A stretch of 63,329 bases of DNA, filler included, from Reticulomyxa filosa (GCA_000512085.1; 20 parts of 20 records of this genome joined end to end with filler, not necessarily neighbours in it), one strand, 5' to 3'. Shown: positions 1 through 63,329, counted from the whole stretch's first letter. Notes: generated by a model from the letters alone, not told the origin. Numbers and translations are program-made.

Positions 1-3000
1 AAAAAATAAGAGAAAAAAGTTAAAAAATACAAACAAAAAAAGGGGATGTACAATCTTTCTAATGTCAGCACCGTTGTGCAGAGTAAAAAGTAAAGATATC
101 GAGATTGTAGATGAAAACGTGACGTATTTAAATCCGAATCGCGGGCTTGTGTGGAGGAGCTGCTGTTTTTGTTGTTCGCAGTTTTTATTATTAACCTTTA
201 CGCGACGTCCTTTCAAAAGCGAAGATGACAGTGGCCATAATCTTTTTTTTGGCATCGACGTATTCGATGTGCATTGCGAACGTGTTAACTGAAAAAAAGT
301 CAATAGAAAAGAAGTTTCCAATGATAGTACTTACAGACTTTGGTTTCGACTTTGCAGGTAATTTTTTTTTAAAGAAATAAACGTGGAAAAAGTATCTCTT
401 TTCGAAATGTCACAACATTGATTGTTATTATTTTTTAAAAAATTTGAAAAAAATTCCAATTGAAAAAAGAAAGATTCACGATATTGCAAAAAAATTGGAT
501 TTGTTTTTCTTGTGAGATAACAATGTACAAAAACAAAAATTGTAATGCTGTTTTGCATCAAAGTCAAAAAACGGATCTAAACTACTAAAAACATTAACTA
601 AACATAATAGTGTTGTTCAAAAAGTTTTCGCATATGATCAAAAATACAATAAAAACTTTCGTTTTGTAACCACGATATGCAAAAAAAACAAACATTTCAA
701 AATTTAAAAAAAGGGAAAAAAGGCAAAAAATGAAAGTAAAAGTTTCTGTCTGTCGTCGTTCTACGACGCCGGACAAAAACTATTACTTTTTCTTTTTTGT
801 CTTTTTTTCATTTTTTTGATTAACGACAAAAATCTAGCTATATAGGTATAAAACAATTAACGATATGATATATTAAAAGACAAGTAGTTGATTATCTTTT
901 TAAAAAGGTCAATGCTACAAGACATCAATATCCACTTCAGATATACACGCAAGCAGCAGTGAAAGCTTTATTATTTGTTGATAAAACACAAACATTACAA
1001 GCTAAAAAATAAAAAACTTGAACCAAATCACCCCATATGACACTTTTTTTAAAAAACTAGTTAATTTTTAAAAATTTGTTCAAAAAATAAAAAATGACCA
1101 TTAAGCACAACACTAAAAAAACAGCAGAAAGCACAAATATGCGGAAATTGCAAAAAAGTTCATCAAAAGAAACATTGAAAAAAAAAACACTTCCTAAGTC
1201 AACAAAAAAATCACAGCTAAGTTTTTCGAACTAGTAATTAATTTTTCCATTCCCTTGTATTGTCTTAGTCTATGGTACTGTCGACAATAATTTTCTATTC
1301 ATACCAGACAAAAAAAATACTGATTATTTAAAAACACTTATGTATTTACTAAAAAAATTATTCTAATTTCACTTTCCTGATACTAAACAGCTAGTATATT
1401 TTACAAATATGTATAACATAGCATTGGTCTTTGCTTGGTTCTGCCATACAATGCAATAAAAAAAAAATAGACATATATTTTTTTTATCTTAGCTAGTCAT
1501 TAATAAAAAGACAATTATGTATAATAATGTTCGCTTTGCAATGTTTAGTTAAATTTTCTTTGAGCAACTCGAAACACATGTTTGTTGATGATATACCACA
1601 CATTAGTTTCGGCACGTTATCCAATGTTCTTTTGTTTAGATTTTTGTCTAGTAGTTCTATCAGTAAATCCAATGCAAGAACAGTCTATCGAAAAACTGTT
1701 GTTGTTTAATAAACATTTGCATGACAATTCGATTGACTACATATTATCAATTACAAATTACTTTTTTTCAAATCGAATGTTACTATAATGACCAGTGCAT
1801 ACAAAAAAAATTGTTTTAAGTTCAAAAAAAAGTGTTGTTCGGAAAAAAAAAGTAGTGAATACCAACAAAAAGATCACGATAACACAAATCAGTAATACTT
1901 TACTCTTATCGTCAACAATAACAATTAAAATCAGCTTCACAAATTTCGTGCTTATAATGACGATAGTCGAAATATATCAACCTTTTCTAGTTTGGAGTTT
2001 GCATCTTCTATTGAAGCACAAAGTAACGTTCGTTAACTTAATGGTCACTTGTCAAAAACTTCAATTATGATATTAAATTCAATACTTTTGCTTTCTTTTG
2101 AATCTATCTTGCATTGACGAAGTGGCTGTTGGAGCATTATTGTTGTCATTTGGATTACAACAATGCTACTGTAAGACTATACGGTTCAAAAGGCTTGTGG
2201 CGACATCAGACAAACATGTGATGCCAGTTGTAGCTTCTCGATCAGCTTCGTCAACATGGATTTGCTGTTGGCAGTGTTGTAAAATGATCGACCTCCTTTT
2301 GATACTGTTGATATCCGATTTCAAAATACTCCAAAATGCTTATATCCAACTCATCCACCATTTTATTCTCTCCCAATTGAGTTAAATTGTGTGTTCCGCA
2401 TATTGTTCGGTAATCGTGCTGACAATTTATTCAATCTTTTGCTATCTTCGTTACTAAGGACAAGTATCCATCTGTAATAAATCCAAACTTTTCCCAATAC
2501 ATACGCCTATAATTCCCCGTTTTTTTAAACTGGTCCACATTTGCAATATTTTAACTACTTTTTACAAGGCAAAACTAAATTTTGTACATCACATCAATAT
2601 TTGACAATTTATGAAAATTGATTGAATGAATATTTTTTTTGGTACATCAAATCAACTTTTTGGTTCTTTATTTATTCTCTATGAAATAATTCGCTATTGA
2701 CAGTTATATGTTCAAAATTCAGCACCACCATGCATTGAAAACGGATTTTAATATTTTTGCTTCTTTGACTTTCGAATAAATCAACTCCCAACAAAGATGC
2801 AAAATTTTGTTTTCTTTTCAATGTTGTACATTTTTTCTTAAAAAAGCCCTTTTTGCATTTTTTTTTGTTTATTTTTTTTAGTGCGTTTACTGTTTTTTTT
2901 GTATCATTGAAATTTTTTTAAAATCTCTTTTCAATTTTGATATGTTATGATATTGTAATTATTACCTGATATTTGTTATTGTGGGTTATTTATAAACAAT

Positions 3001-6000
3001 CCCTGTTTGCTGCGATCCTTGTTTTTTTCAACAATAGGCACGCGTGCGCGTAGACATAAAGATGTGAGGAACCGCTAATAGTCGTTGTTTTTGCCCGACC
3101 TGATGAGATGTGAGAAAATAGTCCATTTTATATGGCCGTAGCTCCAACGACTCGACAGCGCGTTTGTCCATGAACAGCATAGGAGCTGCTTCAATGGATA
3201 ACAACGCGCTTTGGGGATTACGATTCCGATCTACGCGTGTTAGAGGATATCAACTGTCAGTTTACAGTCGCTTGTAGTCCTCATTATTTTTGGTGGTCAC
3301 GTCAAAAAATTCAAATCAAAGACAGCCGTTATATGTACAATGTCTTCCCGTTCATTGTCCTGCCTTTTCGATTTTCAAAATGTTTTATTCATACTTTACT
3401 TGGCTATTAATGTGTGAATGTATTCCATTGGGTCAAGATTGATGTATTGTGGTTATTATTCATGTGTTACCTATTCTGCTATTTATTGATGGATATTTTT
3501 TTGTTTATTTGTTTCATTGTTTTTAAATTTTGATTTCAAATTTATGTTAAAGTAATGATAATTTAAAATATTAATGAATACTCAAGATTCTGCATTGATA
3601 CAAATTATTCGACTAATAATATATTTTTTATTGTTACGTGAATATCACTTTCTTCATAATGCAAGCATGTAATGTGGCCTTGGTTTGCCTGCAGAACACC
3701 GACTTGCATATTGCACGCACTTTGTCGCGAATAAATCGCGATCATAGTAAGCGCTATATTGCGCTGACGACTGACTTGGCTCCAAAAAACATTAATACTA
3801 GTATATGGAACACATGAACACATCGTCCAAAACTAAAATGTGCCGGAACTCGAAACGACACTTTCAATCACGAACCAATATTCAACTCCTTTTTTTAATG
3901 TGGTATTTCTAAGCTCCAAACTTTTAGATTTTTAATAAACAAAAAAAAAAGAAAAAATTTGTTTATTCAACTCTTTTGACATGAAATTGACGAGGAACTA
4001 ACAATATTTTCGTCACTAGTTCTTCACCAGACACAAAATTTGCTGTGAAACTGTAGAAAAAAGGAAAAAAAAGTCCTCACTAACAGCAAACTTAAAAATT
4101 TATTTTTTCGCAATAAAGAAATATAACTGCCATTTGAATGTACAAAAGAATTCGAATTTGTTAAAAGAAATTTGTGACAAATACATATCCTTTTTTGGCA
4201 ACGTACACGCAAAGTCACTTTGCAAAAAATACCTTTTTGTGCAAATGCATTTTACTATTTGTGCAATAACTTACGCACCTGGCATTCATAAAAAAGAATT
4301 TTTGATCTTGTTTGTCAGTGTTGTTTTATAATTGAAACTGAACGATAAATACAAATTACACAAACGAATAACAACGTAGCAGCTCGTAGTTATAACAAAA
4401 ACAATTTTATTTAAACGACAACACACAAAGAAAACAAATATGTTAAAACAAAAATCATTTGCGAAATGAAAGTACAACTAGTCCACAATGTTCGCAAATA
4501 TATTTTTAAACTGAATGTATAAGCACATTTATTGATCCCACACATTGCCCATTTTTCAATTGGCAAGCAAAGACCAGGAATAACCTTTTCATATGCTGTT
4601 CACAACCAAGATGACAGGCAAAAAAAAAAAAAAAATGGAACTAAGTCGTCCTATTCTATCCCTTGCAAAAGAATTTTTAAAAGTAGTCTTAGTGCTCCAA
4701 TACTCATTTTTCTCTTTTAAACGTACTAGCTTCGACTCTTATGCAAAATTTTTACTTGTTATTGAGTATTTTCCATTTGCGCAACTGAAAATATTTCGTT
4801 TTGAACCTTAGAATTTTTAGGATTTTCTACTATATCTGTGTCATGCACGTGTCTGATGTATTAATCTTGTCGCTTGCTTCTTCTGTTATATTTTTTGATA
4901 TTTGGAACTGAGTTAATTCTTTTTTTTATAAACCGCTTTCTCTTATTCCTTTTTTTGTTGACAAGGAAGATGTACGTTTGATGTGACCAATAGAATTTGA
5001 GGAAAATAACAATAAGTACGGAATGTTAACCCAAATTGTCAATTTTTGTGTTTGTTTTTTTACTCGTTTTGTTGTTGTTAATTGTGGCGTATTTATTTGG
5101 TCTCTTTATAGTCATGGCATAAAAAAGCAAAACAAATGCACCGTCTTTTGAGTTGTGGCATTTGAGTATATCCAACTGCAACACTCTTCTCAAGTTGAGG
5201 GGGACAATAAGGAATTGTCCCAATAATCTTTTAAAGTTAACTGACACAATACTTTTTTATGTGTTTAGTGGAATTGGTTCATTTTTCCAAAAAAAATTCT
5301 TTGACAAAAGCAGAGTTTTTCTTTGAAAAAATATAGACAGATCGAGCTGAAAATTTCACATCTTGAAGCAGAAAACCAAAGAATAGCAAACTTTTCTCCC
5401 ATTCTTCGCTTTATCTCTTTGAAAAATGAATGAAATTCTTATAATTGGGAAAAATAAAATCGGGAGATTGCAATTATCCAAGGAAAAAGCGGCGTTCAAG
5501 TGCAATGATTTTAACAATAGAGAAACTGGCTCAGTTGGGAATTGTTTGAACAAATCCTTATTACAACTCCATCCTCTTCACTTAACTGCGAGGCCTTTTT
5601 TCTCGAACAAAAAGGAGATAAAGGGAGGATGTTGTGTGTTGGATATCTCAACAATGCACTCTGCCAACGCTGCTTCCTAGACAATCGTTTGATTGGCCTG
5701 ACTCGATAATGTTTTAACTATAGCTGCGCTCGTCGCAGCTCCCTAAATTTCCAATTTCAATGAATTATACTAATACTAATTTAACAACAATTACAAAATA
5801 TGCTTCTAATTGTTGGTAGATATTTTTATGGTTATTAACCCTTTAACACTTCATATGAGGAATTGTTAAATGCCATAAATAAAAAATTATACATCATCAC
5901 ACTTTTTTGTGATGTATTACTGAGAATTAACAGAAAAATGTATTCATCATAAAAAAAAGTAAATAAAAAACAAGCTACCTGTCATTTTGACAGGATTTTG

Positions 6001-6678
6001 ATTGTATGAAGAAGTATGCCTTGCAACCTTTTTTCCTAAAATTTACTAACAACTTGCATATCGTGTTTCTTGTTTGGTGAATTGTTTATTGTTAATAACT
6101 TTCTTTGATTTAATTCTTTTTTGTGAAACGTAGCAATACTTCCGTATTACACTTTGGCCAGTCAGCACATCTTGCACGCATGATAGTTATTACTTTTGAA
6201 ATTAATTTGTTGTCATTAAAGAAATGTTGTATCGAAATGAAACAAATCTTTCCAGATTCAATTGTACATCCTTTTTTGTTAGTTTTACAAGTAAATCGTA
6301 CAACGGATAGCCCCTTATAAAAATAAAAATTTCAATGCTGTCAAGCAATGAACACAACACGAATGTGTTGGATCTCTTCTTGAAAAAGGAAACGATGCAA
6401 AAAAACATATTAAAAAACAACTCAACTTTTCAACATCAGATGATCAAATTTACAGAAAACATCAAAAAAGGAGAAGAAAAAAAAAGGTTATGAATGGACA
6501 CATTTTGTTTGTTTTTTTTTCTTCTCTCCTTGTCCAAGCAAAACAAAAACAAAAAAAAAATCACAAAACAGACAAGTACAGACAACCAATCAACCAAAAA
6601 AAAAAAAAAAAAAGGGTCCAACAAAAACAAAAAAAAAAAAGACAGAAAAAGAAAAAGGGTTGTAAGGATTATAATGGT

Positions 6679-7502
6679 TTAGGGATGTTGTGCAATGACA
6701 GCTCGAACGATTTTATCTCGATCAGCAATGCGTTCAGCTGGCAAGCGCAGAAGCAAATGAACAATTTTATTAAGTTTTTCAATTTGATGACTGGTAGTGG
6801 TGACGAGTTGTATTTTGGACTGTACAGAGTGATTTAATTCCTCGGTTAACTGTTGGACGAGCAAATCTTTTTTGTGCAGTTCTTGTTTCAGTTCGGAGAT
6901 GCGATTTTGCATTTCCTGCGTCTGTTGAAGGATGTCACTGTCATTTTTGCTGATGGGATGAATGAGACGCGAGGGTTCAGTGGCAGTAATGTCTTGTGGG
7001 ATCCCAGAAAAAGAAGGCCACTGAAAAGAAGAGCTCGTTCCACTTCCACTGTCTTTGGACAGATGTTCGCCGTCAGGATTGAGTATGATTTTGGACTTGC
7101 GAGGAGCGCCTTCGCCATCGCCAGGAGACACAATGGATCGATTGGGAGTGATATAGACCTTCGTGGGTACAGCATGGCTTGCAGTGGAGGAGTCGTAATG
7201 ATGATGATGAGGATGGAAAGGATGAGAATAGGAATGAGGATGATGTTGCTGCTGACCAGAAGACCCTGGCACTAATGACGAGGAGGACGACAAAGTTATG
7301 GCAGCGTTGGAATTGATCGGGATTCCATTTCCCGTGGCTTGAGCAGTGGTGACGCCATTTGAAATAGGCACGACTGCACCTGTACTGGTGGATATGCTAA
7401 TACCTATTCCGGTGCCATTACTCGTATTTCTACTTGTCGTTGTTGTTGTCGTCGTCGTCGTCGTCGTTGCCGTTGCCGTTGCCGTGGTCATATTGCCATT
7501 GA
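6679..7502 (-). CDS. 3' exon of a hypothetical protein: T/S/H/Q low-complexity region followed by a C-terminal coiled coil (5' truncated)
   Basis: Frame is open from the contig edge to a TAA at 6679. GC is higher than in the flanks. Heptad segment LQQTQEMQNRISELKQELHKKDLLVQQLTEEL. Confidence 0.75.
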
Positions 7503-7602
7503 NNNNNNNNNNNNNNNNNNNNNNNNNNNNNNNNNNNNNNNNNNNNTTAATTAATTAANNNNNNNNNNNNNNNNNNNNNNNNNNNNNNNNNNNNNNNNNN
7601 NN
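7503..7602. other. Artificial contig-joining spacer (N44-TTAATTAATTAA-N44), first of 19
   Basis: The identical 100-nt block with stops in all six frames starts at 7503, 9170, 11866, 13079, 15598, 17197, 19327, 25634, 27251, 29211, 30524, 35841, 43412, 44661, 46340, 47635, 49984, 54415 and 56601. Confidence 0.98.
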
Positions 7603-8810
7603 CGACATTGAAATAGTGATCGTAAAAAGAGATCAAACTCGTGAAGGACGCGCGTGTCCCCATAAGAAGATGGACGCAGTGTGCTTTCCGGGCTTGAAAG
7701 CTTTGTCGAATTTCAGACGCTTTGCTCGCTTCATGCCTTGGGCAAACTGTTGAATGCTGGCTTGCGTTTTCGACGCGTCTTCCTCCTTTGTTAGGTCCAA
7801 TTGCATTTTGGAACCCGACGGCAATATCACACTCGATTGTGTGGGATTTGATGCATTCAATGTACGCGTACTTTTCATTTCACGTTTCGATACCATTTCT
7901 TGACGATTCATCATACCCTATCATACATATGTGCAAACAATATACTTTTATAAATATATCTGTACGCTAGCAATTACAAAAAAAAAATAATAAAAAAAAA
8001 TCAACTTTTTGACGCATATTAAGCATTGACTTTGATTCGGCCATGTTTTTTAAGTCGTGATAATGCTTGGCTTCTCCAATCATTCGCTGACGCATTCTCT
8101 CCAATGTATCCACTAAATTCTTAGCTTCGACGTCATCTTTCAATTGAAAATGAAAAGGTCTTTCTTGCGAATTTATCTTTTATATATGTACATAATATTA
8201 TAATTAGTTGTTGATATCGTATCATAAAAAAAAAAAAAAACGTATACGTATTTTTTTAAAATTTTTTTTTTAATAAAAACCTGAATGGCTTTGTCGTATT
8301 GATCACTCAAAGAAACAAAAATGTTAGGTTCCAATAAAGAGATCATGTTCAAAGGGAACTGAGACTTATCGTTACTTCGAAAAATTAAGATGCGATTTTT
8401 GACGACAACCATTTGCCTGGACGCCCATTTCAACTTGCCTTTTTTAAAGCATTCCGTTTCCAATTCGGCTTTGGCGCCAACGCCTATCGCCACTTCTTTG
8501 AACTTTCCTGCTGGAATGCTGGCCAGTAGCTGATGCAATGAGTCGCGGTCTTGCTCACTGTCACAAAAGAAATGCAATGGCTCTTTGCCATTGTTGAAAA
8601 ATATCATCACTGCATTGTCGTATTTCATATTTGTAAATACGCACATCACCGATTTAAATGGATACACCGTCGAATCTTCTTCATGCTGCGCAATGTTTAT
8701 CTCTTGCTTATTGATATTTATACATATCAACCAACGGTTCTCTTTGTTCGATTTTTGATCATTCGCTGTGAAGTAGCCTCCCCACACGAGTAAACTTGTG
8801 TCCACGTTTT
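7603..8810 (-). CDS. Tandem PH-domain protein, multi-exon, partial
   Basis: Exons ~8810-8281, 8176-~8006 and 7917-7603 with GT-AG ends. A PH-like unit (WLICININKQEINI...PLHFFCDSEQDRDSLHQLL) is followed by a PH unit (CFKKGKLKWASRQMVVVKNRILIF...PFHFQLKDDVEAKNLVDTL). Confidence 0.7.
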
Positions 8811-11231
8811 CTATTCATTTCCAATCATTTTCATTTTTTTACTTAAAAAAGGACAGAAACGTCACTTGGTTGTAACCTTTACTTGTTTATTTATCTTTTT
8901 TTTTGAGAGAGAGCAACGAGATGCACAATTTTCACTTAACGCATTCTCCAATCTTTGCAATTTTTTTCAAAAGCTCAAAAAGAAAAAAATATTGCAGCTT
9001 CCCAACTTTAAAAATTTGCCTTCAGTAATCTCCCAGTGAAGAGAAGAATAACGCAATATTATGTAAAACCATTGTACCATTTACTTCGCACAGTATTAAA
9101 CAAATTATACATTAACTAAACAACTCTCCCAAAATATCAGCAGACGTCACTTTTTGAGCTAGTTTTTTTNNNNNNNNNNNNNNNNNNNNNNNNNNNNNNN
9201 NNNNNNNNNNNNNTTAATTAATTAANNNNNNNNNNNNNNNNNNNNNNNNNNNNNNNNNNNNNNNNNNNNTGAATACGTTATCAAAGAGAAACTTTGCTTA
9301 ACAAAAATAAAAAAATTATTATATAATCTCGTTATTTTGCAGAATTATAATAAAATTGATTTGGGAATATCCACTTGATTTTTTGCTCGTTATCTATATT
9401 ACATGAATTAACAGTATTTTATAATAAAGTTATATTATGACTTTTTTCAATTACATTGTCGAAGATTATGATACGTAAATTACATAAAACTAGTATGTGT
9501 TCGCTGCAGATTGGACCAGCTTACATATCTAATTATTAATTACATTCATTGCAATGAATTTTCATATTAAGTAGCATGATTATAACAAAGCTGCAATCAT
9601 GACTATTTCAAAATTTTTTTTTTGTTATTACATTAACTACAAATAAAATATCATAGCAACGAAATTTAAATATATAAAAAAACTTCATGTCGAAAAAAAA
9701 AATTGTCTGCTGGTAGAAAAAAAATGATGTTATTGCAAGTACATTACAACCATTACCAGATGGCAAATGAAGTATTATTTTGGAAAACAAAAGATGATCG
9801 ATATTTGTTGAAACAATACAATGTCAATTATTGTAATTTTTTTGCTTGTGTATCTACATTATATTAACATTATCTATTTAATGAATGCATAGCAAGTATT
9901 TTGATAAATATTTATAATAGTAACATAAAAAATGGTGACTAAATTTGAAGGAATTACATATTGGTCTTGGCAACAGATGGAAATGTGATAGAATTAAAGC
10001 TAAATACAAACTGTATTATTATAAACATGTTATTGAATCGATATGCACGCAACTGTTAACGCAGCAACGCAACAATATGAAGAATCGATTCAACGACATC
10101 AACATTTGAGTCAACAAATTAAATATCAAAATGAACGGTTGACTCTAAATGATTCAGTAACCTGCAATATATAAATCTGCGAGCTCTGACCATGCTGTAG
10201 ATACGAATGAAATAGATTTTCTATTACATGCACCTTCGGACAGCGGATGATAGGAGCTTTAAATAATAGTATTAGTGCATTGCAAAATCTTGGCATTGAC
10301 ATATTATGCAGTAGTCAACTTTCGTTCCCAGACATATAGCTTTTCATAGAAGAAATTATGCTACAAAATCAAATATCAAAACCAAATAATACATTTACTT
10401 GTAATTCAATTGAATGCACAACAGAAAAATATTTATTATATTGCAAAATCGAAGAATTGAATGAAACTATTGACAAATATAAATGTATTGTAACTGCAAT
10501 TAACGCTTGTTGTGAATTAAAATTTGAAACTAAAAAGAAAATATATTGACAATACAACAAATTCATCTAAAATATTAAACGAAGGAATAAAACGAATGAA
10601 ATATGAATATGACTAGAAAGCCATGAAGACTAGCAAGAAATTTCTTTGATAAATACAATGATAGTATTTTTAACATTATAAGTAATGAAAAATTTTATGC
10701 AAGTGAAAGTGCGCTACATATACCAATATAAATACCTGAAGTTCAAAGTAATAATAACAATATAAATGCTGGAAAATTGCACAATATACTTGGAAATGAA
10801 AATATAATAAGTGAATCACAAAAAAAAAATTTAAAATCATTTCTGGTGAACTCAAAGATCAATTACAGTCAACATTAACACAAAATTAGTGCAAAACTAT
10901 TACTAAATCGAAAAATAGCGATATCGAAGTTATAGATTCAGATGTCGAAATACCAATAAAAATCTACAAAAGCGAAAAAAAAATGATATTAGTGATGAAG
11001 ATACAACTGAAGCGATACCAAGCAAAAGGATCAGATTGGACAAAGACGAAAAAAACTTATTGAGAAAAAAGGCTGAAGAAAAACCAGTTGATAATTTCAC
11101 TAACAATAAATTAGATGAAATCTTACATTTGCTGCAAAACATCAATAAAAGAATTGATGATTTAAGTAAACAAATCACTAAAATCGAATATCTACCACCT
11201 TTCACAGTAGGCTTAGTAGTACGATCGGAAA

Positions 11232-11733
11232 TCATTTCATTAGTCTTCTCAAAATGTATTCTTTTCCGTCACTTACGAAACGATTTATTTTTGTTTCATC
11301 GGAAAAAATCACTTTTATCCACTCACTTTTGGTCCATGATTTGTGTTTTTTGGCGAATTCTAAACGTAACTTTTTATGGCGTTTAGTTAACCGATGTTTT
11401 TTGATACGTATGCGACCATTTAAACCATGGGATTTTAAAATGTTCTTCACAGTGCTCACGGGCCTCACGATACGACATTCACATAAGTATTCTTTCAAAT
11501 AAAATTACTTTTTGTATTCCAGACGGCTTATGAGCCATGACTAGAAGCCAAAGAACAATAAAAACAAAAAACTTGTTGGAATGTTGAAAGTTTAGATTGA
11601 AAATTGTGACCACAACTAAAGCGAGTCCAACAGGAAAACCAGAAAAAATAATCACAATTTGCTACTAAAATTTTTGTTAGAAACACAAAAAGTTCATATT
11701 TTAGGGTTGGCTAATTTTTTTTTGTCGCAACTG
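11232..11733 (-). mobile_element. Truncated Tc1/mariner DNA transposon: one terminus plus N-terminal transposase fragment
   Basis: ORF 11232-11498 has the Tc1 pattern STVKNILKSHGL..R.KK..LTKRHKKLRLEFAKKH..W...W..VIFSDETKIN, including the first catalytic D. On the minus strand TA|CAGTTGCGACAAAA begins at 11733 (TA at 11734-11735), as expected for a Tc1 terminus. The rest of the DDE domain is absent. Confidence 0.85.
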
Positions 11734-11984
11734 TAGTATAAACCTATGTTAAATAAACATTTGAATATTTTAATTGATATTTAAAAAAAAGAGAACAAAT
11801 GAACTGACATAATTAGTAACAAATTTGTCAAAATCTTTGATCTATCCAATTTGATCTTAAATATTNNNNNNNNNNNNNNNNNNNNNNNNNNNNNNNNNNN
11901 NNNNNNNNNTTAATTAATTAANNNNNNNNNNNNNNNNNNNNNNNNNNNNNNNNNNNNNNNNNNNNTGAGACTTATTTTTTTTTT

Positions 11985-12141
11985 AGATATTTTAAAGATT
12001 AAATTAAAACTTAAAATTTTTTTTTTACTACTTGTTGTTAATCTTTTCCTTTTTTGTTTGTTTTCATTAGAGTGCTGTGGTCCTTTTGTGACGAGGTGCT
12101 CATTTTAACTTGGATAAGATCTCATTGTTGCTAAAAAAAAA
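11985..12141 (+). repeat. Dispersed repeat ending in poly(A), probable non-LTR retroelement 3' end
   Basis: GTGCTCATTTTAACTTGGATAAGATCTCATTGTTGCT followed by A9 (12133-12141). A similar copy lies in reverse orientation at 60835-61020 on another contig. Confidence 0.7.
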
Positions 12142-12229
12142 GATTGGATATTCCAACTCCAGCCATTGTGGTAAATATGGAACATTTGGTATTTGATGTG
12201 AATCATCAGCTTCATTGATGCATCCACGG

Positions 12230-12500
12230 GATATTCGACCATCTAATTTAAATTCATTTCTCATTTTATTTCAATCCATTTCTCCAAACACTATCATACG
12301 CTACAGATATATCCAATGACACGCATAAGTCACTGAATTGCAATCGAATGACTTGTGAATCGTCTCAGTATCTCAATAACAATTGGCCTATAATTTTTGC
12401 ACTGATTATGATCTATGTCAATAGCACAATATTTGCCTTTTTCCATGCATTAGGCATATATCCCCAATGATTGAATCATTGCGTTGCCACCATTTTTGAG
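12230..12500 (-). pseudogene. Degenerate LINE-type reverse transcriptase fragment
   Basis: Minus-strand translation across stops and frameshifts gives LKNGGNAMIQSL, KANIV, DHNQCKNYRPI and VSLDISVAYDSVWRNGL. These match the non-LTR RT motifs NYRPI and LDxxxAYDSVW. Confidence 0.75.
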
Positions 12501-13217
12501 AAAGCACTCGCGCCAGCAACGTGCGAGGAGCCGCAGTCACTAAAACCAAAGAAAAGGCCCGGAAACCGAAGGCAAGACCCTGAAGGCCTGGAGACTAAAG
12601 GAAAGCCCCGAAAAACCAGGAAACCAAAGAATCAAAGAAAAGGCTCACGAAGGCCAGGAAACCAACACTTGAAATGCTTCAACAATTTTATGTTTGTTTT
12701 GTTTTTGCAATAGTTTTATTCAATTTTGTAAGGGGAGTGTTGAATTTTACCTATTTTAATTTGATTGAAATTTACCTTCGAAGCATACGACGTCACTTGC
12801 TGAAGTCTCGTAGGGTCTGGGGGACCCTTGGATTCCCTCTAAGCTGCACAGAGGTGATGCAAGGCAATAAGCTGTGTGATGATCACAAAAGTTTTGGGTT
12901 TAAATTTAAATGTTGAAGCTTGAATGTTATTTGTTGGTTACTTTTTATAACGTATTGTATTATTTACAATATTTTCCTTTTATCAATTCAACAAATTACA
13001 TTCTTTCACGCTAAAAAAAATGTATCATAGCTTTAATAACTTCTTCTTTTGTAATATCATTTTGATGAATATCACTCANNNNNNNNNNNNNNNNNNNNNN
13101 NNNNNNNNNNNNNNNNNNNNNNTTAATTAATTAANNNNNNNNNNNNNNNNNNNNNNNNNNNNNNNNNNNNNNNNNNNNAAATAAATAAATAAATAAAAAA
13201 TATATATATGTATATAG

Positions 13218-13457
13218 GCATCAAATGCTGGAGGAGTGGCAGTTAGTGGATTAGAAATGTCACAAAATAGTCAACGAACACAATGGCCACGTGAAGAAGT
13301 AGACAGAAAATTACGTCAAATTATGCAAAACATCTTTGACAATATAAGTTCAACTGCAGCTGATTTAGGAAAATCTGGAGATTATCAATTAGGCGCTAAT
13401 GCAGCGGGCTTTAAGAAAGTTGCTGATGCCATGTTCGAACAAGGAATGGTCATGTAA
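13218..13457 (+). CDS. gdhA: NADP-type glutamate dehydrogenase, last exon
   Basis: Acceptor tatatag| then ASNAGGVAVSGLEMSQNS...W.REEVDRKLRQIMQNIF...GANAAGFKKVADAMFEQG*, the canonical GdhA C-terminus. Confidence 0.95.
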   Translation, partial: ASNAGGVAVSGLEMSQNSQRTQWPREEVDRKLRQIMQNIFDNISSTAADLGKSGDYQLGANAAGFKKVADAMFEQGMVM

Positions 13458-15697
13458 CAATTTTAATTAAAACATTTTATTTTTTTTTTGGGTCAAAAAT
13501 TTGACTAGTTGTTTTAATTCAAATATAAATTTCATACATTATAAATTGGTTTCTCACTTTATTTGTGCAAGCATAATTTCATGTATTGAAAAAAAAATCA
13601 TAAAAATTCATAATTATGAAAACAACATTCTTCTTATGTCTAAAATATTTGATAATAATTTTATCAAAATAATCAATCCATCCAAAATTTACTTGCAACA
13701 ACTGGATAATACATTTTATTTATTTTTTTCTGAAAATAATAATTTTCAGCAGTTTTATTTTATAAAGATGATCCAGCAAACTAAATGTGGCCGGGAGCTA
13801 CGGTTGACATCTAGTCCACACATTATGTTTATTGAATACTTTCATATCACATTTTAAGAACTATCAAAAAAAAATTTGTTTATTTGAAGATAATGTTACA
13901 ATTCGTGACCAAAATGACTGCATTTCCAAATTTATTACACGGATGATGGTTCTCAATAATGTTTTTTGGGGTTGTTTTTTTTTTTTTACGTTCTTGTCAA
14001 AACAGTATCTTCTTTCTTGTTCAATATGAAAAACATCACACAAATAACACCTTCAATTGATGCATCTACAATTCTGGCTAACAATTCTGGAACTCATACT
14101 GAATCTGGTCGTATTTCGGTGACAAAGCGATTGAAATGAATTTATGTTTCTTGATCAAACATTTGTTTCAACATTTGGATGTGTTATGTTCACCGATTGT
14201 CTAATAGCAATTCCAATAAATTTCCAAGATGCTAAAGGGCAAAATGAGTTGAAAAGCATTTAGTCTCTTGTAATGTTGCAGTCATCTTTGGTGGACTTGT
14301 GGAAGCGTAATTGTTGGTACAATGCACAAACAATTTGCAAAATAAAAAATAGCTCTTAATGATGACTGATTTAAATTTACCTGAAAATAGTCAAACAAAA
14401 AATAGATGAAGATTTACAAAATTATTGGCACAAATATTGGTTATAAAATGTAATGTAAATTTGTTTACAGCGTATGATTTGTGCAATGATAAACGACAGC
14501 TTACCAAAAAAAGTTAAAGAGAACGATTCTAAAAAAAAAAACTACATTGTACATTAATATTTTTAAACACGATATTGAATTGGAAAGCATTGTTTGAGAA
14601 TTTGACCCAATCATAACGATTGAAACAGTTTTATTTTGTATTTGGACAAACGGTCAAAGGATATCATGACATATGTAAAAGCAACGAAATGAAAATTCAA
14701 AAAAAATTGATTTGTATGCAGTAGTATATGCAATTTTTTGTTAATGTCATTTGTGTAAGTATCAATTTGCAATACACATTGTATCGAGAATTTGGCCAAG
14801 TCCTTTCTGCTTATCAGTTGATTACAAGACAACACAAGACATATATTATTATTGCAAAGTACAAATTGTTTATTTATTTGCTTTTTACACAATAAAAGTT
14901 AGTATGACATGTTATCATTGTCTCAATGTCGTCATTTATTTCTTTGTTTGTATATTTGGCCCTTACAAACAGATGTACGATCTCACGTTAAGTTGTATCG
15001 GTGATGATGCTAATGTTAACATTTGCTACTTAGATGCCCTTATTCATTGTAGATATTACGACAAAATTAACGACGCAAGAAGAATTTGTTTTTAGTATAT
15101 CCTTTGTCTTTTTTAAAAATGTAAATATATATATTCTATAATTTTATTTTTATACTTGCAATCAAATTAACTGGGACAGAAAGTTGTAGCAGACAAGTGC
15201 TGTGAGAAAACAAGTAATGTAGTGCATGTAATATAAATCTCTTGAGACAATTCACAAAATACATGTTTATATTCACTTGTTTATTTGTTTTTCTAATATT
15301 CTCTTTATATTCTCTTTTGTCTCATTAGTGGTGGTATAACATGTTTCGTGTGCGGTCTCAACTCAATCAACTCAAGGTTAACGATGCAATTATTCTTTTT
15401 TAGACTGCTTTGGTGCGTAGAATCGATTGTTTGTTAACTCGTTATACCTATACAAAAACATTGCTCATGCACATAAACAAATTGGCGGCGGTATCTTGAT
15501 GGCGTGCAATATTACAAATATCAAACTTTACAACAAGTGGTTATTACATTGCGAGTGGTATATTGTATAACATAACAGACGAAAGCGTTGGATGGGANNN
15601 NNNNNNNNNNNNNNNNNNNNNNNNNNNNNNNNNNNNNNNNNTTAATTAATTAANNNNNNNNNNNNNNNNNNNNNNNNNNNNNNNNNNNNNNNNNNNN

Positions 15698-15737
<40 letters not shown>

Positions 15738-15799
15738 CAAAGTTGAAATAAAAAAATTGCAAGAAAAATCAAAATCAAAATAAAAAAAAAATTAATCAC

Positions 15800-16140
15800 C
15801 TTTGGATTTGCTTTTCACGAACTTCTTTGTTGTCAATGGCCAAAACATTGACCGTCTCTTCTTTTTGTAATCGATATTTGTTGACACCGACAATAATGTC
15901 ATGGCCACTGTCAATTTTGGCTTGCTTGTGAGCAGCAGCCTCTTCGATTTTTAGTTTTGCCATTCCGGAATCAATGGCTGCACGCATGCCTCCTTGGCTT
16001 TCCACTTCTTCAATGATCGCCAGTGCCTATTTTATCATACATTTTTTGTCAATTTGTAATATTTTATCAGCGATTTTTTTTTTAAAAAATATTATTTATA
16101 ATTTATAATTTATGATTTATTATTCATTTATTATTATTTG

Positions 16141-16181
<41 letters not shown>

Positions 16182-16658
16182 AAAAAGAAACCCCCTTCTC
16201 TTGTTTGTGTTAATACCTTTTTCTCGAGTTCGTCAGTCAAGGCCTCCATCATGTAGGATCCTCCCCATGGATCGGCGACACGACAGATGTGTGTTTCATC
16301 TTGGATGATAGTTGCGTGTTTCGGGCGATCCTGGCACTTGTGGCGGTGGGCAGCCCCAAGGCCTCGTCGAAGCTGTTGGTGTGCAACGACTGGGTACCTC
16401 CCAGCACGGCCGCCATGGCCTCAATGGTGGTGCGGATGATGTTGTTGTAGGGATCCTGTTCCGTCAATGACCATCCGCTCGTTTGGCAGTGTGTTCGGAG
16501 TAACAGTGACTTGGAGTTTTTGCACTTCATTTTTTCTTTCATCAGTTTGGCCCACACGCGTCGAGCCGCTCTTAACTTGGCTATTTCCATATAAAAGTTC
16601 ATCGATACCCCCCAAAAGAACGAAAATCGGCTGGCCACCGCATCACTGTTTTCCAGCG

Positions 16659-16689
<31 letters not shown>

Positions 16690-17155
16690 TGAGTGAATTT
16701 TTATCAAATTAGTTTTATAACCCCTCTCTCTCTTCATCATCAAAAAAAAAAAAAAAAAAAAAAAGTTTACGAAACATGTCCAATCCGGCATTTTTAGCAC
16801 ATCGAGCATATTCCAAACCATCGGCAATAGTGAAGGCCATTTCCAAAGCAGCATCGGCGCCAGCCTCTTGCATGTGGTATCCACTAATGGAAATGCTATT
16901 GAACTTGGGTGCATGGTCGTGTAGCCAGCCCATGACGTCACTGATAATTCGCAACGACGGTTCCGGCGGGTAAATGTAAGTGTTGCGTGTCAAAAACTCC
17001 TTCAATATGTCGTTTTGAATGGTTCCGGTCAACTTCTTGCTGTTCACGCCTTGTTCTTCCGCCGTCACCACATACATTGCCATTATTGGGATCACCGCTC
17101 CGTTCATTGTCATTGACACTGACATTTGATCCAATGGAATACCATCAAACAATAT
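15800..17155 (-). CDS. MMUT: Methylmalonyl-CoA mutase (adenosylcobalamin-dependent), three internal exons, one 1-nt frameshift
   Basis: Exons 17155-16776, 16645-16217 and 16026-15800. Motifs [104 protein letters not shown] and IVGVNKY. The middle exon is one base short at 16309/16310. Confidence 0.97.
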
Positions 17156-17156
17156 C

Positions 17157-17196
<40 letters not shown>

Positions 17197-17948
17197 NNNN
17201 NNNNNNNNNNNNNNNNNNNNNNNNNNNNNNNNNNNNNNNNTTAATTAATTAANNNNNNNNNNNNNNNNNNNNNNNNNNNNNNNNNNNNNNNNNNNNACAC
17301 AAAAAGTTTTCTAAATTTTTAATTTTGATGATTGATTACAAGGATATTGTGAATTGAGAAAAAAAATAACTCAACATTTGAAAAACAGTGCAAGAAGGAC
17401 AAAAATAAACAAAAAACAAGGGAAAAAAATAATGACAAAGCTTGTAACAGAAAAAGATAATAGTATCCACTGATTTCAGTTGTTTAATCTCATCATATAT
17501 TTGTTATCTGATTATTGCAATTATATTGTCACACACATACACACGGAGTATTTAAATACTAATTCATATCTTTTATTTTCCCTTTAAAATTTAAAATTAA
17601 ATATCTTCATCTGTTTATTCTTCTTCTTTCTTCATATGACATTTAATTTATTAATTTGTCTTTACTTTAAAATTCTGATAATCATCATGAAGTCGAATAG
17701 GATATGCACTGTTATTGTCGTTGAGGGAATTGTTTTAAACAATTCTCTCCAGTGATCAATGTTGAAAACAATTAATTTCAACTGAATTATTTGCACAAAT
17801 AAAATGACTAATTTGTTCAATTGACCAAAAGGAACTGGAGCTACTTTAGTTTCAACAAATCTTTGTTTTTCTTTCTAATTTTCATCTTCGACTTTACTCA
17901 TGTTTTTTTTCCCTTTGCTTTGGTTTGTTTATTTCGTTGAAGGTAATA

Positions 17949-18076
17949 CAGTAGGTTGCAAAGAAAATTGAACACCTAAAACGATATCTTATGATGATAA
18001 TTGATTTTTCATAGAGAAAATCAATTATCATCATAAGATATAGCTTTGGGCGTTCAGTTTTCTTTGCAATCTACTG
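17949..18076. mobile_element. 128-bp fully palindromic (foldback) MITE with CAGT termini and TA target-site duplication
   Basis: TA (17947-48) CAGTAGGTTGCAAAGAAAATTGAACACC... through ...GTTCAGTTTTCTTTGCAATCTACTG TA (18077-78). The ~60-bp arms differ at 6 positions, around an ~8-nt centre. Confidence 0.85.
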
Positions 18077-19426
18077 TAGTTCATTGGATCATGATAAATT
18101 TTTTTTCTGTTTACACACATAATTCAATTTTTATAAAAGAATATTTGCATTTTCATTTTAACCATTAGCATTATTATATTATTAGATATATTAAATAATA
18201 ATTTATTATCTTTGACATAATTATAAACATTTATAATTACTTTTCTTCATTAATAAAAAACACAAAAAATAAGTTAAACATTTTCCATTTTACATCATTG
18301 AAAAAATGACAACTCTTATCAATGATGAAAAAAGTAAAAATAAACAAATATAAATTTATTATTTTTTATTTCATTCATCATCCAAATTAATTATTTTAAA
18401 ATTATTTATGTTGTTTGATTTATTTAAGTTACTTGATGTCTCAAATGGATTGAAAAAAGCAATTATTTGCAAATATCTTTTTTTTGTATTATCAACCCAA
18501 TTGGAAAAGAGAATAAATTATTTTTTTTATTAATATTTCATTTGTTGACTGATTTTTTTAAAAAATAAAATGACAAGTACTCAATGTTTCAAAGGATTAC
18601 AATACAATTGTTTCTTTTCATATTTCTTAATATTAAATGAACATCAATTGTTTATTTTTATGCATAATCTAAGCAAACATGATTTTTTCCAATAAAATCA
18701 ATTACAACATAGCAATAACTGACGAACAGAAATACTATTAAGATACAATGCGTGGAAGTACAAACAAAGTAAAAGGTGATAGTAAATCAAATACATTGAA
18801 TGAATCATCACCACATATTTTCAGTCACTCAGTATTGATGAATTTACTCTCGAGACAATTGAAAGTTCCATATAAATAGTATTGGAACAATCACTTATTG
18901 CAAAAGCAAATATGTACATCATTCAAACAGGAGCATTTTATCATCGTGATGCATTCAAATTTCCAAAACTTCAAAGAAATTGATAAGAAATGGGTTCGAT
19001 TTTATTTTGACACTAATGTATTTCATTGTCAAGTCATCCCTTCTTTGTCTCATATTTCTTAAATTGTAAATTATTGAACATTCATTTGGAAGGATAACAC
19101 ACAACAATTGTATGACTTTTGTCTCAACAGCTTGTTTAATACATTTTGTCACAAATTCAATTTTGAAAGTGAAGAATCAACATGGTGATTAAGAGTATAA
19201 ATGAAAAAACTGATCATCATACTTTTCCTTCTTTTCATTTTATCAAAAAAAAAAAAAATATCATCTTTCAATTGAAAGTTATTTTTAAATTGGAGTTGCA
19301 TCTGTACCATTTTCATTTTAATTTTTNNNNNNNNNNNNNNNNNNNNNNNNNNNNNNNNNNNNNNNNNNNNTTAATTAATTAANNNNNNNNNNNNNNNNNN
19401 NNNNNNNNNNNNNNNNNNNNNNNNNN

Positions 19427-22400
19427 GCTTGTGGCTGTGACGCTTGAGGCCTGCTAAGCCCTTCCATGGCTTTTACGCTGTCGGCATAACTACGATCTGC
19501 CAAAGCGGCTTCAAACAATCTTTTCCAGGTGAGAGGGTCCAAAGGCTTCAAAGCATCATGTTTGTCCTTGAAAGCACCGCTCAACTCAGAAGGGAGTTGC
19601 TTTTTGCATGCAAAGCAGAGCAAAATTTGTTCCAATATGTTTAATTTCATAAACTTGCCCATATTCAAATATTTTTCCAAGACTTTTGCATCACCCAAGA
19701 GCCACTCATCAATGAACGTTTTGTGTACTTTGGACTGCAACAAAGGTTTGATGTATTCTTCAAAAAAGGGACGATCTTTGCAATACATGAAAAAGTTGAA
19801 CTCATGACACATGTACTTGTTCCATTTCTTTAATTTTTGGGAAAGTTCATACGTTTGCCATTCATAGAGGAATGACCATTCATCTAGTCCTTTGTTACTG
19901 CTCAGAGTCTTGAACAACCCAAACAAACTTTCAATGCTGTCAAACACTTCACCTTGCGATACTTTGAAATCATGAATCACGACCTTGTCACTCTTTGCAT
20001 CTCGCAGCAATTCAATTTCTCGTTTCTCCATAAAATGTTTCGACGGATCCAGTCCTGGAAACATGCGTCCATCTTGATATTTGTACTGCTTTGATTTGTT
20101 GTTCAATACATGCATTGCAGTGCTGTACTGCTTGTCATCCATGGCCACAATGGTCCATACATTGTGATTTTCGTTGACAAAGTCCTTTGGAAGTTGCACG
20201 TACCACAAGTCTTTGGCTTTTTCATCTTTTCGACAGACCAGATTGTACACACCAGTTCCTGGAAAGTTGCCCAAAAATTCCAATACAGGCCACTGTCCAT
20301 TGGATCTCAAGGCCTCGGCTTTGGACACAACCGTGCTGCCTGCACTTTGTGTCACTGTATCATTGTACGATTTTCTTTCGATTTGCCCACCTTCTTTCGC
20401 GTCTTGCGTGCGGTTTTGGTGGACTTATCACTAAATGGACGAATCAACAGCGATGGTTTTTGCAAGTTGTTGCCAATGCACTTGTAGGCCGTGGCTCGCT
20501 CCAACACGTATCGATACTCTTCGCTAATGTCACGTGGACGACAATACATGGACGGGTTCGTCGAGTACGAGCTCACGTCACTTTCACGGGCGGCAATATT
20601 TCTTATTTCATTAAAGACTGGGAATCCAGGTATCAAATGAGTCGAATACACATGCACTCGTGTCCATTTCTCGTTCACGCCTTTCAAGTAGATGCGGCCG
20701 TCGGTTTCGTCGACGTGCGCAAGTTGCAATGGCGTGGTTTCACTCAATTGATAACACCTGTCTCTGGTGAGACAATACAAACTCTTGTCCGTTTTCAAGA
20801 GCGTGCTCTCTTCCGAGGCAATCACGTTGATGGTGCACGATATCAGATCGGAATCTCCTCGCAGCACGTACGTGCCAGAGGGTAGACCTTGGATGACGAT
20901 TGCGTTGTCTTGGTAAGACACTTTGTCGCTGTAATCATTCGCGTAATTCGAGTCCCACAGCAACAATCGAATGTCTTTAGCTCTTCGAGGAATGAAATAG
21001 GGAATATAAAATTCTGACTTTCCAACACGTAATAGTTGTTCAAATTCAAGCATTGATCAGTGCACAACGACCACTCTGCACCTTGGTTCACTCCCGCCAC
21101 CTGGACACGAATGTGGCTCACGCCACTGGCGTCTTGTACGTCAATAAACCCATTTTCATCCGATTGCGCTTCTACGTAAATCTCGTCCTTGTATAGGTAA
21201 TGTCGAAAATACACAGAGCACTTGATATGGGGAATGCTTTCTCCATTCTTTCCAGTGATCCAAATCTTGTAATGATTTTTATCTTGCTGCGGCATTAAGT
21301 GCATTTCGATGATGGCATCATTGACCTTGTTGATGCTGTTGATCACATACTGCTGTGATTTTGATACATTTTCCACAGACCCGTCACTTTTCACAATCTG
21401 CGCTTTGAATTCCATGCGCAAGCTGTTTGTCTCATTTGGAATGACGGCCTTCACGATACAATCTTTGTTGTCATGAATTTCCAGTCCTTTGAACATCTTG
21501 CGTGCAGGGACACCATCTTTCGTGTCAAAGTTTACATCCAAGGACACCTCTTTCAACAACTCTTTCGCCGATGTGACCACCCCATTCACAAACAATTGGT
21601 TGCGAATCAAAATGTCGCACGTGTTCTTGTCCAGCATTTGCTCGCGTTCGACAAAGATGCTTGTGTTCAATTGATAGCGCTCGCATATATGCGTAAACTC
21701 ACTCAACACACAGGTTGTTTCAATATTCCAGTCTTTGTTGTATAATATGATCTTCTTCTTTTGATCAACTGCTCCTGATTTTTTATTATAAGGAACGCAA
21801 ATCTCGTGTGTGTCTTTATGTGTTTCATAACGAATACCGTCAACCACGATTCCACCATTCTTTATTACTTGGTTGTTTTCATCAAATAATTTGAAGATAT
21901 GGCCACTTATTTTTATTTTTATTTTGTTTGTTTGTTTATTGCATCAAAGTTTGTGCAAAGATTTTTTTTAATGCATGTACCACAACATGCGTAGGGATGA
22001 CCTTTTTAAAGAATCACAGAAATACAAACTAAAAGAATACGTCCTCGAATATTGAGAAAAAAACTTAACCTGCTCGACTTGCGCTCGACACATTTCATGT
22101 TACCTTTTCGGATGACTGCACGACAATGCTTTCCATTGCCAATGCAGTCAATAAAGAACACGCCTCGAGAATTGGCCAATTCCTCAAATGTGATTTCCAA
22201 GTGTCGAATGTGAAATGGTGTTGTGAAATTGTCGACAGCAATCTCTCTGTCTTTGTAGGCGCTTTGCAAACCTTCCAAATTCAAATCTGTTGCTACTTCT
22301 TTCAATTCCTTGGTATAGTATTGCATCGTTTGAATGCCAAATGCTTTTACCAGCACCTTCTTCACATTTTTTACACATAATCGTATCGTCACCGAGTCTT

Positions 22401-24540
22401 TCACTGTCAGATTTTTCTCATTGTCTTTATCAAATTCCAACAGCACCTCATCCTTCCACGTGTTCAAATAACTTGTTCCTCTCATCTCTGCCAATACCGA
22501 GTATGCTTCCGCATTGGTTTTTTCATTGCCTGATGTTATCTCTGTCTCTGCTTGGAATTGTCGCAAAATGCGAAGATCAATGTATGGGCGCAAGTTACTG
22601 ACAACAGCCTAGCAGTTAAAAAAAATTTGTACGTATACTTTTTTTTTTAACTACATAAAAGAAAAAAAAATTCGTTTTTATTTGTTTCTTTTAACTTTTG
22701 ATTTGCAGTCGATAATTTTACGTTCATTTTTCTCATTTTCGTTATTTTCTGGCATTTTTTCTTCTTTTCGGCCAGTGCGGGTTTCTCGTTCTTTTCTCTC
22801 TTGTTCTCTTCTCTCTTGTTGAATTTTTTTGTACATTGCTTCCAAAACGTTTAGCTTTTCCTAAAATTTTTTTTAAAAAAATGTTAATTTTGTTGGCTAA
22901 ATGCATACTTAAAAGAAACATGCCTGGTCTTGGCTCATTTGATTCAATAAATCAGTTGGTAAATCTGCTTCCATCTTCTCTGGATGCTTCATTTATTTAT
23001 TTTATTTTGTTTTTGTCTTGTAATGATACAAAAATAAAGATTCTTTTAAAGAAAACACACACACAAAAACAAACTTGCAAAAAGTATTTAATGCCAGCAG
23101 TGACGAGATCATTGTCATCCCTTAAAGGAGGTATTTTATCGAAATTGCGATAGTTGTCAACGAAATCACCAAAGCCGATCATGACAGGTCGTTCTTCCTG
23201 CAGTGTAGAATTATCTCCATGTCGTTTCACACACGCGTTATACATTTGAACAATGTTAGTGTTGTAATTAGCATTTTTCGGAATGCGCAGATATTCCATA
23301 AAGAGTCGAGGATTGAACGTTCCCTGTTTAATTGTGTATGTGTATATTATTGAGCTTAATTTGTTTAATCACTTTTTTTTCTTTTAAAAAAAAACAACGT
23401 TTGAGTCCCATTAAAAAAAAAAAAAAAAAAAACGATACATTGGGAAAACAAAAAACATACATTGGTATTGTATTGAAATTGAATCAGGTAAAATAGCAAT
23501 TGTCCTTTGATAGTGGAATGACACGAATTCTTGGTCCATTTGGAAATGAAAGTCAGGATGAAGTCATGAAAAGTTCGGCTAATGTCACGTGGCATACTTT
23601 CGGCATCAATTTTGTTATTTTGGTAATAATTTTGGCAAGAAATGGGCATATTTTTAACAAAGTAATTTTTCAAAAAGGCATTGTTATTAATCAAATCGGG
23701 TCGAAGTGCCAACAAATCTTGCATTTGAGACAACGTCAGTTGATGATGAGCCCAACGGTCTCCAAACGACACAAACGCGAGTTCATGTGCAATGAGCTTC
23801 ATCAGGTCCACTTTACTGCTCTGACTTAACAGATACAACGAGTACGAATTATTCAAAATCTCTCCAATCAATTGTCGATATCTGCGTTTGTTTTGATTCG
23901 AATTGTCATTGGTTCCTTCATAACTACTAGCCTCAATTATCGCGGAAAAGCGTTCGTTGGTGCATACGTATTCTATGATCGCCGATACGTTGAAATAACT
24001 ACTCAATGATGGCGAATAGTTGCTCAAACAATACTGCATGTTTGCTTCCAATTTTTGGGGTATGCCCAATGACTTTATGATGCTGCTTTTGTCATCTTTC
24101 TTCTCTTCTTTCTTTGCGCTTAGTACGTTGAGAACTGGTTTTACTCGTTTCGAGTGTGTTGAATACCCAAACTGATCACGGAAAAATTCCCACAAACTCT
24201 TTTTCAAGTCCGCATCTTCTTTCGACCCATTCTCATTTTTTTCTAATACATGCAAAAAATGCAGCTCATTGCGCTTCATCATGTTCTTCAACCTCGAATT
24301 GAAATTAAATTGGCTTTGATCCCGAATTTCTTTATGCAACTTTTGCATCGCCTCACCAATTTCTTTTTTTGATTTCAAAGAACCTGCATCTGCTTCGATT
24401 ACCGCATTTTCGTTCAGCAGCTTGTAGTAATAGTAGTCCTCACTTCCTTTTACCAACTCCTTCAGCAACTCCTCACGATTCTCGCTGTAGACATAACGCT
24501 CTAAAAACCCTATTGGTGATACTTGTGGGTCAACGTCCAT
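19427..24540 (-). CDS. Very large conserved protein (>1400 aa, 3' truncated); resembles Dictyostelium AbpF-type / planctomycete giant hypothetical proteins
   Basis: Exons 24540-23461, 23323-23075, 22986-22924, 22860-22696, 22608-22070 and 21905-19427 splice in frame, apart from two 1-nt deficits (~21010, ~20410). Motifs IGFLERY...LVKGSEDYYYY, IRKG...ER...GHIFKLFDE, EEYRYVLER...GNNLQKPSLL.RP and CHEFNFFMYCKD..FF...KTFIDEWLL. The gene model is strong; the family name is from recall only. Confidence 0.75.
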
Positions 24541-24747
24541 TTTTGGTCAATGCAGATCCAAACTGTTTTTTTGTTTTTTTGCAAAAGAAACTCAACTCTC
24601 CCTTGACTGCTTTTTGATTTTTACTTCTTATTTAAAGAAATCGCAAACTTTTTGGCTTTACTCACACTGTTCAAGACCTTTTAGGACTATTGCTATTGCT
24701 TTTTACTTAGTCCGAAATAGTCTTGTTTCGTTGTCAAACGAATATAG

Positions 24748-25580
24748 TCAGGCCAATGTAAAAAAACTTTCGATCATTATTTTCAAACGGAGTTTTATGG
24801 CAGCAAATAAAAATGGATCAATTAAATGTAGTAGGGGCAGAATGTGGCTTTCAAAAGTTTGACACTTTTGTCCTTGATATAAACAAAAATGTATAAACAC
24901 TACAATGAACCAAATATCATTAAATTCTTCTGACAAAAAAAATTTATCTTTTTTTATTGGTTTATATTCATCCAATAATAGATAAGGGCTATCAAGAGTA
25001 TCATTCATCTCCATATTTGGATAAGAGAGTTCTGTTTTGATGGTTTTATGTAAGATGTTGTTTGTGAAGACTTCAAAGAAGCGCAAGCAGCAAGAGTGAG
25101 CACTACACGTGACCGGGGTCTGATTGTCACGTGATTTGTTGGTGCACTTGCACTCACAGAAAATGTAATAAAACGTATTTGCAAATGAAGAACATAGCAA
25201 AATGCAAATGGAATTGATAACAGTAGCAACATTGTCGAAATAGAAGGGCGGTCCAACATAATGATTAGTAGAGTCTGCAGTGGTCCATTCCCAATACAGC
25301 CATACCAGTCCAAAGAGGGCGTCACTCGTCAGTGCGATCGTACATAAGAGCAGGGACTTTGTCATCACTCTTAAAAAATCAGCGGAGCTATCTGTCTCTT
25401 TTCTCCTCTTTTCCACAGTATCACGGTGTTTATTAGGTTTCGAAGCACTCGTGCTATTCCTTGTAATATCGAAGCTTTTGGTTATTGGATCATCTACACT
25501 CAAGTTCGAAAGTGAGTTGGAACGTTGCATCTCTTCCATTTGTGTGTTTTGTTCGACCCTAATTTTTTGATTGGTTGACT
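24748..25580 (-). CDS. Membrane protein, C-terminal part with two TM helices and a Cys-rich tail (7TM/GPCR-like TM6-TM7 pattern)
   Basis: A long polar loop is followed by hydrophobic VMTKSLLLCTIALTSDALFGLVWLY and VATVINSICILLCSSFA, then YYIFCECKC...HSCC. A-rich acceptor near 25580. Confidence 0.55.
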
Positions 25581-25837
25581 TTTCTTTTTTTTTTTTTTGA
25601 GAATAAATGGGGGTGCATGTTCTTTTTTTTTTTNNNNNNNNNNNNNNNNNNNNNNNNNNNNNNNNNNNNNNNNNNNNTTAATTAATTAANNNNNNNNNNN
25701 NNNNNNNNNNNNNNNNNNNNNNNNNNNNNNNNNTATGTATATATGTAATAATCAATAAGGCGCATAGGTGATATTGACTTATACATGTTTTGTTTGTTTT
25801 GATTGATTGATTTGGGGGGTCGGGGCGCCAACTACAG

Positions 25838-27170
25838 CGAATGGATGGTTGTCCGCCCGCCTTGATATCCGAGTTTCAAGGGGAAAAGCCTGGAGCGAAG
25901 GAAGGAGGAGAAGACAATGACGGCGAAAATGGAGGAGGAGACGCCCCCGCGCCGACCGTGAACATCAATGATCCCAAGTTTGAAAAGTACCACAAAATGA
26001 AGAAAATTGGGATGCCTTTGGTCAGTATTTTGAATAAAATGAGGTATTTTGTTTGTTTGTACAAAAATATGTACTTAGAGTTTGTGTCCCTCTTCCACAC
26101 GTGTAATATATGTATATATGTATATATGCATATATGTATATATGCATATATATCCCCCCCCCCTTTTTTTTAACAAAAAACTCACTCCTTGATCATACTG
26201 GATGCGAATAATAGGATGGACGGATTCTCATCCAATGAAATCGATGCTTTTGAAGGGAAAACCCCGGTTGCAAAGAGCTCCACGAAATCAGGCGAAAAGA
26301 AAGACAAAAAGCAGCTGTATTTAGAAAAGTGTGAAAAGCTTGGTTTAGTTTTTCCTTTTTTTTTTTAAAGATATATCAAAGTCAAATGGAAAGTTGTAAA
26401 TGCAATATCAAGGTATCCCCGCACGTCCATATGTTGAACCGAAGTTGCCAGAAAAGTTGAAAAAGATCCATTGGACGGTGGTCCCTTTGGAAAGTGTGAA
26501 GAAAACCATTTGGGAAGATCTCGCCAAAACGGGTGAGACGGTCATTCTCAGTCAAGCCTTTGAACTGCATTTTCAAATTCGACAAAAAAAGCCAAGGATG
26601 GTTACACGCAATCGAGGAGAGTCAGCCATTGGTCAAGCACAAAAGCCCAAACAAGTTAAACAACAACAATATATACATATATATATTTATTTATTTGTTG
26701 GAAATTATAATGGGAATATGCATGCAATTCGATGACGAATAGAAAATAACCTTCATTCCAATGAAAAAAGATCAAAGCATTCAAATCGGCCTGAGAAAAC
26801 TAGGACTAAGCAATGAAGAGATTTACAATGCCATCTATTACATGCAGGAACAAGTGTTAGACGAGGAAAAACTTGGCACGATTTTCGATCTGCTACCCAA
26901 CGCCGAAGAGGTCACTTTGACCGAGGGCAAAGCCGACGAGGCAGGGAACGACTGCGAGTTCTTTGGACCGTCGGAACTCTTTTGGCTGGAAATGAGCGCC
27001 ATTCCAGAAGTCCGCAAACAGGTGGAAGCGTGGCTATTCACCAAAACCTTTGCCGAACTCTGCAAAGATCGCTTATATCAAGTCAACTTGTTGAAACGAG
27101 CTTGCGAGGCCATTCGCAATAGTCAAGGTCTGCGATGCTATCTCAATCTTATCCTCACCATGGGCAATCT
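25838..27170 (+). CDS. Formin (FH2 N-terminal half) preceded by CCDC53/WASHC3-like repeat(s), partial
   Basis: Exons 25838-26043, 26215-26342, 26413-26654 and 26743-27170. FH2 lasso KLKKIHW...KKTIW, then QSIQIGLRKL, DLLPNAEE, FGPSELFWLEM and ACEAIRNSQGLRCYLNLILTMGN. Upstream lies NDPKFEKYHKMKKIGMP...NKMRMDG. Confidence 0.9.
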
Positions 27171-27416
27171 AGTTTAGAGTTACTTACTTTTTTTTTTTCC
27201 TCCTCCTGTCGTTGCATTTCGCATCATAACCGTACCCCCCCCCCCCCCTTNNNNNNNNNNNNNNNNNNNNNNNNNNNNNNNNNNNNNNNNNNNNTTAATT
27301 AATTAANNNNNNNNNNNNNNNNNNNNNNNNNNNNNNNNNNNNNNNNNNNNTTTTTCCATTTTTTTTTTTTTTTTTTTTTTTGTATTTGGAAAAAAAAAAA
27401 ATAAGAGTTCAAAAAC

Positions 27417-28470
27417 TTTGAAATCTTTAAAATGAATTTCATGTGTTACAGATGCCAACTCATTTTTAATATCTTCCAATTGCATTTTTTCTTGTTCTTG
27501 TTGCATCCATTGTTTTTCAGTTTCCGTCTCTTCTTGCATCCATCCACTCAAATGGGTGTGCCAAATTTGTGGCGCATTTCCCTTACAGATTCCTTCAAAC
27601 ATATATATCATGGTGCTATTTTGACTTGATATTGCACAAGCATCGACCAATGGAGATGTCAGGGTGTTTTCAAATTTCAGCCATGTGTTTTCCGTGATCG
27701 AATACTTGTGCACTATCTTTGAAGTGTCCAATTGATTGGCATTGCGTCCACCAAAAAATAGAATGATATCGTTAATATACACATATGCATAATTCGTAAT
27801 GTATCTCATGCTTGAACAAACACGCAAATTACGAAATTGAAAAGTATTACTGTCTTCATCATATCCAATTGATAATCCACTATTGCCATAAAAAAATATC
27901 ATTTCATTACTGTTCTGCTTTTTCTTAACAAAACAATGATGACGTATACAATGCTCACCAATAGGTAATGTTGAATATGCAACAATCTTACATGTGTTCA
28001 GATCAAATACTTCAATATGCCGTGGGAAACTTGTAATAAACAACAAATTTTTTTTCTTTCCACCAATCACTGCTCGAGATCCTTCATAATCACCCTCATT
28101 TGTAATTACAATTGATTTGTTATCGCTAGTGACAAATGGAATCAATTCATTGCCAGTTTGCTTACTTGCAATCACAGATTTCCAAACACTTACATATTCC
28201 AACAAGAATACATAATTGCTCTGCTTTATGCTTTTATCACCAATAAAAATTAACTTGATCCCTTCTGTGCTCTCAATGTTTGCCACATAGTAAATATCTG
28301 TTGCATAAGAACACACTAGCTTCAACTGCTTTTCACGTGTGTGATAGGAATAACATTGACCACCTCCGCAAACAAGAATTTCCTCCTTATACTCAATACA
28401 TTGAGTTGGATAAACATATGCGGGCAGGTTTGCTCGACGGCGTGCTATCCTCATGGAATTTAGAAGATCC
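27417..28470 (-). CDS. Kelch-like beta-propeller protein (lineage-expanded type), partial
   Basis: LP...TQCIEYKEEILVCGG..CYSYH, RAVIGG, HHCFV and YAYVYINDIILFFGG...VHKYSITENTW.KFE..L show GG/Y/W kelch-type repeats. Donor at 27416. Confidence 0.7.
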
Positions 28471-28746
28471 CTTTTTTTTTTGGTTTTAACCCTTTGAGTT
28501 TTATGTCTTTGCGTTGGTTTGTATTTTTTGTATCTTGTGGGAATTAATGCACTTATTCAATGCAAAATACAAATTGAAGAAAGCACAGCACTTTCATTAT
28601 GTAAATCTGTTTAATGATAACTGAAAATAAGATATTATGAATAAAAAACGAATCCAAGTACATCTGCTTTGCACTTTTTACTTTAATTTTTATCAAACGA
28701 TTGACTTCAAAAGTGTCCCTTTGTCCCCGCATAGCCCCTTCATCAA

Positions 28747-29210
28747 TGATTTCGTTATGTTATTCTCTGTCATCAATCTGGCTAATTTTGATATTTACTT
28801 TGAGCAAGACTGCTCTTTCAGCTCTTGATAATTCCTTGCAGCACTATCAGCCAAATGTGGAAGAATTGTCAGCAAAGTTTGAAGGACTTGAGGATTATGA
28901 ATTGAGTGGCATGTATCGAAAGGCATTGGCATCGGGGGACGAGCAGAGTCAAGCACTTTTGGATTGGATTGAAAAGAACAAAGAGCAGATTGCACTGTAT
29001 GAGCAATGGAAAGAAGAAAGCAGCAGCTGGACCAAGCGTTTCCAATTTGGGGTAACCAACTTGTTAAAAAAAAAAGGGGGGAGGGGGGGGGAAGGAGATA
29101 GCAAGATGGAGGTAAAAAAAAAAAAAAACCAAAAACAAAAACAAAAAAAGACAGTTTCGATGGAAGGGTTTTGGGCAGCATTTTCGATAATAGTTGCAAG
29201 TGAGGTTGGA
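28747..29210 (+). CDS. GDT1/TMEM165 (UPF0016) Ca2+/Mn2+ transporter family, N-terminus
   Basis: Signal-peptide-like N-terminus and an in-frame intron 29052-29150, then GFWAAFSIIVASEVG. This is the start of the E-x-G-D-K-T family motif, cut at the contig end. Confidence 0.7.
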
Positions 29211-29310
29211 NNNNNNNNNNNNNNNNNNNNNNNNNNNNNNNNNNNNNNNNNNNNTTAATTAATTAANNNNNNNNNNNNNNNNNNNNNNNNNNNNNNNNNN
29301 NNNNNNNNNN

Positions 29311-29442
29311 ACCCGCAGCGGGGTGTATGTGGCCCCCGAGGTGGTGGATCTGTCCAGGCCGCTGGGCTTTGGTGGCGGTGACAAGATTGTCAGCCACGAA
29401 GACCCGGCCAAGTGGCAGGTGAACCCCTTGCGTTTCCTGTAA
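29311..29442 (+). CDS. 3' end of an unidentified bacterial gene (TRSGVYVAPEVVDLSRPLGFGGGDKIVSHEDPAKWQVNPLRFL*)
   Basis: Open frame with GC-rich third positions ending in TAA at 29440-29442, followed by a terminator hairpin. Confidence 0.6.
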   Translation, partial: TRSGVYVAPEVVDLSRPLGFGGGDKIVSHEDPAKWQVNPLRFL

Positions 29443-29471
29443 CGCGGTCGCTCTGGCTGCGTGCAAGACAA

Positions 29472-29508
29472 AGCGGCCAACCCTGCCAGGGTTGGCCGCT
29501 GTTTTTTT
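29472..29508 (+). terminator. Rho-independent terminator between convergent bacterial genes, possibly bidirectional
   Basis: AGCGGCCAACCCT-GCC-AGGGTTGGCCGCT forms a perfect 13-bp stem followed by GTTTTTTT, with a short A run upstream. Confidence 0.85.
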
Positions 29509-29517
29509 GGCGCTGCT

Positions 29518-30452
29518 TTACAGCCGTACCAGCTCGCGGTCGTTACCGCCGCGGCGCTTGGCGCGGTACATGGCGCTGTCGGCCTGGTTCAGGATGTCGC
29601 GCGGCATCACGCTGCCGCTATGGAACAGGGTAATGCCGACCGAGGCGCTGACGCTGTTGGGCTGGCTCAGCCCTTCCACCTCCACACCCAGTGCGGCGAT
29701 GATCTTGCTGGCCACGGCGCGGGCACCGCTTTCGTTGGTGTTTTCCAGCAGCACGGCAAATTCGTCGCCGCCGACGCGGATCAGCAAGTCGCTGGTGCGC
29801 ACCACGCCGCGCAGGCGCGCCGCCATGGTGGACAGCACCCGGTCGCCAATGACGTGGCCGTGTACGTCGTTAATGGCTTTGAAGCGGTCGAGGTCGAGGA
29901 ACAGCAGCGCGCAGAGCCGGGCGGTGTTGTCTTTGGCCAGCGTGTCCAGCTTCAGCTCCAGATAACGGCGGTTGGCCAGCCCGGTCAGCGAGTCGCGATG
30001 GGCCAGCTCGGTGAGGTGGCCTTGCAGCAGCTGCAGCCGCTGCGCTTCCAGGCGACGGGCGGTCACGTCGTGGTGGGTTTCCAGCAGCGCGTCCAGTTCG
30101 CCGTGGGCGGTGAACAGCGGCGCCAGTGTGATTTCGTAGTAGCGTTGCTGGCCGAAACTGTCGGTACAGGCTTGTTCAACCGTGATCGGCTGGCGGCGCT
30201 CCAGCACTTGTTGGCGCGGGCAGGGTGTTCCGCTGTCGCAGGGTTGGCCGATGCCGTGGATGTACTGGTGGCAGGGGGCGTGTTGCGGTTCGCCGTACAG
30301 GCGGCGGGCCTCGGCGTTGGCGTATTCCACGGTATGGTCGGGACGGAACAGCATGACGGGGTGCGGCAACAGGTCGAGTATCTGCTGCAGCCGGCTGGCA
30401 TCCGCGTAACGGGGCCGGCAGAGGAAAGGTGCGAGAGGTCAGTGCGCGTCAT
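29518..30452 (-). CDS. Bacterial PAS-sensor diguanylate cyclase (GGDEF)
   Basis: LAHRDSLTGLANRR, LLFLDLDRFKAINDVHGHVIGD, RVGGDEFAVLL, SASVGI and ADSAMYRAKRRG, with a PAS region LQQILDLLPHPV...YAN. Intronless and GC-rich. The probable ATG at 30452 is one base out of frame with the 29518-30369 ORF. Confidence 0.95.
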
Positions 30453-30623
30453 GTCCGCTCAAGTAGTTGTCTACAAAAAGAAATAGGTTAGCAGTTGCTT
30501 GAAATCGTCATGACCGCTGTTTGNNNNNNNNNNNNNNNNNNNNNNNNNNNNNNNNNNNNNNNNNNNNTTAATTAATTAANNNNNNNNNNNNNNNNNNNNN
30601 NNNNNNNNNNNNNNNNNNNNNNN

Positions 30624-31390
30624 GGTTCCAACCCTTTCGGTTCCAACTTCTTGTTGTTCCTTATTATAATTCTGAGGCGATGCAATTCCGTGAGCGGAAA
30701 ACTGATGTTCTATCAACTCTTCAAGTGTTTGATAACGTTCTGGACATATAGTTTTTCTCAACCGAGCCCCAGATGCGTCAATATACGTGTCTTCATCTTC
30801 TTCTTCAATTCCTAGTTTCAAACGTAAATACTTATTTTTTTTTTTTTTTTTTTTTTTATTTTTTTTTAGATTTAAATTTCAAATATCCATGTACCTAGAC
30901 TCGCTAATAGTTGAGCACGTCTCTTGCTTTGTTTCTTGGGTTTTTTCTCCTCATTGACACTCGCTTGCTCTTCCAATGGAACCCAACACGTATATTTACA
31001 CGCATATTTGAAATGGGTGGAGCGCAAATGCCGATTTAACCAACGCTTCTCTGTGTATGTTGCACTGCATATTTCGCAAGGGAACAACATCTTCAGCCCT
31101 TCCAGATGCTCAATCATTCGATGTGCTGTGTATTCTTCCAAGCCGTTGAATTGGAGTCCGTTACAATCTTGACACTCCTTTGTAAGTGCCCAACTTCTGT
31201 GTGGCACATATCTTTTCTGCTTTATTTCCCCCACTCCAGGGTTTAAAACTACTCGATTTTTTCCTTCTCCACTGTTCATCATGTCCAAATATTCTATTCT
31301 ATGGGGACTGCTATATTGTGACAACAAAGGAGTCCACTCGAGTGGGTCTGTTAATTCTGAAGATTTATCCACCATGTTCGAGATAATCAA
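30624..31390 (-). CDS. C2H2 zinc-finger protein, partial
   Basis: CQDCNGLQF....YTAHRMIEH and FPCEICSATYTEKRWLNRHLRSTH. An intron at ~30812-30893 joins to an acidic exon running off the contig. The 5' end is uncertain. Confidence 0.8.
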
Positions 31391-31754
31391 ATTTCCCTCT
31401 CCCTCTGCTGCTCTTTCTGGGCCAGCGCAACAATCAAGTGTTCCCTTCCCGCCAAATTTTCATTTGTATAGTAAAATCACTTTCTCCAATTATTCCTCAC
31501 GTTTTTGAGGGAATATACTGTACACATTTATTATTTTGATTAAACAGTAAAGCCAAAAGTTTTAGTAAGCAGCGCTAACGCTCGCTTTGTACAAAAGTCG
31601 AATGATTGTTAATATTTGTATGTGATATATTTTCATTTAAGACGACATGCCTCCACAGGAGATTAACAGCTTATAAATTAAAATTATAGCCTAGGTCTAC
31701 AGTTACAAGAGAACCCGCGCAACATTCGAAACCAAAAAAAGGCTAACTTTAATC

Positions 31755-32644
31755 ATGACATCATTCGATTTTAAGGTAGTTGTGCTTGGTGAAGGACGTG
31801 TTGGGAAAACCTCGCTTCTCATAAGGTAAAACAAAGATATCAAAAGTTATAACAAAACACACTTATTTCTGGGTTTGTCTTTAAAAAAGATATGTCGAAA
31901 ATGGTTTCACTGATTCGCAGCAATCCACAATTCAAGCTTCATTCCTAGAGAAACGAGTAAACATAGGATCAGATTGCGCTAGTTTAAAAATTTGGGATAC
32001 CGCTGGACAAGTATGTAATTATTAGAAAAGGATATCTGATTAACCACCCACCAAAAAGTACTATTTCAATTTATAGTTACTTTTTTATGCTTGTGGTCCC
32101 CCTTCCACTTTCTCCCTCCAAAAAAAAAGGAGAGGTATCACAGCTTAGCACCAATCTATTACCGAGATGCCGATGGAGCAGTATTAGTTTATGACATAAC
32201 CGACGAAACGTCGTTCAATAAAGCCCAAAATTGGGCAGTAGAATTAAAAAAAATGGCAAAACAAGACATTCACATAGTTATTGCGGCTAACAAGCAAGAT
32301 TTAAGTGCCAACAAACGGGTAAAATATTTTTGTTTGTGTTGTCCTTGCTGTTATTTCCCTCACAACTATAACATGGCTTTTATGTTTTCTAAAAAAAGGT
32401 GTCTGATGAAGATGCAAGATCTTATGCGTCACAAATCAATGCCAAATTAATTGGGACATCAGCAAAGACAGGGAATGGAGTTCACGAATTATTTCTTGAG
32501 TTAACCAGGTTAATGCTGGCTCATGCTAAATCACAACAAACTACCTCTCAGCAAACCAGCAACAGGCGAGGTAATAAAATCAAAATTGAGGAAACGCCAA
32601 CTACTTCACCTGTCAAAAATAAAAGTTGTTGTGTTGTCATTTAG
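31755..32644 (+). CDS. RAB21: Rab21-family small GTPase, complete, 4 exons
   Basis: Exons 31755-31825, 31890-32010, 32130-32318 and 32399-32644. [52 protein letters not shown], TSAK and C-terminal CCVVI. GEG and TIQASF are Rab21 signatures. Confidence 0.93.
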
Positions 32645-33086
32645 TTTGTTTCGCTTTTTTTCCTTTGTGCTGATGTGCTCCATTGTCTTGTTCAGTTTTC
32701 TCTTATCCTTACAAAGGAGGTACCCCATTTCTGTTGTGAATGGGAAAAAAAAAAAAGAGGAAAAACACAAGGGCTAAACAACAACGGTGTTGTGTTTTTT
32801 TTTTTTTGCGAACATATCCCTTTTTTTGTCCAGTCTCCTTTCTTGCCTGTTTTGTTTGCAATGGAAAAGGTTTTTAAATTCTTTAGCTTGGACTAAAGTG
32901 TTTTTCTATTGGACGGTTATTTTACTGTTGCAAACTTGAAATTTTCTGTAGGTTTTGAATTGACAGGTCTGATATCCGTCAGAAAAGATTAAATTATGAT
33001 GTACAAAATGAAAATTATTAAATAAATTATTATTAGTTCCCTCCTTTACCCCAGATCCACAAACAAAATCAAAAGTGCAATTAAGT

Positions 33087-35840
33087 TTATGATGTGCTTT
33101 TATTTTGGTCTGAATAAAACCAACCATTAAAATTTAATTGCGACACCAATTTCTGCAAAGTATATAGGGATTGTTGATTTAATGAGATATCCTTTACGTT
33201 TTCCATCCATTCTTTCAGCATCTCGTCAAATTCCTAAGTTTTTAAAAATAAATAAATAAACGAGTCTTTCTATAAAAAAAAACAAACGAAACTTTTTGAT
33301 TAGTTCGTAATTCATTTTCAAAGTCAAACCAATCAAATTCGCGGGCGGTATGATCCCATTGTATGAAGAGATCTATGATGTGAGAAAATTCTAGCACCAA
33401 GGATAACAGGTAAAATGTATAGACATAAGTGGTATGATTGGCAATGATAAAAAAATGCTTGCACAAATTATGCAAAAAAACATCATGAAGTTGCATGACT
33501 TGATCGATGGTATTACTGTGATTGATAATTTGATCAATCAAATGATGGTAATGACATTCGATGATTTCATTATTTGCATAAAACATGAGAACATTGACAA
33601 AGAATAACATTTTGTTAATGCAGATATTGACAAATCGACACAGATCATTGATACGATCCTTGGAAACAGTGGAGTGTGGACTGGACCACAAATGAGAGGA
33701 ACAGCGATTCGATTTCCAACATTCTTTGATAAGATAATGACAACGTCGTAACAAGAGCAAATGGCGAAATAGGGCATTATATCGCTCTAAATCGTTTCTA
33801 TGAAATATGACATCCAATGGATTGTCAATGGCATATTTTAGATGAAATCTCGACCAAAATTCCATGAAATGTTTCCAAGTGGAATAACTCTTTCGCGTGT
33901 TTGTTTTTTTGTATTTTTCAATCAGTTGTCTTGTGCACTTATTTTTAAATAGCATTTCCACCTCGCTTTTTCCTTCAAAGGTCCATTCACTAATGTCGAT
34001 TATAACACTGATGTCGCTCTTCATATCTGCTACTGTTGAAACAAGTTCTTCTATGTTGTCTTTTCTTTCAATCCAAATTTTGGTATTTCCTTGGTCGTTA
34101 TTCGATTTGTTGGGATGTAACGCCGATGTAAATCCAACATAACCACGTCCAGTGTTCATTTCGCACGTCAAATACTTTGATATGTCGAATTCGTTCAAAA
34201 ATAGCGCTAGTTTGTTGTCACAACGAACTTGAAATTCTTCCGTAATGAAATCGTACCCGATGTATACATTGTGATCCTTTCCCCCATATGCACACACATA
34301 TGCATATACATGTATGTACATATTGTATAAACAGTGCACAACATCTATTTGCATGTTCAACGTAAAGTCTACTGTTTGTGTTAAACTTTTGCATTGAATA
34401 AATCGATGGCAATTTCATTAGATACCACTTTGGCATGATTTCCTTTGTTATCGCATCCCCACAGAGACACTTCACACACTTTTGTTGTTCCGTCTTTCGA
34501 ACAGACGCTAAATCCAAGTACCAATGCATTGTTACAAATATCACTTCCATAAATGTCGTTTTCATGTTCAATCCACCAATCCATGCGATCGTGCTGAACA
34601 ACAAAAGCAAAGGCCTGGGCATGTGGAGAAGCGAGCACCGTAAAAGTGCACTCGAATCCATAGAGAATGGGTACTTTTTTGCTCATCCAACACGAGCCAG
34701 CGTGGACATTATGTTTTGTTTTTGCTCCATGAGCCGCAGTGGCAATCTGTTGGGGAAGATGAATGCACGATTGCGACGCAGCGAGAGAGCCCTGTCTAAG
34801 ATTGTGCAAGGGAAACTGGAATTGTAGCAACACGTCAGTCTTGCGATTGACTTTGGAACACAGTCCATAGGTAAGAATCGAATCCAAATCAATGTTGCCA
34901 CGACGACGAGTGCTAAATTTGGTCATTGCGAATTCCAAAGACACGCTGTCCAAATTCAAAGAAAACTTGGTAGCGGCGGATTTGAAGGGTCCCATATTTA
35001 AATCTGAGTACACAGATCAATCTGTAGGAGGGAGGGGGGGGGGGGAACATGAAAAGAGCAACAACAATAAATGGAGAGAAACAAGGAAAAAGAACCTCGA
35101 GTGGCAATGGTGACAGGAATGGCATCAAAGGATGGAATACTGGTGCATTCGTCCAAAACGCAATGCCAGAACTCGCCTTTAAACAATAGAAAGTAATCTC
35201 GCATTGCTTTGAGATGATGAAGCAAATGCAATTCGTGCACAATGACATGCCACAATTTCACTCCAATTTCTTCTCGCATTTCATTCAGTTTCAGATCCAA
35301 TACATAGCTGTTCAATTCTTTATTTTCGCATAACACTTTGTCACGCAAATCGTCCAACGTCTTTGCCAATTCGAATGTTTCCTCTTCGGTCAATCGCATC
35401 ACTTCGCTTTTTTCACTCTTTTTGTCCTCGCTAATGCCATCCATTTTGTCGGACCTCTTTTCTTTCCAATGTTGCTATTTGCAGCAAAATGCGCAAACCC
35501 AATATGCAAACAATGGATTAACACAAACAAGGGACACCAATACACAAATGCCTACCAATTCCGATTGCACTATCGATTGGTCTTTCGTTTGCCTTTGCGT
35601 TTGTACGTCTTTGGACGGGATGCGTTTCGCGATCAGTTCGATGGCAATTGCACTTACGCTGTTCTTGCGTGTACTGGATCGCGAATTCACTTTTTCGTTT
35701 TGTTTGGACAATTGCTGTTGCGTCGCGTACGTCTTTAAAATACACACACTCTTGCCAATGAACAATATCTTTTCCACCAGTGATATTGGAATATGTCGCA
35801 GCGGCAACATTCCATAGTCAATCACAAATTGGCTGTTCCC
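33087..35840 (-). CDS. TUBGCP4: Gamma-tubulin complex component (Spc97/Spc98 family, GCP4-like) with an inserted lectin-like domain, 5' truncated
   Basis: Exons 35840-35556, 35456-35096, 35003-34387, 34276-33293 and 33233-33087. MLP..HIP..LVEKILFIGKSV, LW..IV.E..LL.HLKAMRDYFLL.KGE, LKY....PLDVIF...DLERYNALFRHLLLLRR, H..FL and C-terminal LVSQLNFNGWF. Confidence 0.88.
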
Positions 35841-35940
35841 NNNNNNNNNNNNNNNNNNNNNNNNNNNNNNNNNNNNNNNNNNNNTTAATTAATTAANNNN
35901 NNNNNNNNNNNNNNNNNNNNNNNNNNNNNNNNNNNNNNNN

Positions 35941-35979
<39 letters not shown>

Positions 35980-36079
35980 TTGTTGGTTTGAATATTAACT
36001 ACATACACATGTATACAAAAAAAGCAATATAACATAGAGAGAACAAAAAAAAAAAAAAAAAAAAGTGTTTGTTCAAAAC

Positions 36080-37357
36080 GTTTTGATAGACAGGGTTATG
36101 AGGGATTTGAGATACGAGCTGTGAGTTAGGAAAGGTGATGTGATTGGGCGGATTGGGAACGGATGCAAGATTGGGACTAGCGGAACGGCCGGAATACACG
36201 TGATGGTAGTTTGAAACGGAAGAGATGGGAGTATTGTGGGCGCTACCGTTTCTCGGATTGTTTGGGAAAGCAATGTTGTGAGAATTGACGCTTACATTTA
36301 CATTGGCGTTTGGATTGGAATTTGCATTTGTATTCACACTGCCATTACCATTGCCAATACCATTACCATTACCATTACCATTGCCGTTGTTATTACCATT
36401 GGCGCTTGAATTTGGATTGGAGTTTGGATTTGCAGTAGGATTATGACTATGATTGCTGAGAGTGTAATTAGGATTGGGACTGTGATTGGAATTGGAGCCG
36501 GGCAAGAAATTGGGGTGAACACCTTGCATCACATTGTTGGGTTTGTTATTATACATAAAAGTGGGGTTACTTTGATTGCTGGGTTCAGCATCTCTCTCTC
36601 TACTATAGCTTGCAGAGGAGTCACGTCTTGCTAGATGTCCAGGAAAGTATCCTGGATGCTGTTGTTGTTGTTGTTGTTGTTGTTGCTGTTGCTGTGGCAA
36701 CGAAGATTGGCGTACGTTAGGAGATTCGTGATAGGCATGGTCCCCTCCAATGTCGGCGGATGCGGCACCTATACTTTTCCCTTCCATCGTCATCATTTCT
36801 GTAATTTCTTTATGGCTTGAACCACCAAGTTTGCCATGGTCTTTGATTCCACCTTCAGCGCTTGGGTTTGCCAATGATATTGCTTTTGTCATGGTCCCTT
36901 TTCGAGGATACGTATCACCACTTGTTGTTGGTGGTGATGGTGATGATGATGATGATGATGCTGCCGGTAATGCTGCCGCTGCTGCTGCCACTGGCACGGT
37001 CGTTGTGGTTGTTGTGGCGATCGTGGTTGTGGTCATTGTTATCTCTTCTCCTTCCACCTGTGATTTGTGTTCCTCGGCCTTTTGATTCGTCGTCGCTGCT
37101 GTTACGCTCTCCTTACTCTTGCAGTCATATTCTGCTATCAACTCGTCACGAAATTTCTCAAAACACAAACGTGTCCCCAATTCTTGTACCCCCAATTGTT
37201 TCTCCAACATTTCCGCGTTCACCTTGCTTAACACTGCTCCTGGAATGCGATTCTTGTAAAATATTGGCGCTAAGTCTTTCAGCTTTCCATCATTTGAAAA
37301 GGTTAACCATGCACACACATGCTCTGGACTCCATGACATTAGTGGCAATTGATCCAA
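36080..37357 (-). CDS. SAM-domain protein with long N/Q/P/S-rich disordered tail, partial
   Basis: SWSPEHVCAWL...LKDLAPIFYKNRIPGAVL...LEKQLGVQELGTR is a typical SAM domain, followed by poly-T/A/S/Q and NG/NP repeats. Confidence 0.85.
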
Positions 37358-37787
37358 CTTTTGTTTTTTTTTTTTTTTAGTTTGTTACACAAAAAAGAAG
37401 CATTGCAGTTTTTTTTATTGTATCCACTTGCTTATTCCAAAAAAAAAATCTAATGGCGAAAAAATGTACGCGTTTTTCCACGTGTTTCTCTCGCTATTCA
37501 TCAAAGGACATGTCACCTGTTCTAAAGTTACTGTTGGGACATATGAAAGAGGACGTGGCGCACAACAGCCCATAGTTTTTGGGTTTTTTTACGAACGCTT
37601 TCTTTCTTAATATTTTTTTTTTTATCCGGTTAAAAAATTCCTTTCCCGCACTTTTTCTTAACCATTAAACACAATCTATATTCGTTCCATTTCATGTGCA
37701 ATTATTTACTGTCATTATACCTTAAACTTAGCTCTACCTTGTTTTATTTTTGAAAACCTTATCACAAAAAAATAGAGCAATTGGACT

Positions 37788-38779
37788 ACAAAGTTGACAT
37801 TTTATACTTTTTAAATACAATAAAATGCGAAAGAAATGGACCTAAAACGATACCGTGAGATGATCGATTTTCTCTATTAAGAGACAATTTTTTTAACAAA
37901 TATCTATAAATCACGTAGTTTTCAAATATTATTTTGATTTTTATTAAATCTTTATTAATTGTTTGAAAATTTGAATATTTTATTGATCTTTGAAAATTTG
38001 ATAATCGTGACTGTATCGTAACCATAAAATTGCCAACTATTTTTGAAGCATTTTCAAAAATGTTCCACCATAAATATTTTGAAGATTTCGCAATGGAAAC
38101 GATTAAAAAAATTTGTTGAAAAAATGCATTAAAAATAAAAATTATTAATAAAATTTAAAAAAGCAATTTTTATGTTAAGAGTGTTATTTAAATGAAAGTT
38201 ATTTAACTTGATTTTTATTTTTGACTTTTGTTTTTTGCATTGCGTGTCAATTTTTCGGCTTGTAATTTAAAAATACTTATTTTTTTGCGTAATCTATCTT
38301 TGCTCAAGCGCTGCTGGCACAATAACGAGATAAATGTTATTTAAAAATAAATCAAGCAAAAATTTTCAAAAAATTTTTTTTTCCAAAATAGACGTCATTT
38401 GGTTATTGTAACCATTTTAGAGAATAAAAAAGAACAAAAAATAATTTCAATAAACGCTACAAATGCAAAAAACTAATCATACAAAATACAGTGCACAAAA
38501 GCAGTCAAACAAAAATGGTAAAAATTTCAAAAAAATCTTCAAAAAACTTAAAATTTGAGCAACTATTTATAAAAGCAAAAATTCTGTAGAAAAAAGTATT
38601 AAAATTTTTCAACAATTAGTAAAGATTTAATAAAAAACCAAAATAATATTTAAAAACCACACATATTTAAAAAAAATTAGGTCCGTGAAGAAAGTCGATC
38701 ATCTCTATAAGGTGTCGTTTTAGATTTCAGAATTTTTTTGCATTCGTATTTTAACAAAAGGCGTGTGGGGAGTCTACTG
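37788..38779. mobile_element. Degenerate ~1-kb non-autonomous TIR element (~200-bp inverted repeats), related to the 17949 MITE
   Basis: The left arm (CCTAAAACGATACCGTGAGATGATCGATTTTCT...TATTATTTTGATTTTTATTAAATCTTTA) matches the reverse complement of 38590-38779 (CAGTAGAC...TCTAAAACGACACCTTATAGAGATGATCGACTTTCT...TATTATTTTGGTTTTTTATTAAATCTTTA). No ORF inside. Confidence 0.7.
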
Positions 38780-40499
38780 TGGAGAATCTGCACTAAATGT
38801 AATACGAAAGGAACTTAGTTCCAAAAGAACAATGTCAATAAAAGGAAAGTAAATTAAAGAGAATTAATGACAAAAGGAAAGTAAGAAAAGACAAGGAAGT
38901 AAGAAGTAGTTAACTGAGGAAGTTTAACCAAAAGGGAGCTCCTCAGTTCCATACAAGTTCAACTATGTGTGATAAGGGCTTGCCCTACAGGCGCTGTAAA
39001 AAAACACATAAATAATATATCAAACTTTTTGTACAAAAAATTTTTATTTTTGAAAATCAAAAAAAAGCAAAAAGGCAAGGAGAAGAGCAAATACAATACC
39101 TGAAAGATTGAAGAGAAAGCGTGTAGAATTCAACATCCAACAAACAGTTGGTAATCAATTACAATAAAAAAAGATTCAGTTCTTTTTTTTTTATCAGAAC
39201 AACATAATCTACCATCTATCAACAGTATAAAAAAAGAAATTTTGCTTTTTCAAATATTTTTAAATGTAATAACAAGAAATGATTTTTTTCAAATTTGAAA
39301 GTGATTCTCTGAAGTGAGCTCCAAAAAACTTGTGCGTTCCTCTTTTAACTTGAACTTGGCATCTTTTCCTCTTTCAACTCACTGCAAGTAAGAGAACATG
39401 GGTTTGTTCGAGCCACTTTATCATAAACCTCGTCAATTTCCAACCTACACCTCAAAGAGATGGTCTGTCTTTTGTGTCTACGCTTTGTACGACACAACTG
39501 AATTAAAATTGTAGATGTATCTCCATCTCACTTTTAACAGGATTCCATGGGCAGGAATAGGCTTTGTGGCATCCTTTTTTGTAGCTGGACGAGTCTCTGG
39601 ACGAGTCTTGTCTCGTATGTGATTCTTCAATTTTTGTTTTATCAAATTAATAAAACAAGCATATGAGAGAAAGATTTGAATGTGAAAATATGATTACGTG
39701 AACATGTAAAATAGAAGCAAAAGCGAACTTCAAGCCATCGTGGGGTTTTCGTGCTGTCAAAGTAAGAAATGTATAACAGCAATGAATTAACACAAATGAC
39801 CGGCCTTATAATTTTTCAATTGCATCATCAACTGGTTTCAACATTTGGAAAGAAGATATACCATAACAAATCATCACAAATTTTAATATCTGACTTTTGT
39901 CAGTTTTTATTCAAAAATGAATTGCTTTTTGCAATTGTTTTGATTTCTTCAAGAGATTTCAATCACTCCCCTTTTTTTAGAAAAAAGAAACTTCAAATTT
40001 TTGATTAAAGTGCATTGTGGTTACATTGTTGTATCGTTCTAAAAATAAAAGAAACCTGATCCAAAAAAATGGTGATTTTTTGTTGAAAGCTTAAACGATG
40101 ATCAAAAAAGGGAAAGGTCTTTGTTTTTGCTATCTCTATCATCAACTTTAAAATTTGCTTTGGATTATGTGAGCTACGATAAGTATTTATAAAAGGGTGA
40201 AGAAACGATTGCATTGCAGAGTGAAACAATGTGAAAATGTTGAAACGCAAAGAAACTGTCACTCCAAAATCTTTAGAAAAACGAAACGAAAAAACAATAA
40301 AAAAAAAACAATCAAAGCAAGTGAAAAGCTGTGATATTAATTGTTTTGATTCTTCGCGGTTTACCTCATACAATAAAAAAAGAAAAAAAACAGAATCAAT
40401 TAAATATATTGAAAAATTAAATTGAAAATCTATGAATAACGAAAAAAACAGTTTCTTTGTGACAACAATGGGAAATAAATTTGTTCATAATTTACTAAA

Positions 40500-43086
40500 T
40501 CAATCAATCTTGGGTTTGTGATGGTCACCAGGTTGTTGAGATGAACCCAAGCGGGGCCGGCTATGGACATGAGACGTGTCCATAACATACCAAGGCAAGA
40601 CCACATAGTTATACAAGAAATTGGCGCTCAAGAAAGGAACAAGCCGCAATTGAAAGCACAAAATCATGATCAGTTTGAAGGAAGAAATAAAGGGAAAAAA
40701 CGAGAGTCCATTTTTCATTAGTTCATCGAATAGCCATTCAAAAGCGCTGAAAACGACCCAATACTTGAGCCAAAATATCATGTTCTGTCTCCACTGTGTG
40801 CACATGACTTCAGTATGTTTCAATGCTTTTTTTTCTTTAAAAAAGGGATCGTTGTCTGCGTTTTTGCTTGTCCAGTCCTTAATGCTTTCAATGCACTGTA
40901 AAAGAAGCGAAGAAGGAGGGGACGAACGTTTTGCAAATGGGGCTAATTGGTTGTCCTTGATGTGGGATGCCATTTCATGGGTATCAATGACATTATCACT
41001 ACCGTGACTATTGCTACTGTGATCATCGTCTGTATCATCAAAGGAAGGGGAAGGCGACATTGTCGATGATACTTGTGTGGGGTTAAGTTGTTGGCCTTTG
41101 TCAAATGCAGCTTTGGGTTGGTACAAGACGGTACAAAGCCTTTTCAACTGCAAATTGTAATGACCATACGTATACAACACCATAAATGAGGTGTACATGG
41201 CCAACAAATACCCCAACGAATAGCAAGCCAATGTAGGAGCAATCAACACGCCAAAGACTGATATCATTATTTGATAAAATGCGTTATGCAAACGTTCGTA
41301 CATGCTGCTCGACACAAACGGACGAATCAATGATAATGTCATCTGGTATGTGCCACCCCCCCAAAAAAAAAAAAAAAAATGAACCATAAAACTTAAATGA
41401 AATAACATTTTTGTGATTAAAATGTGCAAAAAAAAATGAAAATATACATAAATACGTATACAAAAAAAAATGAAAAAAAAAGAAAAAATTATTTACAAAC
41501 TGTTAGCAAAGAGTTAAACGACTGTAACGAAATTTGGCTTGAAATGCCTCGGTTCTTCCTGACGTTACTCTCTTTAATATCTTTTTGCAATTGACTGTTT
41601 GGATCAGTCTCAGTGGACGCATCATCGGGCACATCGACCCCAAACAGGAACCGTAAGAGATAATACGAGGTCAATTCACAACCACTGGTCAATGGGAAGT
41701 AACACCACAAAATGGACCAATACACAAACCACTCAACGTACTCCATGGCGTTGTCGTTCACTCCGTTCCAAGCAAATGTGGGCGAAGGCAACAACGATAA
41801 AGTGGCCGTAAAGACTCGAAACAGTAGCAACAGCAATCCTCGACAAGTCCAAAACTCTAGCCAAAAGCGTATGCTTTCATGCGAATACGCCAATGTGTAA
41901 TAAGTACGAATGCAAGGGACAATTAATGTTATGAATATAAATACGCTGTTCCGCAACTTGTGGAGTGTCTGCAATTTAACTTTTTTTTTTTCGCATTGCA
42001 TTACATACATCACACATTTCCGTATTAAGGACAGAAAAAAAAAAAAAAAAGGGGGAGTCCATACCAAACCAAAAAATGACAAAGAAAATGGTCCACCATA
42101 ACAAATGTGGAAAGGTGCGACCGAAAAAGTGCGATTGATAATTGACCCAATTTAAAAATGATTGATATCGAAGTTGAATTTGCTTTTGGGTTGCGCTCAG
42201 ACGTTTTCTAATCCTTTGCACATACTTTCGCTGTCGTACATGTGCTCTCAGCCACAATGAAAAGATTATCCCAATTACGCTTCCGACTATAATTAACTTT
42301 TTTTTAATATAACGCAAATTACATTTGTTTTGGATTTAAAGTAGTTTAAGAAATGTCAACTTGTGTGGATAGTTCCAGCGAATTCCATTGACTGTATGCA
42401 GATTGAAGATAGGGTGACGCCAAGGGATAAATGATCAAAATCAAATGCACTAGGGATTTTAACAGATGCAGCAACACCAATAACCAATCATAACATGCTT
42501 GTGCTGTTTGTTGAAACGCAGCTACTAAATGTGTCATTACTTGTGATGCCGAGTCACCTTTAGGATTTTTACAACAGTTTTTGCAAAAATAACAAAATGT
42601 GCAAGCACAAGTGCTCCGCCTTCAAACAAATTAAAAATGATTATTACTTACCTAAGGGCACATATTGCAATAACCAAAGATCCCATATCCAATCGCTATT
42701 TGCCAAGGTACGGACTAGCTCTAACAACACCATGACGCTTATGAAGAGGAGCGGAAAAAATAGTTCCCTTCCTCGCTTAAAACTAAAAAGAAAGACCACG
42801 GAAAAGAAGCAAAACCAGCACAGTTGCCACAACCTAGGTGTTTTGGGTGATGTAAAAAGCATATGTAACATATGTCAAACAAAAAGTAGACGTAGTTAAG
42901 AAATCGTAATGTTCCAACAAAATTATTCATTCTTGCATAAGACAGGAGCTAACCTATCCAGAAAGAGTAAAATAAATGGCAGTTACGGAAAATTTTGCTG
43001 AATATCACGACTGTATCATAAAGGCACAGGTGTAAACAACTAGAATGCAGATTATGTAAAAGTGGTGACGCTAGATAAGAATCCAT
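40500..43086 (-). CDS. Multi-pass membrane protein with TB2/DP1/HVA22 (REEP/Yop1-like) domain(s), multi-exon
   Basis: C-terminal WLKYWVVFSAFEWL...FFPFISSFKLIMIL..Q....ANFLYNYVVLPW. An earlier unit P.IRTY..L...IRFWLEFW...W.YFP.TSG..L.SY resembles a second copy. The 5' exon boundaries are approximate. Confidence 0.65.
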
Positions 43087-43511
43087 CAATTCACTTATTT
43101 TTTTAATTACTTATTTAATTTATAATTAATTTTTAAAAGAAAGCAAAACTTAATTACAAGAAAAAAATCATATTCCAGAGAAAATAGAAAAATATCTAAT
43201 TTTTGTCTTCTTTCATGCATGATAAATTGATTTCAAATATTTAGAAAGGATGAAACTTGATGAAATTGAAATAAACCACTACCCGTAAAAGAAGGAGTTG
43301 TTAAAAAGATTTGCAACAGTTTGAACGGATGCGACAAGGCAAAGAACAAAAACTGAAATATTACATTGCCTCAGCAAGCAGTATAACAGCAAAAGAAAAA
43401 AGAAAGAAAGANNNNNNNNNNNNNNNNNNNNNNNNNNNNNNNNNNNNNNNNNNNNTTAATTAATTAANNNNNNNNNNNNNNNNNNNNNNNNNNNNNNNNN
43501 NNNNNNNNNNN

Positions 43512-44166
43512 CTCGTCGATGTCGGCAATGATGCGGTCGACTTCGAGGTATTCCGGATTGAACGGCTCTCCTCCATAGAGCATTTCCTGGGCTTGCTTGA
43601 TCGACTCGTAATTGCGTTCAAACGTCTTGATTTTACGCGCCACTTTGTCGGCACCAAAGCGCTCATTCATTTCGATGACGTTCATCCACTCGCAATGGAT
43701 ATACGCCATGTCTTCCATTTTCACAAAGTACTGTTTCATTTCGTTCAAAGTGTCGCGACTGCAATTGCGTTTTTCCGCTTCGAACCACGTGACAAAGATC
43801 TCATCGGCATTGTCTTTGCTAACATACACAGTGCGTTCGTCCAATATCTTTTCAATCTTTTCCACAAACTGGTCGAGTTCGTTTTGTTTTTCCAATCGTA
43901 GCTTCTTGGCCGTTTTCTCTTCCCAGTCCAAGTACTGGTCCAATTCCGTTTCCTCTTTGTAGTTCACGCGCTGTTCTTTTTTGCGTAACCGCTCGCTACT
44001 TCGAATCGGTCTCATTGCAATAGAGCGTTCGCCGTCGTCCATTGCATCTACTGTCGACCTATCATCTTGTCCTTGGCTCATTCCTATCCCATCTCCTTCT
44101 ACTCCTACTCCTACTCCTCCTCTTCGAGAATGTATATGAAATGCATCCTTATGTTTGACTGGTGAG

Positions 44167-44200
<34 letters not shown>

Positions 44201-44660
44201 GCTGTCGTCCGGACAACTGTTCCAAGAAATTAAAAATTCGCTTTGCACGCTGTTGACAATCCTGTGGCTGCGAGTGTCGCTGCATCAACACGGCATTTTC
44301 GTGCAGATGCGACCAATCGTCTTCGCCGTATTCGGACATGTACGTGATGAGAGCATTCAATTCGTCATGACTCCAACGTTCGTCGCAAAACTGTTTCCAC
44401 GAAAACTGCTCTGGGGCGCTGGCACGTTGCTGCATGCGAGCGCGACTGATTTCTGCCATGTCCTCGTCATCTGTGTCCAACTCGCTCTCATGCGATTTGC
44501 GATGACGATACTGACTGGTTGTACTTCGACGACCTCCTGCTCCTGCTCCTGCTCCTCCTCCCCATTTGCCACGACCACCATTGGAAAGGACTCCAGAGTG
44601 ATCACGATGTTGATGTTGATGATGATGATGGGGATTGTCACCACCACCACCACCACCACC
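43512..44660 (-). CDS. CHD-family (CHD6-9/Kismet-like) tandem chromodomain region with an upstream Myb/SANT-like motif, internal fragment
   Basis: One open frame spans the whole contig. IEKILDER...YFVKMEDMAYIHCEW...KIKTF...EPFNPEYLEVDRII is the CHD chromo1-linker-chromo2 signature. Upstream lies WSHDELNALITYMSEYGEDDW. Confidence 0.85.
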
Positions 44661-44760
44661 NNNNNNNNNNNNNNNNNNNNNNNNNNNNNNNNNNNNNNNN
44701 NNNNTTAATTAATTAANNNNNNNNNNNNNNNNNNNNNNNNNNNNNNNNNNNNNNNNNNNN

Positions 44761-44793
<33 letters not shown>

Positions 44794-44829
44794 CCAAAGG
44801 AAAGGAGATTCGGTAGAAATGACTTTTTG

Positions 44830-45375
44830 TGATTGATTTGCAAAACTGAAATTTGTTGCTGGAAGATGAAACAGCCGATTTTGCAATGTCAAACGATCGG
44901 TGTCCTTTCATTTCGTTGTCAGTATAATTGATGTGTCCACTTTTCAGTAATACGGCCCATCGTTGGGTCCACTTCAATTGTCCTTTTTTCGTTAAGTACC
45001 CCATTCGAATTACGTTGTCACTCTATTCACATTTTTTGTTTGCTTTTCTTTGTTTTCCACAAACCAAACAAATAGATCATTAAACACTTACCCCTTCTTT
45101 AAACTCACTGTCCGAAAGTAATTCGATGGTGTACAAAGGTTCAGCATGCGAGTTAAACTCATCTCTGGTGCCGTAAATGCGAACACTTGAACCCTTTATT
45201 TATTTATTTATTTTTTTTTTTGCGTCGTGTTGGATCAGTTTTGCATGTCGTCTTCTTACGAACAAAACACAAAAAACAACTAAACATTCGAGACTATAAA
45301 GCGTCGCATCCACGCCGCTTTTTCCGTTGGCTTGTGCCAAATTATGCCTTGCACAATCCCTTCTCCCTCAGCCAT
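44830..45375 (-). CDS. PH-domain protein, N-terminal exons (nested/split PH)
   Basis: ATG at 45375; exons 45375-45286, 45193-~45092 and ~45022 onward. Spliced product: QGIIWHK..AWMRRFIVSNGSSVRIY...EPLYTIEL, then RMGYLTKKGQLKWTQRWAVLLKSGHINY. Confidence 0.75.
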
Positions 45376-45676
45376 ATTTCTCACTTAATAACAACAAGGG
45401 TTTTTCAAACTGTTATTATTAATCGCCCCCTGAACCTTAATTTTTCTACTTTTGACAAAAGTTCAAAAGTTAATTTAAAAAATTGGTAGGTGTGGTTATC
45501 ATGGAAGAAGAAGACGCACATGAAAAAAATGTGCTTATTGAATATTCTCATTTATCACCAAATTTCTCCTCATTTAAAAGTAACCAAAAAAAAAATTATA
45601 GTTTCCAATGCAACAATTGAAGAAACAAATTTTGTAGGAAATGAATGAGGAAAATATAAGGAAAGAAAAAAAAAGA

Positions 45677-46312
45677 TTAGAAGCTGTCAATGAACGAAAA
45701 ATTGGAAGAGTGGGGAAAAAAATTCAAGTATTGAAATAGATCACATGGCATTGCTACAATTAACAGTGTAATTGGCGATTTGTTGTGGTCTGACAACATT
45801 TCTGGTGCGCAAAACATGTAAAAGCACCCCCGCACCAACTCCGACAAAGACATATGATAACACATGTCTCAGTTGATAACTCATCCAGTCAAAGCTGAAA
45901 ATATTCTTGTAGATACTGTGTTCATTTTCATCATTATTTTTAGTTCCTATGTATACGTCATTCAAATCGGCTGCGTAACAAAAATCCAACACAAACATTT
46001 CGTAAAAGTTACGCTTCGAATTTCAATTGGAATAAAAAAATAAAAATAAAAAATAAAAAATCATATACACACATAACATCCAATGTCTTGGAGTTTTTTC
46101 TTTAATCGCTTTTGTTCGTGTTTGGAGAAAATGATTTCAGCTTTAGTTGTGTGTTTGATAAAAGGGTCTTTGTTTGGATCATATCGATCACCAAACCAAC
46201 CGTAAATCAGTCCTAGCGTCCCGCACAACAAGGCTGCGTAATCTACCTGGTTTTGATAGGTTGCTCCAAATATGCGATACACTCGGTCCTCTACCAGGTC
46301 GGTGTCCATCTC
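45677..46312 (-). CDS. Hypothetical membrane protein, 3' exons (DUF1757-like motif)
   Basis: EDRVYRIFGATYQNQVDYAALLCGTLG resembles the DRxYRxxxxxxQxxVD pattern, with further hydrophobic segments downstream. The exon structure is unresolved. Confidence 0.4.
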
Positions 46313-46452
46313 TTTGATTACAACAAAAAAAAAAAAGGANNNNNNNNNNNNNNNNNNNNNNNNNNNNNNNNNNNNNNNNNNNNTTAATTAATTAANNNNN
46401 NNNNNNNNNNNNNNNNNNNNNNNNNNNNNNNNNNNNNNNTATATAAACTTAC

Positions 46453-46590
46453 CAGAGTTTCTATGTAATCTTCGTCATATCGGTCCTCAATATACTTCAC
46501 CATCAATGTTGTCTTTCCTATTTGTGGATCTCCTAAGAGACCCACTTTTATCACCACTTTATTTGGCGTCTTCTTCTGGGGCAACGTCAT
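46453..46590 (-). CDS. spg1: Tem1/Spg1 (septum-promoting) GTPase, first exon
   Basis: MTLPQKKTPNKVVIKVGLLGDPQIGKTTLMVKYIEDRYDEDYIETL followed by a GTAAGT donor. IKVGLLGD..IGKT.LMVKY...DEDY..TLG is Tem1/Spg1-typical. Confidence 0.85.
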
Positions 46591-46979
46591 TTGCTATATG
46601 TTCAATTTTCTAACAAGTTTTTTTTAAAGTTTTAAAAAAACGCGCTGCACCCGGCCATTCAGAGATCGATTGTTAGGATGGGATTACAATTTACAAATTC
46701 TCAAAGAATTACTCGAAGAATGTCCAGAACAAAAAAAGAAACACTCGAACTTTGTTTTTATTTAAAACAGGACAAAATTAGGTTTGTCATCTGAAGACTA
46801 CTGCATTTACATTAACTTCTAACGCTTTGCAAATTTTAAAAAAACAATCCCTTTGTTACAAACAATTTTTTTTAACATATTATTTTTCAATTTTGTTTGA
46901 AATGAAAACAATAATAATAATAGTATTTTTTTATGATCGCAATTTTTTGTAAACATTAAAAACAAAAAAATAGCCAGAA

Positions 46980-47555
46980 TTAAGATGAAGAAAGCAAATG
47001 AATGGGAATTTTGCCGAAAGGATCACGAAAGTGGACAATAGATTGAGACAGCTGAGCAAACTGCAAGCCCCCTTTGAGCAAAAGGGACGGATACCTTGCA
47101 GGTACTTGCATGTGTGCAAGAGTAGATGTGACAGACGAGCTAGAAGAAGAGCAGTGAACACGAAGCAAAGAGGGATACATTGCCAAAGGGTCATTGTTTT
47201 CAAAAGTGAAGGTATCACAAAATGGAGCGAAGCGATTTCCCCACGTTGGAACGTGTTGACCGCAATATAGCAAATGCGCTTTGATACTTGGGAAAAGGAC
47301 TTGACATAAAGAGCCAGTGACAACGATTGGAATCTGTTCGACTCCAAAGTCGTCAGATCGAAAGTGGGGACAAACAATAGAGTGAAACGAGTCCAGCACT
47401 TGATGCAGGTACATCAATACCTCAAACAATAAGTACTTTGGGACTTTGGAGTGTCCAAGTCGTACGTCAGTTGGACGGCCTGTCCCATCTTCTTTATTCT
47501 CTTCATTCAATTGCATTGCTTGCAATAGCACTGAGCTGATTCTTTCTTCGGTCAT
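46980..47555 (-). CDS. Hypothetical protein, last exon
   Basis: 191-codon open frame with coding-like GC between AT-rich flanks. No recognised motif. Confidence 0.55.
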   Translation of the reverse strand: MTEERISSVLLQAMQLNEENKEDGTGRPTDVRLGHSKVPKYLLFEVLMYLHQVLDSFHSIVCPHFRSDDFGVEQIPIVVTGSLCQVLFPSIKAHLLYCGQHVPTWGNRFAPFCDTFTFENNDPLAMYPSLLRVHCSSSSSSVTSTLAHMQVPARYPSLLLKGGLQFAQLSQSIVHFRDPFGKIPIHLLSSS

Positions 47556-47734
47556 ATATTCTTTTTTTTTGGGAATAATAATATATACACGTATACTTTT
47601 TTGTACATTTTTTTATGTAAAAAAATATATATACNNNNNNNNNNNNNNNNNNNNNNNNNNNNNNNNNNNNNNNNNNNNTTAATTAATTAANNNNNNNNNN
47701 NNNNNNNNNNNNNNNNNNNNNNNNNNNNNNNNNN

Positions 47735-47775
<41 letters not shown>

Positions 47776-47795
47776 TATGTGTGTGAAAGTGCAGA

Positions 47796-49321
47796 ATGCT
47801 TGAACACGAAGTCGCGCAAAAGATAGCAGAAGGCATACTTGATCCCATAATTAGGTGTCACTTTGGCAATCACGGCAATGGGGAGCTGGAAAGACCCGTC
47901 TACCATCCTCCGCTGCAAAGTGCATTTGTGGCCACGAAGAGACAAGGCGATCGAGCAAACGATGACGAAAACACGAATCCGAGAAAGTGTTTGGACAACA
48001 CACACAAAGATATGGGCTCTATCCTCGTCAATGGTGATCAAGAGAGCGACAGAAAAGAGAGACATTGTGAGAAAAAAGATGACAATGAACAACTACGTCC
48101 GACGCTTTCAAACACGTCCGATCGAACACGTCATGCGTTTCAACCCGTGTTTTCCACCAAAAGCATCAGCTCGCAACGACACCATCTGCCATCCACTTCG
48201 ACGTGGTGCGAGCCTCGTGGCGGGTCACATGCAAAAGAGGACGAAAAGAAAGACTGCGTCGAAGAGGCCAACGCCATGGCCGACAAAGCGAATCTGACGA
48301 GGAAGACGCAGTGGCCTGTGAATGACAAGGCAGAGGCCCTGAGGACTGTTGATACATTGGAAATACAAAGCCAAGCCACGAAGAAAAGGAGACCACGAGC
48401 AGCCAAGACTCGTCCGATCAATGTCCTCAAAACAGAGGCAAAAAGCGAACGCGCAATCATTGCCACAATGATGATCACCACGCTTTGCCGGTCCTCGGTT
48501 GCAATTCAGACACCGATCCAATACGCAAACGAAGGAAACACAACTCGTTTCAAAACCCTTTTTCTCACAGCGATAGCGATTTGTCTCTCCCTGAGTTTGC
48601 TTTGTTCCAATCTTTTTTTTTGTTTTGTTTCAAACGTTCCAATAAAGGGGGGCATCTAACATTTTTTTAAAAAAATGATGACAACAGTCCCACATACAAT
48701 CCTCAAGCTGCTTGTGCCACTGAATCGAAGGTGCATCCAAATGCGACAGAGCATCTGCAAGTGCCGTGCCATTCACACATTTCAGGTAAAGATACCACCG
48801 ACAACGCACAACAACTGCAACAATTGGACAATGAAGAAAGTCGGTCGAGCAGCTCCAATCTGTCCAATGTGTTGAGAGATATTTTGGCCGAAAGTGTTGT
48901 CAATGGTGTGCAAAAAGCCATTGTCAGTGCTGGTGACGTGGATGATGGTTTGATAGCCGTTGGAAATAGTTATGACAATAATAACGATAGCATCAACAAC
49001 AACAACAATAACAATAACAATAACAACGAAAACGGGTCAACCCACCTCTTAATCCCGGAAACTCGATCTCTCCCAATCCATGACTTTTCATTCCAAATGA
49101 ACTCTCCCGTCCACGAGGACAACTCTCAAACGCGGTCCCGCATCCTGGTCCCTGAAACCCCAGACAGCGACAATGACGCTTCCATCTATCACCGGCCTCA
49201 CCGACGCGCTCTCCATACAAACAACCATACCGACCGTATGTCTATTTCTCAGCCATGGCAAAGACTCAAAGCCTTACAAGGTATCTACTATCAGTTATAT
49301 ACATATACATATACATATACA

Positions 49322-49352
<31 letters not shown>

Positions 49353-49535
49353 TTGTCGAAAGTAGAAAATGTGTGGGGTTTGAACAGAGGATATTGTGGT
49401 ACCCGACACATTGGTTGAAGACGACGTGTGGGGGGAATCCAATTGGTACAAGTGCTGTCCCAAAGTGGACACTCATTACGAGCGTTACCACCCAAAGTCC
49501 ACCGCGTTGTTTGCATCAAAGACAGAGACAAGAAG

Positions 49536-49581
<46 letters not shown>

Positions 49582-49983
49582 GAAAGAGAAGAAGAGGAAG
49601 CGGATAACAATACCAACGACTTTGGAGGAATCAATGTACCCGATTCTCCAATACTGTCTTATAGCAATCTGAATCGGAGCAAATTTGACTTTCAAAGCAA
49701 TGGTGTTCACAATACCACAAAGACATTCGCAAGCGCACACACGGTCAGCGAACCGCTGTTTCCAAGAAATAACCTGTTCAAACACGATTGCGACCAACGT
49801 CCACTGTCTCCTACGAGCACTGTCAGTCGCAGCGCGAGTGCTTTGGTCGTCGCGAAAGAAAAAAAAAACAATGAGGTCACGCATCAAAGCACCTCCGCAC
49901 TGCCACTACCGCTGCGTCCTTTGCCGATACTTGCAAATCAACAGCCAATCAAAACCCATCCCTCAAGGAGGAGGAGGAGGAGG
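47796..49983 (+). CDS. Large low-complexity/disordered protein, internal exons, with a probable frameshift near 48355
   Basis: Polar S/D/N/Q-rich frames with recurring IPET/VPETPDS/VPDT/VPDSP motifs. Introns near 48595-48690 and 49281-49386 (TA microsatellite). Confidence 0.6.
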
Positions 49984-50631
49984 NNNNNNNNNNNNNNNNN
50001 NNNNNNNNNNNNNNNNNNNNNNNNNNNTTAATTAATTAANNNNNNNNNNNNNNNNNNNNNNNNNNNNNNNNNNNNNNNNNNNNCTGCTGTTGTGTGTTTT
50101 ATTATATTGAGAATAAAGCGAATGAAACATGGAGTTATCTGTAAGATGCTTAGCTTTTTTTTCTCTCAGTGGTTTGTTACCCAAATTGTTTTTTGGTTGT
50201 GATTATGCTAACATTTGGTTTGGCTTTTTTTTAAAAAATAAAATTGAGAAAACATCTCACTTTCTAGTTTGAATGTTTTTTATTTTGTTTTTTTTTCACT
50301 TTTTTTATAACACATATCATCAAGTAAATATTTTTAAATTTCTTTTTTTCTGCAAGTTTTTCAAATGTTTTCTCTGGTTGAATTTTCATATTTCGATCAG
50401 CGCTTTAAAAAAATTCCTTAGAACGATATGCTAAAAAAAAACCCCAATATTTTTTTGATACGTGATTTTTTTTTTAAGATGTTAGTTAAAGTTTTAATAA
50501 AAAAAAAAAATCATACAAGACTATAATTTATTTAGTCACTCGGTTATGAATAAAGGTGGCACAAAAAAATAGGAAAAACGTAGTGGAAAAAAAAAAGGGG
50601 GATAGTTTGTGAAAAAAAAAAGGGTATTTGG

Positions 50632-51400
50632 TTAGAGTTCTTCAACAGGTGGAGCAGGCGAGACAGCACGGAAAGATTGGTAATGCAAAGGCGTTTGCAT
50701 TTCGTTTTGGTTTCTGTAGACGGGGTTTGTTGTCAGGAACTTTCCTTCGAATGTTACTAGCGTCACGTAACGTTTATGTATTTCCTTGTTGAAAAACGAT
50801 TCATAAGTGTTAGGTGCCTGTGACATAGTTATAAAAAGGTTCAAATCGCACTTTGCTGGATCAGTTCGTCCGACTTCATATTCACTTTCGAATATTTGAT
50901 TTTTATCGCGGTAGCAATCAAGTGCACACATCTGGAATTATTGAAGCTTTACCTTGCACATTTGCATTTGCATTTAGATCGATCTGATTATTATTATAAT
51001 CATTAATGAATTAGTTTGTTGATCTTCATCATTGCCATCGATGATAGTATCAAACTCATCAAAAGCTCGCAATAATTCATTTTTACGTGCATTGTAAATA
51101 TCATCAGTAATGGCAGTATTTTCATTCACATTTACCATTGTCATTGTCATGTCCTTGTATGATGATATCATGGATCCACTTCCATCGACTTCAATTCCTC
51201 GTTCTCCATTTTCATCTCTTCGTTCTCCTTGGCTAGGTTCTTTATCACATCCGTCACTTGGTTCCTTTGGTCCAATGCCTCCTCCAAACGCTTCAGGCTG
51301 CGCTCCGTTATCAAGTCCGTCGATGTTTTCTTCCACTCGCCTGTCAATGATGACACTACTTTGATAATAAATCTATACTATCTTTACTCACCGAACCTCG
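50632..51400 (-). pseudogene. Coiled-coil protein gene broken by several frameshifts (pseudogene or poor sequence)
   Basis: Plausible coding switches frame at ~51182 (LKRLEEALDQRNQV...ELKSM to GSGSMISS), ~51008 (to INDYNNNQIDLNANANVQG) and ~50949 (to SFNNSRCVHLIATAIKIKY). Confidence 0.5.
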
Positions 51401-54400
51401 ACGTCGCGTTCCTTGGCCTGACATTGCAATTTTGCCCGAATCATAGGACATTCGACGATGTTGCTTCGGTACATTATCTTTTATCTCGTCCATGTATATT
51501 ATTCTTATTTTTTTGATATCTTTTTTTCCCCTTTGCTGTCTCCTTTTTTTTTGTAAAAGTGAGAAATATAATTTTTTTTTTTAATTTAATTGCATGAGTA
51601 TTTCACATTATGTACAATTTTGTCTATTTTAAAAATTATGTTGTATGCATTTTTGATATCTTTATTTTCAAACAAAGAAGATTTTACAAAAAATTCTTCG
51701 ATAACAAACTGGCACTACTTGAAGAACAAACTGGCTTCTTTTAAAAAAGCTGAATCAGCTTTGAAAAAAAAACTGGCATCTACCAACAAATTCCACTGAC
51801 ACACAAGAAAACAAAACAAGACTAAGACACACACAGAAAAACAGTCGAACACATTTTGCACCATTCCACTGTCTTATTCTCTTTCTGTACCATTATCTGC
51901 GTCCATATTTACGCCTCGTTCTGTTTATGTCAGCAACTGTCTTACATTGGAAAAGAAATAAGATTTATTTACTTCTCCAGCCTATTTTGTTTTGTATTAA
52001 TCAGATGTGAGATATTATCTTATATCAGCATAGAAGATAGAGGGAGAAATGAAGTACTTAACATCAGATCACAACACTTTGAAACAAACGAAGATTGACG
52101 TTGCCAGCAATTGATGTAAAAGCACTGTTTATTATTTACATTTGATATAAATAATTGAACATTGCTTTTTTTCACTTTGCATTGTTGAACCTGCTAAAGA
52201 TGCCGAACATAAAATACTTTCATTTTGTGATAATTTGTAGCTTTTTTTGATCATAGCAAAATATCACAAACTTTATGCGATTGCAAAAATAGTACTATCC
52301 GTCCGTAATCTTTTGCTGCAGGTGCAGAAACTACCAACTGTTTCTATTTCATTAACACTATAACGTTTCTTGAACTTGGTGAAACCCCGTTTCTGTTTTG
52401 ACATCAACATTCTAATCAATGTTTTACTACGAATATTGCCAAACGTATTCTGCCTTTCAACTGTTGATTTGTTTCATTTCAGTTGTTGGCTCATTTCACG
52501 CTATTGGATGACACTGGCTCTTGCAAGATAGACAGTTTCCCCAACAGATTGTCATTCGATTTCACTGATAAGGGATCACTTGTCAATGCAAGACAGCAAC
52601 ATTTGCTTCAGCACATCTGGACGTCTTCTTCTCAATACCAACCACTTATGGAACTATCGTATTCTAATTGTTGTAAAAACAACAAACAACAAATCCATTC
52701 AAAATATCCAGAAAGAAAGATGCGAATGGACAATATTTTTACTAACTTCAATTTTTTTTGCAAAAGCATCCAAATCGGTGAAAACCTCTTACTTGACGAA
52801 CAGCATCCTCCAATTTGAGCCAACGCGAAGACCATACCAACAGTATTTTGGTAATGTTTTAATATCTTTTATCTGTCGATATCGAGAAGGGGAGTAAGTG
52901 GGAAGTGTGGATAACCAAAGAAATGATCACAAATACATGTACAGTACACGATGGTCGAAAGTGGTGCATACCAATCTGTCGTGAGATTGAAGGCAAATCA
53001 CATATTGCAATTCGCGCTTCGTATCAATAATATTAACATATCATTGGTGAATACGAATATTAACGTCGTTTATAAATTGCATTGTATTGATATATTCGTC
53101 CACATAATCTACTTTATCAATGCACTTTATATTAACAATTATCACTTATTCTATTTATCGACGCCATTCATATATCACCAATAATATTAGTCGATATTTT
53201 TCCTGTTCGCTTTTTCTTTTTCCCCTTTGTTTAAGTTAATCTTTTTCTTATGCTCACTTTTCTATCTTTCTCTTGCCTTCAATACAAACACATGAAGTAA
53301 ATCATTCTACAGAGAAAATGTACATGCTAACATTATGTTGATAAGACATTGTTACAACAATTGAAAATATGATATAAATAATAATATACCTTGAAATAGA
53401 GCAAGTCGCCTTTGTGGTATGGTTATACATTAAGACGGCGATATTAATAAATTGGAAGCCGTTTCACAAATGGACTGGTCATGACCGATATTTGATTGAT
53501 CTTCAACTGCGATTTGAAGAGAATGCAATGGAATACACTATTATCGGAGATGAGGCAATGTTGATAATAGACTGTGTCAATATCATCCGCAGGAAAGTGG
53601 TTCAATGCTTCCAATTCGCTCAAACATGGTCAGCAACGAATACGTACGATATATCGGACTGTGTTATGATTAAATTATTAATCTCTAACCTCTTCAATAT
53701 GATATATTTCTTATGTCAATATATATATATATATACATATATATGTACAGAAATAACACATTATTGGAGATTATTGAAAAAAAAAAAAGAAAGGTAATTA
53801 TTTACTTCAACTTGTTTGCCTTTCCATTACGCCAATGTTGCTTCTGATAACGGTATCGAAAACGTAGGACTTGTTGATGCATGTTTCGATGTGGTATCTT
53901 GAAGACAACGTTTAATTCTTGTGCATGCAAATATCGATCATATAGAGAGCTTCTTCTAGTTCAAAATGCCTTCTTTTTTCAATAACAACTACTCAGGTAC
54001 ATTTTTATCAATGGAACTGGGTGTTAAGACTATTGTTACTTGATGTATGTTTTGTTTTTTTGTTTTAGGATACTTCACTATCAGGAATAACTTGTATGTT
54101 GATCAGCGAGTTCTTGATGCTGCCAGAAGCGCATTATTGGTAATTTAAAATGCGAATAGATGATATTCATGTTGACCATAGAATCATCATTCAAGCGATG
54201 GATAAATGCACTAATATGTTCAATGCTCTACTGCCAACAAATAAACCGGAGAAATGATACAGCAACTAAGCAATGGAAATGCCAATGTTTGTTTTATTGT
54301 GCCGCCGAGTCTAGCGCAATGCTTGCTCCTTGGATATCATCCACTTTATATCTTCATCAAATCTTTCGGCTTGCATTTGGATGGTCGAGTCCAATGACAA

Positions 54401-54514
54401 TTCTATAATATTATNNNNNNNNNNNNNNNNNNNNNNNNNNNNNNNNNNNNNNNNNNNNTTAATTAATTAANNNNNNNNNNNNNNNNNNNNNNNNNNNNNN
54501 NNNNNNNNNNNNNN

Positions 54515-54550
<36 letters not shown>

Positions 54551-54618
54551 AAATTATTCAGATTTGTGACCATTGATTGATTGGTTTGATCGCTATGTTG
54601 GATTTGCCTACTTCAAAG

Positions 54619-55768
54619 GTAAAGCGTCAGAAAACGAAAGCCAGTTCATTCATTTGACACTACCGACGCCTTGCTTGTATGGAAAGCATAAACGCAAGTC
54701 GGACGATGTCAAAAAGATTGTGTTGATTGGCAAAGGCGTGACGTTTGACAGCGGTGGATACAATTTGAAAACGGGGGCGGGCAGCAGCATTGAACGTATG
54801 AAATACGACATGGCCGGGGCTGCTGCTGTCTTGGGCACCTTTGCTTCATTGAAACGAATCTTTAATTACGTGGGTCAGTCAAACAATTCAAGAAAGAGAG
54901 AATATAAAGAGGGAGGTATTTTTTTTTTCTTCAAAAACTTAATATATGATCTCAATCCTTGTGTGACCATGCATGAACATGTACGCTCCAATACTCTTCT
55001 CCTTTTCACTTAGATTCCACTTCGTGCGCAATCACAAAAGGAAGTGAAGACGCACCTGCTTACGAAATTCACGGCTGCATTGCCGCTTGTGAAAATCTCA
55101 TCTCTGGAAACTCACAAGTAAATAGACCTGGAGATATCATTGTTGCCGCCGATGGAACTACAATCGAAGTCAACAATACGGATGCTGAAGGAAGACTTAC
55201 TCTAGCAGGTCTTCTTTCTTTTTGTTGTTGTGTTATATTGTATTATACACGTGTTATGTGAAATGTCCAATCAGATGCGATATGGTATGCCAAAAATATA
55301 ATTGGTGCGGATGTCATTGTGGATGTGGCCACTTTGACCGGTGCCATAAAAATAGCCTTGGGACCTCAGATTGCAGGACTATTTAGCACTAGTGATGCTT
55401 TGGCCAACACTTTGTTACAGTGCTCTCAGCAATCGGGCGAACCTTTGTGGAGACAGCCTTTGTACACTGTTTACAAAGATATGCTCAAATCTGATATTGC
55501 TGATCTCAAAAATTCATCGACCACAGGCTTTGCTGGCTCAATTACTGCAGGCTTGTTTTTGCAGAGATTTGTTGAAAATAAATGCACTTTGGACCCATTT
55601 AAAAAAAAAGAAAACCCACAATGGGCACACATTGATCTCGCTGGACCAGTTTGGAGTGACAACAAAAGGACAGAACTAAGTGCAGGAGGGGCAACAGGAT
55701 ATGGTGTGAGACTTTTGACCAAATATGTTTTGTCGCAATGTGTAACTTGTAATTCTTTGCTGTCTTAA
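54619..55768 (+). CDS. M17 leucyl aminopeptidase, C-terminal catalytic domain, 3 exons
   Basis: Exons 54619-54873, 55014-55208 and 55275-55768. [69 protein letters not shown] and [10 protein letters not shown]. Confidence 0.96.
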
Positions 55769-56453
55769 ACAAACTGTTAAAGCTTTGCGTAAAAAGATAT
55801 ATGAAATGAATTTTTTTTAAAGCAAACATTTAAACCAATTTTTTTAAAAAATACGTACGAACATTGTAATTTTTAAATATGAAATTGGTTTTATGATAAC
55901 TTTCTTTTGGGATGGATAAAAATATCATTTCATATTTTTTTGCATTAATGCGTATAAATTATATTTATAGCGTAATGAAATTTTTAAAATTTTTATTTCT
56001 TTTTTGGAAATCTTCGAGTCACATACATACTTTTTTAAAAATTAGGTTCAAATGTTTATTTTTCATGTAGAAAATCGATAATCTTAATAATGTCGCATTT
56101 TAAGCTTTCAATTTTTACTGTAACATACTTAACGTTACATACAACACGAAGCGTAATATGCCAACTTGTGAAAAATAACATTAAAATATCAGTCAACGTT
56201 AGCGTGAAACTCAGTTTATGTCATAAAAAGTAAAAAAAAAACACAGAAATGAAATTAAAAATATTTACAAGTTTATTTTTTCTTCGAATGCAAAACTTTT
56301 CAATAATTAAACATCGACTCCATTCGAAAAAATCATGCGAACATTTGAAGGGATCCAGCATGTACCAAACAACTGAGAAAAGACATAATTTGGAAAATTA
56401 TAATAAATGAATATGTATTATATAAAGATAAAAATAAAAATAAAAAGAACATA

Positions 56454-56600
56454 CAGTAGATTGCAAAAAAAACGGCCATACCTAAATGGCACTATATGAA
56501 GAGAATCGATTTTCTCCATGAAAAATAAAGATTTAAAACTAATTTTTTTAAAAAATATCTACTAATCTTGTAGTTTTTAAATATTAAAATTTTTTTTTTT
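56454..56600 (+). mobile_element. Terminus of the CAGTAG-type MITE family (cut by contig end)
   Basis: TA|CAGTAGATTGCAAAAAAAACGGCCATACCTAAATGGCAC...ATCGATTTTCTCCATGAAAAA shares the terminus of the 17949 element. Confidence 0.7.
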
Positions 56601-56748
56601 NNNNNNNNNNNNNNNNNNNNNNNNNNNNNNNNNNNNNNNNNNNNTTAATTAATTAANNNNNNNNNNNNNNNNNNNNNNNNNNNNNNNNNNNNNNNNNNNN
56701 AAAAAAAAAAAAAAATAAAAAAAAAAAAAAAAAAAAAAATGAAAGAAA

Positions 56749-57086
56749 TTGTCAAATTATTTGACAGTCGGCTTTGCAGTGAACCGACTCGTGGTTCACA
56801 TATTATCAGACAACCACATCGACTTGGTTCGCAAATTGCACGGACATCCAAGCGCGGATGACAAATCCGGCGGCGGTGGCGAGGAGCACAAGCAGCAGGA
56901 GGCAAAAGAAGAGTCGAATGCATCGACGGGCCCAAATAATGAATTGAATGAGTTAAACGAACTGAGTACGCTGAACACATTGAATGAGTTGGATGAGATG
57001 AACGAGATGAACGAAACGAGCGAAGCGAATGATCCAAATGAGTCGAATGAGCCAAATGAGCCGTCTGTTTCTCGAGAAGGCAAGTC

Positions 57087-57131
<45 letters not shown>

Positions 57132-57791
57132 TGCATCTCCATCCCTATCGTCTGTCTTGCCAAACACAGTACCTTCCATTTCAAACACAGCCTCGACAAC
57201 AGCCATTGCAAATGCTACATCAAACACTACTACGAGGGGGGTATCCTTTTCGGCCGTGGATCTGAAAGAGAGTCCGATCAAACTGCTGAAAGGCAGATCG
57301 GTGGCCAATGCGTTGGACGACTTGAAGTTCTTAGCGTCGGAAGATATCAAGTTTTTGTCAGACTGTCGCCTTCGTCCGAGCAAACTGATTCACACAATAG
57401 GAATTGGAGAGAAGTTCATATATGGACACGAGAGACTGTGGCAGCCCACGTTGAAGCAGCAGAGCTTCATCAAGCCCATCGTCATGGCCGTGTTCAGCGA
57501 CTTTAGCTTCGGCATGATCCACTTGGACATTGGCGAATCCATTTGGCAAACCAACATCGGCCGACGCGCCGAGCACTTTTTCAGCGTACAAATGCGTGAC
57601 ATCGACATTTTGGCGGACTCCAATTTGAAGGAAGTTTTGCAAACAGAGATTAAGTCTACATTTGGTGCTACCGTCCAAGAATTCCGCAACTCCACATCCA
57701 CATCCACATCCACGCTTCCTCAACAAAGCTCTACTTCTTCGACAGCGACGGTGACAGTGGCTCCAAATTTATCTGACTCCAACAACAAAAC

Positions 57792-57851
<60 letters not shown>

Positions 57852-60088
57852 ACCCACTCCATCTTTACGTACCTCCGACAAAATCAACATGCCAACGTAT
57901 ACAACCGCAGATACTCCGTTTATGACGCTAGTGGTATCGAGTCGTCATTTCAAGCCGCACACATTTCAAAGCAGCTTTGTGTTTGGCGTGGCGACGCCGT
58001 TTGCCGGGTTTCACGGCGACACGATGGCGGTGTTGAACTTCCAATGGACGCAGCGGTTGCCGGCGCCTCGATATGTGTTGGGAATGATGACGGACATGCA
58101 CGTGAAGCCGCTGTCGATCTATCTGGACCCGCTGCTGGTGTTCCACATTGCGCAGTGCTTCGTCGGCAATGGGGTGCTTAAGGCCTACGAAATGCAAGCG
58201 GCGTATGTGACGTACAACGTCGAGAAGCAGCGTTTCGCTACGCGTTATCAGTTCGACGCCATCAAAGTGACTATCCCCCTCACGGACGACTCCAAAGTCA
58301 CTACAGAGATCCACGGACTACGTATGAGCTCGCATGATCGTCTGGACGAGTCCATTCATTTGCGAGGGCTCGTCGATCTGTCCAACATTTCGGCCTTTGG
58401 GCAACATAGTTTGAAGGAAATGGGATTGGGTGAAAGGTTGATTGAAAAGATGTGCAAGGAGAGGGATATGCAAAACAGAGCCAAAATAAATAAAACTATG
58501 TCGACAACATCAACACCATTGACGACGACGACGACAACGACGACAACAGGTTTTTTATCGAGTGATGATCCCACTCTAAACTCCAACTCCCTTGCCATGT
58601 CCGCACTGTTGCGATCTTCCGAAGAGTACCCTTGGGAAGTGCACGTGTCGCACTTGCAGTTTGCGTCGCAGCTGACGCTGGAAGGACGTTCGTACGACAA
58701 CGAGTTCAACATTGGCAACTTTCGAATGCGTGTAGCTACAATGCGCAATGACCAGGTAAAACCTCTCCCTCCACATCATGACTTTACTCCTTTTGTCGAA
58801 ACGCAGCTCTCGTTTCGCATCGAATCTTTGGATTACAACCTCGATTTATCCGTCGTCGACGCATTGATCCGGTTCTTTCGACAGGGCGAAATGGAGGATG
58901 CTTTGCAGTTCCCTTTACCTGCTCTCTATCGTCGCTTCAAGGCCGAACTGCAGAAACGACAGAGCGAGTCCACGCAGTGGGCGCAGGTGCAAGAGTACGT
59001 ACACCACCTTTTGCAGGCGCAGTTCCAATCCAAACACAACAAAACAGAGCCCGCTGCCGGCGACAAAGGCAAACCGGAAACGGAGGCTGACAAAGCCTTT
59101 AAACAGATGGATTCCACCAATCCGGATATTCGCAAAATCTCACTCTCTTTCTCCGATGACGACCTGAGACCCGATGTCATTCTGTTGGAGTCCGATATCG
59201 AGTCGCAGCTTATCATACCCAGTCACAACGATGTCGAACTCAGAGTCACTGTTTACTCGCATCTGGACAGGGGTAATTTCAAACTCACTCGAAATGGAAA
59301 CGCACTCCTTGATGGCAAATGCATTGGACTGCAAGGGCTCTTGCAATATTGCATCAAAAAGGCTGTCAATTTCCAGCTTCATCTGTTCGCAAAGCAGTTT
59401 GATCTAGACACTTCGCCATTTGGAAAATGGCATGAAAAGGATATTGTCACTCGTCTTTTTAGAGTTTCTCTTTTTTTATTTTTTATTTTTTAGAGCCACT
59501 TCTTTTTTTTAAAAATATTATTGAGCCACTCTTTTTTTTTTTCCTCTCTCTCCTCTTCCTCTTTATAGGATTGTTCTGGCCATCTGTGGTCCGAACGAAT
59601 TCATAGTCAACCTGACAAAGAATTAGAACTATCATATCCACAATCCTATTCCCAAATTGTTGGTTGGTATACGTTTTATATTACACTTTTGTTTGGTTTT
59701 TTTTTTGGTTATTCCAAAATATTACCTATTCGCTTTTGTGGAAATGTTTGAAGAAAGTGCACTGCGTGCTGAGAAGAGTTTAGAAACTCCAAATGGTGAA
59801 ATTCAGTCCTATGAAGAGTCCATCAGAGAGCTTATTGCTGAAAACAAAGCGATGCAAGCAAAGGTATTGCAGTTGTCTTCCGATCTGGCTTTATCCGCAA
59901 GTGATTTGAAGCAGTTCATTTCCCACTCGATTAGAGAAAAAATTCATTTTGTCGAAGAACAACAGCACTTGGTTCAACAAAATGTTGATTTACGAAAAAA
60001 ATTGGCTGACTATCAAAACCGAAATAATACATCCAATAATCTTCCTCCACTTGGTCTCGCACGTAGACCCGCTGCAGACAATAAGTAA
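56749..60088 (+). CDS. Large protein (>1000 aa) with poly-Asn inserts, beta-rich repeats and a C-terminal coiled coil; possibly a bridge-like lipid transfer protein (VPS13/BLTP3-like)
   Basis: 914-codon exon plus short 3' exons (~59570-59667, ~59755-60088). Motifs VKPLSIYLDPLLVFHIAQCF and IESLDYNLDLSVVDALIRFF; terminal heptads ENKAMQAKVLQL and QNVDLRKKLADY. The CDS is secure; the family call is tentative. Confidence 0.7.
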
Positions 60089-60404
60089 CATGCTCATGCA
60101 TAATGTGAAGGATTTCGTCTTAGTGCTATTTGATAGCTACAAATACCTTCGTTCTTTTCTTGACACTCTTTTTTTTTTGTGCTCAAAAAATAGCAACGGG
60201 TGTCAATCAATAAACTAACTGGCTAATTTCAATGTAATGATCTCAAATCAATATTTTCATCTAACTGTAGTACAGCTTCCGTAGAACAATTTTATAAGGT
60301 CTTACAAGAGATCAACAATACGCAAAGTTTTCAATAAATTGATATCGCATACCAACAATTGGAACACTTCCTAGTCTTTGTATTTTGGACAATGATTTTA
60401 TCAA

Positions 60405-60830
60405 AACATATTGACAAAAAAACTCACATCCTAAATGCTGCCTTATGAAGATGATCGATTTTGTCCATGAAAACAAACATTTAAACTATTCTTTAAAACT
60501 TCCCCAAACCTTGCAGTTTTAAAATACAAATTTGGTTTTATAATAACTTTTTTTATGATGGGCAAAAACATCAATCTTTCACATTGTTTTCGAAAATTGT
60601 GCAGGAACATATAAGTCAAGCATACATTGTTACAATAAAACTTTTAAATCTTATTGTTTCTTTTTTAGGACCTTCAACAACACAGATACTTTTAAAAAAG
60701 TTATTATTGTATCTTTCGTAGTTTTTGGAAAAATCAACTCTAACTTTTTGAATTTTTTTTTGTGAAATTTAAACAGTAATCTTCATCATATAAATAATAG
60801 TCACACTGTTCAACATGTTATCTTTTAATA
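60405..60830 (+). repeat. Degenerate copy of the MITE/TIR family; internal part also present at ~55815-56140
   Basis: CATCCTAAATGCTGCCTTATGAAGATGATCGATTTTGTCCATGAAAAC, then AATTTGGTTTTATAATAACTTT...GATGG.CAAAAACATCA, matching 55870-55930. Confidence 0.6.
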
Positions 60831-60834
60831 TTTC

Positions 60835-61020
60835 TTTTTTTTTTTAGCAAGGATGAGATCTTATCCAAGTTAAAATGAGCACTTCGTCCCAAAAGGAACA
60901 CAGTACTATAATGAAAACAAAAAAAGGAAAAGATCAACAAAACATATCAAAAATCACACAAAATCAACAAGTGAAAAAAGAATTTTAAGTTTTAATTTAA
61001 TCTTTAAAATATCAAAAAAA
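60835..61020 (-). repeat. Second copy of the poly(A)-tailed retroelement 3' end
   Basis: T11-AGCAAGGATGAGATCTTATCCAAGTTAAAATGAGCAC is the reverse complement of the 11985-12141 repeat, with a short internal insertion. Confidence 0.7.
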
Positions 61021-63156
61021 GCAAATAAACATCAAATGTTTTACGGCTAGATCAATCAACGGTTGTGAAAGCAAATTTGGCTATTATCTGTTGAATGGTC
61101 AATGTGAATTACAGTAGAAATGCCAATGTTCAGCCGAAACCTCTGAGCATTGTTTTCAAATTGTTGAAGTATAATTGAAATATTGGTATTCAATTCAACT
61201 CTTTTAACAAATTAAAGCAAACTAAAACAAAAAAAAATTTAAACGCTTATTATTCAAGAAAAGCATTTGATATTGCCATTTCTGCTTATTTAATAAAAAA
61301 GTGTCTAAATTTTGTTCGACATTCTTTCTTGTTGATATTATTTTGTTTCGACTGTTCATTTTGGGTGTTTCGTTCGTTATCTTGTATATATTTGATCTCG
61401 AGCAAAATCACAATATCAGATATCTTAATATTAAAAAAAAATTTTTTATCAGATAAAAAAAATTTTACTAGTTAAAAAAAAATTTGAAAGTATTTTCTTT
61501 GTATCTTTGTCTTTGTTTCTGTTTTCGCAAAAATCTTGTTGACGACGAAAATCGTTGTTAATAATCTAAGATTAACTTCGAATTTCTTTCATATACTTCT
61601 AGATGTTACAGTATCTAGTTGTTATGTGCTTGCCTTCCTTCAAAATACAACTTTTTTTTCAAAAGTTTATCTCGATGATGAAGGATTACTTTATTTTATT
61701 ATTATTTTTTTTTAATATTTCTTTATAAAGTTCAGAATTGACTACGCAATTCATCTTGTAAATACATAATACATTTGTATAGTCATGATAATACTTCGGT
61801 AAACATTTACATTCTGGTATACTAAGTCTTGGTTTTGTTTTTCAAACGTATTTGATTAAATAATCCATACATAAATTAATCTTTATTTCGTCTCTAAAGA
61901 TAGCTTCTTCAAATTATCTACGGTTAATGTTTATTCTGTTTGAAATTTGTTATCAATTGATACTACTAAACAATTTTTTTCTAAAATATAAAAAATACAG
62001 ATTTGTAATATTTTAAAAGTAGTTTAAATGTTTGCTTTTCATGGAGAAAGGTAGCATTTCAGGAGCAATTAAAAAAAAGATACAAATGAAATAAAATATG
62101 ATATTCATTTAATTCCAATTCTGAAGAAATTAGAGAAAAAAAGCATTAATAGAGAAGTTGCAATCTACAAAAAAACTTTCAAACGGATTCATACAAAAAT
62201 TTGCTATTTATTTGACATTATCTATATCGTTTTAAGTTACAAAAAAGTGGCTGTTAATTTGGGTTTATGAATCTACCACAATATTGATAACATCTGAAAT
62301 GCGTCAGCACACTTGAACTTGTGATAATTATTACTACAATTTCGTGTCTTTAATATCACTTGGTAGATTCAAAATAAAAATTGCATTTATATTAGTAAAT
62401 CTGACAAAAACAAATGCATACACAAATTTGAAAAAACGTTATTTTAAAAAATTATACACTTAAAATAGCGCAAGTTTTACAATTAAACTTCAAGAAAAAT
62501 GTCTAAAAGATATGAAATCAGATTATATATTGCAAAAAAATAACAAAACCTTAATTTTGCATCTACGATCTTATGTAGCTGATAATCAACCTCCATATAA
62601 TTGACCAATTTCTGCCACAGATTTTCATAAATTTTTTAAAAGAGAATATGTTTACATGACTCACAGTAAAATGCCTTTCATTTAAATAATGTCTTTTTTT
62701 ATGTGTTTTTTTCCTTTGCTGTGAAGTAAAAAGAAATATACTTTACAATTGCCTGTATTGATTTTCTCTTGGATGGAAATATCATAATTGAACCAATAAG
62801 AAAAACTTAGAGTTTTGATCTTGCCAGAAATTAAGGACGAAAAGGGAGATCAAAATTTGAAAAGTGAGTTTTTTGGACTAAAAGAAGCTGCAACTAAAGA
62901 GGAAAAAAAGACTGTCGTATAGTAAATTGTTATTGGTCAAATTAAACACAATCAATATCCCAAAATTACATGCATAGTCAATATGTGTTTTAAATTTTCA
63001 TGTCGTTTTGACTCGTTGTAGATAATTGATTACTTTGGCAATAGAGTGGATTATTTTTAAAGTTTTAGACAATTTTGAAAGAAGATAATGTACATCATTA
63101 TTTTCAAATGAATCAAGCATTTTGGTTGGTGACAATTGATGTTTTTTTTCAATATA

Positions 63157-63329
63157 CAGTAAGATAAAAAAGAAAGTTGACACCTAAAATGCCACCTTAT
63201 ATAGATGATTGTGTTTCTACATGAAAAAACAACATTTAATCAAAATTTTTTTTAAAAAAATATCTACGAATCGTGTAGTTTTTAGATATCATTTTGGTTT
63301 TTATTAAGTCTTTCCAATTTTTTCAAAAA
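63157..63329 (+). mobile_element. Terminus of the same CAGT-ended TIR family (cut by window end)
   Basis: TA|CAGTAAGATAAAAAAGAAAGTTGACACCTAAAATGCCACCTTATATAGATGAT... continues with similarity to the 37788 left arm. Confidence 0.65.

Follow-up and report, generated by a model that had tools for sequence, protein, structure and literature searches.

Background

GCP4 forms a conserved structural spoke in the gamma-TuRC (gamma-tubulin ring complex), and GCPs (gamma-tubulin complex proteins) as a group are cytosolic. In GCP4 structures, residues 410-448 of the human protein form a disordered loop. The insertions in the GRIP2 domain of which we found a description, those of fungal Spc98 and Spc97, are short loops of up to ~50 residues (PMC7658347). 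The insertion of fungal Spc98/GCP3, which spans N626-L656 in C. albicans and K674-H713 in S. cerevisiae, bridges to the neighbouring spoke and governs the shape of the complex (PMC7658347). This Spc98 insertion is the closest precedent for the insert that we describe here in a GCP gene of Reticulomyxa filosa, an amoeboid foraminiferan. Both are lineage-specific and both lie in the GRIP2 domain of a GCP, but the Spc98 insertion is a partly ordered loop of 30-40 residues in GCP3, whereas the R. filosa insert is a predicted domain of ~250 residues in a protein of the GCP4 type.

The second point of comparison is a fold. In the L-type lectins of the ERGIC-53/VIP36/Emp46-47 family (PF03388) the lectin domain is luminal and N-terminal, whereas the R. 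filosa insert would be cytosolic and nested within another domain; N-glycans of the ERGIC-53 type are absent from the cytosol. Cytosolic proteins, such as those with a BEACH domain, also use ConA-like and SPRY-type beta-sandwiches as modules for binding other proteins. A lectin-type fold is there put to use with no sugar binding, and the R. filosa insert would resemble these modules in that respect. The literature that we searched yielded no account of a GCP with a lectin or ConA-like domain and none of foraminiferal GCP4.

Results

The window analysed here is a stretch of 63,329 nucleotides of R. filosa DNA, filler included, and all positions are counted from its first letter. Positions 30624-35840 correspond to NCBI contig ASPP01008997.1 (GCA_000512085.1) in reverse orientation. 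On the minus strand, five exons of a GCP gene, separated by GT-AG introns, were read and translated one by one between 33087 and 35840. The gene is truncated at position 35840, which is the contig edge, and its 5' part lies off the contig. Exon 1 (35556-35840) encodes the end of the GRIP1 part and has its 5' side cut by that edge. In a search of solved structures with the start of the public protein call P0001, it aligned with residues 256-288 of human GCP4; its match to the Pfam family GCP_N_terminal was weak and below the cut-off (E 0.005), only the last ~95 residues of GRIP1 being on the contig. The public call places the donor of this exon 27 nt further downstream, which gives nine residues more. 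Exon 2 (35096-35474, minus strand) holds the start of GRIP2 and ends on the opening base of a split codon. Together with the start of exon 3, it aligns with GCP4 residues 328-409.

Exon 3 (34387-35003, minus strand) encodes a strand of the GCP hairpin, then a linker and the insert's first half; its translation is identical to residues 232-436 of P0001. It is followed by intron 3 (34277-34386), which is 110 nt long, begins with GT and ends with AG, is in phase 0 and abounds in TG/TA repeats. Exon 4 (33293-34276, minus strand) carries the second half of the insert and then most of GRIP2. The last intron (33234-33292, GT-AG) and exon 5 (33087-33233, minus strand), a C-terminal tail that includes the stop codon, were read from the sequence alone.

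The identity of the gene as a GCP is given by both of its ends. Residues 138-339 of exon 4 match positions 87-248 of the Pfam GCP_C_terminal (GRIP2) profile (E 8.1e-27), and the end of exon 2 matches positions 1-28 of the same profile. Among solved structures, exon 4 retrieved GCP3 (4e-12) and GCP4 (1.7e-11), then GCP2 and GCP6; the bit scores for the first two are nearly equal (49.3 for GCP3 and 47.3 for GCP4). The product of exons 1 to 3, as represented by P0001, had GCP4 orthologues as its only solved-structure matches (2.5e-7). Set against human and Xenopus GCP4 (TUBGCP4; PDB 3RIP, 6V6S, 6TF9), the end of GRIP1 and the helices of GRIP2 align, whereas the C-terminal part matches GCP3 equally well and the N-terminus is off the contig. 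We interpret the gene as encoding a gamma-tubulin complex protein of the GCP4 type, for which orthology with GCP4 is probable. The first-pass annotation of the DNA had proposed a GCP4-like subunit of the gamma-TuRC, a proposal borne out by the GRIP2 match in Pfam and by the GCP4 and GCP3 structure matches.

Other features occupy the rest of the contig. A multi-exon small GTPase gene with the C-terminus CCVVI lies on the plus strand at 31753-32644; in the solved-structure search, its exon at 32130-32318 has matches to Rab21 (5e-19) and Rab5 (4e-18). Like the GCP gene, it has short GT-AG introns. On the minus strand, an ORF of 172 residues at 30872-31390 contains one zinc finger, of the C2H2 type (Pfam zf-C2H2_4, 1.4e-5). 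Upstream of it a further open frame extends towards the contig edge. A long T homopolymer (30838-30870), probably an intron or spacer, lies in the space that separates this ORF from the next open frame.

The insert lies within GRIP2. According to the alignments with solved structures, residues 166-250 of P0001 correspond to human GCP4 328-409, and residue 140 of exon 4 corresponds to GCP4 449, so that ~325 residues occupy the place of the 39 human residues 410-448. The excess, ~286 residues, falls within the 250-300 extra residues that had been proposed for this domain from the first reading, and the 39-residue human segment agrees with the accompanying statement that the loop of animal GCP4 is short at this site. 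The whole insert spans 33872-34896 on the minus strand, ~305 codons plus intron 3, with limits that carry a tolerance of about 10 residues either way. Within it, the candidate lectin-like core (33977-34836, minus strand) runs for ~250 residues from DVLLQFQF to ISEWTF and is suggested by an ESM-Atlas feature search and by hhalign, both of which gave weak signals. These limits agree with the interval 33970-34830 for which the first-pass annotation had claimed a lectin domain.

That annotation cited six motifs, in a stated order, as those of a legume-lectin beta-sandwich, and all are present in the translations of exons 3 and 4. The flanking GCP motif FSLNL and the motifs AGSCW..KVPI..GFECTF, AQAFAFVVQ and NALVLGF are in exon 3 (34387-35003), while HNVYIGY, GRGYVGFTSA, IDISEWTF and the closing GCP motif W..F.LKY...PL are in exon 4 (33293-34276). 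The longer form DL....HNVYIGY is created only by joining across the 110-nt intron 34277-34386. Two short stretches are referred to repeatedly below: HDRMDWW (34573-34593, minus strand), the most conserved motif of the insert, in which H, D, R and both W are invariant in three taxa, and GRGYVGFTSA (34121-34150, minus strand).

A HMMER scan of 1.84 billion representatives with exon 3 returned four matches, one of which was the R. filosa protein P0001 itself. Two others are relatives from metagenomic data: P0002, encoded on contig L001 (JGI sample 3300034953), has 38% identity, and P0003, on contig L002 (ENA ERZ27287025), has 49%. Both contigs carry a GCP segment directly upstream of the insert. 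The fourth match, P0004, is a bacterial repeat protein whose score is the sum of ten short stretches, and it was rejected as spurious. No relative of the insert outside a GCP context was found among the 1.84 billion representatives. When exon 3, exon 4 and the L001 ORF served as queries in word-index protein searches, they matched nothing but themselves, and a metagenome scan for further relatives of the insert yielded none that could be confirmed.

The three sequences align over the first half of the insert with 37-44% identity and 20 invariant positions, among them those of HDRxDWW and of (Y/F)G(S/A)D.C.N. Because two environmental homologues conserve it to this degree, we conclude from the alignment that the insert is real coding sequence. 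The same comparison indicates that selection maintains the fusion of GCP and insert in three or more divergent eukaryotes, and the fusion is rare in public data. The possibility had been raised at the outset that the fusion already exists in other SAR lineages; two uncultured eukaryotes, those represented by L001 and L002, do share it, which answers the point in part.

The environmental contigs differ from the R. filosa locus in several details. L001, an AT-rich homologue, has an 83-nt GT-AG intron of its own inside the insert (L001:895-977), and since it sits elsewhere in the insert than the R. filosa intron, intron positions are not conserved. L002 is a GC-rich homologue; between its GCP segment and its insert (L002:165-200) the frame shifts by one base at a (GC)n run, probably through an assembly error. 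The linker ahead of the insert is much shorter in L002 than in R. filosa.

Public annotation divides this locus between two proteins: P0001 (437 aa), which ends at a stop codon at 34381, and P0005 (359 aa), which starts at an ATG at 34321, inside intron 3. The point at which the public calls part is thus the intron between exons 3 and 4. If they were right, or if the gene were broken, the insert would be an artefact of joining, and the choice of junction does offer some room for this view, as 54 frame-compatible GT-AG pairs are possible for intron 3; a search for sequencing runs brought up none for the locus. However, neither public product would contain a whole GRIP2 domain; the Pfam GRIP2 profile falls partly on exon 2 and partly on exon 4, so that P0001 and P0005 would each have a share of it. 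Moreover, P0005 would open with 15 residues of translated microsatellite. L001 carries the start of GRIP2 and the first and second halves of the insert in line on one strand within 1.2 kb, and its exon at L001:978-1235 crosses the site of the R. filosa exon 3/exon 4 junction with no indel. The last 51 residues of that exon match the head of exon 4 (BLASTP 1e-12), and its first 28 residues match the tail of exon 3 ungapped, stopping one residue short of the exon's end. The Smith-Waterman score of L001 against the exon 3 tail is 38, which was reached by 1 of 2000 shuffles; the alternative reading scores 25.

This homology fixes the junction, and for that reason 34277-34386 was chosen among the 54 GT-AG pairs. 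Alternative pairs, which would drop the tail of exon 3 or replace it with translated microsatellite, were rejected, as it is the tail retained in our model that matches L001 (38 versus 25). Since an environmental homologue reads straight through the junction, the comparison indicates that the locus is one gene and that the public R. filosa annotation is a split gene model. That there are two genes here, or a broken one, strikes us as scarcely credible.

The TG/TA-rich, microsatellite-like tract at 34290-34345 makes up most of intron 3 and is open in the frame of exon 4; it probably misled the gene caller. The public calls extend over 33242-35840 on the minus strand and read through the donor of the last intron at 33292.

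The first-pass annotation identified the insert as an L-type lectin domain. Tests of this identification were run on exon pieces taken separately, the part in exon 3 and the part in exon 4. In the ESM-Atlas feature search, the nearest neighbour of the first half (34387-34800) was Lectin_leg-like (PF03388), with a score of 0.97 and 192 of 256 features shared, and the ten best named matches all fell within one family or clan. Shuffled or reversed proteins reach a score of 0.95 only about once in 100. The tool treats a high score as strong evidence only from a certain recognition value upwards, which this piece, at 2174, does not reach. In the same type of search no lectin neighbours appeared for the second half.

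Conventional profile searches gave a different result. A Pfam search of all the exon pieces, whole and trimmed, returned GCP domains only; no lectin family, PF03388, PF00139 and PF18483 included, matched any exon piece at E values up to 10. Searches of solved structures with exon 3 and with a three-sequence profile also retrieved no lectin. As a reference for more sensitive tests, metagenome contigs were searched with the degenerate pattern DG.A.WY-x7-GPVFG, which located 77 loci (L004-L080). At all 77 the surrounding ORF reads as a lectin of the ERGIC-53/VIP36 type, and many of these are full-length and apparently spliced. The lectin alignment drawn from them (A4) comprises 32 non-redundant full domains, every one of which matches PF03388 (best E 2.6e-97); one locus resembling vertebrate ERGIC-53 (L038) was left out of all lectin alignments. 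When a hidden Markov model of the 32 domains was run against the insert pieces (hmmsearch --max), none scored above shuffled sequences except, marginally, the first half from L002, whose 2.5 bits were reached by 4 of 500 shuffles.

Profile-to-profile alignment with hhalign separated the two halves. The first half (alignment A5) matched the lectins with E values of 0.25-0.42, a score reached by 87 of 150 column shuffles and hence at the level of chance; the best of these chance-level alignments sets GSCW on GSIW, HDRxDWW on GDGfAfWY and YGSD on FGSxD. The L002 first half as a single sequence aligned with template columns 57-124, the place expected for it (E 0.073). The second half (alignment A6) scored 18.6-18.9 (E 0.025-0.033), and exon 4 alone 20.5 (E 0.014). 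Here GRGYVGFTSA, whose counterpart in L001 is GAVWVGIISA, was placed on the lectin motif gYYFG.SAATG at template columns 217-232, the position predicted by the first-pass annotation. The second-half score was reached by 6 of 300 column shuffles (P about 0.02), and 17 of 100 fall in the same template region; with another column setting, A6 gave a different, non-significant alignment. Under relaxed settings the first half covers template columns 19-193 and the second half 181-247, so that the two are collinear, as low-stringency alignments tend to be. Scored in this way, the lectin-like motifs first noticed by eye are thus at chance level in the first half and marginally above it in the second.

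AlphaFold2 models were mostly strands for both pieces. Mean pLDDT was 34.5 for exon 3, modelled from the three-sequence alignment, and 43.3 for the insert part of exon 4, modelled from two sequences; both values are too low for a fold search.

These results can be read in two ways. The insert may be a conserved, folded, lineage-specific domain unrelated to lectins, whose motifs arose by chance or belong to beta-sandwiches in general. The profile-to-sequence tests and the profile-to-profile test of the first half, all at chance level, speak for this reading, as do the confinement of every relative to a GCP context, the Atlas recognition value under the tool's threshold, and the fact that the strongest motif of the family, HDRxDWW, is no lectin signature. 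On the other hand, the Atlas search named, with a score that chance seldom approaches, the same family that had been predicted from the motifs; the second half meets the expected lectin motif; and the two halves map in line on one lectin template. We regard an origin unrelated to lectins as possible but rather unlikely, and a ConA-like, L-type-lectin-like fold as fairly probable. The lectin identification therefore keeps the Atlas result for the first half and the hhalign result for the second, and found no significant counterpart in Pfam, HMMER or the first-half hhalign comparison.

Likenesses to the ERGIC-53/VIP36/Emp46-47 lectins extend to length, the core of ~250 residues being compatible with the 230-position Pfam model, to the language-model neighbours of the first half, and to the order of the weak motifs GSxW, (G/H)D(G/R)..W(Y/W), (F/Y)GSxD and GY.G.(S/T)A, which is the same in both. 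The insert differs from those lectins in giving no significant HMM match and in having mostly lost the calcium-binding and mannose-binding residues.

The latter difference was examined by column. In the alignment of 32 lectins, D127, T231, G232, D236 and H238 are invariant and N131 is nearly so; the calcium and sugar columns are the Asp (D127) of FFDTY, the Asn (N131) of the following xN, and the motif TG..D.HD. None of the three inserts has a conserved counterpart of these columns. The GDG motif of the lectins, with its Asp, is a separate case. In the hhalign alignment, which is weak and not significant, it is HDRxDWW and not AQAFAF that lies opposite GDGfAfWY, and the GDG Asp may on that basis persist as the Asp that is invariant in HDR; it would have been lost if the first-pass alignment with AQAFAF is right. 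The annotation's view that the sugar-binding site is degenerate is therefore upheld for most of the calcium and sugar residues, while the one residue on which it was based may have been kept.

Under either alignment, canonical calcium-dependent mannose binding is unlikely, because the calcium and sugar columns are without counterparts and the protein is also cytosolic. This bears on the idea of the insert as a functional L-type lectin, one that binds carbohydrate and links the gamma-TuRC to glycosylated partners or membranes. The fold signals from the Atlas search and the second-half hhalign comparison would fit such a role, as would the placement of the GDG Asp opposite the invariant Asp of HDR, but in three inserts nothing matches the TG..D.HD motif or the calcium loop FFDTYxN at its Asp and Asn, and GCPs reside in the cytosol, a compartment that offers no N-glycans of the ERGIC-53 type. 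We consider a sugar-binding lectin at this site very improbable.

Discussion

We lean towards the interpretation that the locus contains one gene of the GCP4 type in which the GRIP2 hairpin loop carries a divergent ConA-like beta-sandwich acting as a protein-binding or structural module that does not bind sugar. Sequence comparison shows the structure of the gene, its GCP identity, where the insert lies, how long it is and that two other organisms have kept it. In this interpretation the loop corresponding to human GCP4 410-448 holds a conserved, beta-strand-rich domain of ~250 residues with linkers. For this domain a ConA-like (L-type-lectin-like) beta-sandwich that has diverged greatly is the most likely fold, one suggested by weak signals, and the domain appears to have shed most of the calcium-binding and mannose-binding residues of the ERGIC-53/VIP36 type. 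Because most of those residues are lost, the domain, displayed on the surface of GRIP2 in a spoke of the gamma-TuRC, would be a protein-binding or structural module and no sugar receptor; a role as an adaptor is speculative. Docking to membranes or glycans through the insert, as the first-pass annotation imagined, is likewise speculative.

At the level of the gene, the split public R. filosa model is corrected to one gene. Should GRIP2 here contain a domain of ~250 residues that is both folded and conserved, this would constitute a new architectural variant of the microtubule nucleator, and the insert presents a concrete element for deletion, localisation and pull-down experiments.

R. filosa is distinguished by very fast and extensive microtubule dynamics with no central organising centre. 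Distributed nucleation in cells of this kind has been supported (PMC13371060). A wider reading of the locus is that GCP4 spokes in reticulose Rhizaria display a ligand-binding ConA-like module that docks nucleation complexes to partners, for which membranes, glycoconjugates and existing microtubules are the candidates. We hold this wider reading to be improbable. If it is true, the insert would provide a molecular way into the distributed nucleation by which, with no centrosome, reticulopodial networks are built.
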